NCBI GenBank assembly: GCA_963740355.1
Contig: CAVUDW010000003.1
Location: 1,376,001 to 1,440,000, forward strand
Source: an uncultured Gemmatimonadaceae bacterium
Lineage (GTDB): Bacteria; Gemmatimonadota; Gemmatimonadetes; Gemmatimonadales; Gemmatimonadaceae
Direction: 5' to 3'
Length of the DNA: 64,000 nucleotides
In this document: one piece after another, positions 1-64,000 of the stretch
How positions within the stretch are numbered: the stretch's first letter is position 1
Layout of the letters: the number at the start of each line of letters is the position of its first letter
Made by a program: the position numbers and the translations under genes
The notes under the pieces: generated by a model
Seen by the model: the letters and a program-made list of their open reading frames with translations, nothing else
The model's database searches: none
Told to the model about the DNA's origin: nothing

Positions 1-133
1 CGGCACAGCTGTTGCTCAGTGCGATGCCACGCGATGATTTGGGAACACTCCAACACATCGAGCCTTAACAGATCGAATCGACAGTCGTCCGCAACGTTGC
101 GTGCATCAATTGCGTTGAGAATCGTGCACTCGC

Positions 134-1168
134 GTGAGGGTATGGCGCCTGTTGCGTGTCATTCGAGACATGATCACCCCTTTCATTCAACCCATCGAGC
201 CGATGTCTGTTGCAGTGCGAGCGACGGGGCGCGGGATGCGAAGCGGTTTCACTGCACCGTGGCGGCTGCACTATTACCGCGATGAATTCGGAAACTTTGG
301 CGACGACCTCAATCCATGGCTCTGGCCACGCCTGTTGCCGGAGCTGCTGAACGAGAAGGCGGAAGGCGCGCTGGTTGGGATTGGCACCATCGTCAACGAT
401 CAGCTGCCACCTGGGCCGAAGGTCATCGTCGGGTCGGGCGTCGGGTACGGGAAGGTACCCAGACTGACGGACGACTGGGCAGTGCATTTCGTGCGCGGCC
501 CCGCCACTGCCCGCGCACTCGGCGTGCCCACCTCGTTCGCCATCACCGACCCGGCCCATCTCATCACGCAGTTCATCCGCCCCCTGCCGCGCGGCAAGGG
601 AACGGTCTACGTACCGCACCATGTGAGTGCGTACCGCGCCGACTGGCGCACGGTCGCCACGGCGGCCGGCATGCACTACGTCGATCCGGCTTCGAATGTG
701 CTGTCGGTCGTGGAAGCGATCCGCAGCGCGCGACTGGTGGTGACGTCGGCGATGCACGGCGCGATCCTCGCCGAGGCGTTCCGCGTGCCGTGGATTCGCA
801 CCAAGGCGTACGCGCACCTGAACGACTTCAAGTGGCAGGACTGGGGTGACTCACTCGGTGTCGACACCACCGCGGAATTGCTGCCGGAGCTGCACGATCA
901 GTCGGCCGCGGGCTTCAAGCAGCGGCTGTTGCGGGTGACGCGGGCCTGGCAGCGTGCGGGACGCCCTCGGCGCACGTCGCCGGTGAGTGTCCCTGCCATC
1001 GAAAGCGAGAAGGAGCAGTTCGATCGCGCCGTGGCGCGCCTGAGCGCGCTCAACGACCCGTCGCTGGGCACCCTCTCCGCTGATGCAGTGCTCGCGGATC
1101 GGGTGGAGCAATTGGTCGAGGCCGTGCAGCAGTTGAAGCGCCGGCTTTGCCCTGCGCATCTGAACTGA
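134..1168 (+). CDS. Polysaccharide pyruvyl transferase (ExoV-like)
   Basis: HYYRDEFGNFGDDLNPWLW, VGIGT, GSGVGYG, FVRGP, TDPA, PHH, SAMHGAILAEAFRVPW and FKWQDW motifs of the ExoV/pyruvyltransferase family; true start probably downstream (ATG at 170, 203 or 236). Confidence 0.85.
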   Translation: MRVWRLLRVIRDMITPFIQPIEPMSVAVRATGRGMRSGFTAPWRLHYYRDEFGNFGDDLNPWLWPRLLPELLNEKAEGALVGIGTIVNDQLPPGPKVIVGSGVGYGKVPRLTDDWAVHFVRGPATARALGVPTSFAITDPAHLITQFIRPLPRGKGTVYVPHHVSAYRADWRTVATAAGMHYVDPASNVLSVVEAIRSARLVVTSAMHGAILAEAFRVPWIRTKAYAHLNDFKWQDWGDSLGVDTTAELLPELHDQSAAGFKQRLLRVTRAWQRAGRPRRTSPVSVPAIESEKEQFDRAVARLSALNDPSLGTLSADAVLADRVEQLVEAVQQLKRRLCPAHLN

Positions 1169-1254
1169 GTCGCACGTCGGCGCCGGCTGCACGCAGCATG
1201 GAACTGCCGGAGCGTACGACTCCAACCCACACGGAACGCGCAGGACCTTCCGAC

Positions 1255-1671
1255 TCAGCTCACGTCGCGGGCCGACGGCGCAGCCACGTCAGCGACCGTC
1301 GTACCGCGCAGGAACTCTTCACGCGCGTTTCCCAGTTGCCGCCAGCGCTCGTGCGCCGCGCATGGCAACGACTCCTGACAGCGGCTGCGGCCGAGGATAC
1401 AGGTCTTGCCGGCCTGGGTCGGCTCGAACGGCGCCACCACATCGAACAATCGGATGCGTTCTGCGGGCCGTGAAAGCTTGAACCCGCCGGTACGGCCACG
1501 CGTCGATTCCAGCAGGCCGGCGCGTGTCAGCTGGTTGAGGATCTTGCCGCGATAGTTCGCGGGAACGCGCACCTTGCCTTCCATCGAGATCGCCGGCACC
1601 AGTGCATCGGCCGGCTGCTGCGCGATGAACGCCATGATGCGAAGGGCGTATTCGGAAGTTTGTGAGAGCAC
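1255..1671 (-). CDS. Rrf2-family transcriptional regulator with Fe-S ligand cysteines
   Basis: LSQTSEYALR start, wHTH, RGRTGGF, C-x5-C-x5-C-x2-H (CILGRSRCQESLPCAAH); GTG start at 1671; directly downstream of nosY. Confidence 0.9.
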   Translation of the reverse strand: MLSQTSEYALRIMAFIAQQPADALVPAISMEGKVRVPANYRGKILNQLTRAGLLESTRGRTGGFKLSRPAERIRLFDVVAPFEPTQAGKTCILGRSRCQESLPCAAHERWRQLGNAREEFLRGTTVADVAAPSARDVS

Positions 1672-1763
1672 GGGAGTGTGTGGCAAAAGCTGCGAGCAGT
1701 GTCTTCGTTCAGTTTACAAAGTGACGGGAGCCATGGGTAAGTGGGAATTACCCGACGCCGGCG

Positions 1764-2588
1764 TCAGAAGTCCCTGCGATCGAAGGCCTTCGCGCCGGCC
1801 CACCAGGGAATCACCATCCAGCTGGCCAGCGCCACGAACGCGAGCACGAGACCGGAGGCACTGCCGAACGCCATCCGAAAGACAGCACCGGTGTATCCCA
1901 TGAGCGCGGCCACATCGAGCCGCAGCAGCAGGATCGTGCGCGCCAGGTCGATGGGATTGAGCACCATTGCCGCCAGCATGCCACGCTCGATCGGCCAATC
2001 CCTGAATGCGGTCGCGATCGCGAGGATGATCCCGTCGTAGAGAATGCCGAGTGCGAGCCAGAGCAGGATCGCGACCCCGAGCCCTCGCGCGCGATCACGC
2101 ACACTGACGGTGATCAGGAACGCCAGCGCCGTAAACACTCCCACCAGCAGCACACTGACCGCCAGCAGCACCAGCAGCATTGGTAGCGTGGCGGGATCGA
2201 GCGCTCGCTCGAGGACGAAGGGCAAACCGATCCCCACCAGCGTCGCGCCCATCAGGGGCAGGGTCAGGCCGAGGTAGAGACCAATGAAGAGCGCCCGCCG
2301 CGGGATCGGCTGTGCCAGCAGCAACTCCGTGAACTCCCGCGCGCTGTACAACGAGGCAGAGCCAAGGATCAGCGCGATCAGTGGCACCAGCAGCAGTACG
2401 ACGTTCAGTAGCGACACCAGCGCCGATGGCCCACTCCCCGCCAAGCGAAGCAACAGGTCACCCGCGACGGCGAGGACGATGGCGTAGGCGATCACCCAAC
2501 GCTTGCGCAAAACATCACGAGACTGATGCACCGCGATGATGCCGGCGAGCGCGCCGGTACCCGGCACCGACATGGATGAAGTGCTCAT
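1764..2588 (-). CDS. nosY: NosY, ABC transporter permease of the CuZ maturation system
   Basis: Multi-TM protein, ELLLAQPIPR, NPIDLAR..LMGYTGA, ends FDRRDF; overlaps nosF stop. Confidence 0.92.
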   Translation of the reverse strand: MSTSSMSVPGTGALAGIIAVHQSRDVLRKRWVIAYAIVLAVAGDLLLRLAGSGPSALVSLLNVVLLLVPLIALILGSASLYSAREFTELLLAQPIPRRALFIGLYLGLTLPLMGATLVGIGLPFVLERALDPATLPMLLVLLAVSVLLVGVFTALAFLITVSVRDRARGLGVAILLWLALGILYDGIILAIATAFRDWPIERGMLAAMVLNPIDLARTILLLRLDVAALMGYTGAVFRMAFGSASGLVLAFVALASWMVIPWWAGAKAFDRRDF

Positions 2589-3364
2589 GACGACGCCTCT
2601 CGCACGACGTGAAGGTGGGGCTGCCCAGTCGGCACCGCGAGGGCCGCCGGCGGGATGTCCGCGAGGGGCGACTGCATCAGCGTGGTCAGTGCTTCGTCGA
2701 GTGAAGAGGCAAGCGCTTCACGCAGGAGCGCTTCCACTGGCCCCGCGAAACGGATCGAGCCGTCGAGCAGGAAGGCGATGTCGTCAGCCAGCACCGCCAG
2801 TTCGGCGACAACGTGGGTGGTGAGCAGGATCGTCGTGCCCGCGTCGCGGGCCGCCATCACGGCCACCTTGAAGACGGAGGCGGCCAATGGATCGAGGCCG
2901 GCGGTGGGTTCGTCCAGAACCAACAGCGTGGGGCGGTATCGGAACGCGATCACGGCGGAGAGCTTCTGCCTCGTGCCCCCGGACAGCGTGCGCACCGGCT
3001 TGTCGAGTTGCCCCGCGACGGCGAACCGTTCCAGCAACGTGTTGTCCGGCACGACATCGGGACGCAGAGCGTCGAGCATCGCGAGCACCTCGTGACCGGT
3101 GAGATTGTCCGGAAAACTCGGCGTCTGCGGCATGTAGCCGATGGCTGCGCGTGCGGCGGGGAGTCGAACATCACGACCGTCAGCCAGGGTGATGGTGCCA
3201 CGATCGGGGCGTGTGAGGCCGAGGATACAGCGAATCAACGTGCTCTTCCCTGCCGCGTTCGGGCCGACGATGGCTGTCACACGGCCAGGTGTGAGGGCGA
3301 GGTCGATGCCGCGCAGCACAGGCAGCTGACCAAAGCGCTTGTAGACGCCGGTGAATCGGATCAT
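2585..3364 (-). CDS. nosF: NosF, ABC transporter ATP-binding protein
   Basis: Walker A GPNAAGKS, LSGG, LDEPTAGLDP; between nosD and nosY with overlapping start/stop codons. Confidence 0.92.
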   Translation of the reverse strand: MIRFTGVYKRFGQLPVLRGIDLALTPGRVTAIVGPNAAGKSTLIRCILGLTRPDRGTITLADGRDVRLPAARAAIGYMPQTPSFPDNLTGHEVLAMLDALRPDVVPDNTLLERFAVAGQLDKPVRTLSGGTRQKLSAVIAFRYRPTLLVLDEPTAGLDPLAASVFKVAVMAARDAGTTILLTTHVVAELAVLADDIAFLLDGSIRFAGPVEALLREALASSLDEALTTLMQSPLADIPPAALAVPTGQPHLHVVREASS

Positions 3365-4626
3365 GGGTGTGCCCGCATGGCAGGGGCCGTATCCACCACC
3401 GCGGCCGGAGTGAGCACTGGCAGCACACGTTCGGCAAGGTCGAGCAGGTCGAGCAGGAAGGAGCGAAGCAGGATCAGCGCCGGCGGGTTGTTCTCCACGA
3501 TTAGCGAGAAGAAGCGCACCGGGTGATGCGGCACATCGCCCACGCCATCGCGATCGAGGTCGTAGCCGCGGTAGGCATCCCAGTAGTTGTCGTGCATCTG
3601 GGTGGTATTGCGGTCACCCACCGCCACGACGTCGAAGGCGTTGCCGACGAAGTCATTGCGTGCCACAGTGTTGTTCTCGGCACTGGCCATGAGCCGCAGT
3701 GCCCAGCCGTTGCGCTCCATGCGATTGCCGACGATCTGGTTCCGGTTGGCATCCTCGAGGTGCAACCCGACGGAGTTCGACCGGAAGGTGTTGCCCTCGA
3801 TGCGCGAATCGGAGATCGACTTCAGGAGCAGGCCATAGGAGGCGCTGCCGCGTGAGTCGGCGAAGAGGTTGTCGCGCAGCTCGACATGATTGGTGTACAT
3901 CACCGCAATACCGGCCGCGTTGTGCTCGAACCGGTTGTGGATGTACTGGCAGCTGTCGGAGAACATGAAGTGCAGGCCATACCGTCCGTTCTCGCGGCTG
4001 ATGTTGTCGCGTGCCACGCCGCCGTGCGAGAACTCGAAGTACATGCCATCGCGATGCCGCTCGATGGTGTTGTGGGTGAGCAGCACGTCGCGTGAGTACC
4101 AGAGGTGAATGCCATTGCCGGCATCCATCTCACCGCCGGCGGTGCCGCTGATGATGTTGTCACGCACCTCGCAGCCCGTCACCCGCGCGAGGTAGACGCC
4201 GAAAAACGCCTGCTCGATCCGGTTGCCAACCACGCGACAGTCGGTGACATCGGCGAAGCGAATGGCCGCCCGATCGTCGATGCCGCTGAAGCCGGTGTTC
4301 CTGAGGGTGAGCCCCTCGATACTCACGTGTGATGCCCGGACCACCACCAACGCGTGCGTCCCCTCGCCATCCAGCACGGTGCCCGCTTCACCGCGGAGGG
4401 TGACCGGCTGCAGCACCATCAGCGTCGGCTCGCGGTATGTACCGCGATGGATCACGAGGGTGTCGAACGGCTGCGCTGCGGCCAGTGCCGCGGTGATTGG
4501 CATACCACGCGTGGGGTAGACGTCGACTTGTCGCGCCTGTAGCGATGGCGCCGCGAGTAACATCAGCGCGAGGCCGCAGCCCACCGTCGCGTCGCGATGC
4601 GGGCAGGCGTGCAAATCAGCTCGCAT
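3361..4626 (-). CDS. nosD: NosD, periplasmic beta-helix copper-maturation protein
   Basis: GNGIHLW, RDGMYFEFS, RYGLHFMFS, NYWDAYRGYDLDRDGVGD motifs; start approximated at ATG 4626. Confidence 0.95.
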   Translation of the reverse strand: MRADLHACPHRDATVGCGLALMLLAAPSLQARQVDVYPTRGMPITAALAAAQPFDTLVIHRGTYREPTLMVLQPVTLRGEAGTVLDGEGTHALVVVRASHVSIEGLTLRNTGFSGIDDRAAIRFADVTDCRVVGNRIEQAFFGVYLARVTGCEVRDNIISGTAGGEMDAGNGIHLWYSRDVLLTHNTIERHRDGMYFEFSHGGVARDNISRENGRYGLHFMFSDSCQYIHNRFEHNAAGIAVMYTNHVELRDNLFADSRGSASYGLLLKSISDSRIEGNTFRSNSVGLHLEDANRNQIVGNRMERNGWALRLMASAENNTVARNDFVGNAFDVVAVGDRNTTQMHDNYWDAYRGYDLDRDGVGDVPHHPVRFFSLIVENNPPALILLRSFLLDLLDLAERVLPVLTPAAVVDTAPAMRAHP

Positions 4627-5707
4627 GGTGTGCATCGGCTGACTCGTGCGACTGCGCAGTGGAAGCGGCCTTCGCTGCGCGCACCAGCGACGGCCAGTCA
4701 CGCACCGCACCGCCATACCGCGTCACAGCCGCTGCGGGCGCGCTGCCAGGTGCGAGCGCGAGCAGGGAGCGGCCCATGGGTGACCCGATCGTCGAGCCGG
4801 TGATGAAGACCGCCTTGCTGGCTGGCAGCCAGGTGCCAGGGTGCTCGAAGTCACTGACCCAGACGTCGGCCAGCGTGGTACTGTCGGCGCTGGCGACATA
4901 TGCGGCGAGGCACTCGAGCGCGTCGAAGGTCTGGACGCGACCGGTGCGCGTGACCACCTCGCCGCCGAAGCGCGGGTCGGTGATCATCATGCGGCACTGC
5001 GCACACTCATCGGTACCCGCCACCAGTGCCCGCGGGCCCGCCGTGCCGCACGCACCAACCACCAGCGACGCCACCAGCACCATGGCGGTGGAGGCCAGCG
5101 GCACGGCGCGCTGTACCGCGCCGGCATTCGGCGACCGACGCACGACCAGCAGGTACATCAACACCAGTCCGAACACGCCCCCTGCCGCGATCAGCATCCA
5201 GCCACCGATATCTGGATACGAATTCGCCACGAAGTTGAGGATCTGCTTCGAGCCGAAGAGCGGTGGCTGATAGGTGAGCCCAGGGATCCGGATGGCTGCG
5301 TCAGGATTCAGGTTGTGGCCGTAGTCGTATTCCCATCGCCAGAAGTCGTACACGCCCGCGCCCAGAGTCGCGAGCACCGCGCAGGCCCAGCCGATGTAGA
5401 GGCCACGCGCACCGCGCCAGGCTACCAGCAGTCCGGTGAGCGCGATGGTCGCTGCGATCCATGGCATGTAACGCAGCTCCGGGATCGCATCCGGCTCGAT
5501 GCGATGCATCCCGATGTAGTGGTTCAAGCCGTTGATGTTGTCGAGGTCGTGCTCGGTGACACCGGTCACGCCATTCACGTGGATCAGCATCCCGATCCCT
5601 TCCGGGTACTGCGGCGCCTCGAGCGTCACGCGCCAGAGGGGGAAGGCAAACACACCGAGAACGGCGACGGCGGCGAGCGCCACCAGCCAACGAGTGAAAC
5701 GAGGCAT
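4616..5707 (-). CDS. nosL: NosB (membrane)-NosL (copper chaperone) fusion protein
   Basis: N-half PLWRVTLEAPQYPEG, INGLNHYIGM, YDYGHNLNPDA, YQPPLFG (NosB-type); C-half DECAQCRMMI, FDALEC, SPMG (NosL). Confidence 0.85.
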   Translation of the reverse strand: MPRFTRWLVALAAVAVLGVFAFPLWRVTLEAPQYPEGIGMLIHVNGVTGVTEHDLDNINGLNHYIGMHRIEPDAIPELRYMPWIAATIALTGLLVAWRGARGLYIGWACAVLATLGAGVYDFWRWEYDYGHNLNPDAAIRIPGLTYQPPLFGSKQILNFVANSYPDIGGWMLIAAGGVFGLVLMYLLVVRRSPNAGAVQRAVPLASTAMVLVASLVVGACGTAGPRALVAGTDECAQCRMMITDPRFGGEVVTRTGRVQTFDALECLAAYVASADSTTLADVWVSDFEHPGTWLPASKAVFITGSTIGSPMGRSLLALAPGSAPAAAVTRYGGAVRDWPSLVRAAKAASTAQSHESADAHHAS

Positions 5708-5734
5708 CGGGACCTGTCGAAGAAGGAGCGAGAG

Positions 5735-5765
5735 CGGCGGCGGTGGCGTGGAGCCACCACCGCCG
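5735..5765 (-). terminator. GC-rich hairpin between nosZ and nosB-L (RNA-stabilising element or partial terminator)
   Basis: Minus strand CGGCGGTGGTGGC-TCCAC-GCCACCGCCGCCG followed by pyrimidine-rich CTCTCGCTCCTTCTT. Confidence 0.55.
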
Positions 5766-5779
5766 TCTGAAAGTCGAGA

Positions 5780-7813
5780 TCAGTGTTTCGGCATCGCGGC
5801 GGCCGCTGCTGCCACGGTCGCCTCGACGTTCTGTCCGGTGCGGCCAGAGTTGGCCAGCAAGGGCACGTTCGAGCCCGGCGCCGAGATGCGGATGTAGCCC
5901 TGCATCTCCTGGTGCAATGCCGAACAGAAGTCGGTGCAGTAGAACGGGTAGACACCGATGCGAGTCGGCACCCACTTCAGCGTGCGCGTCTCACCCGGCA
6001 TCATCAAGATCTCCGAGGTGTTGGCGCCCGTCACCGCAAAGCCGTGCGGCATGTCCCAGTCCTGCTCGATGTTGGTGACGTGGAAGTACACTGTGTCGCC
6101 GAGCTGCACACCCTCGATGTTGTCGGGCGAGAAGTGACTGCGCAGCGCCGCCATGCGGACGTGCACCGCCTTTCCGGTACGACTGATTCCTGTCTCCCGC
6201 TCCGTGCGTGCCACCTGCGGGTGACGGTTCTCCTTGAGCGAGAAGAAACGCAGCTGCCGATCGCGAATCACGCTGGCCAGGATCGCATTGCCGTAGTGCG
6301 GTTCACCGAAGGTCGGGAAGTCGAGCAGCAGCTTCATCTTGTCGCCTTCGATGCTGTAGAGCTGCGCTGACTGTGCGAGCTCAGGACCCGTCGGCAGGTA
6401 CCGATCCTTGGTGATCTTGTTCATGGCCAGCACGTACTTGCCAGCCGGCTTGCGCGTGCCACCGCCAGGAATCATCAGGTGACCGACGGAATAGAACGTC
6501 GGTGTCCGGTCCACCACCTCCCACGTGCCAAGCTTCCACTTCACAATTTCGGACGAAAGAAACATCGAGGTGTAGGCGTAGCCCTTGCCATCGAACTCGG
6601 TGTGGAGCGGACCGAGGCCAGGGTTCTTCACTTCGCCGGCCAGCACGCTGGCGTAGCGCAGCACCGGGATGCCCTCGACTTCACCTTCGAAGTCCTTCTT
6701 CTCGATGGCCGCCATCATCTTCGTGAAGCTGTGCACCGGGATCACCGAGGCGAGCTTGCCACCAGCGACGATGTATTCGCCCGACGGATCGACGTCAGCG
6801 CCGTGCGGCGACTTCGGCGTCGGCAGGAGGTACATCACACCCGGACAGGCTGCCGTCTCGAGGGTGATGACACTCGTCTCCTTCGTCGTGTGCGCCGTGC
6901 GCGAGAACTCGTCCATCGTGTTGTGCAGGTATTCCGTGGGCATGGTCACGCCCTTCCCTGCCGCCACGCACGCCTCGGCCTTCTTCCAATTCACCGCGCC
7001 GACGAAGTCCTTGTCGTTGCGCGAGGCATTCGCCTCGAGCAGGCTGTTGGCTTGCTCGGAGTTGTACGAGGTGAAGAACATCCACCCGTCCGACGGCCCC
7101 TTGCCGGCGCGTGCGAGATCGTAGTTGAAGCCCGGCACCAACAGCTGGAACGCAATCCGCATCTTCCCGGGTTGGTTCGCCGTGACGAAACTGATCGATC
7201 CACGGAAGCCCTTCTTGTAGTCCGAGATCGGCATGTCGCGGTTCGGGATCGGCACACTGAAGCGCGTCGAGGCCACCACGTATTCGCTGTTCTGCGTGAT
7301 GAACGGTGACGCATGGTTGCCAGCGGCGTTGGGGATCTCGATGATCTCCGACGTTTCCATCTTGGTGAGGTCGATGCGGCCAATGCGCGGCGTGTTGTTC
7401 GCATTGACGAACAGCCAGCGACCATCGTCCTCGCCGTTGGTCTGCGAGAGTGCCGTGTGATGGAGGTCGTCCCACGGCACGAACCCGTACGACGTCTCGA
7501 GCATCGCCTTCGTCTCTTCGTTGTAGCCCCAGCCATTCTCGGCGTGCTGGCTGAACACCGGGATCAGCTTCAGCAGTCGGCCCGAGGGCAGACCGTAAAC
7601 GCCGACCTGTCCGTTGAATCCCCCGGAGAGGAAGGCGTAGAACTCATCGTACTTGCCAGGCGCGACATACACCTGCTGCGCGGCATCGCCGCCAACCAGC
7701 GCGGTGTTGGGTTTCGTGGCACCAGTCGGGGCGCAAGCGTAGGCCAACACAATGGCAGAACCAACTGCCACTGCTGCGAGACCGGCCTTTCCCTGGGTGA
7801 GCAATCGGGACAT
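5780..7813 (-). CDS. nosZ: Nitrous oxide reductase, clade II (Sec-dependent)
   Basis: CuZ His motifs DDLHH, GNH, PHG, GPLH, EPH; CuA motif HGF..FYCTDFCSALHQEM; FLSGGFNGQ; no twin-arginine; RBS GGAGAG upstream of ATG 7813. Confidence 0.98.
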   Translation of the reverse strand: MSRLLTQGKAGLAAVAVGSAIVLAYACAPTGATKPNTALVGGDAAQQVYVAPGKYDEFYAFLSGGFNGQVGVYGLPSGRLLKLIPVFSQHAENGWGYNEETKAMLETSYGFVPWDDLHHTALSQTNGEDDGRWLFVNANNTPRIGRIDLTKMETSEIIEIPNAAGNHASPFITQNSEYVVASTRFSVPIPNRDMPISDYKKGFRGSISFVTANQPGKMRIAFQLLVPGFNYDLARAGKGPSDGWMFFTSYNSEQANSLLEANASRNDKDFVGAVNWKKAEACVAAGKGVTMPTEYLHNTMDEFSRTAHTTKETSVITLETAACPGVMYLLPTPKSPHGADVDPSGEYIVAGGKLASVIPVHSFTKMMAAIEKKDFEGEVEGIPVLRYASVLAGEVKNPGLGPLHTEFDGKGYAYTSMFLSSEIVKWKLGTWEVVDRTPTFYSVGHLMIPGGGTRKPAGKYVLAMNKITKDRYLPTGPELAQSAQLYSIEGDKMKLLLDFPTFGEPHYGNAILASVIRDRQLRFFSLKENRHPQVARTERETGISRTGKAVHVRMAALRSHFSPDNIEGVQLGDTVYFHVTNIEQDWDMPHGFAVTGANTSEILMMPGETRTLKWVPTRIGVYPFYCTDFCSALHQEMQGYIRISAPGSNVPLLANSGRTGQNVEATVAAAAAAMPKH

Positions 7814-7910
7814 CTGACTCTCCGTGCACAATGTGAAGGAGCGTGTCCGTCGTGCCGTGGCACGCTCGTAGGGATAGGTACGGCGAGCGCGCAGCGCGCA
7901 ACGTCCGTCA

Positions 7911-7960
7911 TTGCCTGTAAAAACGTCAGGCAAATGCTGACATTCCCATCCGCATATGCG
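7911..7960. promoter_or_regulatory. Candidate operator(s) in the nosZ / cytochrome c divergent promoter
   Basis: TTGCCTG-N9-CAGGCAA (7911-7933) and perfect palindrome CGCATATGCG (7951-7960) in a locally AT-rich stretch. Confidence 0.4.
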
Positions 7961-8053
7961 ATTTATCTTCGGCGTGTAGCCCTCATCCGACTGACGGCGC
8001 GTCGACTCTCCGACGCGCGTTCCTCGCCACCGCACCCCGCCATGATTCACTCG

Positions 8054-8572
8054 ATGCCACGTTTCATCACCGTCTCTGCAATTGCATTCAGCGTCACTGC
8101 CCTGGCAGCCTGTGGTGGTGGCGAAGCGAAGACGGCCTCGCCTGACTCTGTCACCGCAGCGGCTGCACCGGTTGCCGCAGCCGCAACCGAGGACAAAGGC
8201 GCCACGACCTACGGACAGATTTGCGCGAGCTGCCATCAAGCCACTGGCATGGGCGTCGACGGCACCTTCCCGCCTCTCAAGGGATCGAAGTGGCTGCTCG
8301 GCGATCCGAGTGTGCCGATCTCGATCGTCATCGCCGGCCTGCAAGGCGAGATCAAGGTCGATGGCAAGGACTACAACGGTGCGATGCAACCGTGGGGCAT
8401 GCTCAGCGATGACGACGTGGCGAACGTGCTGACCTACGCACGATCGCAGTGGGGCAACGCCGCCAGCGCGGTGACCGCAGCGGAAGTGAAGGCCATCCGC
8501 GACAAGATCGGCAGCCGCGGTACATGGACAGCCGAGGAACTGAAGAAGACCTATCCAGGCGCCGGGAGCTGA
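8054..8572 (+). CDS. Monoheme cytochrome c lipoprotein
   Basis: Lipobox LAAC, Ala-rich linker, CASCH, FPPL, YNGAMQPW (axial Met), LTYARSQWGN; alternative start 8042. Confidence 0.93.
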   Translation: MPRFITVSAIAFSVTALAACGGGEAKTASPDSVTAAAAPVAAAATEDKGATTYGQICASCHQATGMGVDGTFPPLKGSKWLLGDPSVPISIVIAGLQGEIKVDGKDYNGAMQPWGMLSDDDVANVLTYARSQWGNAASAVTAAEVKAIRDKIGSRGTWTAEELKKTYPGAGS

Positions 8573-8582
8573 GCGAGGCGCG

Positions 8583-8653
8583 GCTGACGGTGGTGCCGTC
8601 AGCACAAAAGAAGAACGCGGCAAAATTCAGTGCATCGAATGTTGCCGCGTTCT
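8583..8653. terminator. Two hairpins between convergent genes (likely bidirectional terminator)
   Basis: GCTGACGG/CCGTCAGC (8583-8603) and AGAACGCGGCAA/TTGCCGCGTTCT (8612-8653), the latter with a T-tract on the minus strand. Confidence 0.65.
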
Positions 8654-8680
8654 CATCGAGCATGTCCTACGCCCTGGCGA

Positions 8681-11600
8681 CTACTTCGGGTTCGCCGTCG
8701 CTGGCAACGCGTCGTTCGTCATCCACCACTGCTTCGGCAACGGCTTCGCACGCGGCCAGACTTCCGACAACGTGTTGCCTTCGTAGAGGCGGCCGTTCTT
8801 CATCACCATCTGGATCGAGTTGGTGTTGCGGATGTCATCCAGCGGGTTTGCATCCAGCACCAGCAGGTCGGCCAGCTTGCCGACTTCCACCGAGCCGAGA
8901 TTGGCCTGCAAGCCGATCGCCTGCGCACCGAAGATCGTCGCCACACGCAACACATCCATCGGCTTCATGCCACCGCTGGCAATGTTCCACATCTCCCAGT
9001 GCACGCCCAGGCCCTGCAACTGGCCGTGGCCACCCAACCCCACACGACCGCCGGCCTCGACGACCTTCCGTGCCTGCTCGGCGAAGAGCTTGTAGGAGTA
9101 CTCGCTGTCGCGGAACCACTGCGGACGGCGGAGGCCGCGACGCTCGAGTTCCGAGAAGGGCGTGAAGTGCGCCAGCTTCTTGTCGGCGAGGATGTCGTAG
9201 TGCTCGTACCACCAGTTCTCGGCCCACGGCCCGCCGTACTGCACCAGCAACGTTGGCGTATACGTGGTGCCACTCTGCGCGAAGAGGCTGATCGCGTCCT
9301 TGTACATCGGTGCGATCGGTAGCGTGTGTTCGATGCCGGCGTAGCCGTCCATGGCCTCGGTCATGTTCTTCTTGAAGTCGAGGCCCCCTTCCAGCGTCGG
9401 CGTGATGTTCTGCGCCCGCGCCGCCATCGCGACCCACTGCCGCTGGCGACGATCACCGGCCATGTACTGCTTGATGGTCTCGGTCTGGTAGAACTCCGAA
9501 TACCTGCGCATCACTTCCTTGGCATCGTCGGCGCTGTTCACGTCATCCTGCACGAAGATGCCGGGGCCAGTGGTATAGATGCGGGGGCCGATGATCTGGC
9601 CGACATCGACTGCGTCGCCGTACGAGATGACGTCGCTGGTAGACGTCTGCGGGTCACGCGTCGTGGTCACGCCATAGGCGAGGTTGACGGTGTACATGTA
9701 CGGCTGCGGCGAGTGAATTCCCCACTGCGGCCACATGTGGGCGTGCACGTCGATCAGGCCCGGCATGATGGTCTTGCCCGCGACGTCGATGATGCGGGCG
9801 TTGGCTGGCACAGTGACACTGCCCTGCTCACCAACGGCCACGATCCGATTGGCCGTGATCACGACATCACCCTTCGCGATCACCGCGTCACCCTTCATGG
9901 TGATGATGCGTGCACCGCGCAGCACGACGCTACCTGTCGGACGATCCTTGGCGGCCGTGATCGTGATGTCGGTGCGTGCCGCTTCGTAGACCGGCTTGTT
10001 CGGGCCCGCATTCGCACCGGCGCCGGCGCCGCCTGCTCCGCGCGCTGGTGGTGCCTTCGAGGCGGAGTCGGCCGCCAGTGAATCCGCCTTCGCGAGGTCG
10101 TACTGGAAGTACGAACGGCCAAGCGCGTAGAAGACGCCCTTCGAGTCGGCGTTCCAGCCCATGAAGTCGCCGCCGATACGCGACAGTCGACGGAAGGGCA
10201 ACGCGCCACCGGTTGCCTGCTGCACCGAGATCGATGGCGTGGTGCCACCGGTCATCGGCAGCGGGACCACGAAGAGGCGGTTGTCCACCGAAGCCAGCAC
10301 ACGATTGCCATCGGGCGACACGTTCAACTCGGCCGCCTGACGCGGCTGTGCATTCGGACCACCGCCTGGCGCCATGAAACCCGTCACCTTCAGGTGCGAC
10401 GTGCGATCGGTGCCGTCCCAGCGCATCGAGACCAGCCCATCACCCGCTTCGTAGATCCAGATCCGCGAAGTGTCGCTGGTGAAGTGCGGACGACCGGCGT
10501 TGGTGAGCGAGGTGATGAACGTGGATGCACCGCCACTGGCCGGAATCCAGACCAGGTCCGTGATGACCAGCTTCGGGTTGATCTCGTCGTTCACGATCGC
10601 GCGCTGCGAGCGGGGTGCGCGTGCGGCAACGATGCGCGAACCAGTTGGCGAATAGGCGATGTCGTCGTAGTACGCCGACTGGGTGGTGAGCTTCTCCGGC
10701 CGGCCACCAGCCGATGGAATGCGCCAGATGTCACCACCATCCTCGTTCCACGAGATGTAGGCGATGTACTTGCCGTCCGGCGACCAGACAGGGAGATGTT
10801 CGCCGTCGGTGGCCGTCGTCATCCGCTTCGGCGTGCCAGATGGCAGGTCCATGATCCAGAGATGATCCAGCGCCGAGAACGCGAGACGCTTGCCGTCAGG
10901 CGACGGGCGGGGGCCACGAATCTGGCGCACCGTCAGCAACGTGTCGTTGATCGGATATTCGAACTTCACCAGCTCGCCGATCATCTGGTCCACTTCGGCC
11001 GTGAACGGAATCGGCGTCTGCTTGCCCGACGCGATGTCGAGGCTCCAGATCTTGCCGTGATGTGCAAGAACGATCGCCTTCGAATCCGGCGTCCACGAAT
11101 AACCAGGCAGCAGGTCGCGTGAACCGCGTGACTCGATGTCGTCGCGCTGGATGTCGTTCGAGAGCCAGCGTTCATCGCCGGACGACAACTCGCGCAGCTT
11201 CAGTCCCGTGACGGCCATCTCGCGTGATGCATAGGCGAGGTACTTGCCGTCGGGCGAGATGGCGGGACGGAAGGCATTGCCGAGGTTGAGCGTGCGGGTG
11301 GCGAGGCGACCGGTCTTGCGGTCGTACATCACCACCTGCGTGCTGCCCATCATCTGGTTGTAGCCCGCGGGGCCGGTGCGCGCGCCAGCGTAGATGTAGC
11401 GACCATCGGGCGATGCCGACGCGCCCATGAAGTTCACCGGCGCGGCACCACCGCCTCCACCGCCACCCGCCGTCGCCGGCGGTGTGTTGCCAGTGAGCCG
11501 CAGACCGCTGCCGCCGCCGACGTGATAGAGCCAGAGATCCGCGCTCTTCGACACCACGACATACTGCCCATCGGGGGTGAAGTCGGGCGAGATGAAGGCC

Positions 11601-12022
11601 TGGTTGAAGCCACGCGTCAGCGGGCGGAGGCGCTTCCCATCGGGATCGATGAGGTAGAGGTTCTCGCTGCCGGAGCGATCGCTGACGAAGACGATCGACT
11701 TGCCGTCGGGCGAAAAACGCGGCTGCCCGTCGAAGCCCGAGCCGCTGGTGATACGCGTCGCCGCGCCACCGGTCGCCGGCAGCGTGTAGAGGTCACCGAG
11801 CATGTCGAAGACGATGGTCTTGCCATCGGGGGACAGGTCAAGCGACAACCATGTCCCTTCATCGGTGGTGAAGCGCAGCGGCCGCGTCGGAATCAGCGGC
11901 AGGTCGCTCTCGGGCGCCGTGCGTCTGGTGGAGTCAGGTGCGCCCTGCGCACCAGCAGAGCCGACGACGGCCGCGAGAAGTGAAAACGCCAGCGCCTGTC
12001 GGACGAGTGGTGCACGAATCAT
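8681..12022 (-). CDS. Secreted amidohydrolase with N-terminal TolB-like (PD40) beta-propellers
   Basis: Signal peptide, repeated SPDGK/SPDG motifs, PGLIDVHAH metal motif, GKLADLLVLDANPL. Confidence 0.9.
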   Translation of the reverse strand: MIRAPLVRQALAFSLLAAVVGSAGAQGAPDSTRRTAPESDLPLIPTRPLRFTTDEGTWLSLDLSPDGKTIVFDMLGDLYTLPATGGAATRITSGSGFDGQPRFSPDGKSIVFVSDRSGSENLYLIDPDGKRLRPLTRGFNQAFISPDFTPDGQYVVVSKSADLWLYHVGGGSGLRLTGNTPPATAGGGGGGGAAPVNFMGASASPDGRYIYAGARTGPAGYNQMMGSTQVVMYDRKTGRLATRTLNLGNAFRPAISPDGKYLAYASREMAVTGLKLRELSSGDERWLSNDIQRDDIESRGSRDLLPGYSWTPDSKAIVLAHHGKIWSLDIASGKQTPIPFTAEVDQMIGELVKFEYPINDTLLTVRQIRGPRPSPDGKRLAFSALDHLWIMDLPSGTPKRMTTATDGEHLPVWSPDGKYIAYISWNEDGGDIWRIPSAGGRPEKLTTQSAYYDDIAYSPTGSRIVAARAPRSQRAIVNDEINPKLVITDLVWIPASGGASTFITSLTNAGRPHFTSDTSRIWIYEAGDGLVSMRWDGTDRTSHLKVTGFMAPGGGPNAQPRQAAELNVSPDGNRVLASVDNRLFVVPLPMTGGTTPSISVQQATGGALPFRRLSRIGGDFMGWNADSKGVFYALGRSYFQYDLAKADSLAADSASKAPPARGAGGAGAGANAGPNKPVYEAARTDITITAAKDRPTGSVVLRGARIITMKGDAVIAKGDVVITANRIVAVGEQGSVTVPANARIIDVAGKTIMPGLIDVHAHMWPQWGIHSPQPYMYTVNLAYGVTTTRDPQTSTSDVISYGDAVDVGQIIGPRIYTTGPGIFVQDDVNSADDAKEVMRRYSEFYQTETIKQYMAGDRRQRQWVAMAARAQNITPTLEGGLDFKKNMTEAMDGYAGIEHTLPIAPMYKDAISLFAQSGTTYTPTLLVQYGGPWAENWWYEHYDILADKKLAHFTPFSELERRGLRRPQWFRDSEYSYKLFAEQARKVVEAGGRVGLGGHGQLQGLGVHWEMWNIASGGMKPMDVLRVATIFGAQAIGLQANLGSVEVGKLADLLVLDANPLDDIRNTNSIQMVMKNGRLYEGNTLSEVWPRAKPLPKQWWMTNDALPATANPK

Positions 12023-12144
12023 TGCCGCTCCGGATGTAGAACAACCTGCAGGTGGGCCCGCCGCACAGTTACGCGCGGGCGGGGCCCATCGCTAGGCCGG
12101 AGCGCAGTGGATGCGGTGCCGCCGTGACGCCGCGGCGACTCAGA

Positions 12145-12627
12145 TCAGGTGCGTTCCCAGAACGGCGGCGGTTCGATCCCCAACGCGCGCAGGTAGACGT
12201 AACCCTGGCCGCGATGATGGATCTCGTTGTCGATCACGTAGAGAAAGAGATCGTGGACCGGGAAGGTCCACTGTCCAAACGCTGTCACCGTCTCCTGATA
12301 TTTCTCGAGCGGGATTTTCGGCATGATCTCGTCCAGCTTCGCAGTGGTCTCGTCCCACGCCGCAAGGATTTCGGCCTGCGTCTTGGCCGAGCTCTCGGCA
12401 TACGCCGACCAGTCGCCGGTCAACACGCCGTGTGCGGTCGGCAGGGCCATGCCGAGCATCTCCGAGGCGAGGGCGCTCATCGGTCGCATGCCGCCAATCG
12501 AGAGGGAGGTGAATTCGTCGGCCGGGAAGGCGGCGATCACGCGGCGGGTGAGGCGCCGATGCCCCTGCCAGTGTGCGAGGAAGGCTTCGGGGGTGATGAC
12601 GGCTGGGACGGTGCTGGCAGTGGACAT
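12145..12627 (-). CDS. DinB family protein
   Basis: HWQGHRRLTRR..YVIDNEIHHRGQGYVYLRALGIEPPPFW; ATG 12627. Confidence 0.88.
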   Translation of the reverse strand: MSTASTVPAVITPEAFLAHWQGHRRLTRRVIAAFPADEFTSLSIGGMRPMSALASEMLGMALPTAHGVLTGDWSAYAESSAKTQAEILAAWDETTAKLDEIMPKIPLEKYQETVTAFGQWTFPVHDLFLYVIDNEIHHRGQGYVYLRALGIEPPPFWERT

Positions 12628-12719
12628 TCTGGCCTCGCGGGAAATTGTCGCCGACTGTGTTTCGGTTTTTGTTCGGACCACGATTGTAGGACTTGGGGTC
12701 CGAAGTCGCAAGCCCCCAG

Positions 12720-14171
12720 TTAGGCCGCCGGCATCGTGATCACGAACTCGGTCCGGCCGGGCCGCGACTCGGCCAGGTCGAGCGTCCCGTTATGCATCTC
12801 GGCAATCCGTCGCGCGATGGCGAGGCCGAGTCCGGCGCCGCTAGTCGCCGAGGTCTCAGCGCGGGAACGGGATGAGTCGACGCGAAAGAATCGCTCGAAG
12901 ATGTGCTCGCGCGCTTCGGCTGGGATGCCGGGGCCGTTGTCGATGACGCGGATCTCGTAGTGGCCATTGCGCCGCGCGAGCCCGACGTCGATGGCGCTGC
13001 CGGTGGGTGAATACTTGATCGCGTTGTCGAGCAGGTTGAGCAGCAGCCGCCCAAGCAGGTCGGCGTCACCGGTGAACGGCGCTTCGGCCAGTTCTCGGAC
13101 GTCGATGCCGATGCCACGCTGAATCGCCACCGATCGTACCGCACGCGTGGCATCCTGCACCAGTTCATCCAGGTACAGCGGCTCCGGATGGGTGACGAGG
13201 TGTCCGGCGTCGGCTCGGGAGAGCAGGAAGAGGTCGTCCACGATGCGCGTCAAGCGTCGAGCGGCATCCTGCATGACGGTGACGGAGGCGCGGTATTCGT
13301 CTTCGGTGCGATGCTCGCGCGAGAGCGTGATGTCGGCTTCGGCGCGCACGACGGCCGTTGGTGTGCGCAGCTCGTGTGAGGCATCGGCGACGAATCGCCG
13401 CTGCTGCTCGAATGACGATTCGAGCCGATCGAGCAAGCCGTTCACCACGCGGGACAAGCCTGCCAGTTCGTCACCACCGGCCACCGGCAGCCGTTCGTGC
13501 ATGTTGCTGGCCGTGATGGCCGCGGCCTGCGCCGACATCGCCGCCACCGGCGCCAGGCTGCGTCGTGCGAGTGCGTAGCCGCCGAACGATGCGACCACCA
13601 GCAACAGCGGGATCGCGATCAGGAACATCTCGCGCACCCGTCGCAGCACATCGTCGATGTCGCGGAGCGAATAGGCGCCCATCAATGAGAATCGTTGGCC
13701 ATCGACCAGCAGCGGGCGCGCCTGCATGCGGAAATCGCCAGATGCGCTGGGGACGGTGATCGCCACGGAATCCGAGGGCCCTCGCGCACGGACTGCGGCC
13801 AGCAGTCGTTCCTCGACTTCGGCCGGTGGAAGATGGCTGGCGCGCAGCTCTTCGTCATCGGCGGCGAGGGCATTCATCGCCACGACCTTGGCGTTGGTGT
13901 CGAGGATGGCGATGTGCAGTTCACGGAACCGCACTTCATCCACGGCCGTGCGCATGGCCTGCACCACGCTCAGGCTGGCCCGACGTTCCGCCACCAGTTC
14001 TCGACTGAAGGCCGACAGGGCATCACTGATGAAGATGTCGGTGCGACGTTCGAGGGTGCGCGCGACGACGAAGTAACAGGCGACGGCGAACACGATCAGT
14101 GGCACGGCCAGCAGCACGGTGTACCACAACGTGAGCCGCGACCGGAGCGACGTCGGCCACTGCTGCAGCAT
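12720..14171 (-). CDS. Sensor histidine kinase (HAMP, HisKA, HATPase; CusS/heavy-metal-sensor-like)
   Basis: Two TM helices, ADASHELRTP H-box, NLLDNAIKY, DNGPG, GAGLGL. Confidence 0.93.
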   Translation of the reverse strand: MLQQWPTSLRSRLTLWYTVLLAVPLIVFAVACYFVVARTLERRTDIFISDALSAFSRELVAERRASLSVVQAMRTAVDEVRFRELHIAILDTNAKVVAMNALAADDEELRASHLPPAEVEERLLAAVRARGPSDSVAITVPSASGDFRMQARPLLVDGQRFSLMGAYSLRDIDDVLRRVREMFLIAIPLLLVVASFGGYALARRSLAPVAAMSAQAAAITASNMHERLPVAGGDELAGLSRVVNGLLDRLESSFEQQRRFVADASHELRTPTAVVRAEADITLSREHRTEDEYRASVTVMQDAARRLTRIVDDLFLLSRADAGHLVTHPEPLYLDELVQDATRAVRSVAIQRGIGIDVRELAEAPFTGDADLLGRLLLNLLDNAIKYSPTGSAIDVGLARRNGHYEIRVIDNGPGIPAEAREHIFERFFRVDSSRSRAETSATSGAGLGLAIARRIAEMHNGTLDLAESRPGRTEFVITMPAA

Positions 14172-14173
14172 CG

Positions 14174-14905
14174 TCAGTCGCTGCGCTTCGACGTCTTCCG
14201 ACGACTGGTGCGCGCCGGGCTCGGTGCATCAGGCACCACGGGCTGCAGCACGAAACCGGTGCCACGCAATGTGGTGAAGAGCGGCACTTCCCCGTCTTCA
14301 TCGATCTTGCGCCGAATCCGGCTGGCGTAGACATCGATGATGTTGGAGAAGGTATTGCGGTGGTCCTCCCACACATTCGTCATCAGCTCCGCGCGACTGA
14401 CGACGCGTCCGGCATTCCTTGCGAGGAAGAGCAGGAATGCGAACTCGGTGGCGGTGAGCGTGATGACCCGTTCGCCACGCACGACGGTATGTCGGTCGGT
14501 GTCGATCACGAGGTCGCCGACGACGATCTTGGGCGTGACGGCATCGGTGCTCCGACGCGCGAGGGCGCGCAGGCGGGCCAGCAACTCGCCGAAGTCGAAC
14601 GGCTTGGTGAGGTAGTCATCGGCGCCGGCATCGAGCCCGGCGATCCGGTGTTCGACGGCATCGAGTGCAGTCAGCATCAGGATCGGCACCCGATCGCCTC
14701 GCGAGCGAATGGCGCGACAGACCTCGATGCCGGTCATGCCGGGCAGCAGCACGTCGAGGACGATGGCATCGAACTCACCAGACTCTGCCATTGACAGGGC
14801 GAGGGTGCCGGTCGCGGCCTGCTCGACGTCATAGGCGGCTTCCTTCAGCCCGCGCACGATGGAGGTGCGGAGAGCCCGGTCGTCTTCGGCGAGAAGGATG
14901 TTCAT
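14174..14905 (-). CDS. OmpR-family response regulator
   Basis: LLAEDD, LDVLLPG, DDYLTKPF, wHTH TLRGTGF; basic C-terminal tail. Confidence 0.95.
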   Translation of the reverse strand: MNILLAEDDRALRTSIVRGLKEAAYDVEQAATGTLALSMAESGEFDAIVLDVLLPGMTGIEVCRAIRSRGDRVPILMLTALDAVEHRIAGLDAGADDYLTKPFDFGELLARLRALARRSTDAVTPKIVVGDLVIDTDRHTVVRGERVITLTATEFAFLLFLARNAGRVVSRAELMTNVWEDHRNTFSNIIDVYASRIRRKIDEDGEVPLFTTLRGTGFVLQPVVPDAPSPARTSRRKTSKRSD

Positions 14906-15010
14906 CCGCGAAAAGTACGGCAGCGAGCGGGAGGGTGCACCGGCTCTTCACAGGGAAGTGGGGCGTGTCGGTGATCGGAACCAGGCCAGGTGCGCGTCAC
15001 CAGCTCTGAC

Positions 15011-15526
15011 TCAGTCGGCGTCCCTGCCGCCACGTGCGATCCGGGCGGTCACCGAGAGCTGCCCAACGTGTCGCATCCCATGCTCGGCACCGTGCACGAG
15101 GCATCCGATGACGGTGGACGGCAGCTTCGCGCGCCCGATGCTGCGGAAGTCGCCGAGGATGGCGGGATCGATGGTCTTTAGCTCGGCGATGGCGGCCTCG
15201 ATGCGTTCGTCGAGTTCGTCGAGCAGGTGGGGCACGTAGGCCTTCACGATCGGCGCCCCTTCGGCGCGCAGCGCCATGAACTGCGCATCGGTCAACGCTT
15301 CGCCGCGGGCATACGTGAACAGTCGATCAATTACACCGATGATGTGCCGGACATGGAATGCAATCGACGCGACATTGGCTGGCCGAGCATTCCACTCTTC
15401 CTCACTCAACGGCTCGACGAGTTCGTGGACACTTTCGCCGATCTGCAGGATGATGTGGGCGACCGGTTGCAACATCGCCGGCACACCATCCACAGGGCCC
15501 CGCTGCCACCATTCCGTCGCCGCCAT
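15011..15526 (-). CDS. DinB family protein
   Basis: EWWQRGP, ASIAFHVRH, HGAEHGMRHVGQ His triad; ATG 15526. Confidence 0.88.
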   Translation of the reverse strand: MAATEWWQRGPVDGVPAMLQPVAHIILQIGESVHELVEPLSEEEWNARPANVASIAFHVRHIIGVIDRLFTYARGEALTDAQFMALRAEGAPIVKAYVPHLLDELDERIEAAIAELKTIDPAILGDFRSIGRAKLPSTVIGCLVHGAEHGMRHVGQLSVTARIARGGRDAD

Positions 15527-15583
15527 GCTCGTGCTCCTCGTCGTTGGTTCCGCAAGGTATCGCGGTTCATCGTCACAGCGAAT

Positions 15584-15995
15584 CGCAGAGGCGGGGAGGC
15601 GCAGAGAACTGCCACGGCTGAACTGCATTGACGCAAGACGGCAGGCGGGTGAAGCGACAGCCGCAAAACTGCGACGGCCGCAAAACTGCGTGCGCGGGCG
15701 CGGGGCGTCGGCGTTGAGTCGCGGCTGGATTTTGAGGGGAACAGCTCGCCCATCGCCGCCCCGATTCCAAGGCACTTCACCAAAGCAGTTGCCGTTGCGG
15801 TGGCATTTGATCTTCCTCTTCGCCCAGGCGCCTTACAGCGGGAGTCGGAGTGGGAGCGCAGTTCTGCGGCTGTTCTGTTCTGCGGCTGTTGCTGTATCGC
15901 AGTTGTCAGTTCTGCGTCAAAGCAGGTTGCGGTTGCGGTTGCAGTTCACGGTTGCAGTTCGCCGTTGCAGTTCTCTGCGTCTCTCCGCCTCTGCG
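15584..15995. repeat. Long-inverted-repeat element, copy 1 (MITE/REPIN-like)
   Basis: Arms 15584-15627 (CGCAGAGGCGGGGAGGCGCAGAGAACTGCCACGGCTGAACTGCA) and 15953-15995 are near reverse complements; internal AGGGGAACAGC and AAAGCAGTTGCCGTT motifs; low-complexity GGTTGC/GCAGTT repeats. Confidence 0.75.
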
Positions 15996-16058
15996 TTTTG
16001 CCGTGTCTTTTAAGAACTAAAACGATACGAAAAAAGGAAGAGGGATAGAAACGGAACA

Positions 16059-16090
16059 CGGGGCCGGCTGCCTTTCGGCAACCGACCCCG
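16059..16090 (-). terminator. Intrinsic terminator downstream of M28 peptidase
   Basis: Minus strand CGGGGTCGGTTGCC-GAAA-GGCAGCCGGCCCCG followed by T-rich tract. Confidence 0.7.
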
Positions 16091-16139
16091 CATACTCCCA
16101 CCCAGGAGGTTGCGTGGACTCCCCTCCACGCATCTGGTA

Positions 16140-17777
16140 CTACCGTCGATAGCCCGCAGTGTTCCGCGTGCCGTCGACACAGGCCGGCCAGGTGCCCGGC
16201 GCACCGTTCGGGCCGGCTGGCAGCGGGTCGACTTTCACACGCCGCATCTGCGTCGGATCTTCGCTGGCGAGATATATCAACATCGCGACCAGCGTCGCAT
16301 TCTGCTTCAGGTCGTCCACCACGATCTTGTCGAACGTGTCACGATTCGTGTGCCACGTGGTCGAGCCGTAATCCCAGCCCAGTGCACCAACGCCGAAGGC
16401 CGGCGCACCGGCGCAGGTGAAGCTCACATGGTCCGTGCCACCGCTGCCTGGCTGACCCACGCCGCCGTAGCGGATCCACTGCGTAAAGTCGCTCGGCAGC
16501 TGCGACAGGTAGCCGCGCAGCACGGTGTCGGCCGACGTCAGGCCGCTCGCGCTCATGCTGATGATGCGGCCAGTACCGTTGTCCTGGTTGAAGAGCGCCT
16601 GCAGGCCATTCACCACTTCCGGGTGATCCTTCACGTACGAGCGCGAACCGTTCAGGCCCTGCTCTTCACCGCCCCAGTGGCCGGCGATGATCGTGCGCTT
16701 CGGCTTGTACCCGACACTCTTCAGGATGCGCATCGCTTCCAGCATCGTGATGGTGCCGGTCGCATTGTCGGTGGCACCACTGCCGGCTTCCCACGAATCC
16801 ATGTGGGCGGAAAGCATCACATACTGATTGGCGTTCTTGCCGGTGCCCTTGATCTCGCCGAGGGTGTTGGTGACCGGCACTTCGCCGAGGTTTTCGCTTT
16901 CGATCTGCACGCGCAGCTTGGGGCCCTGCTTGTTCGTCGAAAGGCGATAGACGAGGCCGTAGTCTTCGCAGCTCAAGTCGAACGTCGGCACCTGCTGCCG
17001 AGGCGAACCAAACGTCTTGTTGATGCCGGGATAGTTGGACCAACCGAAGGTCACGACACCCGCCGCGCCGTAGGCCTTGAGGCTGTCCTGCAGCCCGGCG
17101 GCGGAGACGTTGCGATTGTTGAAGCTGATGCGGATCGAATCCTGCGCGGCGCGCATCGAGGCCAGCGTGGCCGGCGTCGCGAACTCGGCCAGCTGCTGCG
17201 GGCTGCGGCAGCTGAGCTGCGGCGCGTTGATCATCACGAACTTGCCGCGCGTGGCCATCAACCAGGCATGCGCTGCATCAGCCGACTCGAACTGCGGCAA
17301 CACGACCACGTCGCCAGTGACGGCGCCGTTGGTCGACGGGCTCCACGACAACATGGTGCCTTCGAGGGTCCGCGTCCGCGGTGCGACGAGGTCAATGTGG
17401 GTCACGCCGCGCTTGAAGCTGCTCCACGTGCCCCACTGTTCCTTCTTGGCCGAGATGCCCCACTCGGCGTACTTCTTCAGCAGCCAGTCACCGGCGGCGG
17501 TGAAGCCGGGCGACCCGGTGAGCCGCGGTCCGATGGAATCGGTCAGCACCTGCGCCAGCGCACCGGCCTGCGAGCGCTGCATGCCCTCTTCCATGATCCG
17601 CAGCATCACGGGATCGGTGACGGGCGTCCGGCGCACCCACTCCGGCCACGCCTCAGGCGCGATGGGCTTCGCCATGGAGTTCTGAACCACCGGCGCCTCG
17701 ACAGGGCGCTGGCCTGACACCATCACCGGCGTGAGCACCGCGGCGGCGAGGGACAAGCGTCGGACAAACAGGGTCAT
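16140..17777 (-). CDS. Secreted M28-family peptidase (carboxypeptidase Q-like)
   Basis: Signal peptide, IGPRLTGSP, SAHMDSW, GATDNATG, GEEQGLNGS, GTDH, WHTNRDT; ATG 17777. Confidence 0.92.
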   Translation of the reverse strand: MTLFVRRLSLAAAVLTPVMVSGQRPVEAPVVQNSMAKPIAPEAWPEWVRRTPVTDPVMLRIMEEGMQRSQAGALAQVLTDSIGPRLTGSPGFTAAGDWLLKKYAEWGISAKKEQWGTWSSFKRGVTHIDLVAPRTRTLEGTMLSWSPSTNGAVTGDVVVLPQFESADAAHAWLMATRGKFVMINAPQLSCRSPQQLAEFATPATLASMRAAQDSIRISFNNRNVSAAGLQDSLKAYGAAGVVTFGWSNYPGINKTFGSPRQQVPTFDLSCEDYGLVYRLSTNKQGPKLRVQIESENLGEVPVTNTLGEIKGTGKNANQYVMLSAHMDSWEAGSGATDNATGTITMLEAMRILKSVGYKPKRTIIAGHWGGEEQGLNGSRSYVKDHPEVVNGLQALFNQDNGTGRIISMSASGLTSADTVLRGYLSQLPSDFTQWIRYGGVGQPGSGGTDHVSFTCAGAPAFGVGALGWDYGSTTWHTNRDTFDKIVVDDLKQNATLVAMLIYLASEDPTQMRRVKVDPLPAGPNGAPGTWPACVDGTRNTAGYRR

Positions 17778-17897
17778 GCAGGAGCCTCGAAGTCGAAGAG
17801 AAGCGGTCAAATCTGACCACTGCGCTACGACCGTGCTCCCTTCGCTGTTATTGCGAGTCACTTCCCGATAGCTGCAAAGCTCTCGTGCTCCGCTTCG

Positions 17898-17936
17898 CGC
17901 CGTTCCTCCGCGCCGTTCCTCCGCGCCGTTCCTCCG
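17898..17936. repeat. Tandem repeat, 3 x CGCCGTTCCTCCG
   Basis: Exact 13-mer at 17898, 17911 and 17924. Confidence 0.9.
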
Positions 17937-17948
17937 CGCGCACCCGCC

Positions 17949-18296
17949 GCGACGCTGCGCTTTCGCCTGGCGGTCCACACTTCCTCACGCGGAGGCGCGG
18001 AGGACCGCGGAGCCGCGGAGCTTTCGCTCCCGGCAGCCAGCTCTTGCTTGGGCCAGGAGGATGAACTGCAGGGGAACTGCGCTCGCGGTCGCCACCCCCG
18101 GCTCCAAGTAGCACCTAGCAGCCACCGCAACGTTGCCAAGCGGGCCGACACCCCAAAAAGCAGTTGCTGTTACCGTTTGCCCTTCGCCCGGTGTGGACCC
18201 CTCCGCCGCCAAAGGCGTCCGGGCCCTCCTCCGCGTCTCCGCGTCCCCCGCGGCTCCGCGAGTTTGACCGTGTGGACCAGAGCCGCCAAAGGCGTC
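17949..18296. repeat. Long-inverted-repeat element, copy 2
   Basis: First ~70 bp nearly identical to 50871-50942; right arm CTCCGCGTCCCCCGCGGCTCCGCG..TGTGGACC; internal AGGGGAACTGC and AAAGCAGTTGCTGTT. Confidence 0.8.
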
Positions 18297-18343
18297 CAAA
18301 GGCCCGCCGGCGTGAGATTGAGGACCCCGTCCGCAAAACACTC

Positions 18344-18382
18344 AAAACAGAACGGGCCGCCTTCCCGGAGGAAGACGACCCG
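18344..18382 (-). terminator. Intrinsic terminator (minus strand)
   Basis: CGGGTCGTCTTCC-TCCG-GGAAGGCGGCCCG then TTCTGTTTT; two G-U pairs form only on the minus strand. Confidence 0.75.
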
Positions 18383-18490
18383 CACTACACGCGGCGAAGC
18401 GCTCGGGATCGCTTTGCACGCGCACAGTAGCGGCGCTTCGTCGCGCCAGGCTCGGTCAGTCGGAGGGAGCCACGAGCACACTCCCGATGC
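18344..18490 (-). ncRNA. Candidate ~150-nt small RNA
   Basis: Bounded by a sigma54-like promoter and a terminator; several hairpins; no credible ORF with RBS. Confidence 0.45.
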
Positions 18491-18501
18491 CCAATGGATG
18501 G

Positions 18502-18517
18502 GCACGTCAAATGCCAA
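18502..18517 (-). promoter_or_regulatory. Candidate sigma54 (-24/-12) promoter
   Basis: TTGGCAT-TTGAC-GTGC matches TGGCAY-N5-TTGC spacing with one mismatch; IHF-like site at 18567-18595 upstream. Confidence 0.55.
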
Positions 18518-18729
18518 GCTCGGCCATTGCCGGAGCCGTACGCCTGCGCCGCGCCGCGCGACACGCCGTAACGCCATGCTTCTTAATCACTTACGACAAG
18601 ACGACCGACATCGGATTGATGCCGGTCGTCTCCAAATCGTGCGCAAGTCGCAAGTTCAGTCGAACTCGACTGTGGCGCGAATCCTACTGTTCAGCTCGCA
18701 GAATGTAGGATCATTGCGGCGGCCGTCGC

Positions 18730-20133
18730 CTAGAGGCGCGGACTGAGGCCATCCGCCAGCGAGCTCTGATAGGCGCGCCAGGCCGGGACCAATCCTACCA
18801 GCACGCCCGCCGCCAGGACGACGGCGATGTACGCCCATTCCAGCGGGCCAGGCGCCTGCACAGCGATGTGCACACCCGTCTTCGACTCGATCACACCCTG
18901 GGCCAGTGCGAAACCACCCATCACCAATCCAATGCCGAGCGCACAACCCAAAAGGGTGAGGAGCCCGCTTTCGAGCACGAGGAGCGCCACGATCATCGAC
19001 GGGCGAGCGCCAACCGCGCGCAGCACCGCCATCTCGCGACGACGCGCTTCGAGGGAGGAGTAGAGTGCGACCAGCATGCCGATCAGGCCCACCACGATCG
19101 TCAGCGCTCCCACCAGCCTGAGCCCGCCTTCGACCGCGCCGAGCGTTTTCCAGAGTTCGGCGAGCGTGACGCCCGGGATCACCGCCGTGAGCGGTTCGCC
19201 CTTGAACTGGTTGATCTCGCGCTGGAGGCGCAGCGTCTCGAAGCGCGTCTTGGTGCCGACGAGGAATGCGCTGAGCGCCTTCGGCTGGTCTTCGAAGATG
19301 TTGGCGGGCACTGTGTACGCTGGGGCCGTGGCGCCGGGCATCGCTGGCTGGGTCGCGCCTGGCATTGCCGGTGGCGTCGCACCGGGCATTGCGGGCGCTG
19401 CGCTCGGCGCCGTTGCGCTTGGCATCGCTGGTGGCGCTTCGGCACCCGGCATCACCGGCGCACCGCCTGTTCCCGGCATCGCGCCCGCTTCGCCGCCGTG
19501 CATCGCCTCGATGCCATCAAGCGTCACGAACAATGCACGATCGAGCGGCGTGAACGTCTGCTGCAGCACACCCACCACCGTGAATGGATGCGACTCGTGA
19601 TCACCCAGCCCCGCGACCGCGTTCAGGCCATGCCCCACCGTGACCTTCGATCCGACGCGGTAGCCAAGCTTGTCCGCCACTTCACTGCCGATCACCACAT
19701 CACTGTCGGCCGCGATCACCGTGCCGGCGGCGAAGGTCAACTTGCCGGAACTGCGATAGCGCCAATGTTCGAACAATCCCGCCGTAGTGCCGATCACGCG
19801 ATACCCGCGATGTGAATCGCCGATCGCGAGAGGGACGGTCCACTTGATGGCCGGGTGCTTGGTGAACTGTTCGTAGATCGGATACGGCACACTGCCGGTC
19901 GGCGAACCAATGCCAAACACCGATCCAAGCAAGAGCTGCAGTGTGCCGCCGCGTGCACCGACGACCAGATCAGTGCCCTTGATCGTGCCGGTGAAACTCT
20001 CCCGCATACCGCGGCGCGCCTGCTCCACACCAAGCAGCAGCGTGATGCTCAGTGCGACGGCGGCGACGGTGAGGATCGATGTGACGGGACGATTGCGGAG
20101 CGACCGCCAGGCCAATGCCAGCAGGACGTTCAT
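18730..20133 (-). CDS. FtsX/MacB-type ABC permease (ZrgC-like) with Met-Pro-Ala repeat insertion
   Basis: LAWRSLRNR, GTDLVVGARGG..QLLL, PLAIGDSHRGYRVIGT, RRREMAVLRAVGA, LADGLSPRL. Confidence 0.88.
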   Translation of the reverse strand: MNVLLALAWRSLRNRPVTSILTVAAVALSITLLLGVEQARRGMRESFTGTIKGTDLVVGARGGTLQLLLGSVFGIGSPTGSVPYPIYEQFTKHPAIKWTVPLAIGDSHRGYRVIGTTAGLFEHWRYRSSGKLTFAAGTVIAADSDVVIGSEVADKLGYRVGSKVTVGHGLNAVAGLGDHESHPFTVVGVLQQTFTPLDRALFVTLDGIEAMHGGEAGAMPGTGGAPVMPGAEAPPAMPSATAPSAAPAMPGATPPAMPGATQPAMPGATAPAYTVPANIFEDQPKALSAFLVGTKTRFETLRLQREINQFKGEPLTAVIPGVTLAELWKTLGAVEGGLRLVGALTIVVGLIGMLVALYSSLEARRREMAVLRAVGARPSMIVALLVLESGLLTLLGCALGIGLVMGGFALAQGVIESKTGVHIAVQAPGPLEWAYIAVVLAAGVLVGLVPAWRAYQSSLADGLSPRL

Positions 20134-20843
20134 GCGGCGTCGGCGTGTGCAGCCCGGTTCAGCGTCGGCAACGACAGCTGCGTGTCGAAGCGCGCACCCA
20201 GCCCCGCGTCGTGACTCACGAACAGCAGCGTGGCATTGGCGCGCGCGACACTGCTCGCCAGCAAGGCGAGGAAGGCGTCACGCCGATCGGTGTCGAGCGA
20301 CGACGTCGGTTCATCACAGATCACCAGCTCCGGCGCCGCCAGCAACGCGCGCGCCGCAGCCACGCGCTGCTGCTGGCCCACGCTGAGCGCGGTCGATTGC
20401 TGATCGAGGAGGTTCGCGATGTCGAGTTGTGCCGCCACATCACGAATGGCCGCATCGAGCGAGGTGCTGCCCAACCGCGCGCGTCGCCGCGCATCGAGTC
20501 GGCAGGGGAGCGCGATGTTGTCGTACGCGCTCAGGTACGGAATCAAGTTGAACTGCTGGAACACATAGCCGATGTGCTCCGCACGAAAGGCATCGCGCTG
20601 CGATCCACTCATCGTGACGAGGTCGCGGTCGAGCACCTTCACCGACCCGGTGGTGGCCTGCAGCACGCCGGCGAGGATGCCAAGCAGTGTCGTCTTGCCG
20701 CAGCCGGACGGACCGTGCAGAAAGACTCGACTGCCGCGCTCGATCACCAGCGACGGGATGTCGAGCACACGCGGACCAGAGCCGTACGAGAACTGCAGGG
20801 CGTCGATCGTGATCGCGGCGCCGGCGCGCCCCGCCACGGTCAC
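20130..20843 (-). CDS. ABC transporter ATP-binding protein (ZrgB-like)
   Basis: GPSGCGKT, FQQFNLIPYL, LSVGQQQRVA, DEPTSSLD. Confidence 0.92.
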   Translation of the reverse strand: MTVAGRAGAAITIDALQFSYGSGPRVLDIPSLVIERGSRVFLHGPSGCGKTTLLGILAGVLQATTGSVKVLDRDLVTMSGSQRDAFRAEHIGYVFQQFNLIPYLSAYDNIALPCRLDARRRARLGSTSLDAAIRDVAAQLDIANLLDQQSTALSVGQQQRVAAARALLAAPELVICDEPTSSLDTDRRDAFLALLASSVARANATLLFVSHDAGLGARFDTQLSLPTLNRAAHADAA

Positions 20844-21337
20844 TTCTTCACGTACGGCGACACCTTCATGCCCTTGATCGTGAAGCCTGCGGTGCCGTAG
20901 AGGCTTTCCACGAGGTCGATACCAAGCGTGCCCTCGAGCCAGATCGCCTCGAAGAGATCGAGCCGGACCTTCTGCCGGCCTTCCATCTCCACCAGCACCA
21001 TCTGGTTGGGCGGCGGCGGCGGGGTGTGCACGCAGGCGCCGTAATACGGCACCAGCAGGAACTCGGCATCCTCCTGGCTGGCGTCATCCAGCGGCACCAC
21101 GTAGCCGGCGATCCGGACGACCTGACCGCGGAGCGCGCTCAGGGCGGGCAGCACGGCCCCGGTCTGCGGGTTCATGCCGCCCAGCGTCCGCCAGTCGATC
21201 AGGACCGGATCAGCGACCGTACCCGAGCCCGTGGCCGACACGCTCGTGAGCAGCGCAGGGGTGCCGGACACCCAGGGATCACCCAGCGGCGCGGAAAGCG
21301 CGAGGGCGGCGGCGAGGGCAAGCGGAGTCAGGGGCAT
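20840..21337 (-). CDS. DUF3299-family secreted protein (ZrgD-like)
   Basis: Signal peptide; GYVVPLD, EFLLVPYYGACVHTPPPPPNQMV signature. Confidence 0.88.
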   Translation of the reverse strand: MPLTPLALAAALALSAPLGDPWVSGTPALLTSVSATGSGTVADPVLIDWRTLGGMNPQTGAVLPALSALRGQVVRIAGYVVPLDDASQEDAEFLLVPYYGACVHTPPPPPNQMVLVEMEGRQKVRLDLFEAIWLEGTLGIDLVESLYGTAGFTIKGMKVSPYVKK

Positions 21338-21646
21338 GGGTCTCAGGGGAAAGGCGGGCACTCGACGTAACCAACCGGTCCAATATCGCGTGGACGGCTT
21401 CTACCCCGCGAGTACGGAATGCTGCCACCCACTGCTGAAGCCATGTCGGCGCCCAGCCGCTCACCGAATGTTTGCCTGTCGTTCTGACAGCCCGCAGAGG
21501 GGAAAGGGCCATGACCAACGGACTGCCGCGTCCGCAGGCGGCCGTCGCTCAGCTGTGACGAATGCCCGCATCACCTGTCATGAGGGGAGACGAGAGGCCG
21601 CTTACCCACCCCTTGGGCGGTCCGATCATGTCTGACCCTGTTCCAC

Positions 21647-24571
21647 ATGGCATCGATTCAGCTCCCAACACCTCTATTCCTCACGGCACAGCGGCTGAAC
21701 ACGTTGGAGCCGCGAGCACAACTCTCGGCCCGCGGCGCGATTCTCTATGCGCTGGCGTACGCCGCGATGATGCTGTTCGATGCACCGAACATCCTGCTGC
21801 ATGTGATGCTCGTGCCGCCCTGCCTGGTGGCGGCCTGGTTTGCGAGCGAAGCGGTGCGCCGGACGCTCGACCCACGCACACGATTCGCGTGGCGCCTGGT
21901 GTCGGTCGCGCTGCTGATCCAGGCCTTCGGCGATGGTGCCTGGACATACTTCGAGATCATCGGTCGGACCACGATGTGGGATCGCTGGAGCCACACGCCC
22001 CAGTTGCTCATCACACCGCTCTGGCTGGCCGCGGTGCTCACCTTCCCACGCGGCGAACGCAGCAAGGCTGACGCCGCACGATTCACTCTCGATGCACTGA
22101 CGGTGGTGTCAGCGGCCGCGATGGTCGTGTGGCACTTCATTCTCGCACCACTGCTCGCGGATTCAGTCTCGCAGGAAGACATCGGCATCTATACGGTGTA
22201 TGCAGGGCTCGACCTGATCACGCTGGTCGCCGCTGCATCGATGCTGCTGCAGGATCCAGGCCCGACACTGCGCCGCAGTTCGTGGTGGATTGCGACGGGC
22301 TTGATGCTCAGCTTCCTCGCCAACACGTCGTGGGTCGCGCTCAACATGCGTTACGCGCCGACGATCGCGCAGGTGACGGATGTGCTGCGCATCGGTGGCT
22401 ACCTGATGATCGGGCTTGGCGCCTGCGTCGGCTGGGCGGATGCCCGCGGCATCGCACCGGGTGGACGCGGCGCCAAGCTGCGTGCGCGCTTCAGCATCGT
22501 GCCCTACCTCGCCGTCGCGATGGGCTACGGCCTGCTGTTCGTGATGGCGCTGCGCGAGACGTATCACATCACCGACCTAGTGGTCGGCGCGGTGATCCTC
22601 ACAGGTCTGGTGATGGCGCGTCAGCTGACCGCCGTGCGCGAGAACATGCGCCTCTACATCGAGCAGACGGCCAAGGAAACCGAAGCCCGTTTCCGCTCGC
22701 TGGTGCAGCATTCGTCCGACGTCTTCGCGATTCTCGATCCACTCGGCATCATCCGCTACGTCAGCCCGGCCGCCGAACGTGTCTTCGGCACCTCGGCCGA
22801 CCGGATGGTAAATCGCACGCTGGCGGAACTGGTCCACGAAGCCGATCGCGGCGCGTACGAAGCACACTTCTCGGCATCACTGATGGGCAGCTCATCCACC
22901 AGTCACATCGGCTGCCGGATGATCCGCACCGATGGCGAGTGGATGCGCACCGAGACCGTGGCGACGAACCTGCTCGCCGACGTGAACGTGAACGGCATCG
23001 TGCTCACGATCCGCGACGTCACCGAACGTGTCACCCTCGAAGAACACCTGCGCCACCAGGCGCTGCACGATCCGCTGACTGGCCTCGGCAACCGCGCGCT
23101 CTTCCAGGATCGCGTGGCCCATGGATTGGCGCGCGCCGAACGCACCAACGATGAAGTGGCGGTGGTCTTCCTCGACCTCGACAACTTCAAGGAAATCAAC
23201 GACTCGCTCGGTCACGCGGCTGGCGACGCGGTGCTGGTGCAGACGGCCAACCGCCTACGCACCTGCCTCCGAGACAGCGACACTGCGGCACGGTTCGGCG
23301 GCGACGAATTCGCGATCCTGCTGGAGCAGACGCGCGGTGAAGGCGAGGTGATGGATGTGGCCCAACGCATCTCGGCGGCTCTCGGTCGTCCGCTGCAGGT
23401 GGAAGGCAAGGACGTCGACCTCAACGCCAGCATCGGTATCGCTCGCGCACAACCGCAGCAGAGCGCCGATGAAGTGTTGCGCAACGCTGACGTCGCGATG
23501 TACCACGCCAAGGCACGCGGCAAGGCCTGCGCGGTGCTCTACGAAAGTGGCATGCACGCCGCCGTGCTCGATCGCATCGAGATGCAGGCAGATCTGCGCA
23601 AGGCGCTCGAGCGGAATGAACTGACGCTGGTCTACCAGCCGATCGTGGAGCTTGGCACGCAGCAGATCATCGGTGCCGAAGCGCTGGTCCGCTGGAACCA
23701 CCCGTACCGCGGTATGGTCTCGCCGATGGATTTCATTCCGCTGGCGGAAGAGACGGGCCTGATCGTCGAGATTGGCGAGTGGGTGCTACGTACCGCGGCC
23801 ACCGCTGCTGCCAACTGGCCGATTCCACCCGGACAGGTGCCGGTCACGATCACGGTCAATCTCTCGGCGCGACAGATGGTGGACGGCAACTTCATCGACA
23901 TCGTCAAGCGCACGTTGGTCGACACGAAGCTGGACGCCGATCGCCTGGTGCTGGAACTGACGGAAAGCATGCTGGTGGGACGCAGCAACGAAACGCTGGC
24001 GCTGTTGCATCGCATCCGTGCGCTCGGCGTGCGGCTGGCGATCGACGACTTCGGCACGGGGTATTCGTCGCTCGGTTACCTGTCACAGTATCCGCTGGAC
24101 GTGCTCAAGATCGACCGCAGTTTTGTGCAAGGCATGGACAATGGCCCGAACGGTCGCGCGCTGGCATCAGCGGTCGTGGCACTGGGTCGTTCACTGAAGC
24201 TGAAGGTCGTGGCCGAGGGCATCGAGCGCGCGGAGCAGGAGTGGGACCTGCGCAACCTCGGATGTGACTACGGCCAGGGGTACCTGTACTCGAAGCCGAT
24301 CTCGTCGTACCAGCTGGCCGACCTGCTCGAAGTGGGCGACATGGGCGCGCCGCGTCCACAGGGCCCGCGCGCCGTGGTTGGTGGTCCGCTGCTTCCCAAG
24401 CGCACATCACTCAACACGCCGCTCGCGCTGGCCGCAGTGCATGCTGCTCACCAGCCGGTGAACGCTGGCATCGTGCAGTCCGCCGCGCAGTCGCTCGACA
24501 GTGTGATGCCTGACATTCCGGGTGTGATCGCCGTCGAACGACACCTCACGAAGCAGCAGTCAGTCGCTTGA
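21647..24571 (+). CDS. Membrane-bound PAS-GGDEF-EAL protein (diguanylate cyclase/phosphodiesterase)
   Basis: About 10 N-terminal TM helices, PAS (RFRSLVQHSSD), HDPLTGLGNR, RFGGDEF, EALVRW, DDFGTGYSSL. Confidence 0.95.
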   Translation: MASIQLPTPLFLTAQRLNTLEPRAQLSARGAILYALAYAAMMLFDAPNILLHVMLVPPCLVAAWFASEAVRRTLDPRTRFAWRLVSVALLIQAFGDGAWTYFEIIGRTTMWDRWSHTPQLLITPLWLAAVLTFPRGERSKADAARFTLDALTVVSAAAMVVWHFILAPLLADSVSQEDIGIYTVYAGLDLITLVAAASMLLQDPGPTLRRSSWWIATGLMLSFLANTSWVALNMRYAPTIAQVTDVLRIGGYLMIGLGACVGWADARGIAPGGRGAKLRARFSIVPYLAVAMGYGLLFVMALRETYHITDLVVGAVILTGLVMARQLTAVRENMRLYIEQTAKETEARFRSLVQHSSDVFAILDPLGIIRYVSPAAERVFGTSADRMVNRTLAELVHEADRGAYEAHFSASLMGSSSTSHIGCRMIRTDGEWMRTETVATNLLADVNVNGIVLTIRDVTERVTLEEHLRHQALHDPLTGLGNRALFQDRVAHGLARAERTNDEVAVVFLDLDNFKEINDSLGHAAGDAVLVQTANRLRTCLRDSDTAARFGGDEFAILLEQTRGEGEVMDVAQRISAALGRPLQVEGKDVDLNASIGIARAQPQQSADEVLRNADVAMYHAKARGKACAVLYESGMHAAVLDRIEMQADLRKALERNELTLVYQPIVELGTQQIIGAEALVRWNHPYRGMVSPMDFIPLAEETGLIVEIGEWVLRTAATAAANWPIPPGQVPVTITVNLSARQMVDGNFIDIVKRTLVDTKLDADRLVLELTESMLVGRSNETLALLHRIRALGVRLAIDDFGTGYSSLGYLSQYPLDVLKIDRSFVQGMDNGPNGRALASAVVALGRSLKLKVVAEGIERAEQEWDLRNLGCDYGQGYLYSKPISSYQLADLLEVGDMGAPRPQGPRAVVGGPLLPKRTSLNTPLALAAVHAAHQPVNAGIVQSAAQSLDSVMPDIPGVIAVERHLTKQQSVA

Positions 24572-24586
24572 GCGTGTGATTGCGTT

Positions 24587-24615
24587 GAAGGGCAGAGCGA
24601 GATGCTCTGCCCTTC
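24587..24615 (+). terminator. Hairpin terminator after GGDEF-EAL gene
   Basis: GAAGGGCAGAGC-GAGAT-GCTCTGCCCTTC, perfect 12-bp stem. Confidence 0.7.
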
Positions 24616-24644
24616 TCGCGTTTCATACATCGCTGCCCGTTGCG

Positions 24645-25076
24645 AGCATCGCTAACTGCAATTGAGCGGGAGGCCACGGAGCTCACGGAGTAGCTCCATT
24701 CGCGAGCTTTCTGGTTACGCCACCTCCGTTAACTGCAATGTGAGCGGGAGGCCACGGAGCTCACGGAGTAGCTCCATACTCGGAGGGTCGCGTTTCGCAA
24801 CGGAAGAGACGGAAGGGAACTGCTTTTACCTCAAAGTCACCAGAGCGACGCGAAGCACCATTGGCGGCCTGCTGAGCTACTCCGTGAGCTCCGTGGCCTC
24901 CCCCCCATTGCTGTTCACAGAGGCTGCGAAGAGCGGAAGCTGGCCGATGGAGCTACTCCGTGAGCTCCGTGGCCTCCCCCCCATCGCTGTTCACAAAGGC
25001 TGCGAAGAGCGGAAGCTGGCCAATGGAGCTACTCCGTGAGCGCCGTGGCCTCCGCTCCAATGCAGTTAACGATGCT
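24645..25076. repeat. Long-inverted-repeat element, copy 3, with internally amplified arms
   Basis: GAGGCCACGGAGCTCACGGAGTAGCTC twice forward (about 24670, 24748) and three times reversed (24874, 24950, 25026); ~55-bp terminal IR; 76-bp tandem unit; central AGGGAACTGC. Confidence 0.85.
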
Positions 25077-25102
25077 TAGGAAACACCGAACGCTCGCGGA
25101 AA

Positions 25103-26539
25103 TCAGCTCGAACGCGATGTCAGCACGGGAATGAGATTCGAGGCCAGCGAGGCGACGGCTTCGCGGCCGGCGCGGCGGGCGATGGCGACGAGGGAGCCGA
25201 GGGTGGCGCCGATGGCGGTGGCGACGTCGCGGTCGCCGCCGAGGGGTTCGCCGAGGGAGGAGAGGATCTCGCGGCGGAGACGGAGGACGATGGGGGTCGC
25301 GAAGCGGATCGCGTTGAAGCGCGCGTCGTAGCGCACGCCGAGTCCTTCGATCAGTGCGGCGGTTCGCGCGAAGTAGACCATGTCGCCTGGCAGCAGCACC
25401 GGGAAGTCGTACAACGTGGCCATCACTTCGTCGGCCAGGCGCGTGATGCGTTCGATGCGCTCGGTGGCAGTCGTGTGTTCGTTGGCCAACTCGATCAGCT
25501 GCGCGGCAAGCGTGACGATCATCGCGCGGTCGGCGCCGGGTTCGATCAGGCCGAGGGCGTAGAAACCGTCGACGACTTTCTCGACGTCGCCGCGGATCGA
25601 GGCGAAGACAGTCTGCACCAGCGTGCGGCGCGTCTCCACCGGCACTTCGACCACCATGCCGAAGTCGAGCAGCGTAAGACGGCCGTCGGTGTCGACGAAG
25701 ACATTGCCCGGGTGCGGGTCGGCGTGAAAAAGCCCGTCCACCATCATCATCTGGACGTAGAGCTCCATCACCGAGCGCAGCACGTCGTCCGCCTGCACGC
25801 GACCGGTCGTGATCCAGTCGCCCAACTGGTCCACTCGACGACCGTCGATGAACTCCAGCACCAAGGCGCGCTGGCGGGTGTAGGCGTCGATCACTTCCGG
25901 GATGCGGATATTCGGGTTGCTGGCGAAGTTGCGCCGCACCTGTTGCGCGTAGCGCGCTTCCTGACGGAAGTCCATCTCGTCCGACACCCGCTTCTCGAAC
26001 TCGTCGAGCACCGTGCGCAGACCGGCCACGTGCGGCGGGTTGAGGCGCGAGGCGATGAGGTCGAGGATGCGACGTGCGGCCTTGATGTCGCCTGCCACCA
26101 GCTTCTCGACGCCAGGACGGAGCACCTTCACCACCACCTCGCGACCATCGACGCGGGCGCGGTGTACCTGCCCCAGCGACGCTGCGGCCAGCGGTTGCAC
26201 GTCGAACCACTCGAACACCGTCTCCGGAGGCGCGCCATAACTCTCGATCAGGCTCGCACGAATCCGCTCCGGCGACACACCCGGCACCCGATCGGTCAAC
26301 GTCCCGATGGCGCTGACGTAGGGCTCGGGGATGATGTCCGCACGACCGGCGAATAGTTGGGCGAGCTTGACGAAGGTGGGACCGAGTCCGGCCAGCGTCG
26401 CCACCATGCGATCGGCACGCGCCGCATGGAACGATTCCGTGCGCGGCGTGCGTCCACCGAAGAAGAACCACGCCTTCTGGTCCCGTCTAAAGCTCAGGAG
26501 CAGGGGCAGGAATTGCAGCAGGATCTGGATCACACGCAT
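25103..26539 (-). CDS. AarF/UbiB (ABC1) family atypical kinase
   Basis: LGPTFVKLAQ, AAASLGQVH, VVKVLRP, EMDF, FHADPHPGN, LDFGM; ATG 26539. Confidence 0.93.
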   Translation of the reverse strand: MRVIQILLQFLPLLLSFRRDQKAWFFFGGRTPRTESFHAARADRMVATLAGLGPTFVKLAQLFAGRADIIPEPYVSAIGTLTDRVPGVSPERIRASLIESYGAPPETVFEWFDVQPLAAASLGQVHRARVDGREVVVKVLRPGVEKLVAGDIKAARRILDLIASRLNPPHVAGLRTVLDEFEKRVSDEMDFRQEARYAQQVRRNFASNPNIRIPEVIDAYTRQRALVLEFIDGRRVDQLGDWITTGRVQADDVLRSVMELYVQMMMVDGLFHADPHPGNVFVDTDGRLTLLDFGMVVEVPVETRRTLVQTVFASIRGDVEKVVDGFYALGLIEPGADRAMIVTLAAQLIELANEHTTATERIERITRLADEVMATLYDFPVLLPGDMVYFARTAALIEGLGVRYDARFNAIRFATPIVLRLRREILSSLGEPLGGDRDVATAIGATLGSLVAIARRAGREAVASLASNLIPVLTSRSS

Positions 26540-26648
26540 TGTTGAAGATACCCCGGCCCGGTCAGACTGAGCCGTAACGACGATTTGAGGCTCGATGATG
26601 AACGTCTGCTGGCTGGTACGACTGTTCCCTGAAGTGACCGTGAATGCG

Positions 26649-27446
26649 ATGCCGCGAAACCGCGTGCGTGGGACACGTCGGCCCGCGAACGGCGCCCTGA
26701 GTGTGGCCGTGGCCGCCTCGCTGGTGAGCGCGACGCTCGGCGCACAGGCGACCGCCGGCGCGCCCGACACCCTTCCCTGGACCACCCGCAGTGAGGTATT
26801 TCGCGATCCCGGGTGCTCGGGCCGCGAGTGCTCGTCGGCGGAACTCTCGTGGCCAGACTTCGGGAAGCGAGTCGGGCCGCAGGCACGGGTGAATGAGCTC
26901 CTGATGGTGTCGATGGTGGTGCGCGAGAACGCCAGCGCAGCCAACCAGCGACGCAGGAGCGTGGCGGCGGTGGGCAAGGAATTTCTCGATGCCGCGCGCA
27001 AGGGCAGCGCCGCCGGCATGCCGTGGGACGCCAAGCGCACCATTTCAGTGGCCTGCAACACGCCGACGCGTGTGCTGCTGCGGTCGGACGAGTCGAGCTT
27101 CACCGGCGGTGCGCACGGGAATTTCTTCTCGCTGTTCCGGGCCTTTTCCCCGCGCACCGGGGCCCGCGTGAGCGAGGCGGCGATGGTGCCGCTTGCGGCG
27201 CGCCCCGGGATCCTCCCCCTCGTGGAACGCGCCTTCCGCCGGGAACGCGAACTCCCTGCCTCCGGGTCGCTGGCGGAGGTCGGGTACACCTTCAAGGACG
27301 ACCGCTTCGAACTGAGCACGGCTTTCCTCGCCGTCTGTGGGTCGTCATTGTTCGTCCACTGGAACGTGTACAGCATTGCTTCGTACGCGGCCGGGCCCAT
27401 CCACCTGATCATTCCGCTCGACTCGGTGCCGACGTTGCGCCGGTGA
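26649..27446 (+). CDS. Secreted DUF3298/DUF4163 (RsiV-like) protein
   Basis: Signal peptide; FTGGAHG and NVYSIASYAAGP signatures. Confidence 0.75.
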   Translation: MPRNRVRGTRRPANGALSVAVAASLVSATLGAQATAGAPDTLPWTTRSEVFRDPGCSGRECSSAELSWPDFGKRVGPQARVNELLMVSMVVRENASAANQRRRSVAAVGKEFLDAARKGSAAGMPWDAKRTISVACNTPTRVLLRSDESSFTGGAHGNFFSLFRAFSPRTGARVSEAAMVPLAARPGILPLVERAFRRERELPASGSLAEVGYTFKDDRFELSTAFLAVCGSSLFVHWNVYSIASYAAGPIHLIIPLDSVPTLRR

Positions 27447-27467
27447 GCTGTCCTTCATCGCGATCCT

Positions 27468-28655
27468 GTGTCCGTTCACACCCTGCCCTCGCTGGCATCG
27501 CTTCCGCCGTACGTCTTCTCTGAACTCGAACGCCGGAAGACCGCAGCGCGCGCTTCGGGGCATTCGTTCATCGACCTCGGCATCGGCAGCCCGGATCAGG
27601 CCACGCCAGCGGCGATCGTCGAAGCGTTACGCGAGGCGGCGCTGAGCAGCCCCCTCAATCCGTATCCCCCGTTCCGAGGCAGCGAGCGACTGCTGCGTGC
27701 CGCCACGCAGTTCATGGCCGCGCGATTCGGGGTCGAGTTCGCCCATGACAGCGAAGCCGTCGTGCTGGCGGGGTCGAAGGAAGGCATCGCCGAGTTGCTG
27801 GCCGCGATCTGTGGTCCGGGCGATGTAGTGCTCGCGCCGTCGCTCAGCTATCCCGTATATGTGCGCGCACCGCTGATGCATGGTGCCGATGTACACCTGG
27901 TGCCGATGGATCCGGCGCGTAGCTGGCAGCTGGACCTCGACAGTATTCCCGCCGAGACGCTGAAGCGCGCACGAGTCCTGATTGCGAACTACCCCAACAA
28001 TCCAACTGGCGCTGTCACCACGATCGACGACCTGGCCGCGCTGGTGGAATTCTCGAAGCGGCACAATTTGGTATTGCTGCACGATCTCGCGTATTCCGAG
28101 CTGACCTACGACGGCCACGTGGCGCCGAGTGTCTTTCAGGTGCCTGGCGCGCGCGAGGTGGCGGTGGAATTCCACTCTTGCTCGAAGTCGTTCAACATGG
28201 CCGGCATGCGAGCGGGCTTCGTCGTCGGCCGCCGTGATGCGCTAGATGCGCTGCTCGCCTATCGCTCGAATGTCGGCTACGGCGTGTCGATGCCGATCCA
28301 GCATGCGGCGGCGTATGCGCTGGACAATGTGCGGACGTTGATGCCGCCGATCGTGGCCGAGTATGATCGTCGGCGCACGGCGCTCTACGGTGCGCTACAG
28401 GAAGCGGGGTGGGATATCGCGGCACCGCGCGCGGCGATGTATGCCTGGCTGCCGCTACCGGATGGGTTGGAGCCGTGGGACGCGGTGCAGCGCCTGCTGA
28501 TGGAAGGCCAGGTGATGGTGACGCCGGGACTGGCGTTTGGCGAAGCGGGGGCTCGGTGGTTCCGGCTGTCGCTGGTGGCGCCAGCGGAGAAGTTGCGCGA
28601 GGCGGCCGGGCGGATTGTGCAGGTCTTGGGGGCGGTGCCAGCGGGAGTGCGGTAG
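27468..28655 (+). CDS. PLP-dependent class I/II aminotransferase (LL-DAP/AlaC-like)
   Basis: LPPYVF, DLGIGSPD, GSKEGI, NYPNNPTG, DLAY, SCSKSFNMAGMRAG. Confidence 0.92.
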   Translation: MSVHTLPSLASLPPYVFSELERRKTAARASGHSFIDLGIGSPDQATPAAIVEALREAALSSPLNPYPPFRGSERLLRAATQFMAARFGVEFAHDSEAVVLAGSKEGIAELLAAICGPGDVVLAPSLSYPVYVRAPLMHGADVHLVPMDPARSWQLDLDSIPAETLKRARVLIANYPNNPTGAVTTIDDLAALVEFSKRHNLVLLHDLAYSELTYDGHVAPSVFQVPGAREVAVEFHSCSKSFNMAGMRAGFVVGRRDALDALLAYRSNVGYGVSMPIQHAAAYALDNVRTLMPPIVAEYDRRRTALYGALQEAGWDIAAPRAAMYAWLPLPDGLEPWDAVQRLLMEGQVMVTPGLAFGEAGARWFRLSLVAPAEKLREAAGRIVQVLGAVPAGVR

Positions 28656-28714
28656 GCGCTTACTACCGTCGAACTCTGCGCACCACACTCGTCACACCGC
28701 ACCTGATTGACCGA

Positions 28715-29860
28715 CTACCCCTCGATCAGGTGCGGCACGAACTGCGACAGGTTGTCGGTGATGATCCGCTTCGACTCGCGTATCCCAATCCCCGCCGCTT
28801 CCTGCCCGATGATCCACGAGCCGATCACGGGATGAAAGCCGTCGAAGTTCGGGATCGAGGCCATCGACTGGTAGACATAGCCCTCTTCGCCGTAGTCCCC
28901 CTGCGATTCGACAAGCGTCTGGTCGAACATCGTCACCGTCACGTTCGCCCCTTCGCGTGACAGCAGCGGCTTTCGCACATAAGCATCCCACGTCAGCGTC
29001 TCGGCGATGTCGAGCGAGGCGGGCAGCAGTTCCGGGCTCTCGGGAAACAGCTCCCAGAGAATCGCCAGCAATCCCTTGTTCGACAACAACATCTTCCACA
29101 CCGGCTCGATCCACTGCATGCCGGTGCCACGCTGCAGCAGCGCCTGCACGAAGCGCTCATCCTCGGCGACGATCCATTCCCACGGATAGAGCTTGAAGAT
29201 CGACTCGATCACCCTATCGTCGGCGTCGGTGAAGAAGCCGTCGCTGGTGACGCCAATCTGGTCGATGGTGAGGGTGTCGCACGACAGGCCCGCCTGCTGC
29301 GCAGTGTCGCGCAGGTACGCGAGCGTCATGCCATCCTCGATGTCGTCCATGCCGGCGAAGTGCACCCGCTCGCCCTGCAGGAATGGCATCAGCCCCTTCC
29401 ACTGCTCGATCAGCCGTTCGTGGATCGAGTTGAACTGGTCCTTGGCCGGGAACTGCTCCTGCAACCAGAACCACTGCACCACCGCCGCCTCGACCAGCGA
29501 CGTCGGCGTATCGGCGTTGTACTCGAGCAGCTTCGGCGGACCGAGGCCGTCGTACGCCAAGTCGAATCGCCCGTAGATCGACGGCGGCTCCTGCTCCCAC
29601 GCCGCCTCGATCAGCGGGATGACATGCGACGGAATGCCCAGTCGCATGAAAAGGCGCTGGTCGATGATGTGCTGCGCCGCCTCGAGACACATCGCATGCA
29701 ACTTGTTGGTCGCATGCTCCAGCTTGAGGATCTCGTCCATCGTGAACGAGTAGTAGGCCGACTCGTTCCAGTACGCGCCCTTGGCAGAGTGCCAGGCCAG
29801 TCCCAGTGATTCGACCTTCTTCTGCCAGTCAGCGCGTACCGGGTGCGGAAAGCGCTTCAC
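28715..29860 (-). CDS. Glutathionylspermidine synthase-like ATP-grasp ligase (YgiC/YjfC family)
   Basis: YGRFDL, LLEYNADTPT, FNSIHE, FKLYPWE, EPVWK..SNK, SREGAN, GSW, GIRE; GTG 29860 overlaps upstream stop. Confidence 0.93.
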   Translation of the reverse strand: MKRFPHPVRADWQKKVESLGLAWHSAKGAYWNESAYYSFTMDEILKLEHATNKLHAMCLEAAQHIIDQRLFMRLGIPSHVIPLIEAAWEQEPPSIYGRFDLAYDGLGPPKLLEYNADTPTSLVEAAVVQWFWLQEQFPAKDQFNSIHERLIEQWKGLMPFLQGERVHFAGMDDIEDGMTLAYLRDTAQQAGLSCDTLTIDQIGVTSDGFFTDADDRVIESIFKLYPWEWIVAEDERFVQALLQRGTGMQWIEPVWKMLLSNKGLLAILWELFPESPELLPASLDIAETLTWDAYVRKPLLSREGANVTVTMFDQTLVESQGDYGEEGYVYQSMASIPNFDGFHPVIGSWIIGQEAAGIGIRESKRIITDNLSQFVPHLIEG

Positions 29861-30342
29861 GGCTTGGTGGGTGTGGGAGACGCTGGCGGAACTGCGGGAA
29901 CAACAGGTGTGGTTGGCACGCCAGGCGTCATCGACGGCGCCGGCATGTTGGTGACCGTCGGAGGCGCTGGTACCACAGGCCCGCCAGACCACTGGCACGA
30001 AATCGTATCGCCAACGATCACGCTCCGCGCCTTCTCGAGAGTCAGGATGCAGGTGTGACCGGTCGGCGACACGGCTTGCTGCACCGTCTCGGAATATTCG
30101 TTGCCTTCATCGTCCACGTTGCGCTGCTCAGCGGTGCGCACCGCCGTGATCGTGTCGACCGTGATCGACGCCGCGAGCGTGATCGAATCCTTCACGAAGT
30201 CAGCTTCGGCCGCGGAATCTGCCTTCGCCTGCTCGATCATCTCCGCCTCGCGCTGCTTGGCCTTTTCCTCGGCGCTGGTGCACGCCGCCACCAAAAACAG
30301 CGGCACCAGCAGCGCCGGTACGAGCCTGAATGTCTTGCGCAT
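29857..30342 (-). CDS. Hypothetical lipoprotein with Pro/Thr-rich tail
   Basis: Lipobox VAAC, two further Cys, operonic spacing on both sides. Confidence 0.75.
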   Translation of the reverse strand: MRKTFRLVPALLVPLFLVAACTSAEEKAKQREAEMIEQAKADSAAEADFVKDSITLAASITVDTITAVRTAEQRNVDDEGNEYSETVQQAVSPTGHTCILTLEKARSVIVGDTISCQWSGGPVVPAPPTVTNMPAPSMTPGVPTTPVVPAVPPASPTPTKP

Positions 30343-30345
30343 CGC

Positions 30346-30819
30346 TCAGCCGCCGAACGAAGCGCGACCACGACCGATCGAGCCGAATCCGCCGCGACGC
30401 AGGGTCGAACCCGAACGACTTCGCGCGATTGACGCCGGCCGGCGCAGGATCGACGACATGCGCGACGGCGACAACGCCGTTCCACGCGGCGCCACGCGCG
30501 ACGCGAACGACTCTGCTCGTGCGTCGAGCGAGCGGTAGTTGGCGGCGTACACCGACGCCGGTGCCGAATAGATCGGTCGACCGGCGCCGAGCGCCCGCGT
30601 GTAGCCCGCGTAGTAGAACAGGTACGGATTCGGGTACACCATCGGGATCCAGCCGCCGTGGTAGTTGTAGCCGCGATTCTGCACCGCGACCTCGCAGGCC
30701 GGGGCGTTGAAGGTTGTGGTGTTGCACGGGTCAACCGGTGGCGGCTCGGAGTCGCAGCCCGAGACACCGATCACGATCGTGTTGACGAAAAACAGCTGGA
30801 TACTGGTCGACTTCTTCAT
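30346..30819 (-). CDS. YgiB/DUF1190-like lipoprotein
   Basis: MKKS start, lipobox VSGC, two Cys, GGW..PYLFYY, C-terminal RRGGFG..SFGG; upstream of YgiC-like gene. Confidence 0.75.
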   Translation of the reverse strand: MKKSTSIQLFFVNTIVIGVSGCDSEPPPVDPCNTTTFNAPACEVAVQNRGYNYHGGWIPMVYPNPYLFYYAGYTRALGAGRPIYSAPASVYAANYRSLDARAESFASRVAPRGTALSPSRMSSILRRPASIARSRSGSTLRRGGFGSIGRGRASFGG

Positions 30820-30997
30820 TGCTGCTGTATTGCCGCTGAAAGAGTCCGGGACGCGCCAAGGCACCACGGAAACAAGTCCCACCGGGCGCACAGGGGGACA
30901 CCGAATACTACGGTGCCGCAGCCCCATCCGTTTCCCTGACATTTCACGCATTAGAAACACTACAGATCGGGCCGCCGGTAGCCGATCCTCTCAACCA

Positions 30998-33058
30998 ATG
31001 GAACCTCAGCCGCCTCGGACTGCCGTGTCGCCCCAGCCTCTGGCCGAGCGGGATGCACTGACTGGCGCGCCGAGTCGACGGACGACGGCATGGAGACGCC
31101 TCCCCCGCTGGCTTCGACGCGCGTTGGCGTCCACGATGCCGTACAGCGCGGTCTTCATCGGCTTTGCCCTCATCCTCCGACTGGCGATCGTCACCCAGCA
31201 GGCGGACCTGATCGCGCTCTGCTCGGCGACGTTGACGATGGCGCTGATCGCCATCTGGAGACAAGCAGCTAACGGTCGCGAACGGGCGCGACTCAGCTCC
31301 GCGCGCGCGATGGCCGACAGCGAGACACGATTCCGCTCGCTGGTGCAGCACTCGACGGACCTCATCACCATCATCGACGGCGCCGACACGATCCGCTACG
31401 TCAGCCCAGCGATCCTGCGAGTCTTCGGCTACGACGCCGGCGACCTCGAAGGCAAGTCGTTCCGCGAGTTGGTGCACACCGACGACGTGGTCCCGATGCT
31501 GAGCTTTCTGACCGACGCCGCCAAGCCGGGCAGCCGCGCGACCACCGGTCACTGGCGCATGCTGAGCGCCAACGGCACCTGGTGTCGCGTGGAAAACGTG
31601 GCGGTGAACCTGCTCGAGGATCCGACTGTCGAAGGGCTGGTGCTCACCACCCGAGACGTCACACATCGCGTCGCGCTCGAAGAGCAGTTGGTGCACCGCG
31701 CCTTTCATGACGGACTGACCGGCCTCGCCAATCGTGCACTGTTCACCAACCGCGTCGAGCAGGCGCTGCTGCGTGCATCCCGCGATGCGCAGCGGACTGC
31801 GGTGCTGTTCCTCGACCTCGATGACTTCAAGGAAATCAACGACTCCCTCGGCCACGCCGCCGGTGATTCGCTGCTGACGCAGGGTGCTGACCGTTTGCGC
31901 GCCTGCCTCCGGGCCGGCGATACCGCAGCCCGACTTGGCGGCGACGAATTCGCCGTGCTGCTGGAAGGGTGTCACGACGACGGTGAGGAGGCGATGCACG
32001 TGGCCGAACGCATCTCGAATGCGTTCGCGCGACCGTTCGTCCTCGAAGATCGTGAAGCGTTTGCGACGGCCAGCGTCGGAATCGCGATCAGCAGCGGCAC
32101 CGAGAATGGCGACGACCTGCTGCGAAACGCCGACCTTGCGATGTACCTCGCGAAGAAACGCGGCAAGGCTCGCGTCGAACGATTTGCGAACCACATGCAC
32201 GAAGAGGTGGTGGAGCGACTCGACCTGCTGGCCGACCTGCGGTACGCCATCGAGCGCGACGAGTTGCAGCTCGAGTACCAGCCGATCGTCGATCTCGCCA
32301 CGCGATCGGTGAGTGGCCTCGAGACACTGGTGCGCTGGGATCATCCGCGTCGTGGACGTATTCCGCCGGCGGACTTCATCCCGATCGCGGAGCAGTCCGG
32401 CCTGATCGTGCCAATCGGCCGTTGGGTGATGCTGCATGCCTGTGCGCACGCGCGTCACTGGAGCCGCTCGCTGCCCGACATGCCACCGGTGACCGTCACC
32501 GTCAATCTTTCGGCACGCCAGCTCGGTGACGAACACCTGATCGATGATGTCGCCAACGCGTTGCGCGTGGCAGGGCTGCAGCGTGACCAGTTGGTGCTGG
32601 AACTCACGGAGAGCACGTTGCTCGCCAACAGTGAAGAAACCGTCGGCATCCTGACAGCTCTCAAGCGCCTCGGCGTGCGACTGGCCATCGACGATTTCGG
32701 CACGGGGTATTCGTCGCTCAGCTACCTGCACCGCTTCCCGGTGGATGTGTTGAAGATCGACAAAAGCTTCGTCGAAGGTGTGGCCGGTGGACCGGGCGCG
32801 AGCGCACTGGCGAGCGCCGTGATCGCGCTTGGCAATTCACTCGGGCTGCGGACCGTGGCCGAGGGCATCGAGAGCGAAGCGCAATACGCGGTGCTGTCGA
32901 GCCTCGGGTGCAAGTTCGGGCAGGGATATCTCTTCTCACATCCGTTGCCGCCAGGCGACGTGATGCCCTACCTGGTGCGATTCGGCCAGCGCGAACAACA
33001 CTTTCCCGAGTCGCGTCGCCTGTCACCGCTCACCAACGACGCGGTCTCGCAGGCCTAG
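30998..33058 (+). CDS. PAS-GGDEF-EAL protein with two TM helices
   Basis: RFRSLVQHSTD, HDGLTGLANR, RLGGDEF, ETLVRW, DDFGTGYSSL; ATG 30998. Confidence 0.93.
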   Translation: MEPQPPRTAVSPQPLAERDALTGAPSRRTTAWRRLPRWLRRALASTMPYSAVFIGFALILRLAIVTQQADLIALCSATLTMALIAIWRQAANGRERARLSSARAMADSETRFRSLVQHSTDLITIIDGADTIRYVSPAILRVFGYDAGDLEGKSFRELVHTDDVVPMLSFLTDAAKPGSRATTGHWRMLSANGTWCRVENVAVNLLEDPTVEGLVLTTRDVTHRVALEEQLVHRAFHDGLTGLANRALFTNRVEQALLRASRDAQRTAVLFLDLDDFKEINDSLGHAAGDSLLTQGADRLRACLRAGDTAARLGGDEFAVLLEGCHDDGEEAMHVAERISNAFARPFVLEDREAFATASVGIAISSGTENGDDLLRNADLAMYLAKKRGKARVERFANHMHEEVVERLDLLADLRYAIERDELQLEYQPIVDLATRSVSGLETLVRWDHPRRGRIPPADFIPIAEQSGLIVPIGRWVMLHACAHARHWSRSLPDMPPVTVTVNLSARQLGDEHLIDDVANALRVAGLQRDQLVLELTESTLLANSEETVGILTALKRLGVRLAIDDFGTGYSSLSYLHRFPVDVLKIDKSFVEGVAGGPGASALASAVIALGNSLGLRTVAEGIESEAQYAVLSSLGCKFGQGYLFSHPLPPGDVMPYLVRFGQREQHFPESRRLSPLTNDAVSQA

Positions 33059-33129
33059 GCGCACGCTGCGGGGCACGCGCCGCGAGCACGCTCGTTCGAG
33101 GCCGCTTCCAGCGGTCGTTAGCGTTACGG

Positions 33130-34062
33130 ATGACCGCCGAACGCACCACACCGCCACCGCGCGTTCTCCTCGTGGCGGCATTTGCGGCGCTCTACATCAT
33201 CTGGGGTAGCACCTACCTCGCGATCAAGATCGCCACCGAGACGATGCCGGCGTGGCCCATGATTGCCGCACGTCACCTGCTCGGCGGCATCGTGCTCTAC
33301 ACCATTCTTCGCCTCACCGGCACACCGGTTCCGCAGCGGAAACACTGGCGCGGCGGCGTGCTTGGCGGCGTGATGCTGCTGGTGATGGGCAATGGCATCA
33401 TCGCCTACTGCGCGCATCGCATTCCGAGTGGACTGGCAAGTATGGTGGTGGCCACCACTCCGATTTGGATCGTGGCCGCGGCCAGTGTCAGGCCTGGCGG
33501 ACGTGCCCCGACGCCGAAGGAATGGTGCGGCCTCGCCCTCGGTCTTGCCGGTTTGGCCCTGCTGGCCGGCCCAAGCGCAATCGCGTCGATGCGAGGCACC
33601 GCGGGTGCGGTCGATGCGGGCGCGGTTGGGCTGGTGCTGCTCGGCACGATCTCGTGGGCCGTCGGTTCGGTGATCGGGCGGGAGATGTCGAAGCCGGACA
33701 ACGCCTTCATGGGCAGCGCGCTGCAGATGTTGTCGGCTGGCATCTTTCTCACCGTGACGTGCCTCGCGACCGGGCAATGGAACACGGTCGATCTGGCGGT
33801 CGTCTCGGCACGCTCATGGTTCGCGTTCGCCTTCCTGATCTTCTTCGGGAGCCTGCTCGGCTTCACCGCATACGTCTGGCTGCTGCGTGTGGCCAAGACC
33901 TCGCACGTGTCGACCTATGCCTACGTCAATCCGATCGTGGCGCTGTTGCTCGGCGCGTCGATCGGGCATGAAGTGATCACGCGCACGATGTTGATCGCCG
34001 CCGCGATCACGTTGTGCGGTGTGGTGCTGGTGGTCATGCCGCCATTGCGATCAAGGGCGTAA
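33130..34062 (+). CDS. EamA/DMT family transporter (YedA-like)
   Basis: YIIWGSTYLAI, STYAYVNPIVA, ~10 TM helices. Confidence 0.92.
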   Translation: MTAERTTPPPRVLLVAAFAALYIIWGSTYLAIKIATETMPAWPMIAARHLLGGIVLYTILRLTGTPVPQRKHWRGGVLGGVMLLVMGNGIIAYCAHRIPSGLASMVVATTPIWIVAAASVRPGGRAPTPKEWCGLALGLAGLALLAGPSAIASMRGTAGAVDAGAVGLVLLGTISWAVGSVIGREMSKPDNAFMGSALQMLSAGIFLTVTCLATGQWNTVDLAVVSARSWFAFAFLIFFGSLLGFTAYVWLLRVAKTSHVSTYAYVNPIVALLLGASIGHEVITRTMLIAAAITLCGVVLVVMPPLRSRA

Positions 34063-34070
34063 GGCGGCTT

Positions 34071-34976
34071 TCACTCGCGCTTGCCGAGTGATTCCCAGAG
34101 ATGCAGCGTGGCGTAGGCGCGCCATGGTCGCCACGCCTCGGCGCGAGCGAGGATGTCACGTTTGCCGATGCTGGCGTTCGCCATGGCTTTCAGGACACCC
34201 AGATCAGCTGCGGGAAAGGCGTCCTTGTCGCCCAATGCTCGCATGCGAACGTAGTGGGCCGTCCACGGGCCGATGCCGGGCAAGGCGATCAACGTCGCCT
34301 CCGCTTCATCGGTGGGCGCGCCGCGCAGCGATTCGAGATCGATGGCACCGCTGGCCACGGCCACCGATACGCCATGCAACGTGGCTGCCTTCGCATTGGT
34401 GAGACCGATGGTGCGCAGCGTATCGGCGCCGGCTGCGGCCAGCACTGCCGGCGCAGGAAAACCGAACACCGGCGCCTGGCCTTCGACCATTGCCAGTGGC
34501 TTGCCGAATGCACGCACCAGGCGATCCGTCATGGTACTCGCGCCCACCACGCTCACCTGCTGACCGAGGACGGCGCGGATCAGTCCTTCGAACGGATCGA
34601 GCAGTTGCGGCAAACGAAGGAACGGACGGGCCTTGAGCAACGGCTTCAGCATCGCATCGCGCTTGGCGAGTGCCCGGAACGGAGCGAGGTCTGTCGCGAG
34701 ATCGAAGCTGCGCTCCACCAGTGCGCGGACTGCAGCGGGCGGGAGTGCCGGGCGAGTACGCGCAATCAGTTGATGGGCGGCGGCGTCATGCTCGAGATCG
34801 AGCAGCAGGTGTGCACCGGTGCCGTGATCGCGGACGCTCCGCAGGTAGTGCGTGCCATCCACGCGCTCCAACGCATCGACCGTGCGCACCACGAGGTATC
34901 GCAGCGTCCAGCGCACGTCGACATCCTCGGGGAGCGGAATTCGAACCCGTCGCGACCATGCCGCGCTGTCGCTCAT
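34071..34976 (-). CDS. alkA: DNA-3-methyladenine glycosylase II
   Basis: AlkA N-domain, RAVLGQQVSV, HhH LPGIGPWTA, FPAADLG, WRPWRAYATLHLW. Confidence 0.9.
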   Translation of the reverse strand: MSDSAAWSRRVRIPLPEDVDVRWTLRYLVVRTVDALERVDGTHYLRSVRDHGTGAHLLLDLEHDAAAHQLIARTRPALPPAAVRALVERSFDLATDLAPFRALAKRDAMLKPLLKARPFLRLPQLLDPFEGLIRAVLGQQVSVVGASTMTDRLVRAFGKPLAMVEGQAPVFGFPAPAVLAAAGADTLRTIGLTNAKAATLHGVSVAVASGAIDLESLRGAPTDEAEATLIALPGIGPWTAHYVRMRALGDKDAFPAADLGVLKAMANASIGKRDILARAEAWRPWRAYATLHLWESLGKRE

Positions 34977-35058
34977 ACTTGCTCTCGCCTGTGGTCTGAC
35001 ACACTGCGAGTGTTTGCGGCGTGCGGTATGGTCCAGCTCAATGGTGACATAAACGGAA

Positions 35059-35114
35059 GCTGGCAGCGGTCACGGAGATCTCCAAGGTGGGAATCTCACA
35101 CGATCGCTGCCAGC
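35059..35114 (-). terminator. Long hairpin downstream of TonB-dependent receptor
   Basis: GCTGGCAGCGGTC..GAGAT / ATCTC..GATCGCTGCCAGC; TTCCGTTTAT follows on the minus strand. Confidence 0.5.
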
Positions 35115-35159
35115 CAGTTGTTGCGCGTCCCGATTCTTGCGGTGCCCGTGCGGGCCAGG

Positions 35160-37268
35160 CTACGGCATCCGCACCAGTCCGAGCGACACGATGAAGGCGC
35201 GCGGGAAGCCCGGCTCGTAGGCCACGAACTGGCCAGCGACGACATCCGGGTTGAGGAAGCCCGACGTCATGTAGCGTCGATCGAGCAGGTTCTCGACCCG
35301 CACGAAACCTGTCACTCCCACGCTGCTGAAGAGACGCTTCGCCTGGCGCAAGGAGATCGTGGCGTTGAACACCGTGGCCGATGGCAGCTCGACGGTGTTG
35401 GCGTCGTTCAACATGTACGCGCCGGTGTACTGCATGTCGGCGTCGAAGCGCAGCGGCATCGACGGGGCATCCCACCGCGCCCCAACGGACCCCATCGCCC
35501 GCGGAACGCCGACGGCGGCATTGCCGGCATAGTTCGCGAATGCACCGGGCTTGCCGTAGTGCACCGAGTCGACGACGTACTCGAGGTACTTCGCACGCAT
35601 CAACGTCGCCGTGCTGCGGACGGCGAAGCCTTCTTCCAACTCCAATTCGCCGCCCAGCTCGACGCCCTGACGGCGCGTCTTGCCAGCGTTGAAGTAGAAG
35701 CGGCCGCCGCGGTACGGCACCAGCTCATCACGCACTTCGGTGTTGAAGAGCGACACCTCGTAACGCAGTGCCTTTGCGCCAGGCGCCGTGAGCGCGAGCG
35801 TGTTGCGTGTACCGATTTCGTAGGTCAGCGAACGAATCGGCTTGAGGAGCGGGCTGATGCCGGTGACGGTGTCCTGACCGAAGGTGCCAGCAGGATCGGT
35901 CTCGTTACCAGCGGGTGTTTCCACGCCGGCGCCGAGATTGGCGTAGAACAGGTTTGCGCCCGAAGGGCGATAGACGGCGCCAAGCTTGGGCGAAAGCTGG
36001 GTGTAGTTCCGTGTGGCACTGAGCTTCGGCGTGACGCGATCAGTGAGGCCGTAACGCAACGCGTCGAAGCGTGCACCGAGGTTGAGGCTGACCTTCGGCG
36101 AAACCGTCCACTCGTCTTGCACGAACAGGCCAGCGGTCGTGGCCGACTCGTTCTTGTCCTGCTGCAGCGTGGTGCCCTTCTCGCCTGCGGCAGAGAGCGA
36201 CCAGAAGCGCGCTGGACCATCCTGGTGCTGTACATCGCTGCCGACGATCAGGCTGTGCACGCCGAGGTTTTCGTGCAGGCTGATCGTGCCACCGCCATGG
36301 GTCCGGTTGAATTCGCGATATGTGCCGCGCTCGGAGCGAATGAGCTTCTTTGGCGTGACGTACGACATGATCGTGAGCACGCCTGACTGGCCGATTTCGC
36401 GATCGAGCGTGGTGCCGAAGCGGATGATCTGGTTCTCGCGGCGTTCGCGACGGGTGTTGTATGTCGCGTTGGCGAGCCGCGGCGTCGCAAGCGCCTGTGC
36501 CGCGGTGAGCGGGCCCGGAATGCCGAAGTTGTTCTGCGATGCGTTGAGGCGCAGCGCGATGCGCGTGCGAGTGCCCAACGGCGACACCAATCCCGACGAC
36601 AGCACCGAGCGATCGCTGGCCGAATTCTGGCGCCAGCCATCCGACTCGGTGCGCGATACGCTGGCGTAAACGCGCGATTCGCCGGTGCCCGTGCTGGTTT
36701 GTGCGATGGCGCGACGGAGGCCGAAGCTGCCAGCCATGGTGCGGAAATCGAATTGTGTCCCGGGCAATGGCGTGCTGTTGAGCGAGATCACGCCACCCGC
36801 CGCGTTACCCCACAGCGCAGACGAGTTCGATCGGATCACATCCACGCCCGTCATCGTCGCGAGGTCGATCAGGTCGAGACTGGTGCGTCCATCCGGCTCG
36901 GTCTCGGGCATGCCATCGATCATGACGCGAATGCCGCGCATTGTGCCGGCGTTGGAGCGATCACCCGCGCCGCGAGCACCGAAGCCGCGAATCGTGATGC
37001 GGGTATCGACGCCGCTGGAGCGCGATTGCGCCAGCACACCAGGAATGCCTTGGAGTGCATCGGCGAGCCCGATGCCGGCCGTCGCCCGCAGCCGTTCGAT
37101 GCCGACCGATGAGACAGCGAGTGGCGCCAGCAGCAACGGCTTGGTGCTGCGTGTGGCGGAGACGGTCACCTTCGGCAGGGTGGATGCCTTGGTGGTGTCT
37201 GGGCGCTGTTGGCCGGCCAGCGGGCTGGCGGCGAGGAGCGCGAACGGGAGGAGGGGGAGTCGTCGCAT
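35160..37268 (-). CDS. TonB-dependent receptor (YncD-like plug)
   Basis: Signal peptide, TonB box VTVSATR, ITIRGFGAR, RGIRVMIDG, LWGNAAGGVI, ENLLDRRY, YEPGFPR. Confidence 0.93.
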   Translation of the reverse strand: MRRLPLLPFALLAASPLAGQQRPDTTKASTLPKVTVSATRSTKPLLLAPLAVSSVGIERLRATAGIGLADALQGIPGVLAQSRSSGVDTRITIRGFGARGAGDRSNAGTMRGIRVMIDGMPETEPDGRTSLDLIDLATMTGVDVIRSNSSALWGNAAGGVISLNSTPLPGTQFDFRTMAGSFGLRRAIAQTSTGTGESRVYASVSRTESDGWRQNSASDRSVLSSGLVSPLGTRTRIALRLNASQNNFGIPGPLTAAQALATPRLANATYNTRRERRENQIIRFGTTLDREIGQSGVLTIMSYVTPKKLIRSERGTYREFNRTHGGGTISLHENLGVHSLIVGSDVQHQDGPARFWSLSAAGEKGTTLQQDKNESATTAGLFVQDEWTVSPKVSLNLGARFDALRYGLTDRVTPKLSATRNYTQLSPKLGAVYRPSGANLFYANLGAGVETPAGNETDPAGTFGQDTVTGISPLLKPIRSLTYEIGTRNTLALTAPGAKALRYEVSLFNTEVRDELVPYRGGRFYFNAGKTRRQGVELGGELELEEGFAVRSTATLMRAKYLEYVVDSVHYGKPGAFANYAGNAAVGVPRAMGSVGARWDAPSMPLRFDADMQYTGAYMLNDANTVELPSATVFNATISLRQAKRLFSSVGVTGFVRVENLLDRRYMTSGFLNPDVVAGQFVAYEPGFPRAFIVSLGLVRMP

Positions 37269-37564
37269 GCCCCATCATACGCGCTGCCCATGAAAAGTGT
37301 TAATGAATTATTCACATCAATTCGCAGTCGGTCGCTCTGGATTTCCGAGGCTGACGGGGGCGGAACGCTGTGCTCGCGGCGCTCGACGAGGATGGGCACG
37401 GCGGCCGGTACGCCGGCGGCTACAGCTCAACGCCGGGGCGGCGGCCTGTCCGTTCGGCCGATGTTGCCGCCTGCGGCCCGAGGCGAGCCTTGTCTGCGAC
37501 GCAGCTGGCCGGTTCGGGCCGGGTGCGGGTACCAGGGAAAGCCCACTCTTCACTACCCCGACCG

Positions 37565-38476
37565 ATGTCGACTCTCTCCGAAATCTCAGACCAGCTCGCC
37601 GACGCCGTCAGCGCGGCCGCGGCGAGCGTCGTCGCCGTGCATGCGCGGCCCCGCCTCGCCAGCACTGGCGTCCATTGGCGCGATGGCGTGATTGTCACCA
37701 CTGATGCCACCGTCAAGCGGACCGACGACATCTCGGTCACCCTCCCCAATGGCCAGCGCGTGACCGCCACCCTGGCTGGTCGCGATGCCGGGACCGATCT
37801 CGCCGCCCTCCGCATCCCGACCGGGCTGCTGCCGGTGGCGCCGCGGTCGGCCGCCGCTGACCTGAAGCCGGGGCACCTCGTGCTCGCCTTGGCCCGCACG
37901 GGCAATGATGGGCCGCAAGCGACCTTTGGCGTGGTGAGCAGCGTGGGCGAAGCCTGGCGCACCTGGCGCGGCGGCACCCTCGATCGCCGCCTCCAGAGCG
38001 ACGTGGAGCTCTTCCCGGGCTTCGGTGGCGGACCGCTGGTCACGGCCGCTGGCACCATCGCCGGCATCAACTCGGGCGGCATGAGCAAGCCACTCTGCGT
38101 CACGATCCCGGACACGACCATCGACCGCATCCTCGACGCCGTGCTCAACCGCGGCTACGTGGCGCGCGGCTGGTTGGGCGCGAGCATGCAGGTGGTGCGC
38201 TTCTCCGACACCGCCACCGCCAAGCTTGGCTTTGATGGTCGCGGCGGCCTCGTGGTCCTGGACGTCGAGCACGACAGCCCCGCCGCGCACGGCGGCGTGA
38301 TGATCGGCGACGTGCTGGTGCGGATCGACGAAACCCGCATCACGCAGCATGACGATGTGATGGCATTCCTCGGCAGCGATCGCGTGGGCACCACGGTGCA
38401 GCTGCAAGTGGTGCGTGGCGGCGAAGTGGTGATCGTGCCGGTCACGATCGGCGAACGGCCACGCGGCGCCCGATAA
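37565..38476 (+). CDS. HtrA/S1C-fold protein with PDZ domain, catalytic His and Ser absent
   Basis: GRDAGTDLA, GPLVTAAGTIAGIN, C-terminal PDZ; TTDAT at the His position and PGFGGG at the Ser position; no signal peptide. Confidence 0.85.
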   Translation: MSTLSEISDQLADAVSAAAASVVAVHARPRLASTGVHWRDGVIVTTDATVKRTDDISVTLPNGQRVTATLAGRDAGTDLAALRIPTGLLPVAPRSAAADLKPGHLVLALARTGNDGPQATFGVVSSVGEAWRTWRGGTLDRRLQSDVELFPGFGGGPLVTAAGTIAGINSGGMSKPLCVTIPDTTIDRILDAVLNRGYVARGWLGASMQVVRFSDTATAKLGFDGRGGLVVLDVEHDSPAAHGGVMIGDVLVRIDETRITQHDDVMAFLGSDRVGTTVQLQVVRGGEVVIVPVTIGERPRGAR

Positions 38477-38481
38477 CACGC

Positions 38482-39114
38482 GTGGACGATGACCTGCTTC
38501 ACCTGACGCTGGGTGCGATGCCCGCCATCGTGCGGGCTCGCCTCAGCGCGGGGCTCAATGCTCGAGGTGATGTGCTGTTGGACGACGGTCGCGCACAGCG
38601 GGCGTCGCGTTCGCACGCCGCCCACTCGGTGCACGTCACGGAGTGGCCGTACGCCGAAGACATCGTCGATCAGCGCGCCGTCACTGTTTTCCTGATCGAC
38701 CCCGGCGTGCACCCGCCGGCGTCGCAGCTCTCCCGCGGCAGCACGGGCTGGCTCCCACTCGATGCCGACGCCGACGATGTGGTGGCAGCCGCTCACGGTG
38801 TCGTCCGCGGCCTGACGGTGATCTCGCCGTCGGTGCTGCCGAACGCCGGCAGTTCACGCGACCGTCCCGCGCGCCGAGAGCAGCGCGTGGCACCGGTGAC
38901 CGCCGGCAGCGACGAGCCGCACCTCACCGACCGCGAGCTGGAAGTCCTCCGTGCGCTGGCCGAAGGCTTGGGCAACAAGCAGATCGGTGCCAGGCTCGGC
39001 ATCAGCCCGAGTACGGTCAAGTATCACCTGCAGGCGATCTTCGCCAAGCTGAATGTGCGCACGCGCAGCGAAGCGGTGTCGTACGGGCTGCGGCATGGGG
39101 TGGTGCCGCTGTAG
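38482..39114 (+). CDS. LuxR-type HTH regulator with degenerate receiver domain
   Basis: LTDRELEVL..GLGNKQIGARLGISPSTVKYHLQAIFAKL; N-domain lacks canonical receiver acidic pocket. Confidence 0.9.
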   Translation: MDDDLLHLTLGAMPAIVRARLSAGLNARGDVLLDDGRAQRASRSHAAHSVHVTEWPYAEDIVDQRAVTVFLIDPGVHPPASQLSRGSTGWLPLDADADDVVAAAHGVVRGLTVISPSVLPNAGSSRDRPARREQRVAPVTAGSDEPHLTDRELEVLRALAEGLGNKQIGARLGISPSTVKYHLQAIFAKLNVRTRSEAVSYGLRHGVVPL

Positions 39115-39157
39115 GAAGTACGCGTTGCAACGCGGCGGTCGTGTACGCGAAAAGACA

Positions 39158-39652
39158 GGCCTAAGTCGTTGGCGGCCATCGGCTTGCCCCCCGATCAAGG
39201 GGTCGGAGATCTTGATCGGGGAATAACGAGGCTAAGTCGTTGCCTGTTATGGACTTGGCCTCCGATCAAGATCTCTGACCCCTTGATCGCCTGACGCGCC
39301 GATCAAGATCTCCGACCCCTTGGTCGCCTGACGCGCCGATCAAGATCTCCGACCCCGATGACGGCTGTAGGGGGCGCGGGCTGTACGCCGCAAAAACTGG
39401 CCTAAGTCGTTGGCGGACATCGGCTTGCCCCCCGATCAAGGGGTCGGAGATCTTGATCGCGGAATAACGAGGCTAAGTCGTTGCCTATTATGGACTTGGC
39501 CTCCGATCAAGATCTCTGACCCCTTGATCGATCAAGATCTCTGACCCCTTGATCGGGCCCGTTGATCGCGCCGACCCCTTGATCGCGAAACTGGCATAAG
39601 TCGTTGGCCGCATTTGATTTGCCCCTCGATCAAGGGGTCAGAGCTCTTGATT
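39158..39652. repeat. Mosaic array of 27-bp REP-like palindromes and IHF-like sites
   Basis: About 9 full or partial copies of CGATCAAG-GGGTCGGAGAT-CTTGATCG in both orientations; TAAGTCGTTG x5; 39158-39289 duplicated at 39399-39530. Confidence 0.9.
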
Positions 39653-39802
39653 CTCCGGCGTCCAGGATTTCCGCCAGCCACCACGCGCTTGATCGGTTGA
39701 CACCACCGTCAGGCAATGGTGGATCGCGGCGTGATGGTACGGGCGACAGGTTTGGGCATGCCCCGCGCGATCGCACGGGCGAACGCCTCCTCCCGGTGCC
39801 CA

Positions 39803-41269
39803 ATGCTTCGATTCCCTTCCGTTGGCCGGCTCTGCGCTCTGACGGCCCTCGTGGCCACGCCGGTGGTCGCACAACTGCCACGCCCTGCCGCCAATACGGC
39901 GCCAATGCTCAGCACCCTCGACGCCGGCGCCGCGCACTACACGCAGGTGGCGCAGCAGATCTGGGGATGGGCGGAAGTCGGCTACATGGAAGCCAAGAGC
40001 TCAGCGTTGTTGCAGGCAGAGCTGAAAGGCGCGGGCTTCACCGTGACGGCAGGCATCGCGGGCGAACCGACGGCGTTCGTGGCGGAGTACGGCAGCGGCA
40101 AACCGGTCATCGCGATCCTCGGTGAGTTCGATGCGCTGCCAGGGCTCTCACAGGCCGCGACACCGGAACGATCGGCCGTCATCAACGGTGGACCCGGCCA
40201 TGGTTGTGGCCATCACCTGTTCGGCACCGCCAGCACCGCCGCAGCGATCTCGCTCAAGCAGTGGATGATCGCCAACAACGTCAAAGGCACGCTGCGCATG
40301 ATCGGCACACCGGCAGAAGAGGGCGGCGCCGGCAAGGTCTACATGGTGCGCGACGGTGTGTTCAACGATGTCGATGCGGTGATCGCCTGGCATCCGGGCG
40401 ACGAGAACTCGATCACCGGCAATCGCTCGATGGCGAATATCTCCGGCAAGTTTCGCTTCCACGGCCTGAGCGCACACGCCGCCGCTTCACCCGAGCGCGG
40501 GCGGTCGGCGCTGGACGCAGTGGAAGTGATGGACGTCATGACGAACTACCTGCGCGAACACATCCCGGACGGCAGTCGCATTCACTACGTGATCACGAAC
40601 GGCGGCAAGGCTCCGAACGTGGTGCCCGACGAGGCCGAGGTCTACTACGTGGCGCGACACGTCGACATGCGTGTCGTGCAGGACATCTGGGAGCGGATCA
40701 CGAATGCCGCGCGCGGTGCGGCACTCGGCACCGGCACCACCTTCGACCTGCAACTCGTCGGCTCGGTGTATGCGCTTCAACCGAACGAGACTTTGGCGCG
40801 TGTGCAACAGCGCGCCCTGGAGCGTGTCGGCGGCTTCACCTACACCCCGGACGAGCGGAGCTTCGCCGAGCGACTGCAGAAGTCGACCGCGTTCCAGGCG
40901 GTCCCGCTCGAGAACTCCATGCGTGTGAAGCCACTGGTGCTGGACCAGGCGGATCCGGGATCGACCGATGTCGGTGATGTGAGCTGGGTGGTCCCAACCG
41001 TGCAGTTGTCTGCCGCGACGTGGGTGCCGGGCACCGCGGCGCATTCATGGCAAGCGGTCGCGGCCGGCGGCATGAGCATCGGCTCGAAGGGCATGATGGT
41101 GGCCGCGAAGGTGATGGCACTCACGGGTGCCGACCTCTTCACGTCACCGGCGACCATCGACGTCGCCAAGGCGGAGTTGGTGCGGCGTCGCGGGCCGAAC
41201 TTCACCTACACCACAGCGCTCGGCACGCAGAAGCCACAGCTGGACTATCGGAAGGGCAGCGTACCCTGA
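39803..41269 (+). CDS. Secreted M20-family amidohydrolase (AbgB-like)
   Basis: Signal peptide, GEFDALPG, GHGCGHH, PAEEGG, WHP, GSTDVGDVSW, AHSWQ; ATG 39803. Confidence 0.92.
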   Translation: MLRFPSVGRLCALTALVATPVVAQLPRPAANTAPMLSTLDAGAAHYTQVAQQIWGWAEVGYMEAKSSALLQAELKGAGFTVTAGIAGEPTAFVAEYGSGKPVIAILGEFDALPGLSQAATPERSAVINGGPGHGCGHHLFGTASTAAAISLKQWMIANNVKGTLRMIGTPAEEGGAGKVYMVRDGVFNDVDAVIAWHPGDENSITGNRSMANISGKFRFHGLSAHAAASPERGRSALDAVEVMDVMTNYLREHIPDGSRIHYVITNGGKAPNVVPDEAEVYYVARHVDMRVVQDIWERITNAARGAALGTGTTFDLQLVGSVYALQPNETLARVQQRALERVGGFTYTPDERSFAERLQKSTAFQAVPLENSMRVKPLVLDQADPGSTDVGDVSWVVPTVQLSAATWVPGTAAHSWQAVAAGGMSIGSKGMMVAAKVMALTGADLFTSPATIDVAKAELVRRRGPNFTYTTALGTQKPQLDYRKGSVP

Positions 41270-41299
41270 AGTAGCGCCGGGAGGCGCGGAGCACGAACG

Positions 41300-41782
41300 A
41301 TGCTTACTGAATTGCGGCACCTGCGCGATCACATGGCATGGGCTGACGATGCCATCCTCGATGCACTGGCGGGCGCCGCTGAACTGCCGGTCGAGGCGGC
41401 GCGTGAGTTTGCGCATGTGCTGGGCTCGGAGGAATGCTGGCTCGCGCGTCTCGAATCGCGCGCGCCACGTTCGGCGATCTGGCCGAGCGTCAATCTCTCG
41501 GAGCTGATGCAACTCGCGGTTGACGTGCAGGTGGGATACGCGCGGCACCTCGATGCGCTCACCGAAGCCGACTTGCATCGCATCGTGACCTACACGAACA
41601 GCGCCGGTATCCTCTTCGAGACATCGGCGCGTGACATCCTGCATCACGTCTTCCTCCACTCACAGTATCATCGCGGCAAGGTGAACCTGTTGCTGCGCCA
41701 GGCTGGCCTGGCCCCGACGCCGGTTGACTACATCGGGTTCATTCGCGGATTCCCGGCCGCCGTCACACGAGTCGGCGGCTAG
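41300..41782 (+). CDS. DinB family protein
   Basis: HMAWAD, FAHV, HVFLHSQYHRGK, PVDYI. Confidence 0.88.
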   Translation: MLTELRHLRDHMAWADDAILDALAGAAELPVEAAREFAHVLGSEECWLARLESRAPRSAIWPSVNLSELMQLAVDVQVGYARHLDALTEADLHRIVTYTNSAGILFETSARDILHHVFLHSQYHRGKVNLLLRQAGLAPTPVDYIGFIRGFPAAVTRVGG

Positions 41783-41938
41783 GGCACGCCTCTTCCGTCA
41801 TCACATTTCTCGGTCGGCATTCACGCACCATGGTGCGCGCCGGTGTGCGATACGTGATCGAGAAAAGGCCGTTGTCATTGTGCAGGACCTCCATGGCCTG
41901 ACCAGCGCGTGGCGTGCATCGCGCGATACATTCCCGCG

Positions 41939-43813
41939 ATGCGCCTCCTCGCACTGACAGGCAGCCTTCGGGCACGCTCCATCAACACAGAGCTGCTCCG
42001 CGCCGTGGCGCTGGTCGCGCCGCCCGACGTGAGCGTCACGTTCAGCGATGCCCTCGGGCAGTTGCCACACTTCAACCCTGATCTCGATCAGGAGGGTATG
42101 GCACAGCCTGCAACGGTGACACGACTGCGCGGCGAGGTCGCGGACGCTGATGCCGTCATCATCTCCTGCCCCGAGTACGCGCACGGGATCGCTGGGTCGT
42201 TCAAGAACCTGCTCGACTGGCTCGTGAGCAGCAGTGAGATGCCGGGTAAGCCGATCTGCGTGCTCAACGCATCAACCAGTTCGCGCTTCGGCCCGGCGTC
42301 GCTAGTCGAAATCCTGAAGACCATGTCCACTCTGGTCGTGACCGGTGACGCCGTCACGGTACCGGTGGATGGTCGCCGAATGGACGCTGCCGCGATCGCG
42401 GCCGATGCGGAACTGCGCGCCGTGCTCGACGATGCGATCGCCGCCATTGCTGCGGCTGTGGCCGCCCCGCGCATTCGCGACGACTTCCTCCGCGCCGCCC
42501 TCGCACCGCGCACGGGATCACATGCCAGCGGCACGTTGGCGATTGCCGATGCGCTGCTGACAACGCACGCAAACCTTGCCACGCATGACATCTACGTCGC
42601 CGCGACGCTCGGCAACGCTGACGCCGTTCGGCAGTTCCTCGACGCGAACCCGTCACTCGCGACCGCGACCAGCGCGCCCTACGGCTGGGACGCGCTCACC
42701 TGCCTCTGTTTTTCACGCTACCTGCGCCTCGACGATGCACGCTCCGCGGGTTTCGTTGACGCCGCACGCGCGTTGCTCGATGCGGGCGCAAGCGCAAACA
42801 CGGGGTTCTTCGAGAAAGACCATACGCCGGCACCCGAGTTCGAGAGTGTGCTGTATGGCGCGGCTGGTGTGGCGCATCACGAAGGGGTGACGCGACTGCT
42901 CCTCGAGCGCGGCGCCGATCCGAACGACAACGAGGTCCCGTATCACTCACCCGAGGGGTATGACCTTCGTGCATTGCGCGCCATCCTCGACTCCGGCCGC
43001 GTGACGCCGGAGACCCTCACGATGATGCTGCTCCGAAAGAGCGACTGGCATGATCGTGACGGCATGCAGCTGGTGCTGGAACGTGGCGCTGATGCAAATG
43101 CCGAAAGTCTCTGGGGTACCACGCCATTGCGTCATGCGATCCGCAGCGACAACTCGGCAGCGATCGTGACCTTGCTGCTCGACCACGGCGCCGACGCCAC
43201 GAGGCCCAATCAAGGCATGACACCCTACGCCCTCGCCGCGTGGGCCGGCCGCAAGGAATTGCTGGAGTTGTTCGATGACCGTGGCCAGAGCGTCGCGCTG
43301 CATGGACTCGACGCCTTGGTCGAAGCCTGTGCACGGCAGCAGGGAGCTCGTGCGCTCCAGCTGGTCGAGGCAGAACCGACGCTGCTGCCGCAGTTGCGCG
43401 AGCGCGGCGCGAAGGTCTTGGTGCGCTTCGCCGGTGTCGGCAATAGCGAGGGCCTCGAATGCCTGCTCGATCTCGGCCTCGATGTGAACGCTGCCGATCC
43501 AGACCCGAACGGGTACTTCGAACTTGCCGCGCACACGACCGCGCTGCACATCGCCGCATGGCGTGGGCGGCACGCAACGGTGCGATTCCTGATCGGTCGC
43601 GGCGCCGATGTGAACCTGCGCGATGCAGCGGGCCGGTCCGCATTGAGCCTCGCCGTGCGCGCATGCGTAGACTCCTACTGGACCGACTCGCGAGCGCCGG
43701 ATTCGGTGGCCATGCTGCTCGACGCGGGCGCGTCGGTCGCGGGCGCGCGGTTCCCGTCCGGGTATGACGAGGTCGATGTGTTGTTGCGGGCCCACGGCGC
43801 GACCAATTCCTGA
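41939..43813 (+). CDS. NADPH-dependent FMN reductase fused to ankyrin-repeat domain
   Basis: GSLRARSIN, PEYAHG, KNLLDW (FMN_red) then repeated LLERGADPN/TPLRHA/TALHIAA ankyrin motifs in one frame. Confidence 0.85.
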   Translation: MRLLALTGSLRARSINTELLRAVALVAPPDVSVTFSDALGQLPHFNPDLDQEGMAQPATVTRLRGEVADADAVIISCPEYAHGIAGSFKNLLDWLVSSSEMPGKPICVLNASTSSRFGPASLVEILKTMSTLVVTGDAVTVPVDGRRMDAAAIAADAELRAVLDDAIAAIAAAVAAPRIRDDFLRAALAPRTGSHASGTLAIADALLTTHANLATHDIYVAATLGNADAVRQFLDANPSLATATSAPYGWDALTCLCFSRYLRLDDARSAGFVDAARALLDAGASANTGFFEKDHTPAPEFESVLYGAAGVAHHEGVTRLLLERGADPNDNEVPYHSPEGYDLRALRAILDSGRVTPETLTMMLLRKSDWHDRDGMQLVLERGADANAESLWGTTPLRHAIRSDNSAAIVTLLLDHGADATRPNQGMTPYALAAWAGRKELLELFDDRGQSVALHGLDALVEACARQQGARALQLVEAEPTLLPQLRERGAKVLVRFAGVGNSEGLECLLDLGLDVNAADPDPNGYFELAAHTTALHIAAWRGRHATVRFLIGRGADVNLRDAAGRSALSLAVRACVDSYWTDSRAPDSVAMLLDAGASVAGARFPSGYDEVDVLLRAHGATNS

Positions 43814-43857
43814 CATCCAGCGACGCGAACTGCACGCATCGACGAGAGTGTTGCCCA

Positions 43858-44280
43858 GTGATCGTGATCCGCATGCTCGGCCCGCACGACGCTGGGCTCC
43901 TCGACAATCTCGCCGCCGACGTGTTCGATGACGCGATCGAGCCGGCGTGGCGAGAAGAATTCTTTGCCGACCCGCGACACCACCTGGCCGTGGCGTTCGA
44001 CGGCACCTGCGTAGTCGGGATGGCGAGTGGCGTGCACTACCTCCATCCGGACAAACCCGCTGAGCTGTTCGTGAACGAGGTGGGCGTTGCGATGACTTAC
44101 CGCGATCAGGGTGTGGGGCGACGCCTCCTGCAGGCGCTGCTGGACCATGCCGCGACGCTCGGCTGCCAGAGCGCATGGGTGCTGACCGAGGAATCGAATC
44201 AGGCAGCGCGGCGTATGTACGCGGCCGCCGGCGGCGTGGAACAGGTGGAACGTCCGGTGATGATCGAGTTCCGGACCTGA
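43858..44280 (+). CDS. GNAT family acetyltransferase
   Basis: [15 protein letters not shown] motif A, N..ARRMY..GG. Confidence 0.9.
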
Positions 44281-44410
44281 CCATCCTCCCCACGCTGCAT
44301 CTCCGTCTGCTTGCGTCCGCGGGTGCCGCCCGACAGCGTTGCAGCGACGAATCTGTCAGCCATCATTTCCCGACGTCGACTTTCCCTTTCTCCCTGCTGC
44401 GGAGCGCACC

Positions 44411-45286
44411 GTGGAACGCCGTACCTTCCTGCTTCAGTCTGCGCTTGCCGCGACGACGCTGCCCGTGCTGATGCGCCACGTCGCCAAGCCACCCTTCCGC
44501 ATTTCGCTGGCCCAGTGGTCGTTTCACAAGGCACTGTTCGCGAAGGAGATGGAGCACCTCGACTTCGCGAAGGTCGCCAAGCGCACGTACGGCATCGAGG
44601 CGATCGAGTATGTGAACGTCTTCTTCAAGGACAAGGCGACCGACGCCGCATACCTCGCGGAGATGAACAAGCGCGCGAAGGACGAGGGGGTGTACCAGCA
44701 CCTGATCATGGTTGACGGCGAAGGTGCGCTCGGTGACCCCGACATGACCAAGCGCCAGCAGGCAGTCGACAACCATCGCAAGTGGCTCGATGCGGCGAAG
44801 ACACTCGGCTGCGCCACCATCCGTGTCAACGCACAGAGCACAGGCACACCCGAGGAGCAGCAGAAGCTCGCCGCCGATGGCCTGCGCAAGTTAGCCGAGT
44901 TGGCCGCGCCGATGAACCTCAACGTGATCGTCGAGAACCACGGTGGCCTGTCGTCACACGGCGACTGGCTCGTCGGCGTGATGAAGCTCGTTGACCACCC
45001 GCGCATGGGGACCCTGCCCGACTTCGGCAACTTCTACGACTACGACCGCTATCAGGCCGTGACGGAGATGATGCCGTATGCGAAGGCGGTCAGCGCCAAG
45101 TCATTCGACTTCGATGCCGCTGGCAACGAGACCACCATCGACTACGTGCGCATGATGCGCATCGTCAAGGCGGCAAAGTTCAGCAGCTGGGTCGGCATCG
45201 AGTACGAAGGCGAGAAGACCCCCGAACCGGACGGCGTTCGCCTCACCCTGGCGCTCCTCAAGCGACTGCAGGCCGAACTGGCCTGA
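44411..45286 (+). CDS. Tat-exported sugar phosphate isomerase/epimerase (TIM barrel)
   Basis: GTG start with GGAG RBS, RRTFL, ISLAQWS, ENHGG, PDFGNF, VSAK, GIEYEG. Confidence 0.88.
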
Positions 45287-45337
45287 TCGCTCGGCGCTCT
45301 CGCCCGTACACCGCGCGCGAGTCGTGCTCTCGGAGAC

Positions 45338-46375
45338 TCAGAGCAGCACTTCTCGCCGCGTCTCGGACGACTCGATTCCCAGTGCGATCAGGCGCATGAC
45401 CTGCAGCGCCTCAGTGGCCGGCACGGGGTTGGGGCCGGTGCCATGAATCGCGTCCCGCACAGCGGCGTAGTAGCGGCGATAGTCGCCGACATCACCGTGC
45501 ACCAGTCGAGTGCTCGTACGCTCACCATCGACGGTGGTGAGCGTGCCAGGTCGGTTGTCCACGCCCCAGAGTGCATCGCCTGGCGTGCGGCCAGCCTTCA
45601 ACGCGTCTTCCTGCGTATCGAGCCCCTGCTTGACGAAGCTGCCGTGTGTGCCGTGCACCGAATAGCGAAGGTCATGCGCGGCCATCATCGTGGACGCATG
45701 CAGGATCACGCGCAATCGATCGTAGCGCATCACGGCGTGGAAGTAGTCGTCGGTCTGTCCACCGTCACGCTGCACGGAGATGTCGGCCGTGATACCGATC
45801 GGCACGCCGAACAGCCGCAGCGCCTGATCGATCAGGTGCGGGGCGAGGTCGTACCAGAGGCCCGCGCCCGGACCCTTCTGCTCGCGCCACCGATCGCGCA
45901 CCTCGAGTCGGAAACGATCGAAGTGTGACTCGAACTGCGTCACGACGCCGAGCGCTCCGTCAGCCACCAGGCTGCGCAGCGTGACGAAGTCGGCGTCGTA
46001 GCGACGATTGTGAAAGACCGACAGCACCTTGCCCGCGCGCTCCGCATGCGCGATCACCGACTCGGCTTCCTCCACCGTCACCGTGAACGGCTTGTCGACG
46101 ACGACATGCTTGCCCGCGTCGAGCACCGCGTGCGCCTGCGGCGCGTGCAGCGGATTCGGTGTCGCGATCACCACCAGGTCGATCGCCGGGTCGGCAAGCA
46201 CCACCGACAAGTCGGGCGCGACGCGCGTGGCGGGGAAATCGGCGTGCACCGCAGCCGGGTTGCTCGAGACCACGCTGTGCAGCGTGAGGCCATCGACCGA
46301 TGCGATCAGCGGTGCATGAAAGATCTTGCCGACGAAGCCGTAGCCGACGAGCGCGACGTTCAGGTTCTGGGCCAT
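45338..46375 (-). CDS. Gfo/Idh/MocA oxidoreductase (YdgJ-like)
   Basis: GYGFVG..FHAP, VVVDKPF, FHNRR, WYDLAPH, QEDALK. Confidence 0.92.
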   Translation of the reverse strand: MAQNLNVALVGYGFVGKIFHAPLIASVDGLTLHSVVSSNPAAVHADFPATRVAPDLSVVLADPAIDLVVIATPNPLHAPQAHAVLDAGKHVVVDKPFTVTVEEAESVIAHAERAGKVLSVFHNRRYDADFVTLRSLVADGALGVVTQFESHFDRFRLEVRDRWREQKGPGAGLWYDLAPHLIDQALRLFGVPIGITADISVQRDGGQTDDYFHAVMRYDRLRVILHASTMMAAHDLRYSVHGTHGSFVKQGLDTQEDALKAGRTPGDALWGVDNRPGTLTTVDGERTSTRLVHGDVGDYRRYYAAVRDAIHGTGPNPVPATEALQVMRLIALGIESSETRREVLL

Positions 46376-46424
46376 AGAGAGATGGGCAACCGGGCGGGAC
46401 AGGGATGAACGACACAGTGATCGT

Positions 46425-46452
46425 GTGATGTTTCATGAATTTCAAACATCAC
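46425..46452. promoter_or_regulatory. Candidate operator in divergent promoter
   Basis: Perfect IR GTGATGTTT-N10-AAACATCAC, AT-rich. Confidence 0.5.
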
Positions 46453-46597
46453 CACACGGCATCAGGTACTGTACTGGTGCCGGAGTGAGCCCGTCGTTAC
46501 CGCCTCACGCCGTTGCGTGTGTTCTCCTGAGAGCGTCAGGCACATGCCCGCTCAGACACCAGCAACACTTCGGCCTCGGGCCGATCACAGGGGAATC

Positions 46598-47455
46598 ATG
46601 CTGAAATGCTTTAACGAGTCGCTGCGCATCGACCAGGTTGACCGTGAGGCGTTTCGCTTCGGGCACAACCTGCTCGGTCATCCGGCGCTCTCCCTCGAGA
46701 ACCTCGCCAAGGTGCTGCCGGCCCTGCCGCAGCCCAACGTGATGTATTCGAAGGGCTTGCTGATGAATGGCGACGACTTCGAGAGCACCTTTCGCAAGCG
46801 CCCGGAAGACCGGTCGCTGGAGCAGACGATCGAGGAGATTCGCACCGGCAACTCGTACATCATGGTGAAGTCGCCGGAACTCGACCCGTCGTTCCAGCCC
46901 CTCTTTCAGGACCTGCTCGCGGACGTGAACTCGATTGTCCGGGAGCGGCGGATCAGTCGGGAAGCGATCGACCCGCAGTTGTACCTCTTCATCGCCTCAC
47001 CGAACAGCGTCACCCCGTTCCACATCGATCGCAACTCGACCTTCCTGATGCAGTTTCGCGGCACGAAGCACGTGCACGTGTTCCCCCAGTGGGATGAGCG
47101 CGTGGTGAGTGCCCCGGACACCGAGCTGTACATGGCCTACACCAGCACCAAGCTGCCTTGGTCACCGGAGATTGATTCCATGGGCACCGACTTCGAGTTC
47201 AAGCCGGGCGAGGCGCTGCACATTCCCTTCGTCGCCGGCCATCACGTGCGCAACGGCGCAGACGATGTGTCGATCTCGATGTCGATCATCTTCAATACCG
47301 ACGAGAATCTCGAGTGGAAGAGCGCACTGGCGTTCAACCATTCACTGCGGAACGTGATGGGTCGGGTGGGCGCGAAGCCGAAGTCCATCGGCTCCAGCCC
47401 GACGCGAGATGCCGCCAAAGCGCGCATGTATCGTGGGCTGACCGCGCTGCGATAG
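46598..47455 (+). CDS. JmjC/cupin-like Fe(II)/2-oxoglutarate-dependent protein
   Basis: TPFHID (HxD), QFRGTK, PGEALHIP, HHVRN; ATG 46598. Confidence 0.85.
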   Translation: MLKCFNESLRIDQVDREAFRFGHNLLGHPALSLENLAKVLPALPQPNVMYSKGLLMNGDDFESTFRKRPEDRSLEQTIEEIRTGNSYIMVKSPELDPSFQPLFQDLLADVNSIVRERRISREAIDPQLYLFIASPNSVTPFHIDRNSTFLMQFRGTKHVHVFPQWDERVVSAPDTELYMAYTSTKLPWSPEIDSMGTDFEFKPGEALHIPFVAGHHVRNGADDVSISMSIIFNTDENLEWKSALAFNHSLRNVMGRVGAKPKSIGSSPTRDAAKARMYRGLTALR

Positions 47456-47596
47456 AGCATCGGTGAGGCTTGGCGGCCGATGTGCCTGCCCCGCGGCACC
47501 GGGGGAGAGCGCACTGGTCGATCAGCAGGCACCAAACGACGATCGCGACATCGGCACTGAGCCGGTGTCGCGATCGTCGTTACGGCGCATGCGTCG

Positions 47597-48481
47597 TCAG
47601 CGCTTGTTTGGCCCGCGACGCCAGGCGTCGAACATCGGCAGGCCAGCACCGGCGGCGGTGATCAATGCGGGCAGCAGCACACCCGAGCGCCCCATCGCCA
47701 TCAGTACCAGGCCGACCGACGACAGCACCGCACCTGCAATCATCATCGTCTCTTCTCGGCGCTGCATCACGCGACCGTACAACACCGACAACCAGCGGCG
47801 ATGCACAGGCAGCAATCGTGACTTCGTGATCACCAGCCCCTCCAGCGCCCAGGCGTTGGTCGGGTCGAGTTCACGCGCCTGCTCGAACTCGGCGTGCGCC
47901 CCCTTCACGTCGCCTGTCTCCAGCAGCGTCCACGCATGCCCGGTGCGCGCGAGGGCGTTGGCCGGATAACTGTTCGCGAAGGTGCGCCATGTGTCGCCGG
48001 CACGCACGTCGAGTCCCTTGCCCGCCGCGATCGCCGCGCGCAGCGGCAGCAACTCCTCTTCGTCGGCGCCATGTGATGCAGCATCCGCCACCGCAGCGCG
48101 CGCCGCTTCCCACTGTGCCTTCTGCAGGTAGACGCGCGCGAGCAGCACATGTGTATCCGATTCTTCCGGATCGAGTGCGACGGCCCGCTCAGCCGCACGC
48201 TGGGCACCCGGGAGGATGTTCGCGCGCAGCAGCACCACGCCGCGGGTCCAGTGGGCGAAGGCGGCGATCGGGGCTTGCTGCACGGCCGTTGCGCTGGCCG
48301 CGAGGGCGCCCGTGGTATCGCCGGTCTCGAGCAGGAGCAGCGCCCGCATGCCGTGAAGCCAGGCGTCACCCGGGCCAAGGATCAGCGAGCGGTCCAGCAG
48401 CTCGAGCGCATCAGCGAACCGCGCATCGGCGATGAGTTCGCCCAGCCGGGCACTAATGACGTTTTCGTCGAGCTGAGACAT
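47597..48481 (-). CDS. TPR-repeat protein with C-terminal TM helices
   Basis: Repeated A..A..LDP helical units; two hydrophobic segments at C-terminus. Confidence 0.8.
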   Translation of the reverse strand: MSQLDENVISARLGELIADARFADALELLDRSLILGPGDAWLHGMRALLLLETGDTTGALAASATAVQQAPIAAFAHWTRGVVLLRANILPGAQRAAERAVALDPEESDTHVLLARVYLQKAQWEAARAAVADAASHGADEEELLPLRAAIAAGKGLDVRAGDTWRTFANSYPANALARTGHAWTLLETGDVKGAHAEFEQARELDPTNAWALEGLVITKSRLLPVHRRWLSVLYGRVMQRREETMMIAGAVLSSVGLVLMAMGRSGVLLPALITAAGAGLPMFDAWRRGPNKR

Positions 48482-48584
48482 GCGATTGGGTACGATTGAG
48501 AGAGGATTCCCAGATCAATAGCGCAATGCTTGGGCCAGCGAGCGGGACCGTAAACCAATTGAAACAGGATATAGTTTGGGCTCC

Positions 48585-49421
48585 GTGCCACATAATACTT
48601 CGGCCTTCCTGGCCCAGCTGACAGACGCCCGCGCGGCCTATCCGCTCCCAGCGCGCCTGCATGAGACGGTGCGGGACTGGATGCGCAGCGTCCTCTCCCT
48701 GCTCTTCCCGCACGCCGCGCCGCCGGGCGCCAGTCAGGACGTCTTCGGGGTGCGCCGAGAGTACGACACTGTGGCATCGACGCTGCAGGACCTGTTGCGT
48801 GCCCTGTTCAGTGACGACGAGCGTGCCAGCGCGGTGGCGGACGAGTTGATGGCCGCCCTCCCTGACATCCGCATCCGTTTGTACGCCGACGCCGACGCGC
48901 TGTATCAGATGGATCCGGCGGCCCAGAGCGTGGACGAGGTGTTTCTGGCCTATCCGGGCTTCCTCGCCACCATTTGCCACCGGGTGGCCCAGCCGCTCTG
49001 GCGCGCTGGGGTCCCGATCATGCCGCGCCTGATCACTGAGTGGGCCCACGAACGCACGGGCGTCGACCTGCATCCAGGTGCCACCATCGGCGATCGCTTC
49101 GCCATCGACCACGGCACCGGCATCGTCATCGGCGAAACCGCCCGCATCGGCAATGACGTTCGCCTCTATCAGGGGGTGACGCTTGGTGCATTGCGAGTCA
49201 ACAAGGCGCTGGCGAGTGTACAACGACACCCGACGATCGAGGATGATGTGACGGTGTACGCCAATGCGACGATCCTCGGCGGACGCACCGTCATCGGCAG
49301 GGGAAGTGTGATCGGCGGCAACGTCTGGCTCACACACAGCGTACCACCCGGGTCGATCGTGACCCATGCGGTGCCCGACGAACGGCTCCGCGATGACTAT
49401 CCACTGGAGTTCGAAATATGA
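48585..49421 (+). CDS. cysE: Serine O-acetyltransferase
   Basis: [33 protein letters not shown]. Confidence 0.93.
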
Positions 49422-50347
49422 GCCGCGCAGCCTCCATTCTCGGGACCATCGGCAACACGCCGCACGTGCATCTCGCGCGCCTCTTCGGCACACGCGTCGA
49501 CGTCTGGATGAAGCTGGAACGCGCGAACCCGGGCGGCAGCATCAAGGATCGCATCGCGATGGCGATGATCGAGGATGCGGAGCGCCGCGATGTGCTGAAG
49601 CCGGGCATGGTCATCATCGAGCCGACCAGCGGCAACACGGGCATCGGACTCGCGATGGTGGCGGCCGTGAAGGGCTACCGGCTGATCCTCGTGATGCCGG
49701 AGAGCATGTCGGTCGAACGCCGGCGCATCATGCTGGCGTACGGCGCAGAGTTCGAGCTCACCCCGCGCGAGCTGGGCATGAAGGGCGCGATCGCGAAGGC
49801 CAACGAACTGCTCGCGGCAACGCCGAACGGCTGGATGCCGCAGCAGTTCGACAACGCGGCCAATATCGAGATCCACAAGTGGACGACGGCGCGCGAGATC
49901 ATTGCGGACTTCCCCGAAGGCCTCGACTACCTGATCACCGGCGTGGGCACGGGTGGCCACATTACCGGCGTGAGTGAAGTGCTGAAGCAGACGATGCCGA
50001 ACCTGAAGACGCTGGCGGTCGAACCGGCGAAGTCCCCGGTCATCAGCGGCGGCGCACCGGGCCCGCATCGGTTACAGGGCATCGGCGCTGGCTTCATCCC
50101 CAACAACCTCCACACGGCCACACTCGACGGCACGGTGCAGGTGACGGAAGAGGAAGCGTTCGACTTCGCACGGCGCGCGGCGCGCGAGGAAGGCATCTTC
50201 ATCGGCGCATCCAGCGGTGCATCACTGGCCGCGATCGCACAGCTGCTGCCGACGATGCCCGACGGTGCGCGTGTACTGACGTTCTGCTACGACACGGGCG
50301 AGCGGTATCTCTCGGTCGACGGCCTGTTCCCCGCGCCACCGGTCTGA
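49418..50347 (+). CDS. cysK: Cysteine synthase A
   Basis: [38 protein letters not shown]. Confidence 0.96.
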
Positions 50348-50348
50348 C

Positions 50349-50837
50349 ATGCGTCGTGCCGCATTGACGGCACTGCTCTGCCTGGCAGCGGCGTGCGATT
50401 CGCGCGCCGCCGCTGCGCCCGCACCACCGTCTGACGCACCGCCGTCCGAGGCACCACGCGCGATCACCCGCATCAGCCCCGCGGCTCGGCCGACGCGTGG
50501 CGTGGTGCATCGCGTGATGATGCTGATGGACAACGAGGGCTACCGCTTCGAGCCGAGTTACCTGACGGTGGCCGAAGGCGACGGCGTGTTGTTCCAGATG
50601 GTGAGCGGCGTTCCGCACAACGTGGCCTTCGACGAGAAGTTCATCCCGTCCAACGCCCGCGCGCAGCTGATCGCGAACCTCTCCCAGGTCGGCGGCCGCG
50701 ACCTCGCCGCCCCCGTCATCACCGTCGTCGACTCCTCGTTCGTGATCAGCACCACCGGCCTGCCCCACGGCGATTACCTCTTCTACTGCGCGCCCCATCG
50801 CAGCCTCAACATGCACGGCGTGCTGACCGTGCGCTGA
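50349..50837 (+). CDS. Type-1 blue copper (plastocyanin/azurin-like) lipoprotein
   Basis: Lipobox AAAC; FEPS, PHNV, YCAPH..M copper ligands. Confidence 0.9.
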   Translation: MRRAALTALLCLAAACDSRAAAAPAPPSDAPPSEAPRAITRISPAARPTRGVVHRVMMLMDNEGYRFEPSYLTVAEGDGVLFQMVSGVPHNVAFDEKFIPSNARAQLIANLSQVGGRDLAAPVITVVDSSFVISTTGLPHGDYLFYCAPHRSLNMHGVLTVR

Positions 50838-50870
50838 CCCGCCTTTCGTGGCCGAGCAAACAAGCGAACG

Positions 50871-51208
50871 GCGACGCTGCGCTTTCGCCCGGCGGTCCAC
50901 ACTTACTCACGCGGAGGCGCGGAGGACCGCGGAGCCGCGGAGGTTCGCGCGCGGTGGCCATCGTTTGCGTGGCTCGGAGGTTTAACTACAGGGGAACTGC
51001 TTTCGCCTCCGCTGCATAGTGACCGCGATAGAAACGATTGCGCACCGACCATGGCAATGACGCGCAGCCCCCCAAAAATGCCGTTGCTCTTCCGCCCGCG
51101 ACTGACCCCTCCGCCGCCTTAGGCGTCCAGCGCTTTTCCCCGCGGCTCCGCGTCCCCCGCGGCTCCGCGTGAGCGAGTGTGGACCGTCAGGCGTAAGCGC
51201 AGCGTCGC
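50871..51208. repeat. Long-inverted-repeat element, copy 4 (best preserved)
   Basis: ~70-bp terminal IR GCGACGCTGCGC..GGTCCACAC..CTCACGCGGAG; internal AGGGGAACTGC; followed by degenerate CGCGGAGGATCA-like 10-mers to 51258. Confidence 0.85.
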
Positions 51209-51256
51209 GGAGGATCACGCAGGGTCACGCGGGGGATCGCGGAGGAGCGCGGAGGA

Positions 51257-52720
51257 TCAGGGTACGCGGTCGCCGGTCGTCGTGAGCGCGAGATCACACA
51301 CGACGCTGCCGTCCGCCGCAGACGCGGTGAGGCGAGTCACGGCTTGTACGGCGCCACTGCGGCTGATACGGCCCGCGACACGCACCGTGACGAACGAGTT
51401 CGACGGCCCGCGCACCGGTGATACGTCGACGCCAGATTCGAACAGTCCATCGCTGCGGACCGACGCGTTGAAACTCTGGCCGTTGAGGAACTCCATCTTC
51501 ATCATCGGCGCACCACGCAAATGTCGGAGCACCAGGTCGGTGCCCGGTGCGAACGTGCGCGCGACGTCCCGGCATGGCGCACGTTCGGCGCCCCACCGCT
51601 CTGCATAGCGCACCCGATAGCGTCCCGCAAACGAGATCGGGGCGAGGGCGCCGTCATCACCCAGCAGCGGCGCGTTGTCGTCGCCAAAACGCATCGTGCG
51701 ACCGTCGCGCGTCACGATCCGGTCGATGTCGGACTTCGCGATCTCGAACTCGAGACCGGAATCGCCGTCCTTCACGATCACCGTCTGCTGTCGCACACTC
51801 AGCACGCGCCCCTCGATCACGCGCCCCGCATGCATCACGATGTCGTCGGCAGTACGCGGCGAGGCGGGAGCGACCGTCACCGGCGCACGAACTACGGGCG
51901 CAGCCGAGTCGCGCGTCGAGCGGGCGCTGTCGCGTGCGGCCGGTGAGACGGGCGTTGGTGCGATGCCTGACGCCTCCGCTACCGCGACAGCCGGAGTCGG
52001 CGGAGACGATGCAGGCGAGCCCGTGCCAGCGTCGCTGGCGGCCACGCGCGGCACCTGCACATCGAACCGCCCAGGCTCGGGTGTTGGCAGCACCGGCTGG
52101 CGCGTTGGCGCGGCTGTCGACGGTCGCGTAGCAGCAGCGGGCGATTCACTCGCTCGCTCGGCGCGACGGTTCGTGTCCCAGAATGCAAACGCGACCAGGC
52201 CGGTGAAGACCACGCCCATGCCCAGCATCAAGCTGTTCGTCTGGCGATACGCCTTCAGTGATGCCGCGCTCGGCTGCGCCGCCGTAGTTGGCGGACGAGT
52301 GGAAGGCATCGGCGCACCAGTGGTGGGCCGTGGCTGCTGTCGTGGCGCGATCACTGGGCGTGGCGTCGCGACGCGTGCGACCGGGACCGGATCTGGTCCG
52401 AGGGCATTCGTCCACGCATCTGCCACGAAACGGGCAATCCCCGGTTCCACGAAGCGCTGCACCTGCAAGTCGCCGGCAAGGCGCGCCGCCGCCGCGTCCC
52501 ACACCTGCCGACTCGCCGAACGATCGGGAAGTTGGCGCAGCATTCCGTCGTCATACGCCCGCAGCAGCAACTCGGCTACCGGCATCGCGTCGCTGCTCAC
52601 CGCATCGAGCAGCAGGTTGCGGAAGCGGCGCCGGTCTTTCAGCGGCCATTCCGACGGGTCGCGCACGAGCCGCTTCAATTCCGCCGCGAGGCCGGCACGC
52701 ACATCCAGCGGCGTGGCCAC
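51257..52720 (-). CDS. Uncharacterised single-pass membrane protein, fourth gene of TerY-P operon
   Basis: GTG overlaps kinase stop (TAGTG); helical N-domain, Pro/Thr linker, TM LMLGMGVVFTGLVAFAFW, second linker, beta-rich C-domains. Confidence 0.75.
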   Translation of the reverse strand: MATPLDVRAGLAAELKRLVRDPSEWPLKDRRRFRNLLLDAVSSDAMPVAELLLRAYDDGMLRQLPDRSASRQVWDAAAARLAGDLQVQRFVEPGIARFVADAWTNALGPDPVPVARVATPRPVIAPRQQPRPTTGAPMPSTRPPTTAAQPSAASLKAYRQTNSLMLGMGVVFTGLVAFAFWDTNRRAERASESPAAATRPSTAAPTRQPVLPTPEPGRFDVQVPRVAASDAGTGSPASSPPTPAVAVAEASGIAPTPVSPAARDSARSTRDSAAPVVRAPVTVAPASPRTADDIVMHAGRVIEGRVLSVRQQTVIVKDGDSGLEFEIAKSDIDRIVTRDGRTMRFGDDNAPLLGDDGALAPISFAGRYRVRYAERWGAERAPCRDVARTFAPGTDLVLRHLRGAPMMKMEFLNGQSFNASVRSDGLFESGVDVSPVRGPSNSFVTVRVAGRISRSGAVQAVTRLTASAADGSVVCDLALTTTGDRVP

Positions 52721-54180
52721 TAGCTGGTCCTCATGCTGACGCGCCATGTGCGGCCTGCGCCGCCATCAGCGCGTGAGGCGACCGCGATCTCGAGATCGTC
52801 CACCAACTGCACCGGGGCGTTGCGCCCGATCACCTGCCCCGACGACGTGTGCCATTCACGCTCGGTGAGGTTCACCAACCACCACACCCCTTCGTGGAAA
52901 CTGGTGTACGCCACCGCGTCACGGGGTACCTCTTCGCGCGGCCGCACATCGGTGTCGAAATGCCATTGATGCAGCGTGCGATGGTGGAACAGTGCCGTCG
53001 CAATGCCATCGTCGCGCCACGCGTTGCCAGTACCCCGACCGGCACGCAACATCGGCACTGCGCGATGCACCACTTCGCCGCTCCAGGCATCGACCAGCGC
53101 GCCACTGTCCGGCACGATCAGCCACCCACGACCTGATGGCGTCGGCATGATGCGCTCCAGCGTGCGATAGAGCGCCTCTTCCCACTCCACTGCGTCGGGG
53201 CGTTTCGCAGGCACGTGCAGCGCGTCCTCGAACGCGCGCCGCATCAGCGGCGCGAGGTGCGGCCCCAGTGCCTCGACGGCCACCGTGATTGGCACATCCG
53301 ACGGATTGCGGCGATCCGTGCGGTGCTCCACGAACAGCGCCTTGCGGCCCATCGACAGTTGCTCATCCTCTTCAGCACTGCGAGTGCTGTTCACCAGCGT
53401 CCCGCGCAATGGATGTCGCTGCAGCAACAGCTCATAGAACAACACGGCCAGCGCGTGCTTGTCGGTCTCGATCGACGGCAGCGCGGTGCCGGCCACGACC
53501 TCCGGCGCCATGTACCCCGGCGTGCCAAGCACCGTCGGCGGCGCCAGGCCCGGCACCACCAATGCATCGATATCGATCACACAGGCGTCGCCGCCGCGCA
53601 GGTCCACCAGCACGTTGCGATTCGACAGGTCGCTGTGTGCGAGGCCTGCGAAGTGCAATCGTCGCACCGAGCGCGCGAGGCGCATGCACACCTGCAGGCG
53701 CGTCAGCAGCGATCCCTTCTCGACATCGGGGATCAGCGCACCCGCCTTTCTCCCGGTGAACCAGCGCACTTCCTTCTCGACCCGGTTGCCGAAGCGGTCC
53801 TGCATGAAGAACACGTTGCGATACACTGGCATCACGACGCCAAGTGTGGGCTGCGCCAGCGAATGGGCGCGGGCGAAGTCGGCCGGCGCAGCCTGTGCAC
53901 CATCGACGATGCCCGTCGGCCAGCAGAAGGCATCGCGCCAGTAGGCGGCACCCGCGCCTCGTGTCGGATCATAACTCGAGACGATGCGACGCAGACGTTC
54001 CAGCCGCTCGGTACGATCGCGCAAGGCACCGAAGTAGAACGCCACCACTTCACGCCCATCCACCGTGAGGAACGCGACCTTCTCCGCCCCGCTGGCCAGC
54101 GGCGTGGGACGCAGCGTCAGCGTCCGCCCATCGGTCGTGTGCACCGTCACCGCTGCCATCCGTGCCGCGCTCGCACTCAT
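52720..54180 (-). CDS. TerY-associated Ser/Thr kinase with C-terminal FHA-like beta domain
   Basis: FCWPTG, HSDLSNRN, IDID, GTPGYMAPE, TDKHALA, RHPLRG; ATGA overlap with PP2C stop. Confidence 0.88.
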   Translation of the reverse strand: MSASAARMAAVTVHTTDGRTLTLRPTPLASGAEKVAFLTVDGREVVAFYFGALRDRTERLERLRRIVSSYDPTRGAGAAYWRDAFCWPTGIVDGAQAAPADFARAHSLAQPTLGVVMPVYRNVFFMQDRFGNRVEKEVRWFTGRKAGALIPDVEKGSLLTRLQVCMRLARSVRRLHFAGLAHSDLSNRNVLVDLRGGDACVIDIDALVVPGLAPPTVLGTPGYMAPEVVAGTALPSIETDKHALAVLFYELLLQRHPLRGTLVNSTRSAEEDEQLSMGRKALFVEHRTDRRNPSDVPITVAVEALGPHLAPLMRRAFEDALHVPAKRPDAVEWEEALYRTLERIMPTPSGRGWLIVPDSGALVDAWSGEVVHRAVPMLRAGRGTGNAWRDDGIATALFHHRTLHQWHFDTDVRPREEVPRDAVAYTSFHEGVWWLVNLTEREWHTSSGQVIGRNAPVQLVDDLEIAVASRADGGAGRTWRVSMRTS

Positions 54181-55184
54181 CGCTTCACGTCCGCACCGCG
54201 CCATGCCAACAGCAGCGAGCGATCGTCAACTTCGCCGCGTTGCTCGAAGCCCAGCCACTGCAAGAGGGCGCTCGCCTCTCCAAGCACCGATGGCGCCACT
54301 GGCTGCCGCGCCGTTCCGATCGGCGTCGCGGTGCCATGGCGCCACTGCTCCACCAGCGCGGCGCCGGTCTGTTCCAGCGGATGAAACGGATCGTCCACGC
54401 CGTCGGTCATCAGCGCGATCAACGCGACGTCGGACGCACGCACCTGTCGCAATGCTGCCGCCTGCGTCATCGCACACGCGTCCGGCACGAAGCAGGTGAC
54501 TTCCCCCGCCCATCCCGTTTCCCGCATTGCACCAACTCGCGCCACCGATCCATCGGTGCGCTGCACCAGCACCGCCCCATCCCCAACCTGCGACACGAGC
54601 ATCAGGTCATCGAGGATTGCGACCAGCAAAACCGTCGTGCGGAGCGAGGACGGAGAGACCTCGCCGGCAGTTGCCAGTTCGTGCAAGCGCATCGCCGCGT
54701 CATGCACCGCGTGCGCCATCGCCGTGCCGAGTCGCGACACCGGCGATGCATCGCTCGCGCCGGCCATGTATCGCCGATGCGTGTTGTCGACCGCCAGCTG
54801 TGCTGTCACCGCAGCCCCGATGCGGCTCAGGGCACTCGACCCCGCACCATCTGCCACCGCCAGCACCAGCAGCCCATCGCGCGACAGCGCAGCGATCGCG
54901 TCATCGCGATATTCGCCACGATGCGCGTGCGACTTGCCGCGCACACTGGCGCCCAGCACCTGCCAGTCACCCGCCTGCAGCTGCAGCAGTCGTGGCTCGA
55001 CCGAGACCTCAGCGATCCAGCGCGCGTCGAGCCGGGCGGCGATCACCTCGGGGCTCCACGCGCTCTCCGGATCGCGCGCACTCCACGATGCCGGAACCTG
55101 CGCGGCATCCGCATCGACCGTCGGCGTGAACTCCAACGAGTCCGTTGGCACGGCGACGTCCTCTCCTCCCGACGCTGCAGGCAC
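54177..55184 (-). CDS. PP2C-like phosphatase (TerY-associated)
   Basis: SVRGKSH..RDD, VADGAGS, GDG, TDGVDDP, DDRS. Confidence 0.9.
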   Translation of the reverse strand: MPAASGGEDVAVPTDSLEFTPTVDADAAQVPASWSARDPESAWSPEVIAARLDARWIAEVSVEPRLLQLQAGDWQVLGASVRGKSHAHRGEYRDDAIAALSRDGLLVLAVADGAGSSALSRIGAAVTAQLAVDNTHRRYMAGASDASPVSRLGTAMAHAVHDAAMRLHELATAGEVSPSSLRTTVLLVAILDDLMLVSQVGDGAVLVQRTDGSVARVGAMRETGWAGEVTCFVPDACAMTQAAALRQVRASDVALIALMTDGVDDPFHPLEQTGAALVEQWRHGTATPIGTARQPVAPSVLGEASALLQWLGFEQRGEVDDRSLLLAWRGADVKR

Positions 55185-55187
55185 CGG

Positions 55188-55829
55188 TCAGGGAATGATC
55201 GTGATGCCCGGCGGCGGCGGCGGCAACGTGATTGCGCCACCGTCACCCATCGACCCCACCTTGGCGCTGGTCGTCTTCACACTCGCCGAGACGAACTTGA
55301 AGAACGCACGGAAGGCGTCCGGCGACATGTCGCGCATCTGGATCACCGTGTCGGTGGTCTCGCGCAGCGCCACGAGGTCGGCGTGATCACCGCAGGCCAC
55401 GGCGATGATGTTGGCGGGCCGCCGGTTGCGGAGTTCACCCGCGTATTGTGGCCACGCCGTGTCGGTCGGTGCGCCATCGGACAGGATGAACACCAGCGGC
55501 CGCCAGTCACCCTTCTGCTCGGCGGTCGTGCGCACCACCTCCATCTCGAAACACTCCAGCAGCACACGGAGCGCGTCGCCGTAGTTCGTTTGCCCGTTGG
55601 CGTCCATCTCGGGCGGGATGAAGCTGCTCACCTCCGTCAGCGGCACCACCTGGATCGCGACATCGGCGAACGTGATCACGCTCAGGTAGGCACTCTCGAC
55701 GGCCTGCGGATCGGTGAGCAGGTCCCGATGCAACTGGCGAATGCCGGCCTTGACGCTCTCGACGGGCGTACCTCGCATGGAGCCGGAAACATCGGCCAGG
55801 ATGTAGACGGGAAGGCGGCGCAGCGACAC
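55188..55829 (-). CDS. terY: TerY-type von Willebrand A protein
   Basis: RRLPVY..DVSGSM MIDAS, KGDWRP, SDGAPTD, FFKFVSAS, LPPPPP ending; GGAG RBS before GTG 55829. Confidence 0.9.
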   Translation of the reverse strand: MSLRRLPVYILADVSGSMRGTPVESVKAGIRQLHRDLLTDPQAVESAYLSVITFADVAIQVVPLTEVSSFIPPEMDANGQTNYGDALRVLLECFEMEVVRTTAEQKGDWRPLVFILSDGAPTDTAWPQYAGELRNRRPANIIAVACGDHADLVALRETTDTVIQMRDMSPDAFRAFFKFVSASVKTTSAKVGSMGDGGAITLPPPPPGITIIP

Positions 55830-55979
55830 GAACACTCCGGAAACGAGGTGCGGGGCACGCCCTCTGGCGCGCCACTCCGCAATCGTAACACCTGAAACCA
55901 GATCGCTGTTTCGACAGCAGGCTCGCCGGCTGCCAAAGCGGCTCCCCGAAATGGGGCGCCGAGCGTATCGCCGCGAGGG

Positions 55980-58034
55980 CTAGGTGGCGGGCGGCGCGTC
56001 GGGCGGTGTCACGGACAGTGCCACGCCGAGCTTGAGCGCAACGCGCCGGGCCATCGCCGCGCTGGTGAAGGGCTTGGCAAGGAAGTCGGTCTCGATGTTC
56101 AACCCACGAACCTCTTCCAACGCATCTTCGGGATATCCCGACATGAACAGGACCGGGAGGCCGGGCATCTGCTGGTGCAGTCGCGCCGCGAGTTTCGGCC
56201 CGCTCAGCCCAGGCATCATGACGTCGGTCACCAGCAGGTCGACCTGTCCGGCGTTCGCCTCGGCCATCCGCAACGCCTGCAACCCGTCGGGGGCGAGGAG
56301 CACGGTGTAGCCGAGGCGCTGCAGGATGCGGGCGACCGTGGCGCGTGTGCCGTCGTCGTCTTCCGCCACCAGGATCGTGGCGCCGCCACCGGCAAACGCC
56401 GCCGCAGGTTGCACCGCCAGGATCGCCGAGGGTGCGTTGGCGAACGGAAACTCGAGAATCACCGATGTCCCGCGCGATGGTGAGGACTCGATGTCGGCGC
56501 GGCCACCGCTTTGCATCGCCATGCCGTGAACAGCGGCCAGGCCAAGTCCCGTCCCTCGACCGCGTGGCTTGGTGGTGAAGAATGGCTCGAAGGCACGCGC
56601 CTGTGTCGCGGCATCCATGCCCACCCCTTCGTCCCGCACGCGCAGCCGCACCCACGTTTCACCGTCATCGTTGGTCATGCGCACGACCGTCAGCGTACAA
56701 GTACCACCGTTCGGCATCGCGTCCCGCGCATTGCTGACGAGGTTCACCAGCGTCTGTTCCAGCTGACCCACATCGGCGCGGATGCGACAGTCCGGCTCCA
56801 CGTCACAGGAAATCCGCGCCTGCTCGCCGGCCACGCGTTGCAGCAAGCGTCGCAGGCTCAACACCTGGGCCGACAGGTCGAAGACACGCGGATGCACCAC
56901 CTCACGCCGCGCAAACGCCAGCAATTGACGGGTTAACGTTGCGCCGCGTTCCTGCGCTGCAAGGATCTCATCCAGCAGTGGTGACGCTCGTTCATCGCGC
57001 AACTCGGCGCGCAGCACCTCCGCCGATGTGCCGACGATGGTGAGGATGTTGTTGAAGTCATGTGCGATCCCGCCCGCCAGCTGGCCCACGGCTTCGAGCC
57101 GTTGTGAATGGGCGAGTTGCAGCTCCATCTCGCGTCGCGTCTGCTCGGCGCTGATACGCTCCGACAGGTCGCGCAGCACGAGCTGTCGCCGGCCGCTGTC
57201 CATGGTGCGCCATGTGACCTCGAGCTCCACCGTCGTGCCGTCGATGCGATGCAATGACCAGGCAAGGGGACGCTCGCCGGTATCGTGGATGTCGAAACCG
57301 GTCGCCACGTCGCCGCGCGCGTCAGCGGCGGTCAGCACCGCGCAGATGCGCCGTCCAATGCACTCGGCGAGCGGTAGGCCAAGCAGACGGATCGCCGCCG
57401 GATTGGCAATCTGCACCAGATCGTTGGCATCGACGACCAGGATGCCGTCAGGCGCGCTGCTGATCGTTTCCGACAACTCGCGTTCCTTGCGTACCACTTC
57501 CACGAAGGCGCGATCGAGAATCGAGAGTTCGATCGTGACCAGCCCCCACACCGCACTGGTGATCACAGCATGGGCGACGAGCCAGTAGATGACACTCGGC
57601 GTGACACCGCTAGCCTGGATCGGCGGCGAAAGAAGCACCACCGGCCATGTGACGACGAGGGCGGAAACCGTGAGGATGGTTGCGTGACGTGGTTGCAGCA
57701 GCAGCGTTGCAGCGACCACCACCGGCGCGGTCGCCAGCAGCGACGGGCTGGGGAACTGCGTGGCGGTGAGTATTCCGTAGTTCACCTCGCAGCACACGCC
57801 GAACAAACCGACCAGACCACCCTGGAAGACGCGCCCCTGATGCGCGAGCAGCGCGCCAACGGCGCACATCATCGCCGCCAGGATCAATGGCAACTGCTGG
57901 CGCGTCGGATCGGCGAGGCTGACCAGCGCGAGCACGAGATACGCGACGGTGCCGATCACGGCTCCAATCAGCACCCATCGACGCGTGTCCGAGTACTCGA
58001 AACGCAGTGATCGCGGCGGAGCCTCAGGTATCAC
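55980..58034 (-). CDS. Hybrid sensor kinase (TM-PAS-HisKA-HATPase-REC)
   Basis: GIAHDFNN, NARDAM, FFTTKPRGRGTGLGL, TDVMMP, FMSGY, KPF. Confidence 0.93.
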   Translation of the reverse strand: MIPEAPPRSLRFEYSDTRRWVLIGAVIGTVAYLVLALVSLADPTRQQLPLILAAMMCAVGALLAHQGRVFQGGLVGLFGVCCEVNYGILTATQFPSPSLLATAPVVVAATLLLQPRHATILTVSALVVTWPVVLLSPPIQASGVTPSVIYWLVAHAVITSAVWGLVTIELSILDRAFVEVVRKERELSETISSAPDGILVVDANDLVQIANPAAIRLLGLPLAECIGRRICAVLTAADARGDVATGFDIHDTGERPLAWSLHRIDGTTVELEVTWRTMDSGRRQLVLRDLSERISAEQTRREMELQLAHSQRLEAVGQLAGGIAHDFNNILTIVGTSAEVLRAELRDERASPLLDEILAAQERGATLTRQLLAFARREVVHPRVFDLSAQVLSLRRLLQRVAGEQARISCDVEPDCRIRADVGQLEQTLVNLVSNARDAMPNGGTCTLTVVRMTNDDGETWVRLRVRDEGVGMDAATQARAFEPFFTTKPRGRGTGLGLAAVHGMAMQSGGRADIESSPSRGTSVILEFPFANAPSAILAVQPAAAFAGGGATILVAEDDDGTRATVARILQRLGYTVLLAPDGLQALRMAEANAGQVDLLVTDVMMPGLSGPKLAARLHQQMPGLPVLFMSGYPEDALEEVRGLNIETDFLAKPFTSAAMARRVALKLGVALSVTPPDAPPAT

Positions 58035-58174
58035 GTCGTGCCCATGAGGGGTGGCGTCGGCGTCCGGGGTGGGTACATGGGACGGAGAATAACCCCCTCT
58101 GGCCTGCCCCGCCGTTCGCGATCTACCAGGCAGCCCACTCCGGCCGTCGGCGCCAACCGTTTACGACGAATCGC

Positions 58175-59092
58175 TTACGCCACGCGTGTTTCGCGAGGTG
58201 TGCGTCGCGAGCGCAGGGCGCGCGCGACAAACACCAGTCCACCCACCAGCAGCACCATCGGCCCGCCATAGACCACGGCCCAGATCAATCCATTTACCAG
58301 CGAGCGTGATGTCGCGAGCAGGGCGCGCGTCGCATCGCGCAGCACACCGCGGGGCTGCCAGGTGGCCGATGCGATCGGCGTCGCGACCACGTCCGGGCGC
58401 AGGTCGAGGGTAATCGTCGAGAGGGCCGCCAACTGCGTCAGCGACTGCAACTCTGCGGTCCGCTGCTCGATCTCCCCCCGTACCCGAGACAACTCGGTGT
58501 GCACCTCCAGTACGTCCGACGCCTTCTGCGTCTTCTGGCGCACCGTCACCAGCAGCGCCCGCAACTCGGTCTCGGTCGCCCGAAGGTTGGTCAGCTGCGC
58601 CGTGAGGTCCACCGCCTGCCGCGTCACATCCTCACCCGTCACCGACTCGTTGTCGACCCGCACGGCCATCCCGCGCAGCCGCGCCAGCGTCGCGTCGAGC
58701 TTCGCCGCCGGCACCCGCACCGTCATGCTGGCGCGATCCAGCTCCCCCTCGCGCCAAAGTCGCGATGCGCCAAGAAACCCCTCCACCTCGCGGGTTGCAT
58801 CGGCCACCTGCTGCGTCGCCCGGCGCACGTCGCTCACCTGCAGGGAGATGTCCGCCGTTCGCACGATCATGCGCTGCACGGCCGGGGCGGTCGGCGCGGC
58901 CGCGCTGGGGGTGGCGAAGCCTGCGGCAATCGCGCGCTGCTGGGGCGCCGCCGCGTCTGACATGCTCTCCGAGGCGCCCCGCTCGACCGGTGCCCCGCCC
59001 GAGGCGACCATCGCACTTCGTGGCGCCGACTCGTCCGATCCCCGGCTGCACGCGCTCAGCACCGCCACGACCACCAGTCCCCGACGCCACAT
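58175..59092 (-). CDS. DUF4349-family lipoprotein
   Basis: Lipobox LSAC, MIVRTA, TVRVP, EDVT, ELSRVRGEIE, C-terminal TM. Confidence 0.88.
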   Translation of the reverse strand: MWRRGLVVVAVLSACSRGSDESAPRSAMVASGGAPVERGASESMSDAAAPQQRAIAAGFATPSAAAPTAPAVQRMIVRTADISLQVSDVRRATQQVADATREVEGFLGASRLWREGELDRASMTVRVPAAKLDATLARLRGMAVRVDNESVTGEDVTRQAVDLTAQLTNLRATETELRALLVTVRQKTQKASDVLEVHTELSRVRGEIEQRTAELQSLTQLAALSTITLDLRPDVVATPIASATWQPRGVLRDATRALLATSRSLVNGLIWAVVYGGPMVLLVGGLVFVARALRSRRTPRETRVA

Positions 59093-59325
59093 ACCGCCTC
59101 CCTGGAAGATTTCCGCAGCGGCGGCCAGTCGGGCGCGCGCTGCGTTGCTCCGGGAGAGGCGGCACCCGCCGCCCCTTGCACACCGCATCCTCGCCTGACG
59201 AATAACCGGCGCCCGCTGGACGCCAACGCCCCCCCGGGCGACCGTGTATGCACTCACAGAGACGGCTGCACCAAACGTCTCCCCCCTTATCGATCGCGCC
59301 ACTGTGGCGCTTCTACACTGGCTTC

Positions 59326-59922
59326 ATGACCTCGGTTGGTTTGAGCACTGGTCCGCCCGCCGACAGCAATGCCGACGAGCCCGGGCTGGTGGAGCGGGTG
59401 CAGCAAGGCGACACGGCGGCGTACGCGGTACTCGTGCAGCGGCACCTGCCGCGCGGCTACCGCATCGCGTGGCGCGTGCTGCGACATCGCGAGGATGCCG
59501 AAGATGCAGTGCAGGATGCCTTTCTGCGGGCGCTGGAACGGATCGAGCAATGCGATCCCGGACGGCCCTTTGGTCCTTGGTTTTTTCGGATCGTGGCGAC
59601 GACGGCGATCAACAAGCAGCGCTCGGCGAAGCGACGCGAAACGGAAGTGCTGTCTGACGCAGAGGTGAGTGAGGCGGTGGGTCCGGCCGATTCGGCGGTG
59701 CTCGGCGCGCTGCGCGAAGAGGTGGACCTGGCACTGGCGACACTGCCTCCGGTGCAACGCCAGCTGATCGAGCTGGTGACGTTCGAGGAGTTCACGCCAA
59801 CGGAGGCGGCGCAGGTGTTGGAGATACCGGCAGGAACGGCCCGATGGCATTTGCACGAGGCTCGCAAGGCGCTGCGGACGCAGCTGCACGCGTGGCTCGG
59901 TGACGGTGGAGAGGATGAATGA
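59326..59922 (+). CDS. ECF sigma factor
   Basis: EDAEDAVQDAF, FGPWFFRI, region 4 EAAQVLEIPAGTARWHLHEAR. Confidence 0.92.
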   Translation: MTSVGLSTGPPADSNADEPGLVERVQQGDTAAYAVLVQRHLPRGYRIAWRVLRHREDAEDAVQDAFLRALERIEQCDPGRPFGPWFFRIVATTAINKQRSAKRRETEVLSDAEVSEAVGPADSAVLGALREEVDLALATLPPVQRQLIELVTFEEFTPTEAAQVLEIPAGTARWHLHEARKALRTQLHAWLGDGGEDE

Positions 59923-60374
59923 CGATCGACCCGCGCGACGAGTCTCTGGACTCGAGGGATCTGAAGCACGAAATGGAACCAGGAATGGAAGTACACGATC
60001 CGCGACTCGACGCCGTCCTGCGGCGTGGCGACGGCGGTGCACCGCGCACCGACTTTGCCGCGATGCAGGCGCGCATCATGTCGCAGGCAGCGTTCCCGCT
60101 GGCGGCGCGGCGGCGGAGTGCGCGCACATCCACTGCCGACATGCTGGCAGCCTGGGTACGCGTCGCACTGCCATTGGCGGCCGCGGCCGCGATCTTCGCC
60201 GCCCTGGTGCTCAAGTCGGCCGAGCCGAGCATGCTGGCGGACGCTGAATTGCGCGACAGCGATCCGGCCGCGCTCCTCAGCGCGCTCGAGTCGGATGGCA
60301 GCAGTGGCCTCGCGCACCACCTCATCGCGAACGACGCCGTCGCGTCCAGCGCGGCGGAGTCGGAATCGCAATGA
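59919..60374 (+). CDS. Putative anti-sigma factor (single TM)
   Basis: ATGA overlap with sigma gene; TM ALPLAAAAAIFAALVL. Confidence 0.7.
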   Translation: MTIDPRDESLDSRDLKHEMEPGMEVHDPRLDAVLRRGDGGAPRTDFAAMQARIMSQAAFPLAARRRSARTSTADMLAAWVRVALPLAAAAAIFAALVLKSAEPSMLADAELRDSDPAALLSALESDGSSGLAHHLIANDAVASSAAESESQ

Positions 60375-60856
60375 CCACACCGCGTTCGCGGATGATGGCC
60401 ATCCTGACAGTGGTGGCCATGCTGGCGGTTGGCATAGCGGTCGGCATCGGGATCGAGCGCAAGTTGCTCCATCGACGATACGATGACCGCGGTGGCGCGC
60501 GCCGCGGCGGTGGCGGGGGCGGCGGTCCGTTCGGCATGATCTCGGAACCGGTCGACACCGCGAGCCGCAACAGAATGCGGGCGCGCATCGTGAAACGCAT
60601 CACCGAAGACCTTTCGCTCACACCAACGCAGGCCGTGGCAGTCGACAAGCTCTTCGCGCGCCGCGAACTGCAACTGGACTCGATTCGCAGTCATGTCGGT
60701 CCGCAGCTCGATTCCCTGCGCGATCAGATGCGTATCGCATTCGACTCGATCCTCACGCCGGAGCAGCGCGTGAAGTCCGCAGCGACGCGGAAGCGAATGG
60801 AAGAGCGTCGCAAGGCAGACAGCGCCAGCAGTGATGGGCCGGGGCCAAGGCGCTAG
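60371..60856 (+). CDS. Spy/CpxP-like periplasmic helical protein
   Basis: N-terminal TM, Gly-rich linker, LSLTPTQ and ILTPEQ motifs; ATGA overlap. Confidence 0.75.
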   Translation: MTTPRSRMMAILTVVAMLAVGIAVGIGIERKLLHRRYDDRGGARRGGGGGGGPFGMISEPVDTASRNRMRARIVKRITEDLSLTPTQAVAVDKLFARRELQLDSIRSHVGPQLDSLRDQMRIAFDSILTPEQRVKSAATRKRMEERRKADSASSDGPGPRR

Positions 60857-60943
60857 CTCGGCTCGACTGACCAAAGACGATGAGCGCGCCACAGAGACCT
60901 CTGGCGCGCTCATTTTTTACGGCGTCACGCGCATCATGCGACG

Positions 60944-61507
60944 CTACCCGCCCGACTCGATGCGAAGGAATCGCGTCCAGTTTTCCGGCTCGTCCTGTAT
61001 CGCGTCGGACAGGATCGTCAGGCCGTAGAGGATCGCGGCGCTGTGGCCGGCGACGGCCGCAATGGTACGATCGCCCTTCTCACTGACCATCTTCGCCGCG
61101 CCCGCCGTGTCATAGAACGGTTCTGTCCTGGCGCCGAACGCCTGCAGGAATCGACGACACTGCGCCAGCGCGACGGGATGACTGGTCACCACCTTCATGC
61201 CTTCCAGTGTCGAACCGGGGACACCGAGTAACGCGTGCACGATCGGGATGTCGGTAGTGCCGCCGAGATTCAGGCCGTCACTGAAATCATCCAGTGCATC
61301 GAGCGCCGAGGTGATCGGACCGACGACCATGTTTTCGACCGGCAGCACAGCGCCATCCGCCGAGCCGGATCGGACCGCCTCGAGCATCGCTGAGAAGGTG
61401 GTGCAGGCGATCGGGATTGTGTCGGGGCCCCAGAAGACACGAATGGCATCTTCGCTGAAGGCGCCGGGCGCTCCCTGAAACGCGATCCGGGGTCGTGCGG
61501 TCGTCAT
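60944..61507 (-). CDS. pheA: Prephenate dehydratase, catalytic domain only
   Basis: AFQGAPGAFSE, LPVEN, SHPVALAQC, DTAGAA, NWTRF; stops shortly after TRF; ATG 61507. Confidence 0.88.
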   Translation of the reverse strand: MTTARPRIAFQGAPGAFSEDAIRVFWGPDTIPIACTTFSAMLEAVRSGSADGAVLPVENMVVGPITSALDALDDFSDGLNLGGTTDIPIVHALLGVPGSTLEGMKVVTSHPVALAQCRRFLQAFGARTEPFYDTAGAAKMVSEKGDRTIAAVAGHSAAILYGLTILSDAIQDEPENWTRFLRIESGG

Positions 61508-61669
61508 GCGACGAATGTATCCGCCGCCGACGCATGGCGCGCAGGCGTTGACGCCGAGTACGCCGCGAATACTGTCGCACAGTTCGCTTGCCGATGCAGG
61601 CGATCCGAACATCGTCGCGAGGTGCGCCTGACAGACTCGCTGCCATTCCTCGGCCCGATCCTCGGATCG

Positions 61670-61711
61670 AAAAAACGAGGTGCCCCCGGCAAGCCGTCGC
61701 TCACCGGGGGC
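61670..61711 (-). terminator. Intrinsic terminator (minus strand)
   Basis: GCCCCCGGTGAGC-GACG-GCTTGCCGGGGGC with two minus-strand G-U pairs, then ACCTCGTTTTTT. Confidence 0.65.
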
Positions 61712-61721
61712 TGAACGTGCT

Positions 61722-61910
61722 TCAGGGCCCACCCGCCCCTCCACACGAAGAACTCGTTGTCGCTGAACGGTCGATCACGACCCTCAGATCCTGCCCTGTT
61801 GCTCGCGTCGGACCGGGTGGGGTACCGAGCGGGTCGTACCAGGTGTTGTCCAGCGAACTCATCCATAGACGCGTGACGTATGGTGGCGTCACAAGCGGGG
61901 GAGGCCCTGA
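61722..61910. ncRNA. Candidate structured RNA (nested rod, ~190 nt)
   Basis: Nested complementary pairs 61722-61736/61895-61910, 61760-61765/61851-61856, 61777-61783/61831-61837, 61801-61805/61826-61830. Confidence 0.35.
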
Positions 61911-62208
61911 GGGCCGAACCCCGCCCTTCTGGTGACCGGTCCAGCACGTCGCGCCAGCCAGACACATCCACTCAGTGGCCAATGACGTGTGAGGCTCCAC
62001 CTCGTCACGCCGCGCTCGGGCGCCCCGGCACCCGCGCCGGTGAGAGCTTGCCTGATGTTTCTGCGCGTGAACCGGCATGGAGCACTACGCCCGGAACGCA
62101 CACGCCACCCCGACTCGCCGGCCGATCGAGCCCCACCGCTTGACGCGGCCGTCTCATCCACGGAACGTGCTGATCCGTACCGCCGCCTTCACGCTGCCCA
62201 GGCCTCCC

Positions 62209-62778
62209 TTGGATCGGACCGATTCCGACGTCACTCGGCTGCTCGCGGCCCTCGCCAACGGCGAACCGCAGGCCATGGATCACCTGCTCCCGGTGATCTA
62301 CGACGAGTTGAAGCGCCTCGCCGCGTCCCAATTGCGACGCGAGCGCGACGAGCACACCCTCGGTGCCACCGCACTGGTGCACGAGGCCTTCCTCAAGCTC
62401 GTCGACCAGCGTGCGGTCGATTGGCGCGGTCGATCGCACTTCTTCGGCATCGCCGCGCAAGCGATGCGCCGCATCCTCGTCGATCACGCACGTCGGCGCA
62501 CGGCGGGCAAGCGGTCCCGCGATCAACAGGTCACACTCGACGAAGCGGCACCGATCGCCGCCGATTCCGACAGCGACGAAATTCTCGGTGTGCACGAAGC
62601 GCTCGAACGACTGGCGCTGCTCGATGAACGTCAGGCAAAGCTGGTCGAGATGCGCTACTTCGCCGGCTTCACGCTCGACGAAGCGGCCGAGTTGCTCGGT
62701 ATCTCGCCGGCCACGGCCTATCGCGACTGGGCGGTGGCGCGTGCCTGGCTGCAACGCGAACTCGCACCAGACGCCTGA
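62209..62778 (+). CDS. ECF sigma factor of the kinase-associated type
   Basis: DVTRLL, YDELKRLA, TALVHEAFLKL, AMRRILVDHAR, RDWAVARAWL; start uncertain (TTG 62209 or GTG 62167). Confidence 0.92.
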   Translation: MDRTDSDVTRLLAALANGEPQAMDHLLPVIYDELKRLAASQLRRERDEHTLGATALVHEAFLKLVDQRAVDWRGRSHFFGIAAQAMRRILVDHARRRTAGKRSRDQQVTLDEAAPIAADSDSDEILGVHEALERLALLDERQAKLVEMRYFAGFTLDEAAELLGISPATAYRDWAVARAWLQRELAPDA

Positions 62779-62793
62779 GGCGATCGCATCATC

Positions 62794-64000
62794 ATGGCGA
62801 TCGACGCACAACGCTGGGCGCAGGTCTCGTCGATCTTCGGCGACCTGCTCGCACTCTCCACCGCGGAGCGCGAAGCGCAGATCGGCGCGATCGAGGATGA
62901 CGACGTGCGGCGCGAAGTGCGCTCGCTTCTGGCCGCCGATGCTGGTGCCGCGGGTCGATTCGAGCGCGCACCAACCATCACCTCCGACGGCGCCACCACC
63001 ATCGGCCCTCGTCCCACGGCCGGACAACGAATCGGCGCCTGGCGCATCATCCGGCTGATCGGCGAAGGTGGCATGGGCGCCGTCTTCGAAGCCGTGCGCG
63101 ACGACAGCGGATTCACCAAGCGCGCCGCGCTGAAGATGGTGGGACGTGGGGCCACCGACAGCGCACTGATCCCGCGCTTCGAAGCCGAGCGTCGCATCCT
63201 CGCGAGGCTCGAGCACCGCAACATCGCGGCACTGCTCGACGGCGGTGTGGACGAGGACGGTCGCCCCTGGTTCGCGCTCGAATACGTGGAGGGGGAACGC
63301 ATCGATCGGTGGTGTGATGCACGCGGGCTCGATCTTCGCTCGCGCGTGCAGATCTTCCGCCAGGCCTGCAGCGCCGTGCAGTACGCGCATGAGCGCCTGA
63401 TCGTGCACCGCGACATCAAGCCAGCCAACATGCTGGTGGCGGCCGACGGCACGCTCAAGCTGCTCGACTTCGGGATCGCCAAGCTCACCGACGACAGCGA
63501 AAACGCGCTGACCGAGTTCGGTCCCGCGCCCATGACTGCGGCGTACGCCAGCCCTGAACAACGCGCCGGCAAGCCACTCACGACCGCCACCGACATCTAC
63601 TCGCTGGGTGTCGTGTTGTACGAATTGTTGACCGGGCTTCGCCCCAATGCGTTGTCCGCCAGTGAAAGCACACCGGCGCTGCCGAGCCGCCGACTGGCTG
63701 ATGCGGACGATGCCGCACCGGTCACCGCCGACGCATCGGCGCGCCGACGCGTGAGTCGTTCGTTGCAAGGAGAACTGGACGCGATCGTGATGATGGCGTT
63801 GCGGCCCGAACCCGATCGCCGCTATGCCAGTGCCGAGGAACTAGGGCGCGACCTGCAACGGTGGCTGGAAGGGCGGACAGTGCGCGCACAGCCCGACACA
63901 CTCGGCTATCGCACAGGGAATTTCATCCGTCGCAATCGACTCGCAGTGGCTGGTGTTGCGGTGGGCGTGGTGGCGCTGATCGCCGGCACGGTGGTCAGCA
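62794..64000 (+). CDS. Ser/Thr protein kinase (partial, runs off window)
   Basis: Absent from the ORF track; read manually from ATG 62794: RWAQVSSIF, IGEGGMGAVF, HRDIKPAN, DFGIAK, YASPEQ, DIYSLG, then start of a TM segment. Confidence 0.92.
   Translation, partial: MAIDAQRWAQVSSIFGDLLALSTAEREAQIGAIEDDDVRREVRSLLAADAGAAGRFERAPTITSDGATTIGPRPTAGQRIGAWRIIRLIGEGGMGAVFEAVRDDSGFTKRAALKMVGRGATDSALIPRFEAERRILARLEHRNIAALLDGGVDEDGRPWFALEYVEGERIDRWCDARGLDLRSRVQIFRQACSAVQYAHERLIVHRDIKPANMLVAADGTLKLLDFGIAKLTDDSENALTEFGPAPMTAAYASPEQRAGKPLTTATDIYSLGVVLYELLTGLRPNALSASESTPALPSRRLADADDAAPVTADASARRRVSRSLQGELDAIVMMALRPEPDRRYASAEELGRDLQRWLEGRTVRAQPDTLGYRTGNFIRRNRLAVAGVAVGVVALIAGTVVS

Follow-up and report, generated by a model that had tools for sequence, protein, structure and literature searches.

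A candidate sigma54-controlled small RNA, probably derived from the 3' end of a PEP-CTERM gene, in one genus of Gemmatimonadaceae

The origin of bacterial small RNAs (sRNAs) is an open question, and it is raised in a concrete form by an intergenic unit of an uncultured Gemmatimonadaceae bacterium (assembly GCA_963740355.1, contig CAVUDW010000003.1), in which a promoter of the sigma54 type precedes a series of hairpins. The window analyzed here is the whole stretch of 64,000 nucleotides from this contig; window positions are used throughout, and all features of the unit are read on the minus strand. On this strand, the unit is located between a gene for an FtsX/MacB permease, which ends a DUF3299-ABC operon, and a gene for an M28 peptidase. 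The initial annotation had interpreted it as a complete sigma54 transcription unit without a protein gene, i.e. a candidate novel sRNA, and every motif that it named was recovered on the minus strand where it had been placed. The core of this interpretation was upheld by comparison with relatives, while the layout of the enhancer, the caveat about a terminator of the ABC operon and a hairpin in the 5' segment had to be corrected. The unit and its neighbors comprise the following features:

18730..21361, minus strand: upstream operon of DUF3299, ABC ATPase and FtsX/MacB permease genes (Pfam), a possible source of read-through
18704..18721, minus strand: enhancer box 1, 18 bp ending in C[C/T]ACA, a predicted sigma54-activator site, with ATCCTAC at 18705-18711
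18671..18688, minus strand: enhancer box 2, of the AGT-N12-ACA type; its end lies 154 bp from the -24 TGG
18568..18594, minus strand: IHF-like site, TAA..TTG ... TT[A/G], an island of conservation
18502..18528, minus strand: putative sigma54 promoter with -24/-12 at 18517-18502 and a conserved AATGG..GAG extension (genus comparison)
18344..18490, minus strand: predicted small RNA of ~147 nt, its start placed 12 nt after the -12 C
18448..18490, minus strand: variable 5' segment, unalignable between clades, which bridges promoter and conserved module over the presumed deletion
18432..18447, minus strand: hairpin 1, GGCGC-N6-GCGCC, probably from the G-A-M-A-R-R codons of a PEP-CTERM tail
18389..18423, minus strand: hairpin 2, extending over what were presumably the last codons, the stop codon and the 3' UTR
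18402..18409, minus strand: hairpin-2 loop (A/U)UCCCGAG, the predicted active site, judged by its conservation
18344..18382, minus strand: intrinsic-terminator-like hairpin with the U-rich tail TTCTGTTTT (18344-18352) and two invariant U-G pairs
16140..17849, minus strand: downstream M28 peptidase gene (Pfam), with its own promoter-like motif at 17826-17849

No credible long open reading frame (ORF) was found in the unit and, in the genus comparison, no small conserved one; a small-peptide reading was rejected, as no ORF is conserved among the genomes in which promoter and RNA stand without a protein gene (gene-less genomes). The statement that no known RNA family is recognizable was borne out by an Rfam search, which matched neither the unit nor any of six homologous loci. 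Five sub-threshold matches occur between 16500 and 20500, none of them within the unit, which does not reach the gathering threshold of any Rfam family, including Qrr, GlmY/Z, Pxr, OxyS and the riboswitches.

The distribution of the 3' module was assessed by a DNA search of 41 genomes, which matched 18 of the 19 same-genus relatives. A covariance model built from the copies of these relatives and the source copy detected one strong syntenic copy in 20/20 genus genomes, including genome G003, which was outside the training set (E=9e-13). The FtsX/MacB permease is found upstream of the locus in all 20, in G018 on a separate contig. No second copy was detected in the source genome at E below 0.7, and the four weak matches that a search of 151 family genomes gave outside the genus lack the loop and represent terminator-like or different hairpins. 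In a species-wide collection, 17 of 80 pattern matches fit the model and 63 did not, and all 17 are titled Gemmatimonadaceae, Gemmatimonadales or Gemmatimonadota; for metagenomes, 11 of 33 fit and 22 did not. The genomes compared for the unit are mostly fragmented drafts from one genus, the source genome being 94% complete, and the family-wide tallies include up to five genomes flagged as unpublished, of which the other claims are independent.

Upstream of the predicted RNA, conservation is arranged in islands: the two 18-bp boxes, the IHF-like site and the extended element AATGG..GAG.YTGGCA-N7-TGC, separated by unalignable spacers. The sequence TTGGCAT-N5-GTGC at 18517-18502 of the minus strand, proposed earlier as the -24/-12 element, corresponds to GG-N10-GC. 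Its conservation in homologous loci, on which the candidate had been staked beforehand, was observed in 16/16 gene-less promoter-bearing genomes, in 2/2 intact PEP-CTERM loci and in the sister genus G097. Although the short pattern YTGGCAY-N6-TGC occurs 57 times in the genome, eight of these being intergenic, weight matrices built without the source genome rank the unit's site first in the genome, for the promoter (35.8 vs 17.6 bits for the next site) as well as for the tandem boxes (32.0 vs 18.8 bits). Of 21 genomes examined, 18 gave a match to the tandem boxes (the exceptions being G003, G014, whose enhancer is eroded, and G097), and the box-to--24 spacing is 151-156 bp in the 17 genomes with both elements on one contig. 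Pairwise identity is 0.65 for the boxes, compared to 0.28-0.29 for spacers, and 0.65-0.72 for boxes and promoter, compared to spacer values of 0.28-0.33; this comparison is partly circular, as the motifs were located by pattern. The full enhancer and promoter pattern was found in 7/14 genus genomes and 0/387 others and is too strict, leaving the source genome itself unmatched.

Several details of the earlier layout were revised. The inverted repeat ATCCTAC-N17-GTAGGAT (18681-18711) exists and is better read as the right half of box 1 plus the left half of box 2. The palindrome AGTCGA-AC-TCGACT (18658-18671) and the 14-bp inverted repeat at 18599-18612/18618-18631 (93% complementary) are likewise present, but both are lineage-specific and not conserved in the genus. 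The latter is not a conserved terminator in the genus, contrary to the caveat that it might end the ABC operon, so that this operon may read through to the terminator of the unit, and the region may in that case belong to the 3' UTR of the operon. The suggested IHF-like site withstood comparison, the stretch 18568-18594 being an island of conservation between unalignable spacers, and by the IHF consensus it is a putative IHF site. The genome encodes rpoN (over the profile cut-off), two IHF/HU-family genes and about 10 sigma54 activators; exosortase and csrA are also present. Thus, the unit combines GG-N10-GC, an upstream enhancer, and rpoN and activators in the same genome, the attributes by which a putative sigma54 promoter is recognized. 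A candidate activator at C2:1397373 is present in 18/20 genus genomes and, by synteny, also in G018 and G097, and it was not found in the promoter-less G003. It provides only a weak lead, since close homologues occur in 221/401 family genomes and the G003 contig ends at that very site; two more activators also lack a close match in G003.

The predicted RNA measures 122-228 nt in 16 genomes and 145-160 nt in 13 of these. Measured against shuffled sequences, folding of its 3' 104 nt gives z = -4.77 for the minus and -3.19 for the plus strand, while the 5' segment folds no better than shuffles in the source genome (z = +0.79 and +1.04) and averages -0.70 over 15 genomes. The GGGAG..CTCCC hairpin (18465-18485) described for this segment is present, but it is not conserved. 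The two other hairpins were confirmed. For the GGCGC..GCGCC hairpin at 18432-18447 (hairpin 1), stem identity is 0.95 and loop identity 0.67 in the 16 gene-less genomes; no compensatory change was seen in it, and it is absent where the promoter is lost. The long mismatched stem at 18389-18423 (hairpin 2) is conserved with compensatory changes: in 25 aligned sequences, 5/12 pairs have changed on both sides and 98.3% of cells remain paired. For the whole module, these 25 sequences contain 7 pairs and 16 cells changed on both sides with 98.1% of cells pairing, a number of double-sided changes that none of 500 shuffles reached and that slid controls also fell below. Covariation was additionally computed on 19 sequences; kinship inflates such counts, and they rest on few events, as much of the stem never varies. 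The terminator at 18353-18382 and its U-tract at 18344-18352 exist as annotated, but the tail is weak across the genus, with only 4-8 T per 10 nt in 20 genomes, and the single terminator returned by a dedicated search is uninformative alone, because shuffles give 1.0.

Of the three loops of the module, only that of hairpin 2 is fixed. Its heptamer UCCCGAG is invariant in 25/25 aligned sequences, five of which were found by a pattern containing the heptamer and 20 of which, the genus copies, were not. In one promoter-less lineage (G003/L217/L222/L228), a C-G to U-A swap adjoins the unchanged loop. Among the 16 gene-less genomes, identity is 0.84 for the module, 0.89-0.95 for the stems and 0.95 for the hairpin-2 loop, compared to 0.53 for four-fold sites of the flanking genes and 0.32-0.39 for the flanks. 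In these genomes, the predicted RNA is conserved far above four-fold sites, and the putative promoter is likewise strongly kept. The unit is regarded as a real, genus-restricted RNA gene candidate without Rfam match, with intermediates preserved.

These intermediates point to a protein gene as the source of the RNA. A PEP-CTERM gene, located between permease and M28 genes, ends inside the module in three of the 20 genus genomes (G008, G015 and G018) and on the metagenome contig L227, and both proteins scanned score over the TIGR02595 cut-off. In the three genomes, hairpin 1 read in frame encodes G-A-M/L-A-R-R, and in gene-bearing genomes the stop codon lies within the 5' strand of hairpin 2, so that the module consists of the last codons, the 3' UTR and the terminator. 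The same promoter precedes the PEP-CTERM gene in G008, G015 and L227; in G018 the locus is split, the enhancer ending one contig and the gene being located on another. Sixteen genomes, including the source, lack the gene and keep promoter and RNA. Three features of an OxyS-type gene replacement were found, namely a locus shared with the gene of the relatives, homology to its 3' end, and retained promoter and regulator sites. In the sister genus G097, the same promoter and a PEP-CTERM gene follow the permease with another 3' UTR that lacks the hairpins, and the farther genera parsed contain the insert in no case, most running from the permease straight to the M28 gene. Since G097 has promoter and gene without the module and farther genera have no insert, the gene very probably came first and the gene-less state is derived.

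Trees of the flanking genes suggest that the gene was lost more than once. Genome G010, in which 20 of the 24 membrane-helix-encoding nt that precede hairpin 1 in G015 are retained, is the sister of G015 (support 96/96; 99/96), G008 joins these two, and the gene-less G013+G016 branch next to that group. A single clade of gene-less genomes was rejected (AU p=3.6e-11), as was a single clade of the three gene-bearing genus genomes (AU p=1e-63). It is likely that the coding part was deleted at least three times, a count that follows only if the locus was inherited with its flanks; a similar pattern would arise if the insert alone had recombined. These trees stem from flanking genes only, have a poorly supported backbone and include three rows of odd base composition; an rpoB tree was dropped, as rpoB was matched in only 8/16 genus relatives. 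Thirteen of the gene-less genomes resemble one another in junction length and may go back to a single loss. The promoter was lost in two lineages, G003/L217/L222/L228 and L221 (sister to G014), both of which have no canonical promoter and no hairpin 1 and keep hairpin 2 and the terminator. As a separate observation, the Lys codon AAG that follows CGC CGC in the three gene-bearing genus genomes has TA or CA as its first two bases in 15/16 gene-less copies, including separately derived ones (L012-L016, L001-L011), a change that is possibly convergent once coding was released.

Known systems resemble the unit in different respects. In the account of Krieger et al. (2022, PMC8825220), OxyS replaced its parent gene and consists of ~65 nt of coding sequence, ~25 nt of UTR and a terminator; here, the corresponding parts amount to ~36 nt coding and ~30 nt UTR plus terminator. 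As described for OxyS, the unit occupies the locus of its parent gene, keeps the parent's regulator sites and is formed from last codons, 3' UTR and terminator. Unlike OxyS, to which it has no sequence or Rfam relationship, its predicted parent gene encodes a PEP-CTERM surface protein and is under sigma54 control, and Hfq was not found in its host. While one replacement with two routes left open is described for OxyS in the sections of PMC8825220 on its origin, gene-bearing, gene-less and promoter-less states coexist within the genus of the unit, with at least three inferred losses. GlnZ is an sRNA from the 3' end of the enhancer-controlled glnA mRNA (PMC9731577), and G008, G015, G018 and L227 would represent a comparable state; unlike GlnZ, which PMC9731577 presents as tied to its host mRNA, most lineages here dropped the host gene. 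With Pxr of Myxococcus (PMC5568312), the unit shares a sigma54 promoter, a triple stem-loop, a narrow clade and a GC-rich host in which Hfq is undetected. In contrast to Pxr, it has no Rfam match and does not adjoin its activator gene, as pxr adjoins nla19; a gene-derived origin is not given in the portions of PMC5568312 that deal with pxr. Additionally, a Desulfovibrio response regulator with an sRNA target is described in PMC3333781, where it is unrelated to PEP-CTERM genes in the passages concerned.

The putative promoter resembles that of the PEP-CTERM box/PrsK-PrsR regulon (Haft et al., 2006, PMC1569441; Xia et al., 2023, PMC9850573), in which an ACA-ending, sometimes repeated enhancer is described before the -24/-12 of single PEP-CTERM genes, and an exosortase is encoded in the genome of the unit as well. 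Unlike the sites reported there, the boxes of the unit end in CCACA, not TTTACA, the spacer is ~153 bp vs a mean of 63, and the relevant sections of these papers describe no RNA product. No protein of the genome reached the PrsR model TIGR02915 (best 407.5 vs a cut-off of 502.6 bits). The box pair is a single top site and is absent before 11 other candidate PEP-type ORFs screened in the genome. The best reading of these comparisons is an OxyS-like small RNA that was freed from the 3' end of an mRNA and likely acts in trans through its loop.

As a model, to which we assign a probability of about 0.5, a PEP-CTERM gene, its coding part probably deleted at least three times, left behind its sigma54 promoter and 3' end, and this remnant would yield an Hfq-free RNA of ~147 nt that pairs in trans via UCCCGAG. 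An activator would bind the tandem boxes, IHF would bend the DNA, and RpoN polymerase would start near 18490 and stop near 18344, which is the standard logic of sigma54 transcription. For a PEP-CTERM gene, RpoN dependence is reported in PMC9850573. The RNA would present the fixed UCCCGAG loop on a stem that is free to vary, an arrangement that suggests recognition by a partner, and the loop would pair with a target RNA. Hairpin-2 RNA probably functioned already as a 3'-UTR product before the gene was lost, which would explain both the repeated loss of the coding part and the retention of hairpin 2 after promoter loss; in promoter-less lineages, it would likely be made by read-through from the ABC operon. 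Among these elements, stand-alone transcription upon the activator signal appears quite probable and action in trans is favored to a lesser degree; base pairing rather than protein binding is put forward tentatively.

Target prediction, named as a follow-up in the initial annotation, did not provide a partner: no conserved pairing target was found in a one-genome scan complemented with orthologue checks of four candidates and of PEP-CTERM mRNAs. Three of 13 annotated candidates were followed into relatives. The top candidate leuB (-15.2 kcal/mol) shows full pairing in the source genome only, among the 9/17 orthologues with a parsed start, and the candidate at C3:760415 has no orthologue in 19 relatives. 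None of the orthologues found for lysS (5/5) or for a HEAT-repeat gene (2/2) has the loop complement upstream. Only 2/30 PEP-CTERM mRNAs contain the complement. The identity of the loop heptamer with the 5' end of tRNA-Asn was discarded, as ~0.5 chance matches are expected among 52 tRNA/tmRNA genes. Neither Hfq (PF17209) nor ProQ was found in the 94%-complete genome.

Downstream of the unit, an AAC-N16-TCGTA motif (17826-17849, minus strand) is present in 18/18 aligned M28 upstream regions, 103-2265 nt from the unit's terminator, and presumably resembles an ECF-sigma promoter. The intervening stretch 17876-18300 contains GC-rich short repeats, among them a 13-nt unit repeated 3.4 times (17896-17939), a 16-nt direct repeat (18205/18282) and CCGCG-rich inverted repeats; pieces of it match unrelated environmental contigs, suggesting REP-like or small mobile elements. 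In L015 (G013), a gene judged by eye from its translation to encode a Kup-like transporter lies between the RNA terminator and M28. Upstream, the permease (18730-20133, minus strand) contains, in its periplasmic part, a PAMPGA-like repeat insert that is rich in Pro, Ala and Met and whose length differs among relatives. Elsewhere in the source genome (G000), three tandem PEP-CTERM paralogues (C2:599900-620000), 30-35% identical to the lost protein, adjoin exosortase as well as a polysaccharide cluster that includes a sigma54 activator of its own; these paralogues have another terminator type in common and lack the enhancer of the unit. A tandem-duplicated module of lipoprotein, sigma54 activator, lipoprotein and TPR-like gene (C3:1552000-1561900) has a candidate -24/-12 site in each copy. 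Two slightly different tmRNA genes (C2:2543434-2543790 and C5:28-384) may reflect strain mixing or duplication in the assembly.

Different explanations of the same locus have to be weighed. As no conserved target was found, a close rival is that an RNA of the same origin, freely transcribed upon sigma54 induction, titrates a protein that recognizes the hairpin-2 loop at mRNA 3' ends, in the way in which GlmY acts as a decoy for RapZ. The invariant loop on a structure-conserved stem and the failure to find Hfq and ProQ fit such a decoy. The element is single-copy, with no second site at E below 0.7, which leaves no set of mRNAs for a decoy to act on, and CsrA, though present, has no invariant GGA in the conserved loops, so that a sponge of the CsrB/RsmY type was not recognized; overall, this reading is considered unlikely. 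Similarly doubtful is a role in cis only, with hairpin 2 and the terminator serving as terminator or 3' stabilizer of the ABC (and PEP-CTERM) mRNA and the promoter being kept for other reasons or decaying. Here, hairpin 2 and the terminator persist without promoter and hairpin 1 (G003, L217, L222, L228 and the L221 group), no conserved terminator separates the permease from the unit, terminator stems of a similar kind are found elsewhere in the family, at unrelated loci, and the enhancer of G014 is eroded. However, this reading leaves unexplained why promoter, IHF-like site, enhancer and the 151-156-bp spacing are kept in 15-16 gene-less genomes, although spacer identity there has fallen to 0.24-0.33, and why the hairpin-2 loop is fixed while two others vary.

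Much less probable is a leader or attenuator of M28, in which CCCG of the loop would pair with CGGG of the 5' arm of the terminator and allow read-through. This pairing is possible in 20/20 genomes and, before the 3' arm of the terminator is made, the alternative differs from the best fold by no more than 2 kcal/mol in 6/20; the weak U tails and the adjacency of permease and M28 in farther genera would also agree with it. On the full module, though, the alternative fold is 11.6-20.6 kcal/mol worse in 20/20 genomes, and even on the truncated RNA of the source genome it is 9.8 kcal/mol worse. Given this uncompetitive antiterminator, the variable distance to M28 (103-2265 nt, with another gene between in G013) and the conserved promoter-like motif of M28 itself, the unit was not classified as an attenuator or riboswitch leader. 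The least probable explanation is that the unit is a remnant without function, left by recent deletions, or that it arose in assembly, as might be suspected from the resemblance of G010 to a recent deletion and from the many fragmented drafts; it is opposed by 16 separate gene-less assemblies with differing junction sequences, by conservation far above four-fold sites and by compensatory changes. The trans-acting RNA from a PEP-CTERM mRNA remains the preferred reading.

What this reading would mean concerns an RNA family without Rfam match in a poorly studied phylum; a literature search, outside of which most subscription papers lay, found no sRNA that derives from a PEP-CTERM gene or occurs in Gemmatimonadota. 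For OxyS, it could not be told whether function arose before or after gene decay (PMC8825220, Fig. 7 legend). In this genus, function-first is favored, because gene-bearing genomes already have the complete module, and because it persists after the loss of gene and of promoter in separate lineages. It can be proposed, with less than even confidence, that an RNA born in the 3' end of a PEP-CTERM mRNA came to outvalue the protein, so that coding was lost at least three times and the promoter twice while the loop was spared, and that it acts as an Hfq-free switch of the cell surface or of floc formation. If true, the genus would preserve the birth of an sRNA stepwise, from no RNA to a 3'-UTR RNA, a free sigma54 RNA and an RNA of the neighboring operon.

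Follow-up and report, generated by a model that had tools for sequence, protein, structure and literature searches.

The locus analysed here raised the question of what a TerY-P-type phosphorylation triad does together with a membrane protein gene that directly follows it. The window, a stretch of 64,000 nucleotides from a Gemmatimonadaceae genome, was read for open reading frames and showed on its minus strand the genes for a vWA protein, a PP2C phosphatase, a Ser/Thr kinase and a fourth protein (gene 4), in that order (Table 1). Direct reading of the sequence gave a 3-nt spacer between the first two genes (vWA TGA, CCG, PP2C GTG), an ATGA overlap at the PP2C/kinase junction and a TAGTG overlap at the kinase/gene 4 junction, which confirmed the four-gene cluster and the junctions given in the original prediction. 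An alternative in-frame ATG at 52747 would extend gene 4 to 496 aa, and the GTG start is the position where the homologues begin in the alignment. The distance from the kinase stop to the gene 4 start was 0 or -1 nt in all 15 close orthologous loci, and this arrangement is conserved far beyond chance.

Table 1. Position of the four genes in the window and of the domains within the gene 4 product
Feature	Length or residues	Position	Strand	Remarks
TerY-like vWA	215 aa	55188..55835	-	Pfam VWA 3.8e-08
PP2C-type Ser/Thr phosphatase	335 aa	54177..55184	-	Pfam PP2C_2 1.4e-31
TerY-P-type Ser/Thr kinase	486 aa from ATGA start	52720..54180	-	Pfam Pkinase 2.6e-12
Gene 4, single-pass membrane protein	487 aa from GTG	51257..52720	-	Pfam none
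N-domain of gene 4	1-115	52376..52720	-	six-helix globular; probably cytoplasmic
TM helix core of gene 4	163-181	52178..52234	-	SLMLGMGVVFTGLVAFAFW; model helix 152-190
Ala/Pro/Ser-rich stalk of gene 4	182-288	51857..52177	-	probably periplasmic
Sm/SH3-like five-strand beta barrel of gene 4	289-355	51656..51856	-	AlphaFold2 model
C-terminal eight-stranded up-and-down beta barrel of gene 4, with one helix	model domain 366-486	51260..51643	-	

The vWA protein contained the MIDAS motif DxSxS (LADVSGSM, read in the sequence) and a C-terminal tail, PPGITI(I/V)P, that was invariant in 22/22 orthologues. Aligned over 88-90% of its sequence, it shared 48-50% identity with vWA genes from ter clusters, for which the references were Klebsiella and Azospirillum plasmid genes adjoining terD, terC and TerY-C genes. 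The PP2C protein matched its Klebsiella ter-cluster counterpart in the C-terminal half of the latter (29% identity, E 1e-19), and the kinase matched the Klebsiella ter kinase (36% identity over 472 aa, E 4e-94). With all three proteins homologous to ter-cluster counterparts, the triad is a genuine TerY-P homologue, in agreement with the type first proposed for it. The gene order vWA, PP2C, kinase is likewise common to this locus and to the TerY-P triads of ter clusters and CoCoNuT systems.

Several features set the locus apart from the ter-cluster form. The ter-cluster triads are linked to ter genes, whereas a search of the window's genome (94.5% complete) gave no TerD-family match, so that the absence of other ter genes originally noted near the locus extends to the whole genome; triads without ter genes are described in PMC11090510. 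Only one vWA gene is present, a single TerY-like copy in the genome, without the TerY-C of ter clusters, and the extra N-terminal half of about 300 aa in the Klebsiella PP2C is missing. The kinase consists of a catalytic core and a C-terminal domain of about 150 aa. PMC11090510 also lists, among the TerY-P features, a zinc ribbon that follows the kinase domain on its C-terminal side, but the Cys stretch of the Klebsiella ter-operon kinase aligned to Cys-free sequence here, and the orthologues also lacked these Cys. Solved kinases matched residues 153-268 only, and the C-terminal 150 aa or so had no sequence match in the PDB and matched only unnamed clusters in the Atlas. Downstream of the Klebsiella and Azospirillum triads lie genes unrelated to gene 4, while the triad here is followed by a translationally coupled membrane protein. 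PADLOC gave no match for the vWA protein, PP2C or gene 4, a result that is uninformative either way because the canonical ter-operon TerY and PP2C were also unmatched.

The tie between gene 4 and the triad was assessed from the distribution of the N-domain. A total of 65 close homologues of gene 4 were found, and the N-domain profile gave 93 representatives, almost only from Gemmatimonadota, with the domain N-terminal in 92. A complete triad was present in all 14 genome loci with at least 3.2 kb of upstream sequence, a set that leaves aside three further loci cut by contig ends. In the genera g9 and g32 the kinase was directly upstream of the N-domain gene in 8/8 loci, and in metagenomes a same-strand kinase was upstream in 46/53 loci, the remaining 7 having less than 1.5 kb of upstream sequence. 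Within a phylum sample of 401 genomes, the kinase occurred in 11, and the N-domain gene was directly downstream in all 11 (10 through the search and 1 through reading of open reading frames). The genome of the window has one N-domain gene, and the canonical ter loci searched have none. The original prediction named an enrichment of the N-domain beside TerY-P loci as a check and a lack of such association as part of its refutation; the outcome is decisively against a lack of association, since at each N-domain locus that could be judged the kinase gene lies just upstream. Gene 4 is thus a dedicated fourth component of the triad, although the co-occurrences lie within one bacterial family, are not independent and may stem from a single evolutionary event or a small number of them. 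It is highly improbable that gene 4 is just a conserved neighbour, functionally unconnected with the triad: start and stop overlap or abut in 15/15 orthologous loci, the adjacency survives in three genomic contexts (with a cupredoxin gene and cysK, between pufC and puhC, and with aldo-keto reductase and permease genes), and the N-domain never appears without the kinase in any locus that could be judged. No description of the triad combined with gene 4 was found in the literature, as the original prediction had supposed.

The architecture first proposed for gene 4 (helical N-domain, linker, TM helix, stalk and two beta domains) was reproduced by alignment and by an AlphaFold2 model. The 57-sequence alignment and the model placed the helices within residues 7-107, with the motifs RN(L/R)LLD..GSD.RPL..LLL and RF.QP..ARWAV..W..ALG; modelled alone, the N-domain reached pLDDT 90.1 and pTM 0.83. 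A Thr/Pro/Ser-rich linker (residues 116-162) precedes the TM helix, and most family members have one hydrophobic segment at about 160-280. The disordered stalk had pLDDT below 50 over 192-270, with gappy, unconserved alignment columns and variable length and sequence. The small barrel, placed at 292-354 by the alignment and the model, had pLDDT 93-95 over 291-340 and 75-83 over 341-360, and the C-terminal barrel mostly 89-97. The C-terminal barrel contained two invariant Cys, C383 and C475 (487-aa numbering), and exactly two Cys were found beyond the TM helix in 127/130 family proteins.

The structure searches proposed for these domains gave matches for the barrels and no clear one for the N-domain (Foldseek best E 0.21, VIA best Z 5.5). 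In VIA, the small barrel matched Kustd1711 (Z 7.2, rmsd 2.1, 51 aligned) and Hfq (Z 6.5, rmsd 1.5, 48 aligned), and the C-terminal barrel matched only generic small barrels, many of them and unrelated, at Z 8.3-9.8 (Cap15 9.8, PknI sensor 8.6, BT2261 8.6, and avidins). No ligand could therefore be named for the C-terminal barrel. The candidate identities YajC and GltJ/SrfA were rejected. The name YajC is carried by two homologues only (P0039 and P0041, named by JGI), with no Pfam family at E 0.01 or lower, and the resemblance of gene 4 to YajC is limited to the small Sm/SH3-like barrel. The NCBIfam matches to GltJ (adventurous gliding protein) and SrfA reached 24.4 and 15.7 bits, respectively, where the curated cut-offs are 450 and 150, and fell on the low-complexity linker and stalk (residues 122-314). 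A Cap15-like CBASS effector differs in architecture, since Cap15 has N-terminal TM helices and a cytoplasmic barrel, whereas gene 4 has one TM helix with the barrel after it; the Cap15 barrel match itself (Z 9.8, rmsd 3.2, 98 aligned) was separated by no more than about 1 Z unit from those to porins, avidins and designed barrels.

No signal peptide was found in gene 4, the N-terminal 160 aa or so are Arg-rich, and the Cys pair lies beyond the TM helix, three features that speak for a cytoplasmic N-terminus. The positive-inside rule gave an ambiguous result, with a mean K+R count in 15 residues of 2.35 before the TM helix and 2.55 after it, and with K+R richer on the N-side in 42 proteins, on the C-side in 50 and tied in 38, so the topology of gene 4 rests on indirect arguments. 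The N-terminus is most likely cytoplasmic and the barrels most likely periplasmic.

The explanation that best fits these observations, to which we give about an even chance, is that the four genes specify a transmembrane Ser/Thr phospho-signalling module in split form. Its switch would be cytoplasmic and of the TerY-P type, with three parts (the vWA protein, whose MIDAS site binds metal, the PP2C phosphatase and the kinase, which is soluble), and would have acquired gene 4 as a dedicated single-pass membrane partner. The six-helix N-domain would dock onto or regulate a component of the triad, the Thr/Ser/Pro-rich juxtamembrane linker is a plausible phospho-acceptor, and the stalk would hold out into the periplasm, as a ligand-binding or contact surface, both the Sm/SH3-like barrel and the eight-stranded barrel with its disulfide staple. 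This would be the logic of a receptor kinase with sensor and kinase made as separate polypeptides from one translationally coupled operon. Receptor Ser/Thr kinases such as M. tuberculosis PknI follow the same logic, with a beta-rich extracytoplasmic sensor, one TM helix and a cytoplasmic kinase balanced by PP2C. The PknI sensor matched the C-terminal barrel (VIA Z 8.6, rmsd 3.8, 113 aligned; Foldseek probability 1.00, E 5.9e-03) no better than unrelated barrels did. In PknI the sensor and kinase are fused, whereas here they would be separate, and what the membrane protein has on its cytoplasmic side is no kinase but a novel helical domain.

Within such a module, gene 4 could serve as input, anchor or output. 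Close orthologues share 63-82% identity in the N-domain but 44-60% over the whole protein, and g9 and g32 carry two tandem gene 4 paralogues with different periplasmic parts (the barrel alone in one, and the Sm/SH3-like domain with the barrel in the other); conservation and duplication of this kind are seen more typically in sensors. The same pattern, a most conserved cytoplasmic part with periplasmic parts that diversify and duplicate, makes it rather unlikely that gene 4 is instead a membrane substrate or effector, with a periplasmic or membrane activity that the kinase would switch by phosphorylating the N-domain or the linker and that PP2C would switch back. Gene 4 has only one TM helix and no recognisable enzymatic or pore-forming domain, and Pfam, NCBIfam and PADLOC gave nothing specific for it. 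The translational coupling and exclusive co-occurrence would also fit an output role, and the operon has no other obvious output gene. The linker is 18% Ser/Thr overall and 21% in close orthologues compared with 14% for whole proteins, and Ser43 in the GSD loop of the N-domain is invariant across three subfamilies.

The genomic context bears on whether the signalling module serves anti-phage defence. In PMC11090510, TerY-P-like triads are described in two settings, as anti-phage systems that stand alone and within CoCoNuT restriction systems, and the cluster here shares with the stand-alone systems a three-gene vWA/PP2C/kinase cassette without ter genes. Gene 4 would then be an abortive-infection membrane effector or an envelope sensor of infection, and Cap15, the best VIA match of its C-terminal barrel, is a CBASS membrane effector. 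Genomes of g9 either carry the cluster at a single fixed site or lack it there; in genome G225 pufC and puhC are directly adjacent. We nevertheless consider this an unlikely reading. Many unrelated barrels match about as well as Cap15 does (Z 8.3-9.1), and the barrel of gene 4 is probably periplasmic, not cytoplasmic. The stand-alone defence form, according to PMC11090510, has an OB fold in the kinase and no membrane component, whereas the OB fold was not identified here and gene 4 is a membrane protein. The vWA protein is 92-97% identical over 14 orthologous loci compared with 82-89% for CysK in the same loci, unlike fast-evolving defence genes. The cluster lies within one bacterial family, outside defence islands; it is syntenic across species with housekeeping or photosynthesis genes as neighbours, and no mobile or defence genes were found among them. 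It is chromosomal and vertically inherited, unlike an island, and for these reasons the stress or defence framing of the original prediction found no support in the context. From this context we read the signalling module as a lineage-specific chromosomal device of the envelope or the photosynthetic membrane rather than a mobile defence cassette.

The cluster was found in 11/21 genomes with reaction-centre genes and in 0/380 without them, a link to phototrophy that the original prediction does not contain. Reaction-centre genes were present in 14/15 genomes with the window-type locus; there the cluster is found away from the photosynthesis gene cluster, and the window's genome has the two on different contigs. 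The g9/g32 lineage carries a five-gene version between pufC and puhC in 21/23 loci with enough flanking sequence, and the same layout was seen in loci L020-L027. A published table for G. phototrophica lists a VWA, a PP2C, a kinase and two hypothetical genes (1,338 and 1,815 nt) in one run from pufC to puh, with the order and sizes of the five-gene version; this Gemmatimonas run has two gene 4 copies, whereas the genome of the window has one. A 445-aa protein, given by its source as a G. phototrophica hypothetical protein, matched the N-domain profile at E 1.3e-32. To judge from sequence, the five puh-puf hypothetical genes of Gemmatimonas are this cluster. The Gemmatimonas papers treat them only as hypothetical ORFs between the puh and puf operons (PMC7844134, PMC11406998), with no function given in the main text; the word kinase occurs once in PMC7844134, for BphP, and never in PMC11406998. 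In G. phototrophica the five genes had similar expression (log CPM 7.75-8.54) and coherent changes, with a small light-induced rise in one experiment.

Because the cluster is restricted to reaction-centre-positive genomes and sits between pufC and puhC in g9 and g32, it may be a phototroph-specific module for post-translational control or assembly surveillance of the horizontally acquired photosystem of Gemmatimonadota, a tentative reading that we hold to be possible rather than probable. The membrane receptor or receptors would read a periplasmic or photosynthetic-membrane cue, and the vWA/PP2C/kinase switch, acting through phosphorylation, would tune how active the photosynthetic apparatus or the envelope is or how it is assembled. 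Weighing on the other side, 10/21 phototrophic genomes have no cluster, the pufC-puhC site is empty in some genomes even within genus g9, two metagenome loci lie elsewhere, the light-induced rise was not seen in a second experiment, and shared ancestry alone could explain the pattern.

TerY-P triads are widespread, and here the triad of one clade has a fixed partner with the layout of a membrane receptor, which is a concrete handle on how TerY-P switches are wired. The helical domain of gene 4 is new: it is confidently folded, yet it falls into no assigned family and lacks a clear structural relative. The cluster is carried by two cultured species, G. phototrophica as well as G. groenlandica, and these questions are thus experimentally testable. 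The finding also names the five hypothetical genes that are centrally placed in the photosynthesis gene cluster of Gemmatimonas. The G. phototrophica transcriptome showed regulation to be almost absent at the transcriptional level (PMC11406998), and if the link to the photosystem is true, the module would supply that regulation.

The four ORFs of the cluster were arranged head to tail on the minus strand, as listed in the table. The vWA stop codon TGA was followed by CCG and then by the GTG of PP2C, the PP2C stop and the kinase start had ATGA in common, and TAGTG joined the end of the kinase gene to the start of gene 4; all three junctions named in the original prediction were thus read in the sequence. 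An in-frame ATG lay 27 nt upstream of the GTG of gene 4 as an alternative start, and the homologues of gene 4 start at the GTG position in the alignment. GltJ and SrfA were rejected as identities for gene 4, the NCBIfam matches being far below the cut-offs and on low-complexity sequence. A promoter and terminator scan gave no more than chance would, with 0 promoters, and 2 terminators where 2.0 were expected. The sequencing runs listed for this stretch were DNA runs only (a small share), with no RNA run among them.

Features of the four-gene cluster, of gene 4 and of related regions (nucleotide positions in the window unless a contig is named)
Feature	Position	Strand	Basis or remark
vWA protein	55188-55835	-	ORF, Pfam VWA 3.8e-08
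vWA C-terminus, Pro-rich tail	55188-55260	-	...LPPPPPGITI(I/V)P
PP2C phosphatase	54177-55184	-	ORF, Pfam PP2C_2 1.4e-31
Ser/Thr kinase	52720-54180	-	ORF, Pfam Pkinase 2.6e-12
Gene 4	51257-52720	-	ORF, no family in Pfam
Gene 4, six N-domain helices	residues 7-107		pLDDT about 87-95
Gene 4, linker after N-domain			Thr/Pro/Ser-rich, poorly ordered in model
Gene 4, long helix	residues 152-190		contains hydrophobic core SLMLGMGVVFTGLVAFAFW
Gene 4, Ala/Pro/Ser stalk	residues 192-270		disordered, pLDDT < 50
Gene 4, small beta domain	residues 292-354		AlphaFold2 model
Gene 4, larger beta domain	residues 366-486		pLDDT mostly > 89, one block at 89
Hybrid histidine kinase	55980-58034	-	PAS, HisKA, HATPase and receiver domain
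DUF4349 protein; divergent ECF sigma factor with probable anti-sigma partner; second, unrelated Pkinase-domain gene	58175-60374 and 62794-63999		Pkinase-domain gene runs past window end
Reaction-centre genes of the window's genome (G000)	contig C2, about 1463500-1470131		separate contig from the window
Locus L028 of the window's genome (G000)	contig C2, 1462500-1468200

By sequence homology, the triad of vWA protein, PP2C phosphatase and kinase is a TerY-P triad, as originally proposed; the feature list used for TerY-P was taken from PMC11090510. The vWA protein matched 2,333 plasmid records, the best ones with 48-50% identity across about 88-90% of its length, and the matched genes on Klebsiella and Azospirillum plasmids sit among terA, terD, terB and terC. 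The kinase aligned to the Klebsiella ter kinase at 36% identity (472 residues aligned, E 4e-94), and the window PP2C matched its Klebsiella counterpart over the latter's C-terminal half (E 1e-19). On those plasmids the matched vWA gene is followed by genes for a TerY-C protein, a PP2C and a kinase. The window's genome differs in having only one TerY-like vWA. The Klebsiella kinase carries four zinc-ribbon Cys, whereas the aligned stretch of the window kinase is Cys-free, and the window PP2C is the shorter of the two phosphatases. The remark that no other ter genes lay nearby could be extended to the whole genome (94.5% complete), in which no TerD-family gene was found. The genes downstream of the Klebsiella and Azospirillum triads were unrelated to gene 4. 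PADLOC returned no match for the window vWA, PP2C or gene 4 and no TerY-P-like match, which is uninformative because the canonical ter-operon TerY and PP2C were negative too. A PDB profile search with the kinase matched the catalytic core and nothing beyond, and the kinase C-terminus fell into unnamed clusters only in Protein Atlas. The alignment of the vWA protein with ter-operon TerY proteins stops at residue 193-195, before its Pro-rich tail, which was invariant in 22/22 orthologues.

The AlphaFold2 model of gene 4, built from an alignment of 57 full-length homologues, had a mean pLDDT of 78.4 and agreed with the predicted layout of helical N-domain, Thr/Pro linker, one TM helix, stalk and two beta domains. 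We infer that the N-terminus is in the cytoplasm and the C-terminus outside, an orientation favoured because no signal peptide was present, the approximately 160 residues before the TM helix are Arg-rich, and 127 of 130 family proteins have exactly two Cys after the TM helix. The K+R values around the helix were ambiguous (2.35 before vs 2.55 after). In a structure comparison with VIA against 48,161 PDB representatives, the last domain, an eight-stranded up-and-down barrel, matched many unrelated small barrels at Z 8.3-9.8, including Cap15 (9.8), the PknI sensor domain (8.6), the lipid-binding protein BT2261 (8.6), avidins, and porin-like and designed barrels. The arrangement is a common one and points to no ligand. 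Residues 290-340 were recognised as an Sm/SH3-like barrel (Kustd1711, Z 7.2; Hfq, Z 6.5). For the inferred periplasmic part, the best Protein Atlas score was 0.77, which is a lead only. Foldseek comparison of the predicted domains, proposed with the original prediction, was in weak agreement with VIA on the barrels and gave no clear relative for the N-domain (best E 0.21, globins and similar).

The N-domain folded alone from 21 sequences of three subfamilies with pLDDT 90.1 and pTM 0.83, and its best VIA match was a COMMD-like protein at Z 5.5. Nothing known was recognised in this predicted structure, and an absent match is no proof of a new fold. The domain carries the motifs RN(L/R)LLD..GSD.RPL..LLL and RF.QP..ARWAV..W..ALG, with L38, D39, S43, D44, A96 and W103 invariant. 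Complex prediction of the kinase with the N-domain, from alignments of 17 and 21 rows and without control pairs, scored 0.17 against a mark of 0.32, which speaks neither for nor against binding.

A total of 65 close homologues of gene 4 were found at 44-60% identity, and all those named by organism were from Gemmatimonadaceae or Gemmatimonadota. Species-representative genomes contained 17 gene 4 loci; vWA, PP2C and kinase were directly upstream in 14/14 loci with at least 3.2 kb of upstream sequence, and the remaining 3 were cut by contig ends. Gene 4 began directly at the kinase stop or overlapped it by 1 nt in 15/15 loci, and the window-type loci had a cupredoxin gene and cysK downstream wherever sequence was available. 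Across loci, the vWA proteins were 92-97% identical to that of the window, the kinases 77-85%, the PP2C proteins 62-70% and the gene 4 proteins 44-60%. CysK was 82-89% identical in the same loci, and vWA was more conserved than CysK across 14 orthologous loci.

A search of 1.84 billion representative proteins with the N-domain profile gave 93 proteins. Among the 88 beyond the close orthologues, 86 had no Pfam family and most had one hydrophobic segment at residues ~160-280; the two-Cys barrel was common to the nine further sequences read, except protein P0147. This 535-aa protein has two N-domain-like helical regions, each followed by an Lcl_C domain (PF07603, 1.8e-29), with 15 Cys and no TM segment; it alone hints that the N-domain may also be part of a different architecture. 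Protein P0156 (841 aa, on a 561-kb contig) appeared to fuse a TerY-P-type kinase with a gene-4a-like protein and was rejected as a natural fusion, since an Arg-rich middle replaces the kinase C-domain, as from a frameshift or read-through artefact. The kinase and gene 4 genes of genome G265 are separated by a stop codon. A word-based search with a broader N-domain profile gave 193 proteins; among the 120 matches listed, 11 were named by organism, all Gemmatimonas or Gemmatimonadota, and none had a precomputed Pfam domain.

Among 401 sampled genomes of the phylum, 11 had the triad kinase, of which 3 belonged to the window's genus (g1) and 8 to genera g9 and g32. The N-domain was detected by search in 10 of these 11 genomes and by ORF reading in the eleventh (G203). 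The eight g9 and g32 genomes contained a five-gene form in the order vWA, PP2C, kinase, gene 4a and gene 4b. Gene 4a consists of N-domain, TM helix and barrel. Gene 4b, which adds an Sm/SH3-like domain to these parts, corresponds to gene 4 of the window. This five-gene cluster adjoined pufC in 8/8 loci, and puhC, puhB and puhA followed on the other strand in the 7 loci without a contig-end cut.

The metagenome scan gave 53 loci with N-domain relatives. The triad kinase lay upstream on the same strand in 46, and the other 7 had less than 1.5 kb upstream. The expected enrichment of the N-domain beside TerY-P genes was therefore borne out in 14/14 genome loci and in 46/46 metagenome loci that could be judged. 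Fourteen of the metagenome loci belonged to the window type, having cupredoxin and/or cysK downstream, and 13/15 five-gene loci with enough sequence upstream of vWA adjoined pufC. The two exceptions, L061 and L062 (contigs of 127 kb and 78 kb), lay beside an aldo-keto reductase and an amino-acid permease. The neighbours there were an aldo-keto reductase/RidA fusion, the permease and DUF885, with no visible photosynthesis context. Gene 4 thus keeps its adjacency to the triad in three contexts (cysK, pufC and aldo-keto reductase types) while the surroundings change.

Reaction-centre genes (PF00124) were present in 21/401 genomes, including 11/11 cluster-bearing genomes, and the triad kinase was found in none of the 380 genomes without them. 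They were also present in 14/15 genomes holding window-type loci, the exception being a metagenome-assembled genome. The window's genome is that of a phototroph, with pufL, pufM (PF00124, E 1e-94 to 1e-105), pufC, puhA, puhB and lhaA; its puhB-pufC space, where g9 has the five-gene cluster, is occupied by two other genes, one phytoene-synthase-like and one for an alpha/beta hydrolase. Ten reaction-centre-positive genomes had no cluster. Their inspected loci were L082 (genome G225), L083 (G294), L084 (G215) and L085 (G327). In three of the ten, including G225 of genus g9, pufC and puhC were ~0.2-0.3 kb apart, and a fourth had 3.1 kb of other sequence between them. Because an empty site occurs within a cluster-bearing genus, the cluster is an insertion/deletion polymorphism at the convergent pufC/puhC junction. 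It is striking that the cluster is confined to phototrophs and can lie within the photosynthesis gene cluster, but both features may reflect history within one family, since half of the phototrophic genomes have no cluster and some sites are empty. Two subunits of the G. phototrophica photosystem, RC-S and RC-U, were rejected as gene 4 homologues by size, being small polypeptides according to PMC8849296.

No published description of the triad with gene 4 was found in the literature outside subscription papers. The genes of the cluster are drawn grey, as hypothetical, in PMC11406998, and the terms kinase, phosphatase and Willebrand are absent from its main text and from PMC9862903. Table S1 of PMC11406998 lists a same-strand run after pufC of VWA, PP2C, Ser/Thr kinase and two hypothetical proteins (1,338 and 1,815 nt). 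All five were expressed (log CPM 7.75-8.54) and slightly up at 8 h of light (log2 fold change 0.59-0.91, FDR <=6.3e-4), whereas the puf genes were down at 2 h and up at 8 h (PMC11406998). A second experiment (PMC11406998, Table S3) showed no significant change for any of the four genes, out of the five, that were looked up (log2 fold change -0.17 to +0.87, FDR >=0.09). The five genes are thus expressed and behave as a unit, but these data do not establish a response to light. A 445-aa protein, named by its source as a G. phototrophica hypothetical protein, matched the N-domain profile at E 1.3e-32.

The window neighbours were CysE, CysK, cupredoxin, a TPR protein, cupin, an ECF sigma factor, a DUF4349 protein and a hybrid histidine kinase. 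The last ends 144 nt upstream of the vWA gene and was upstream in 7/14 window-type loci and in no g9-type locus, and it is therefore not a core part of the cluster. The stress or defence system envisaged in the original prediction found no support in the context. The cluster may have a defence role, but its setting gives no hint of one: gene order is conserved between loci, conservation of the vWA protein is very strong, and no mobile or defence genes were seen among the window neighbours.

Gene 4 as sensor or anchor is favoured because the N-domain is its best conserved part, the stalk is free to vary, and duplication has given paralogues with different periplasmic parts. Equally well, gene 4 could serve as the phosphorylated output of the switch, as its linker is enriched in Ser/Thr (18% vs 14% overall) and Ser43 is invariant in the N-domain. 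With gene 4 as sensor or anchor, a membrane protein whose cytoplasmic docking domain is conserved and whose periplasmic domains diversify would be coupled to a soluble switch of kinase, phosphatase and vWA protein, and the evidence fits such a split receptor-kinase logic.
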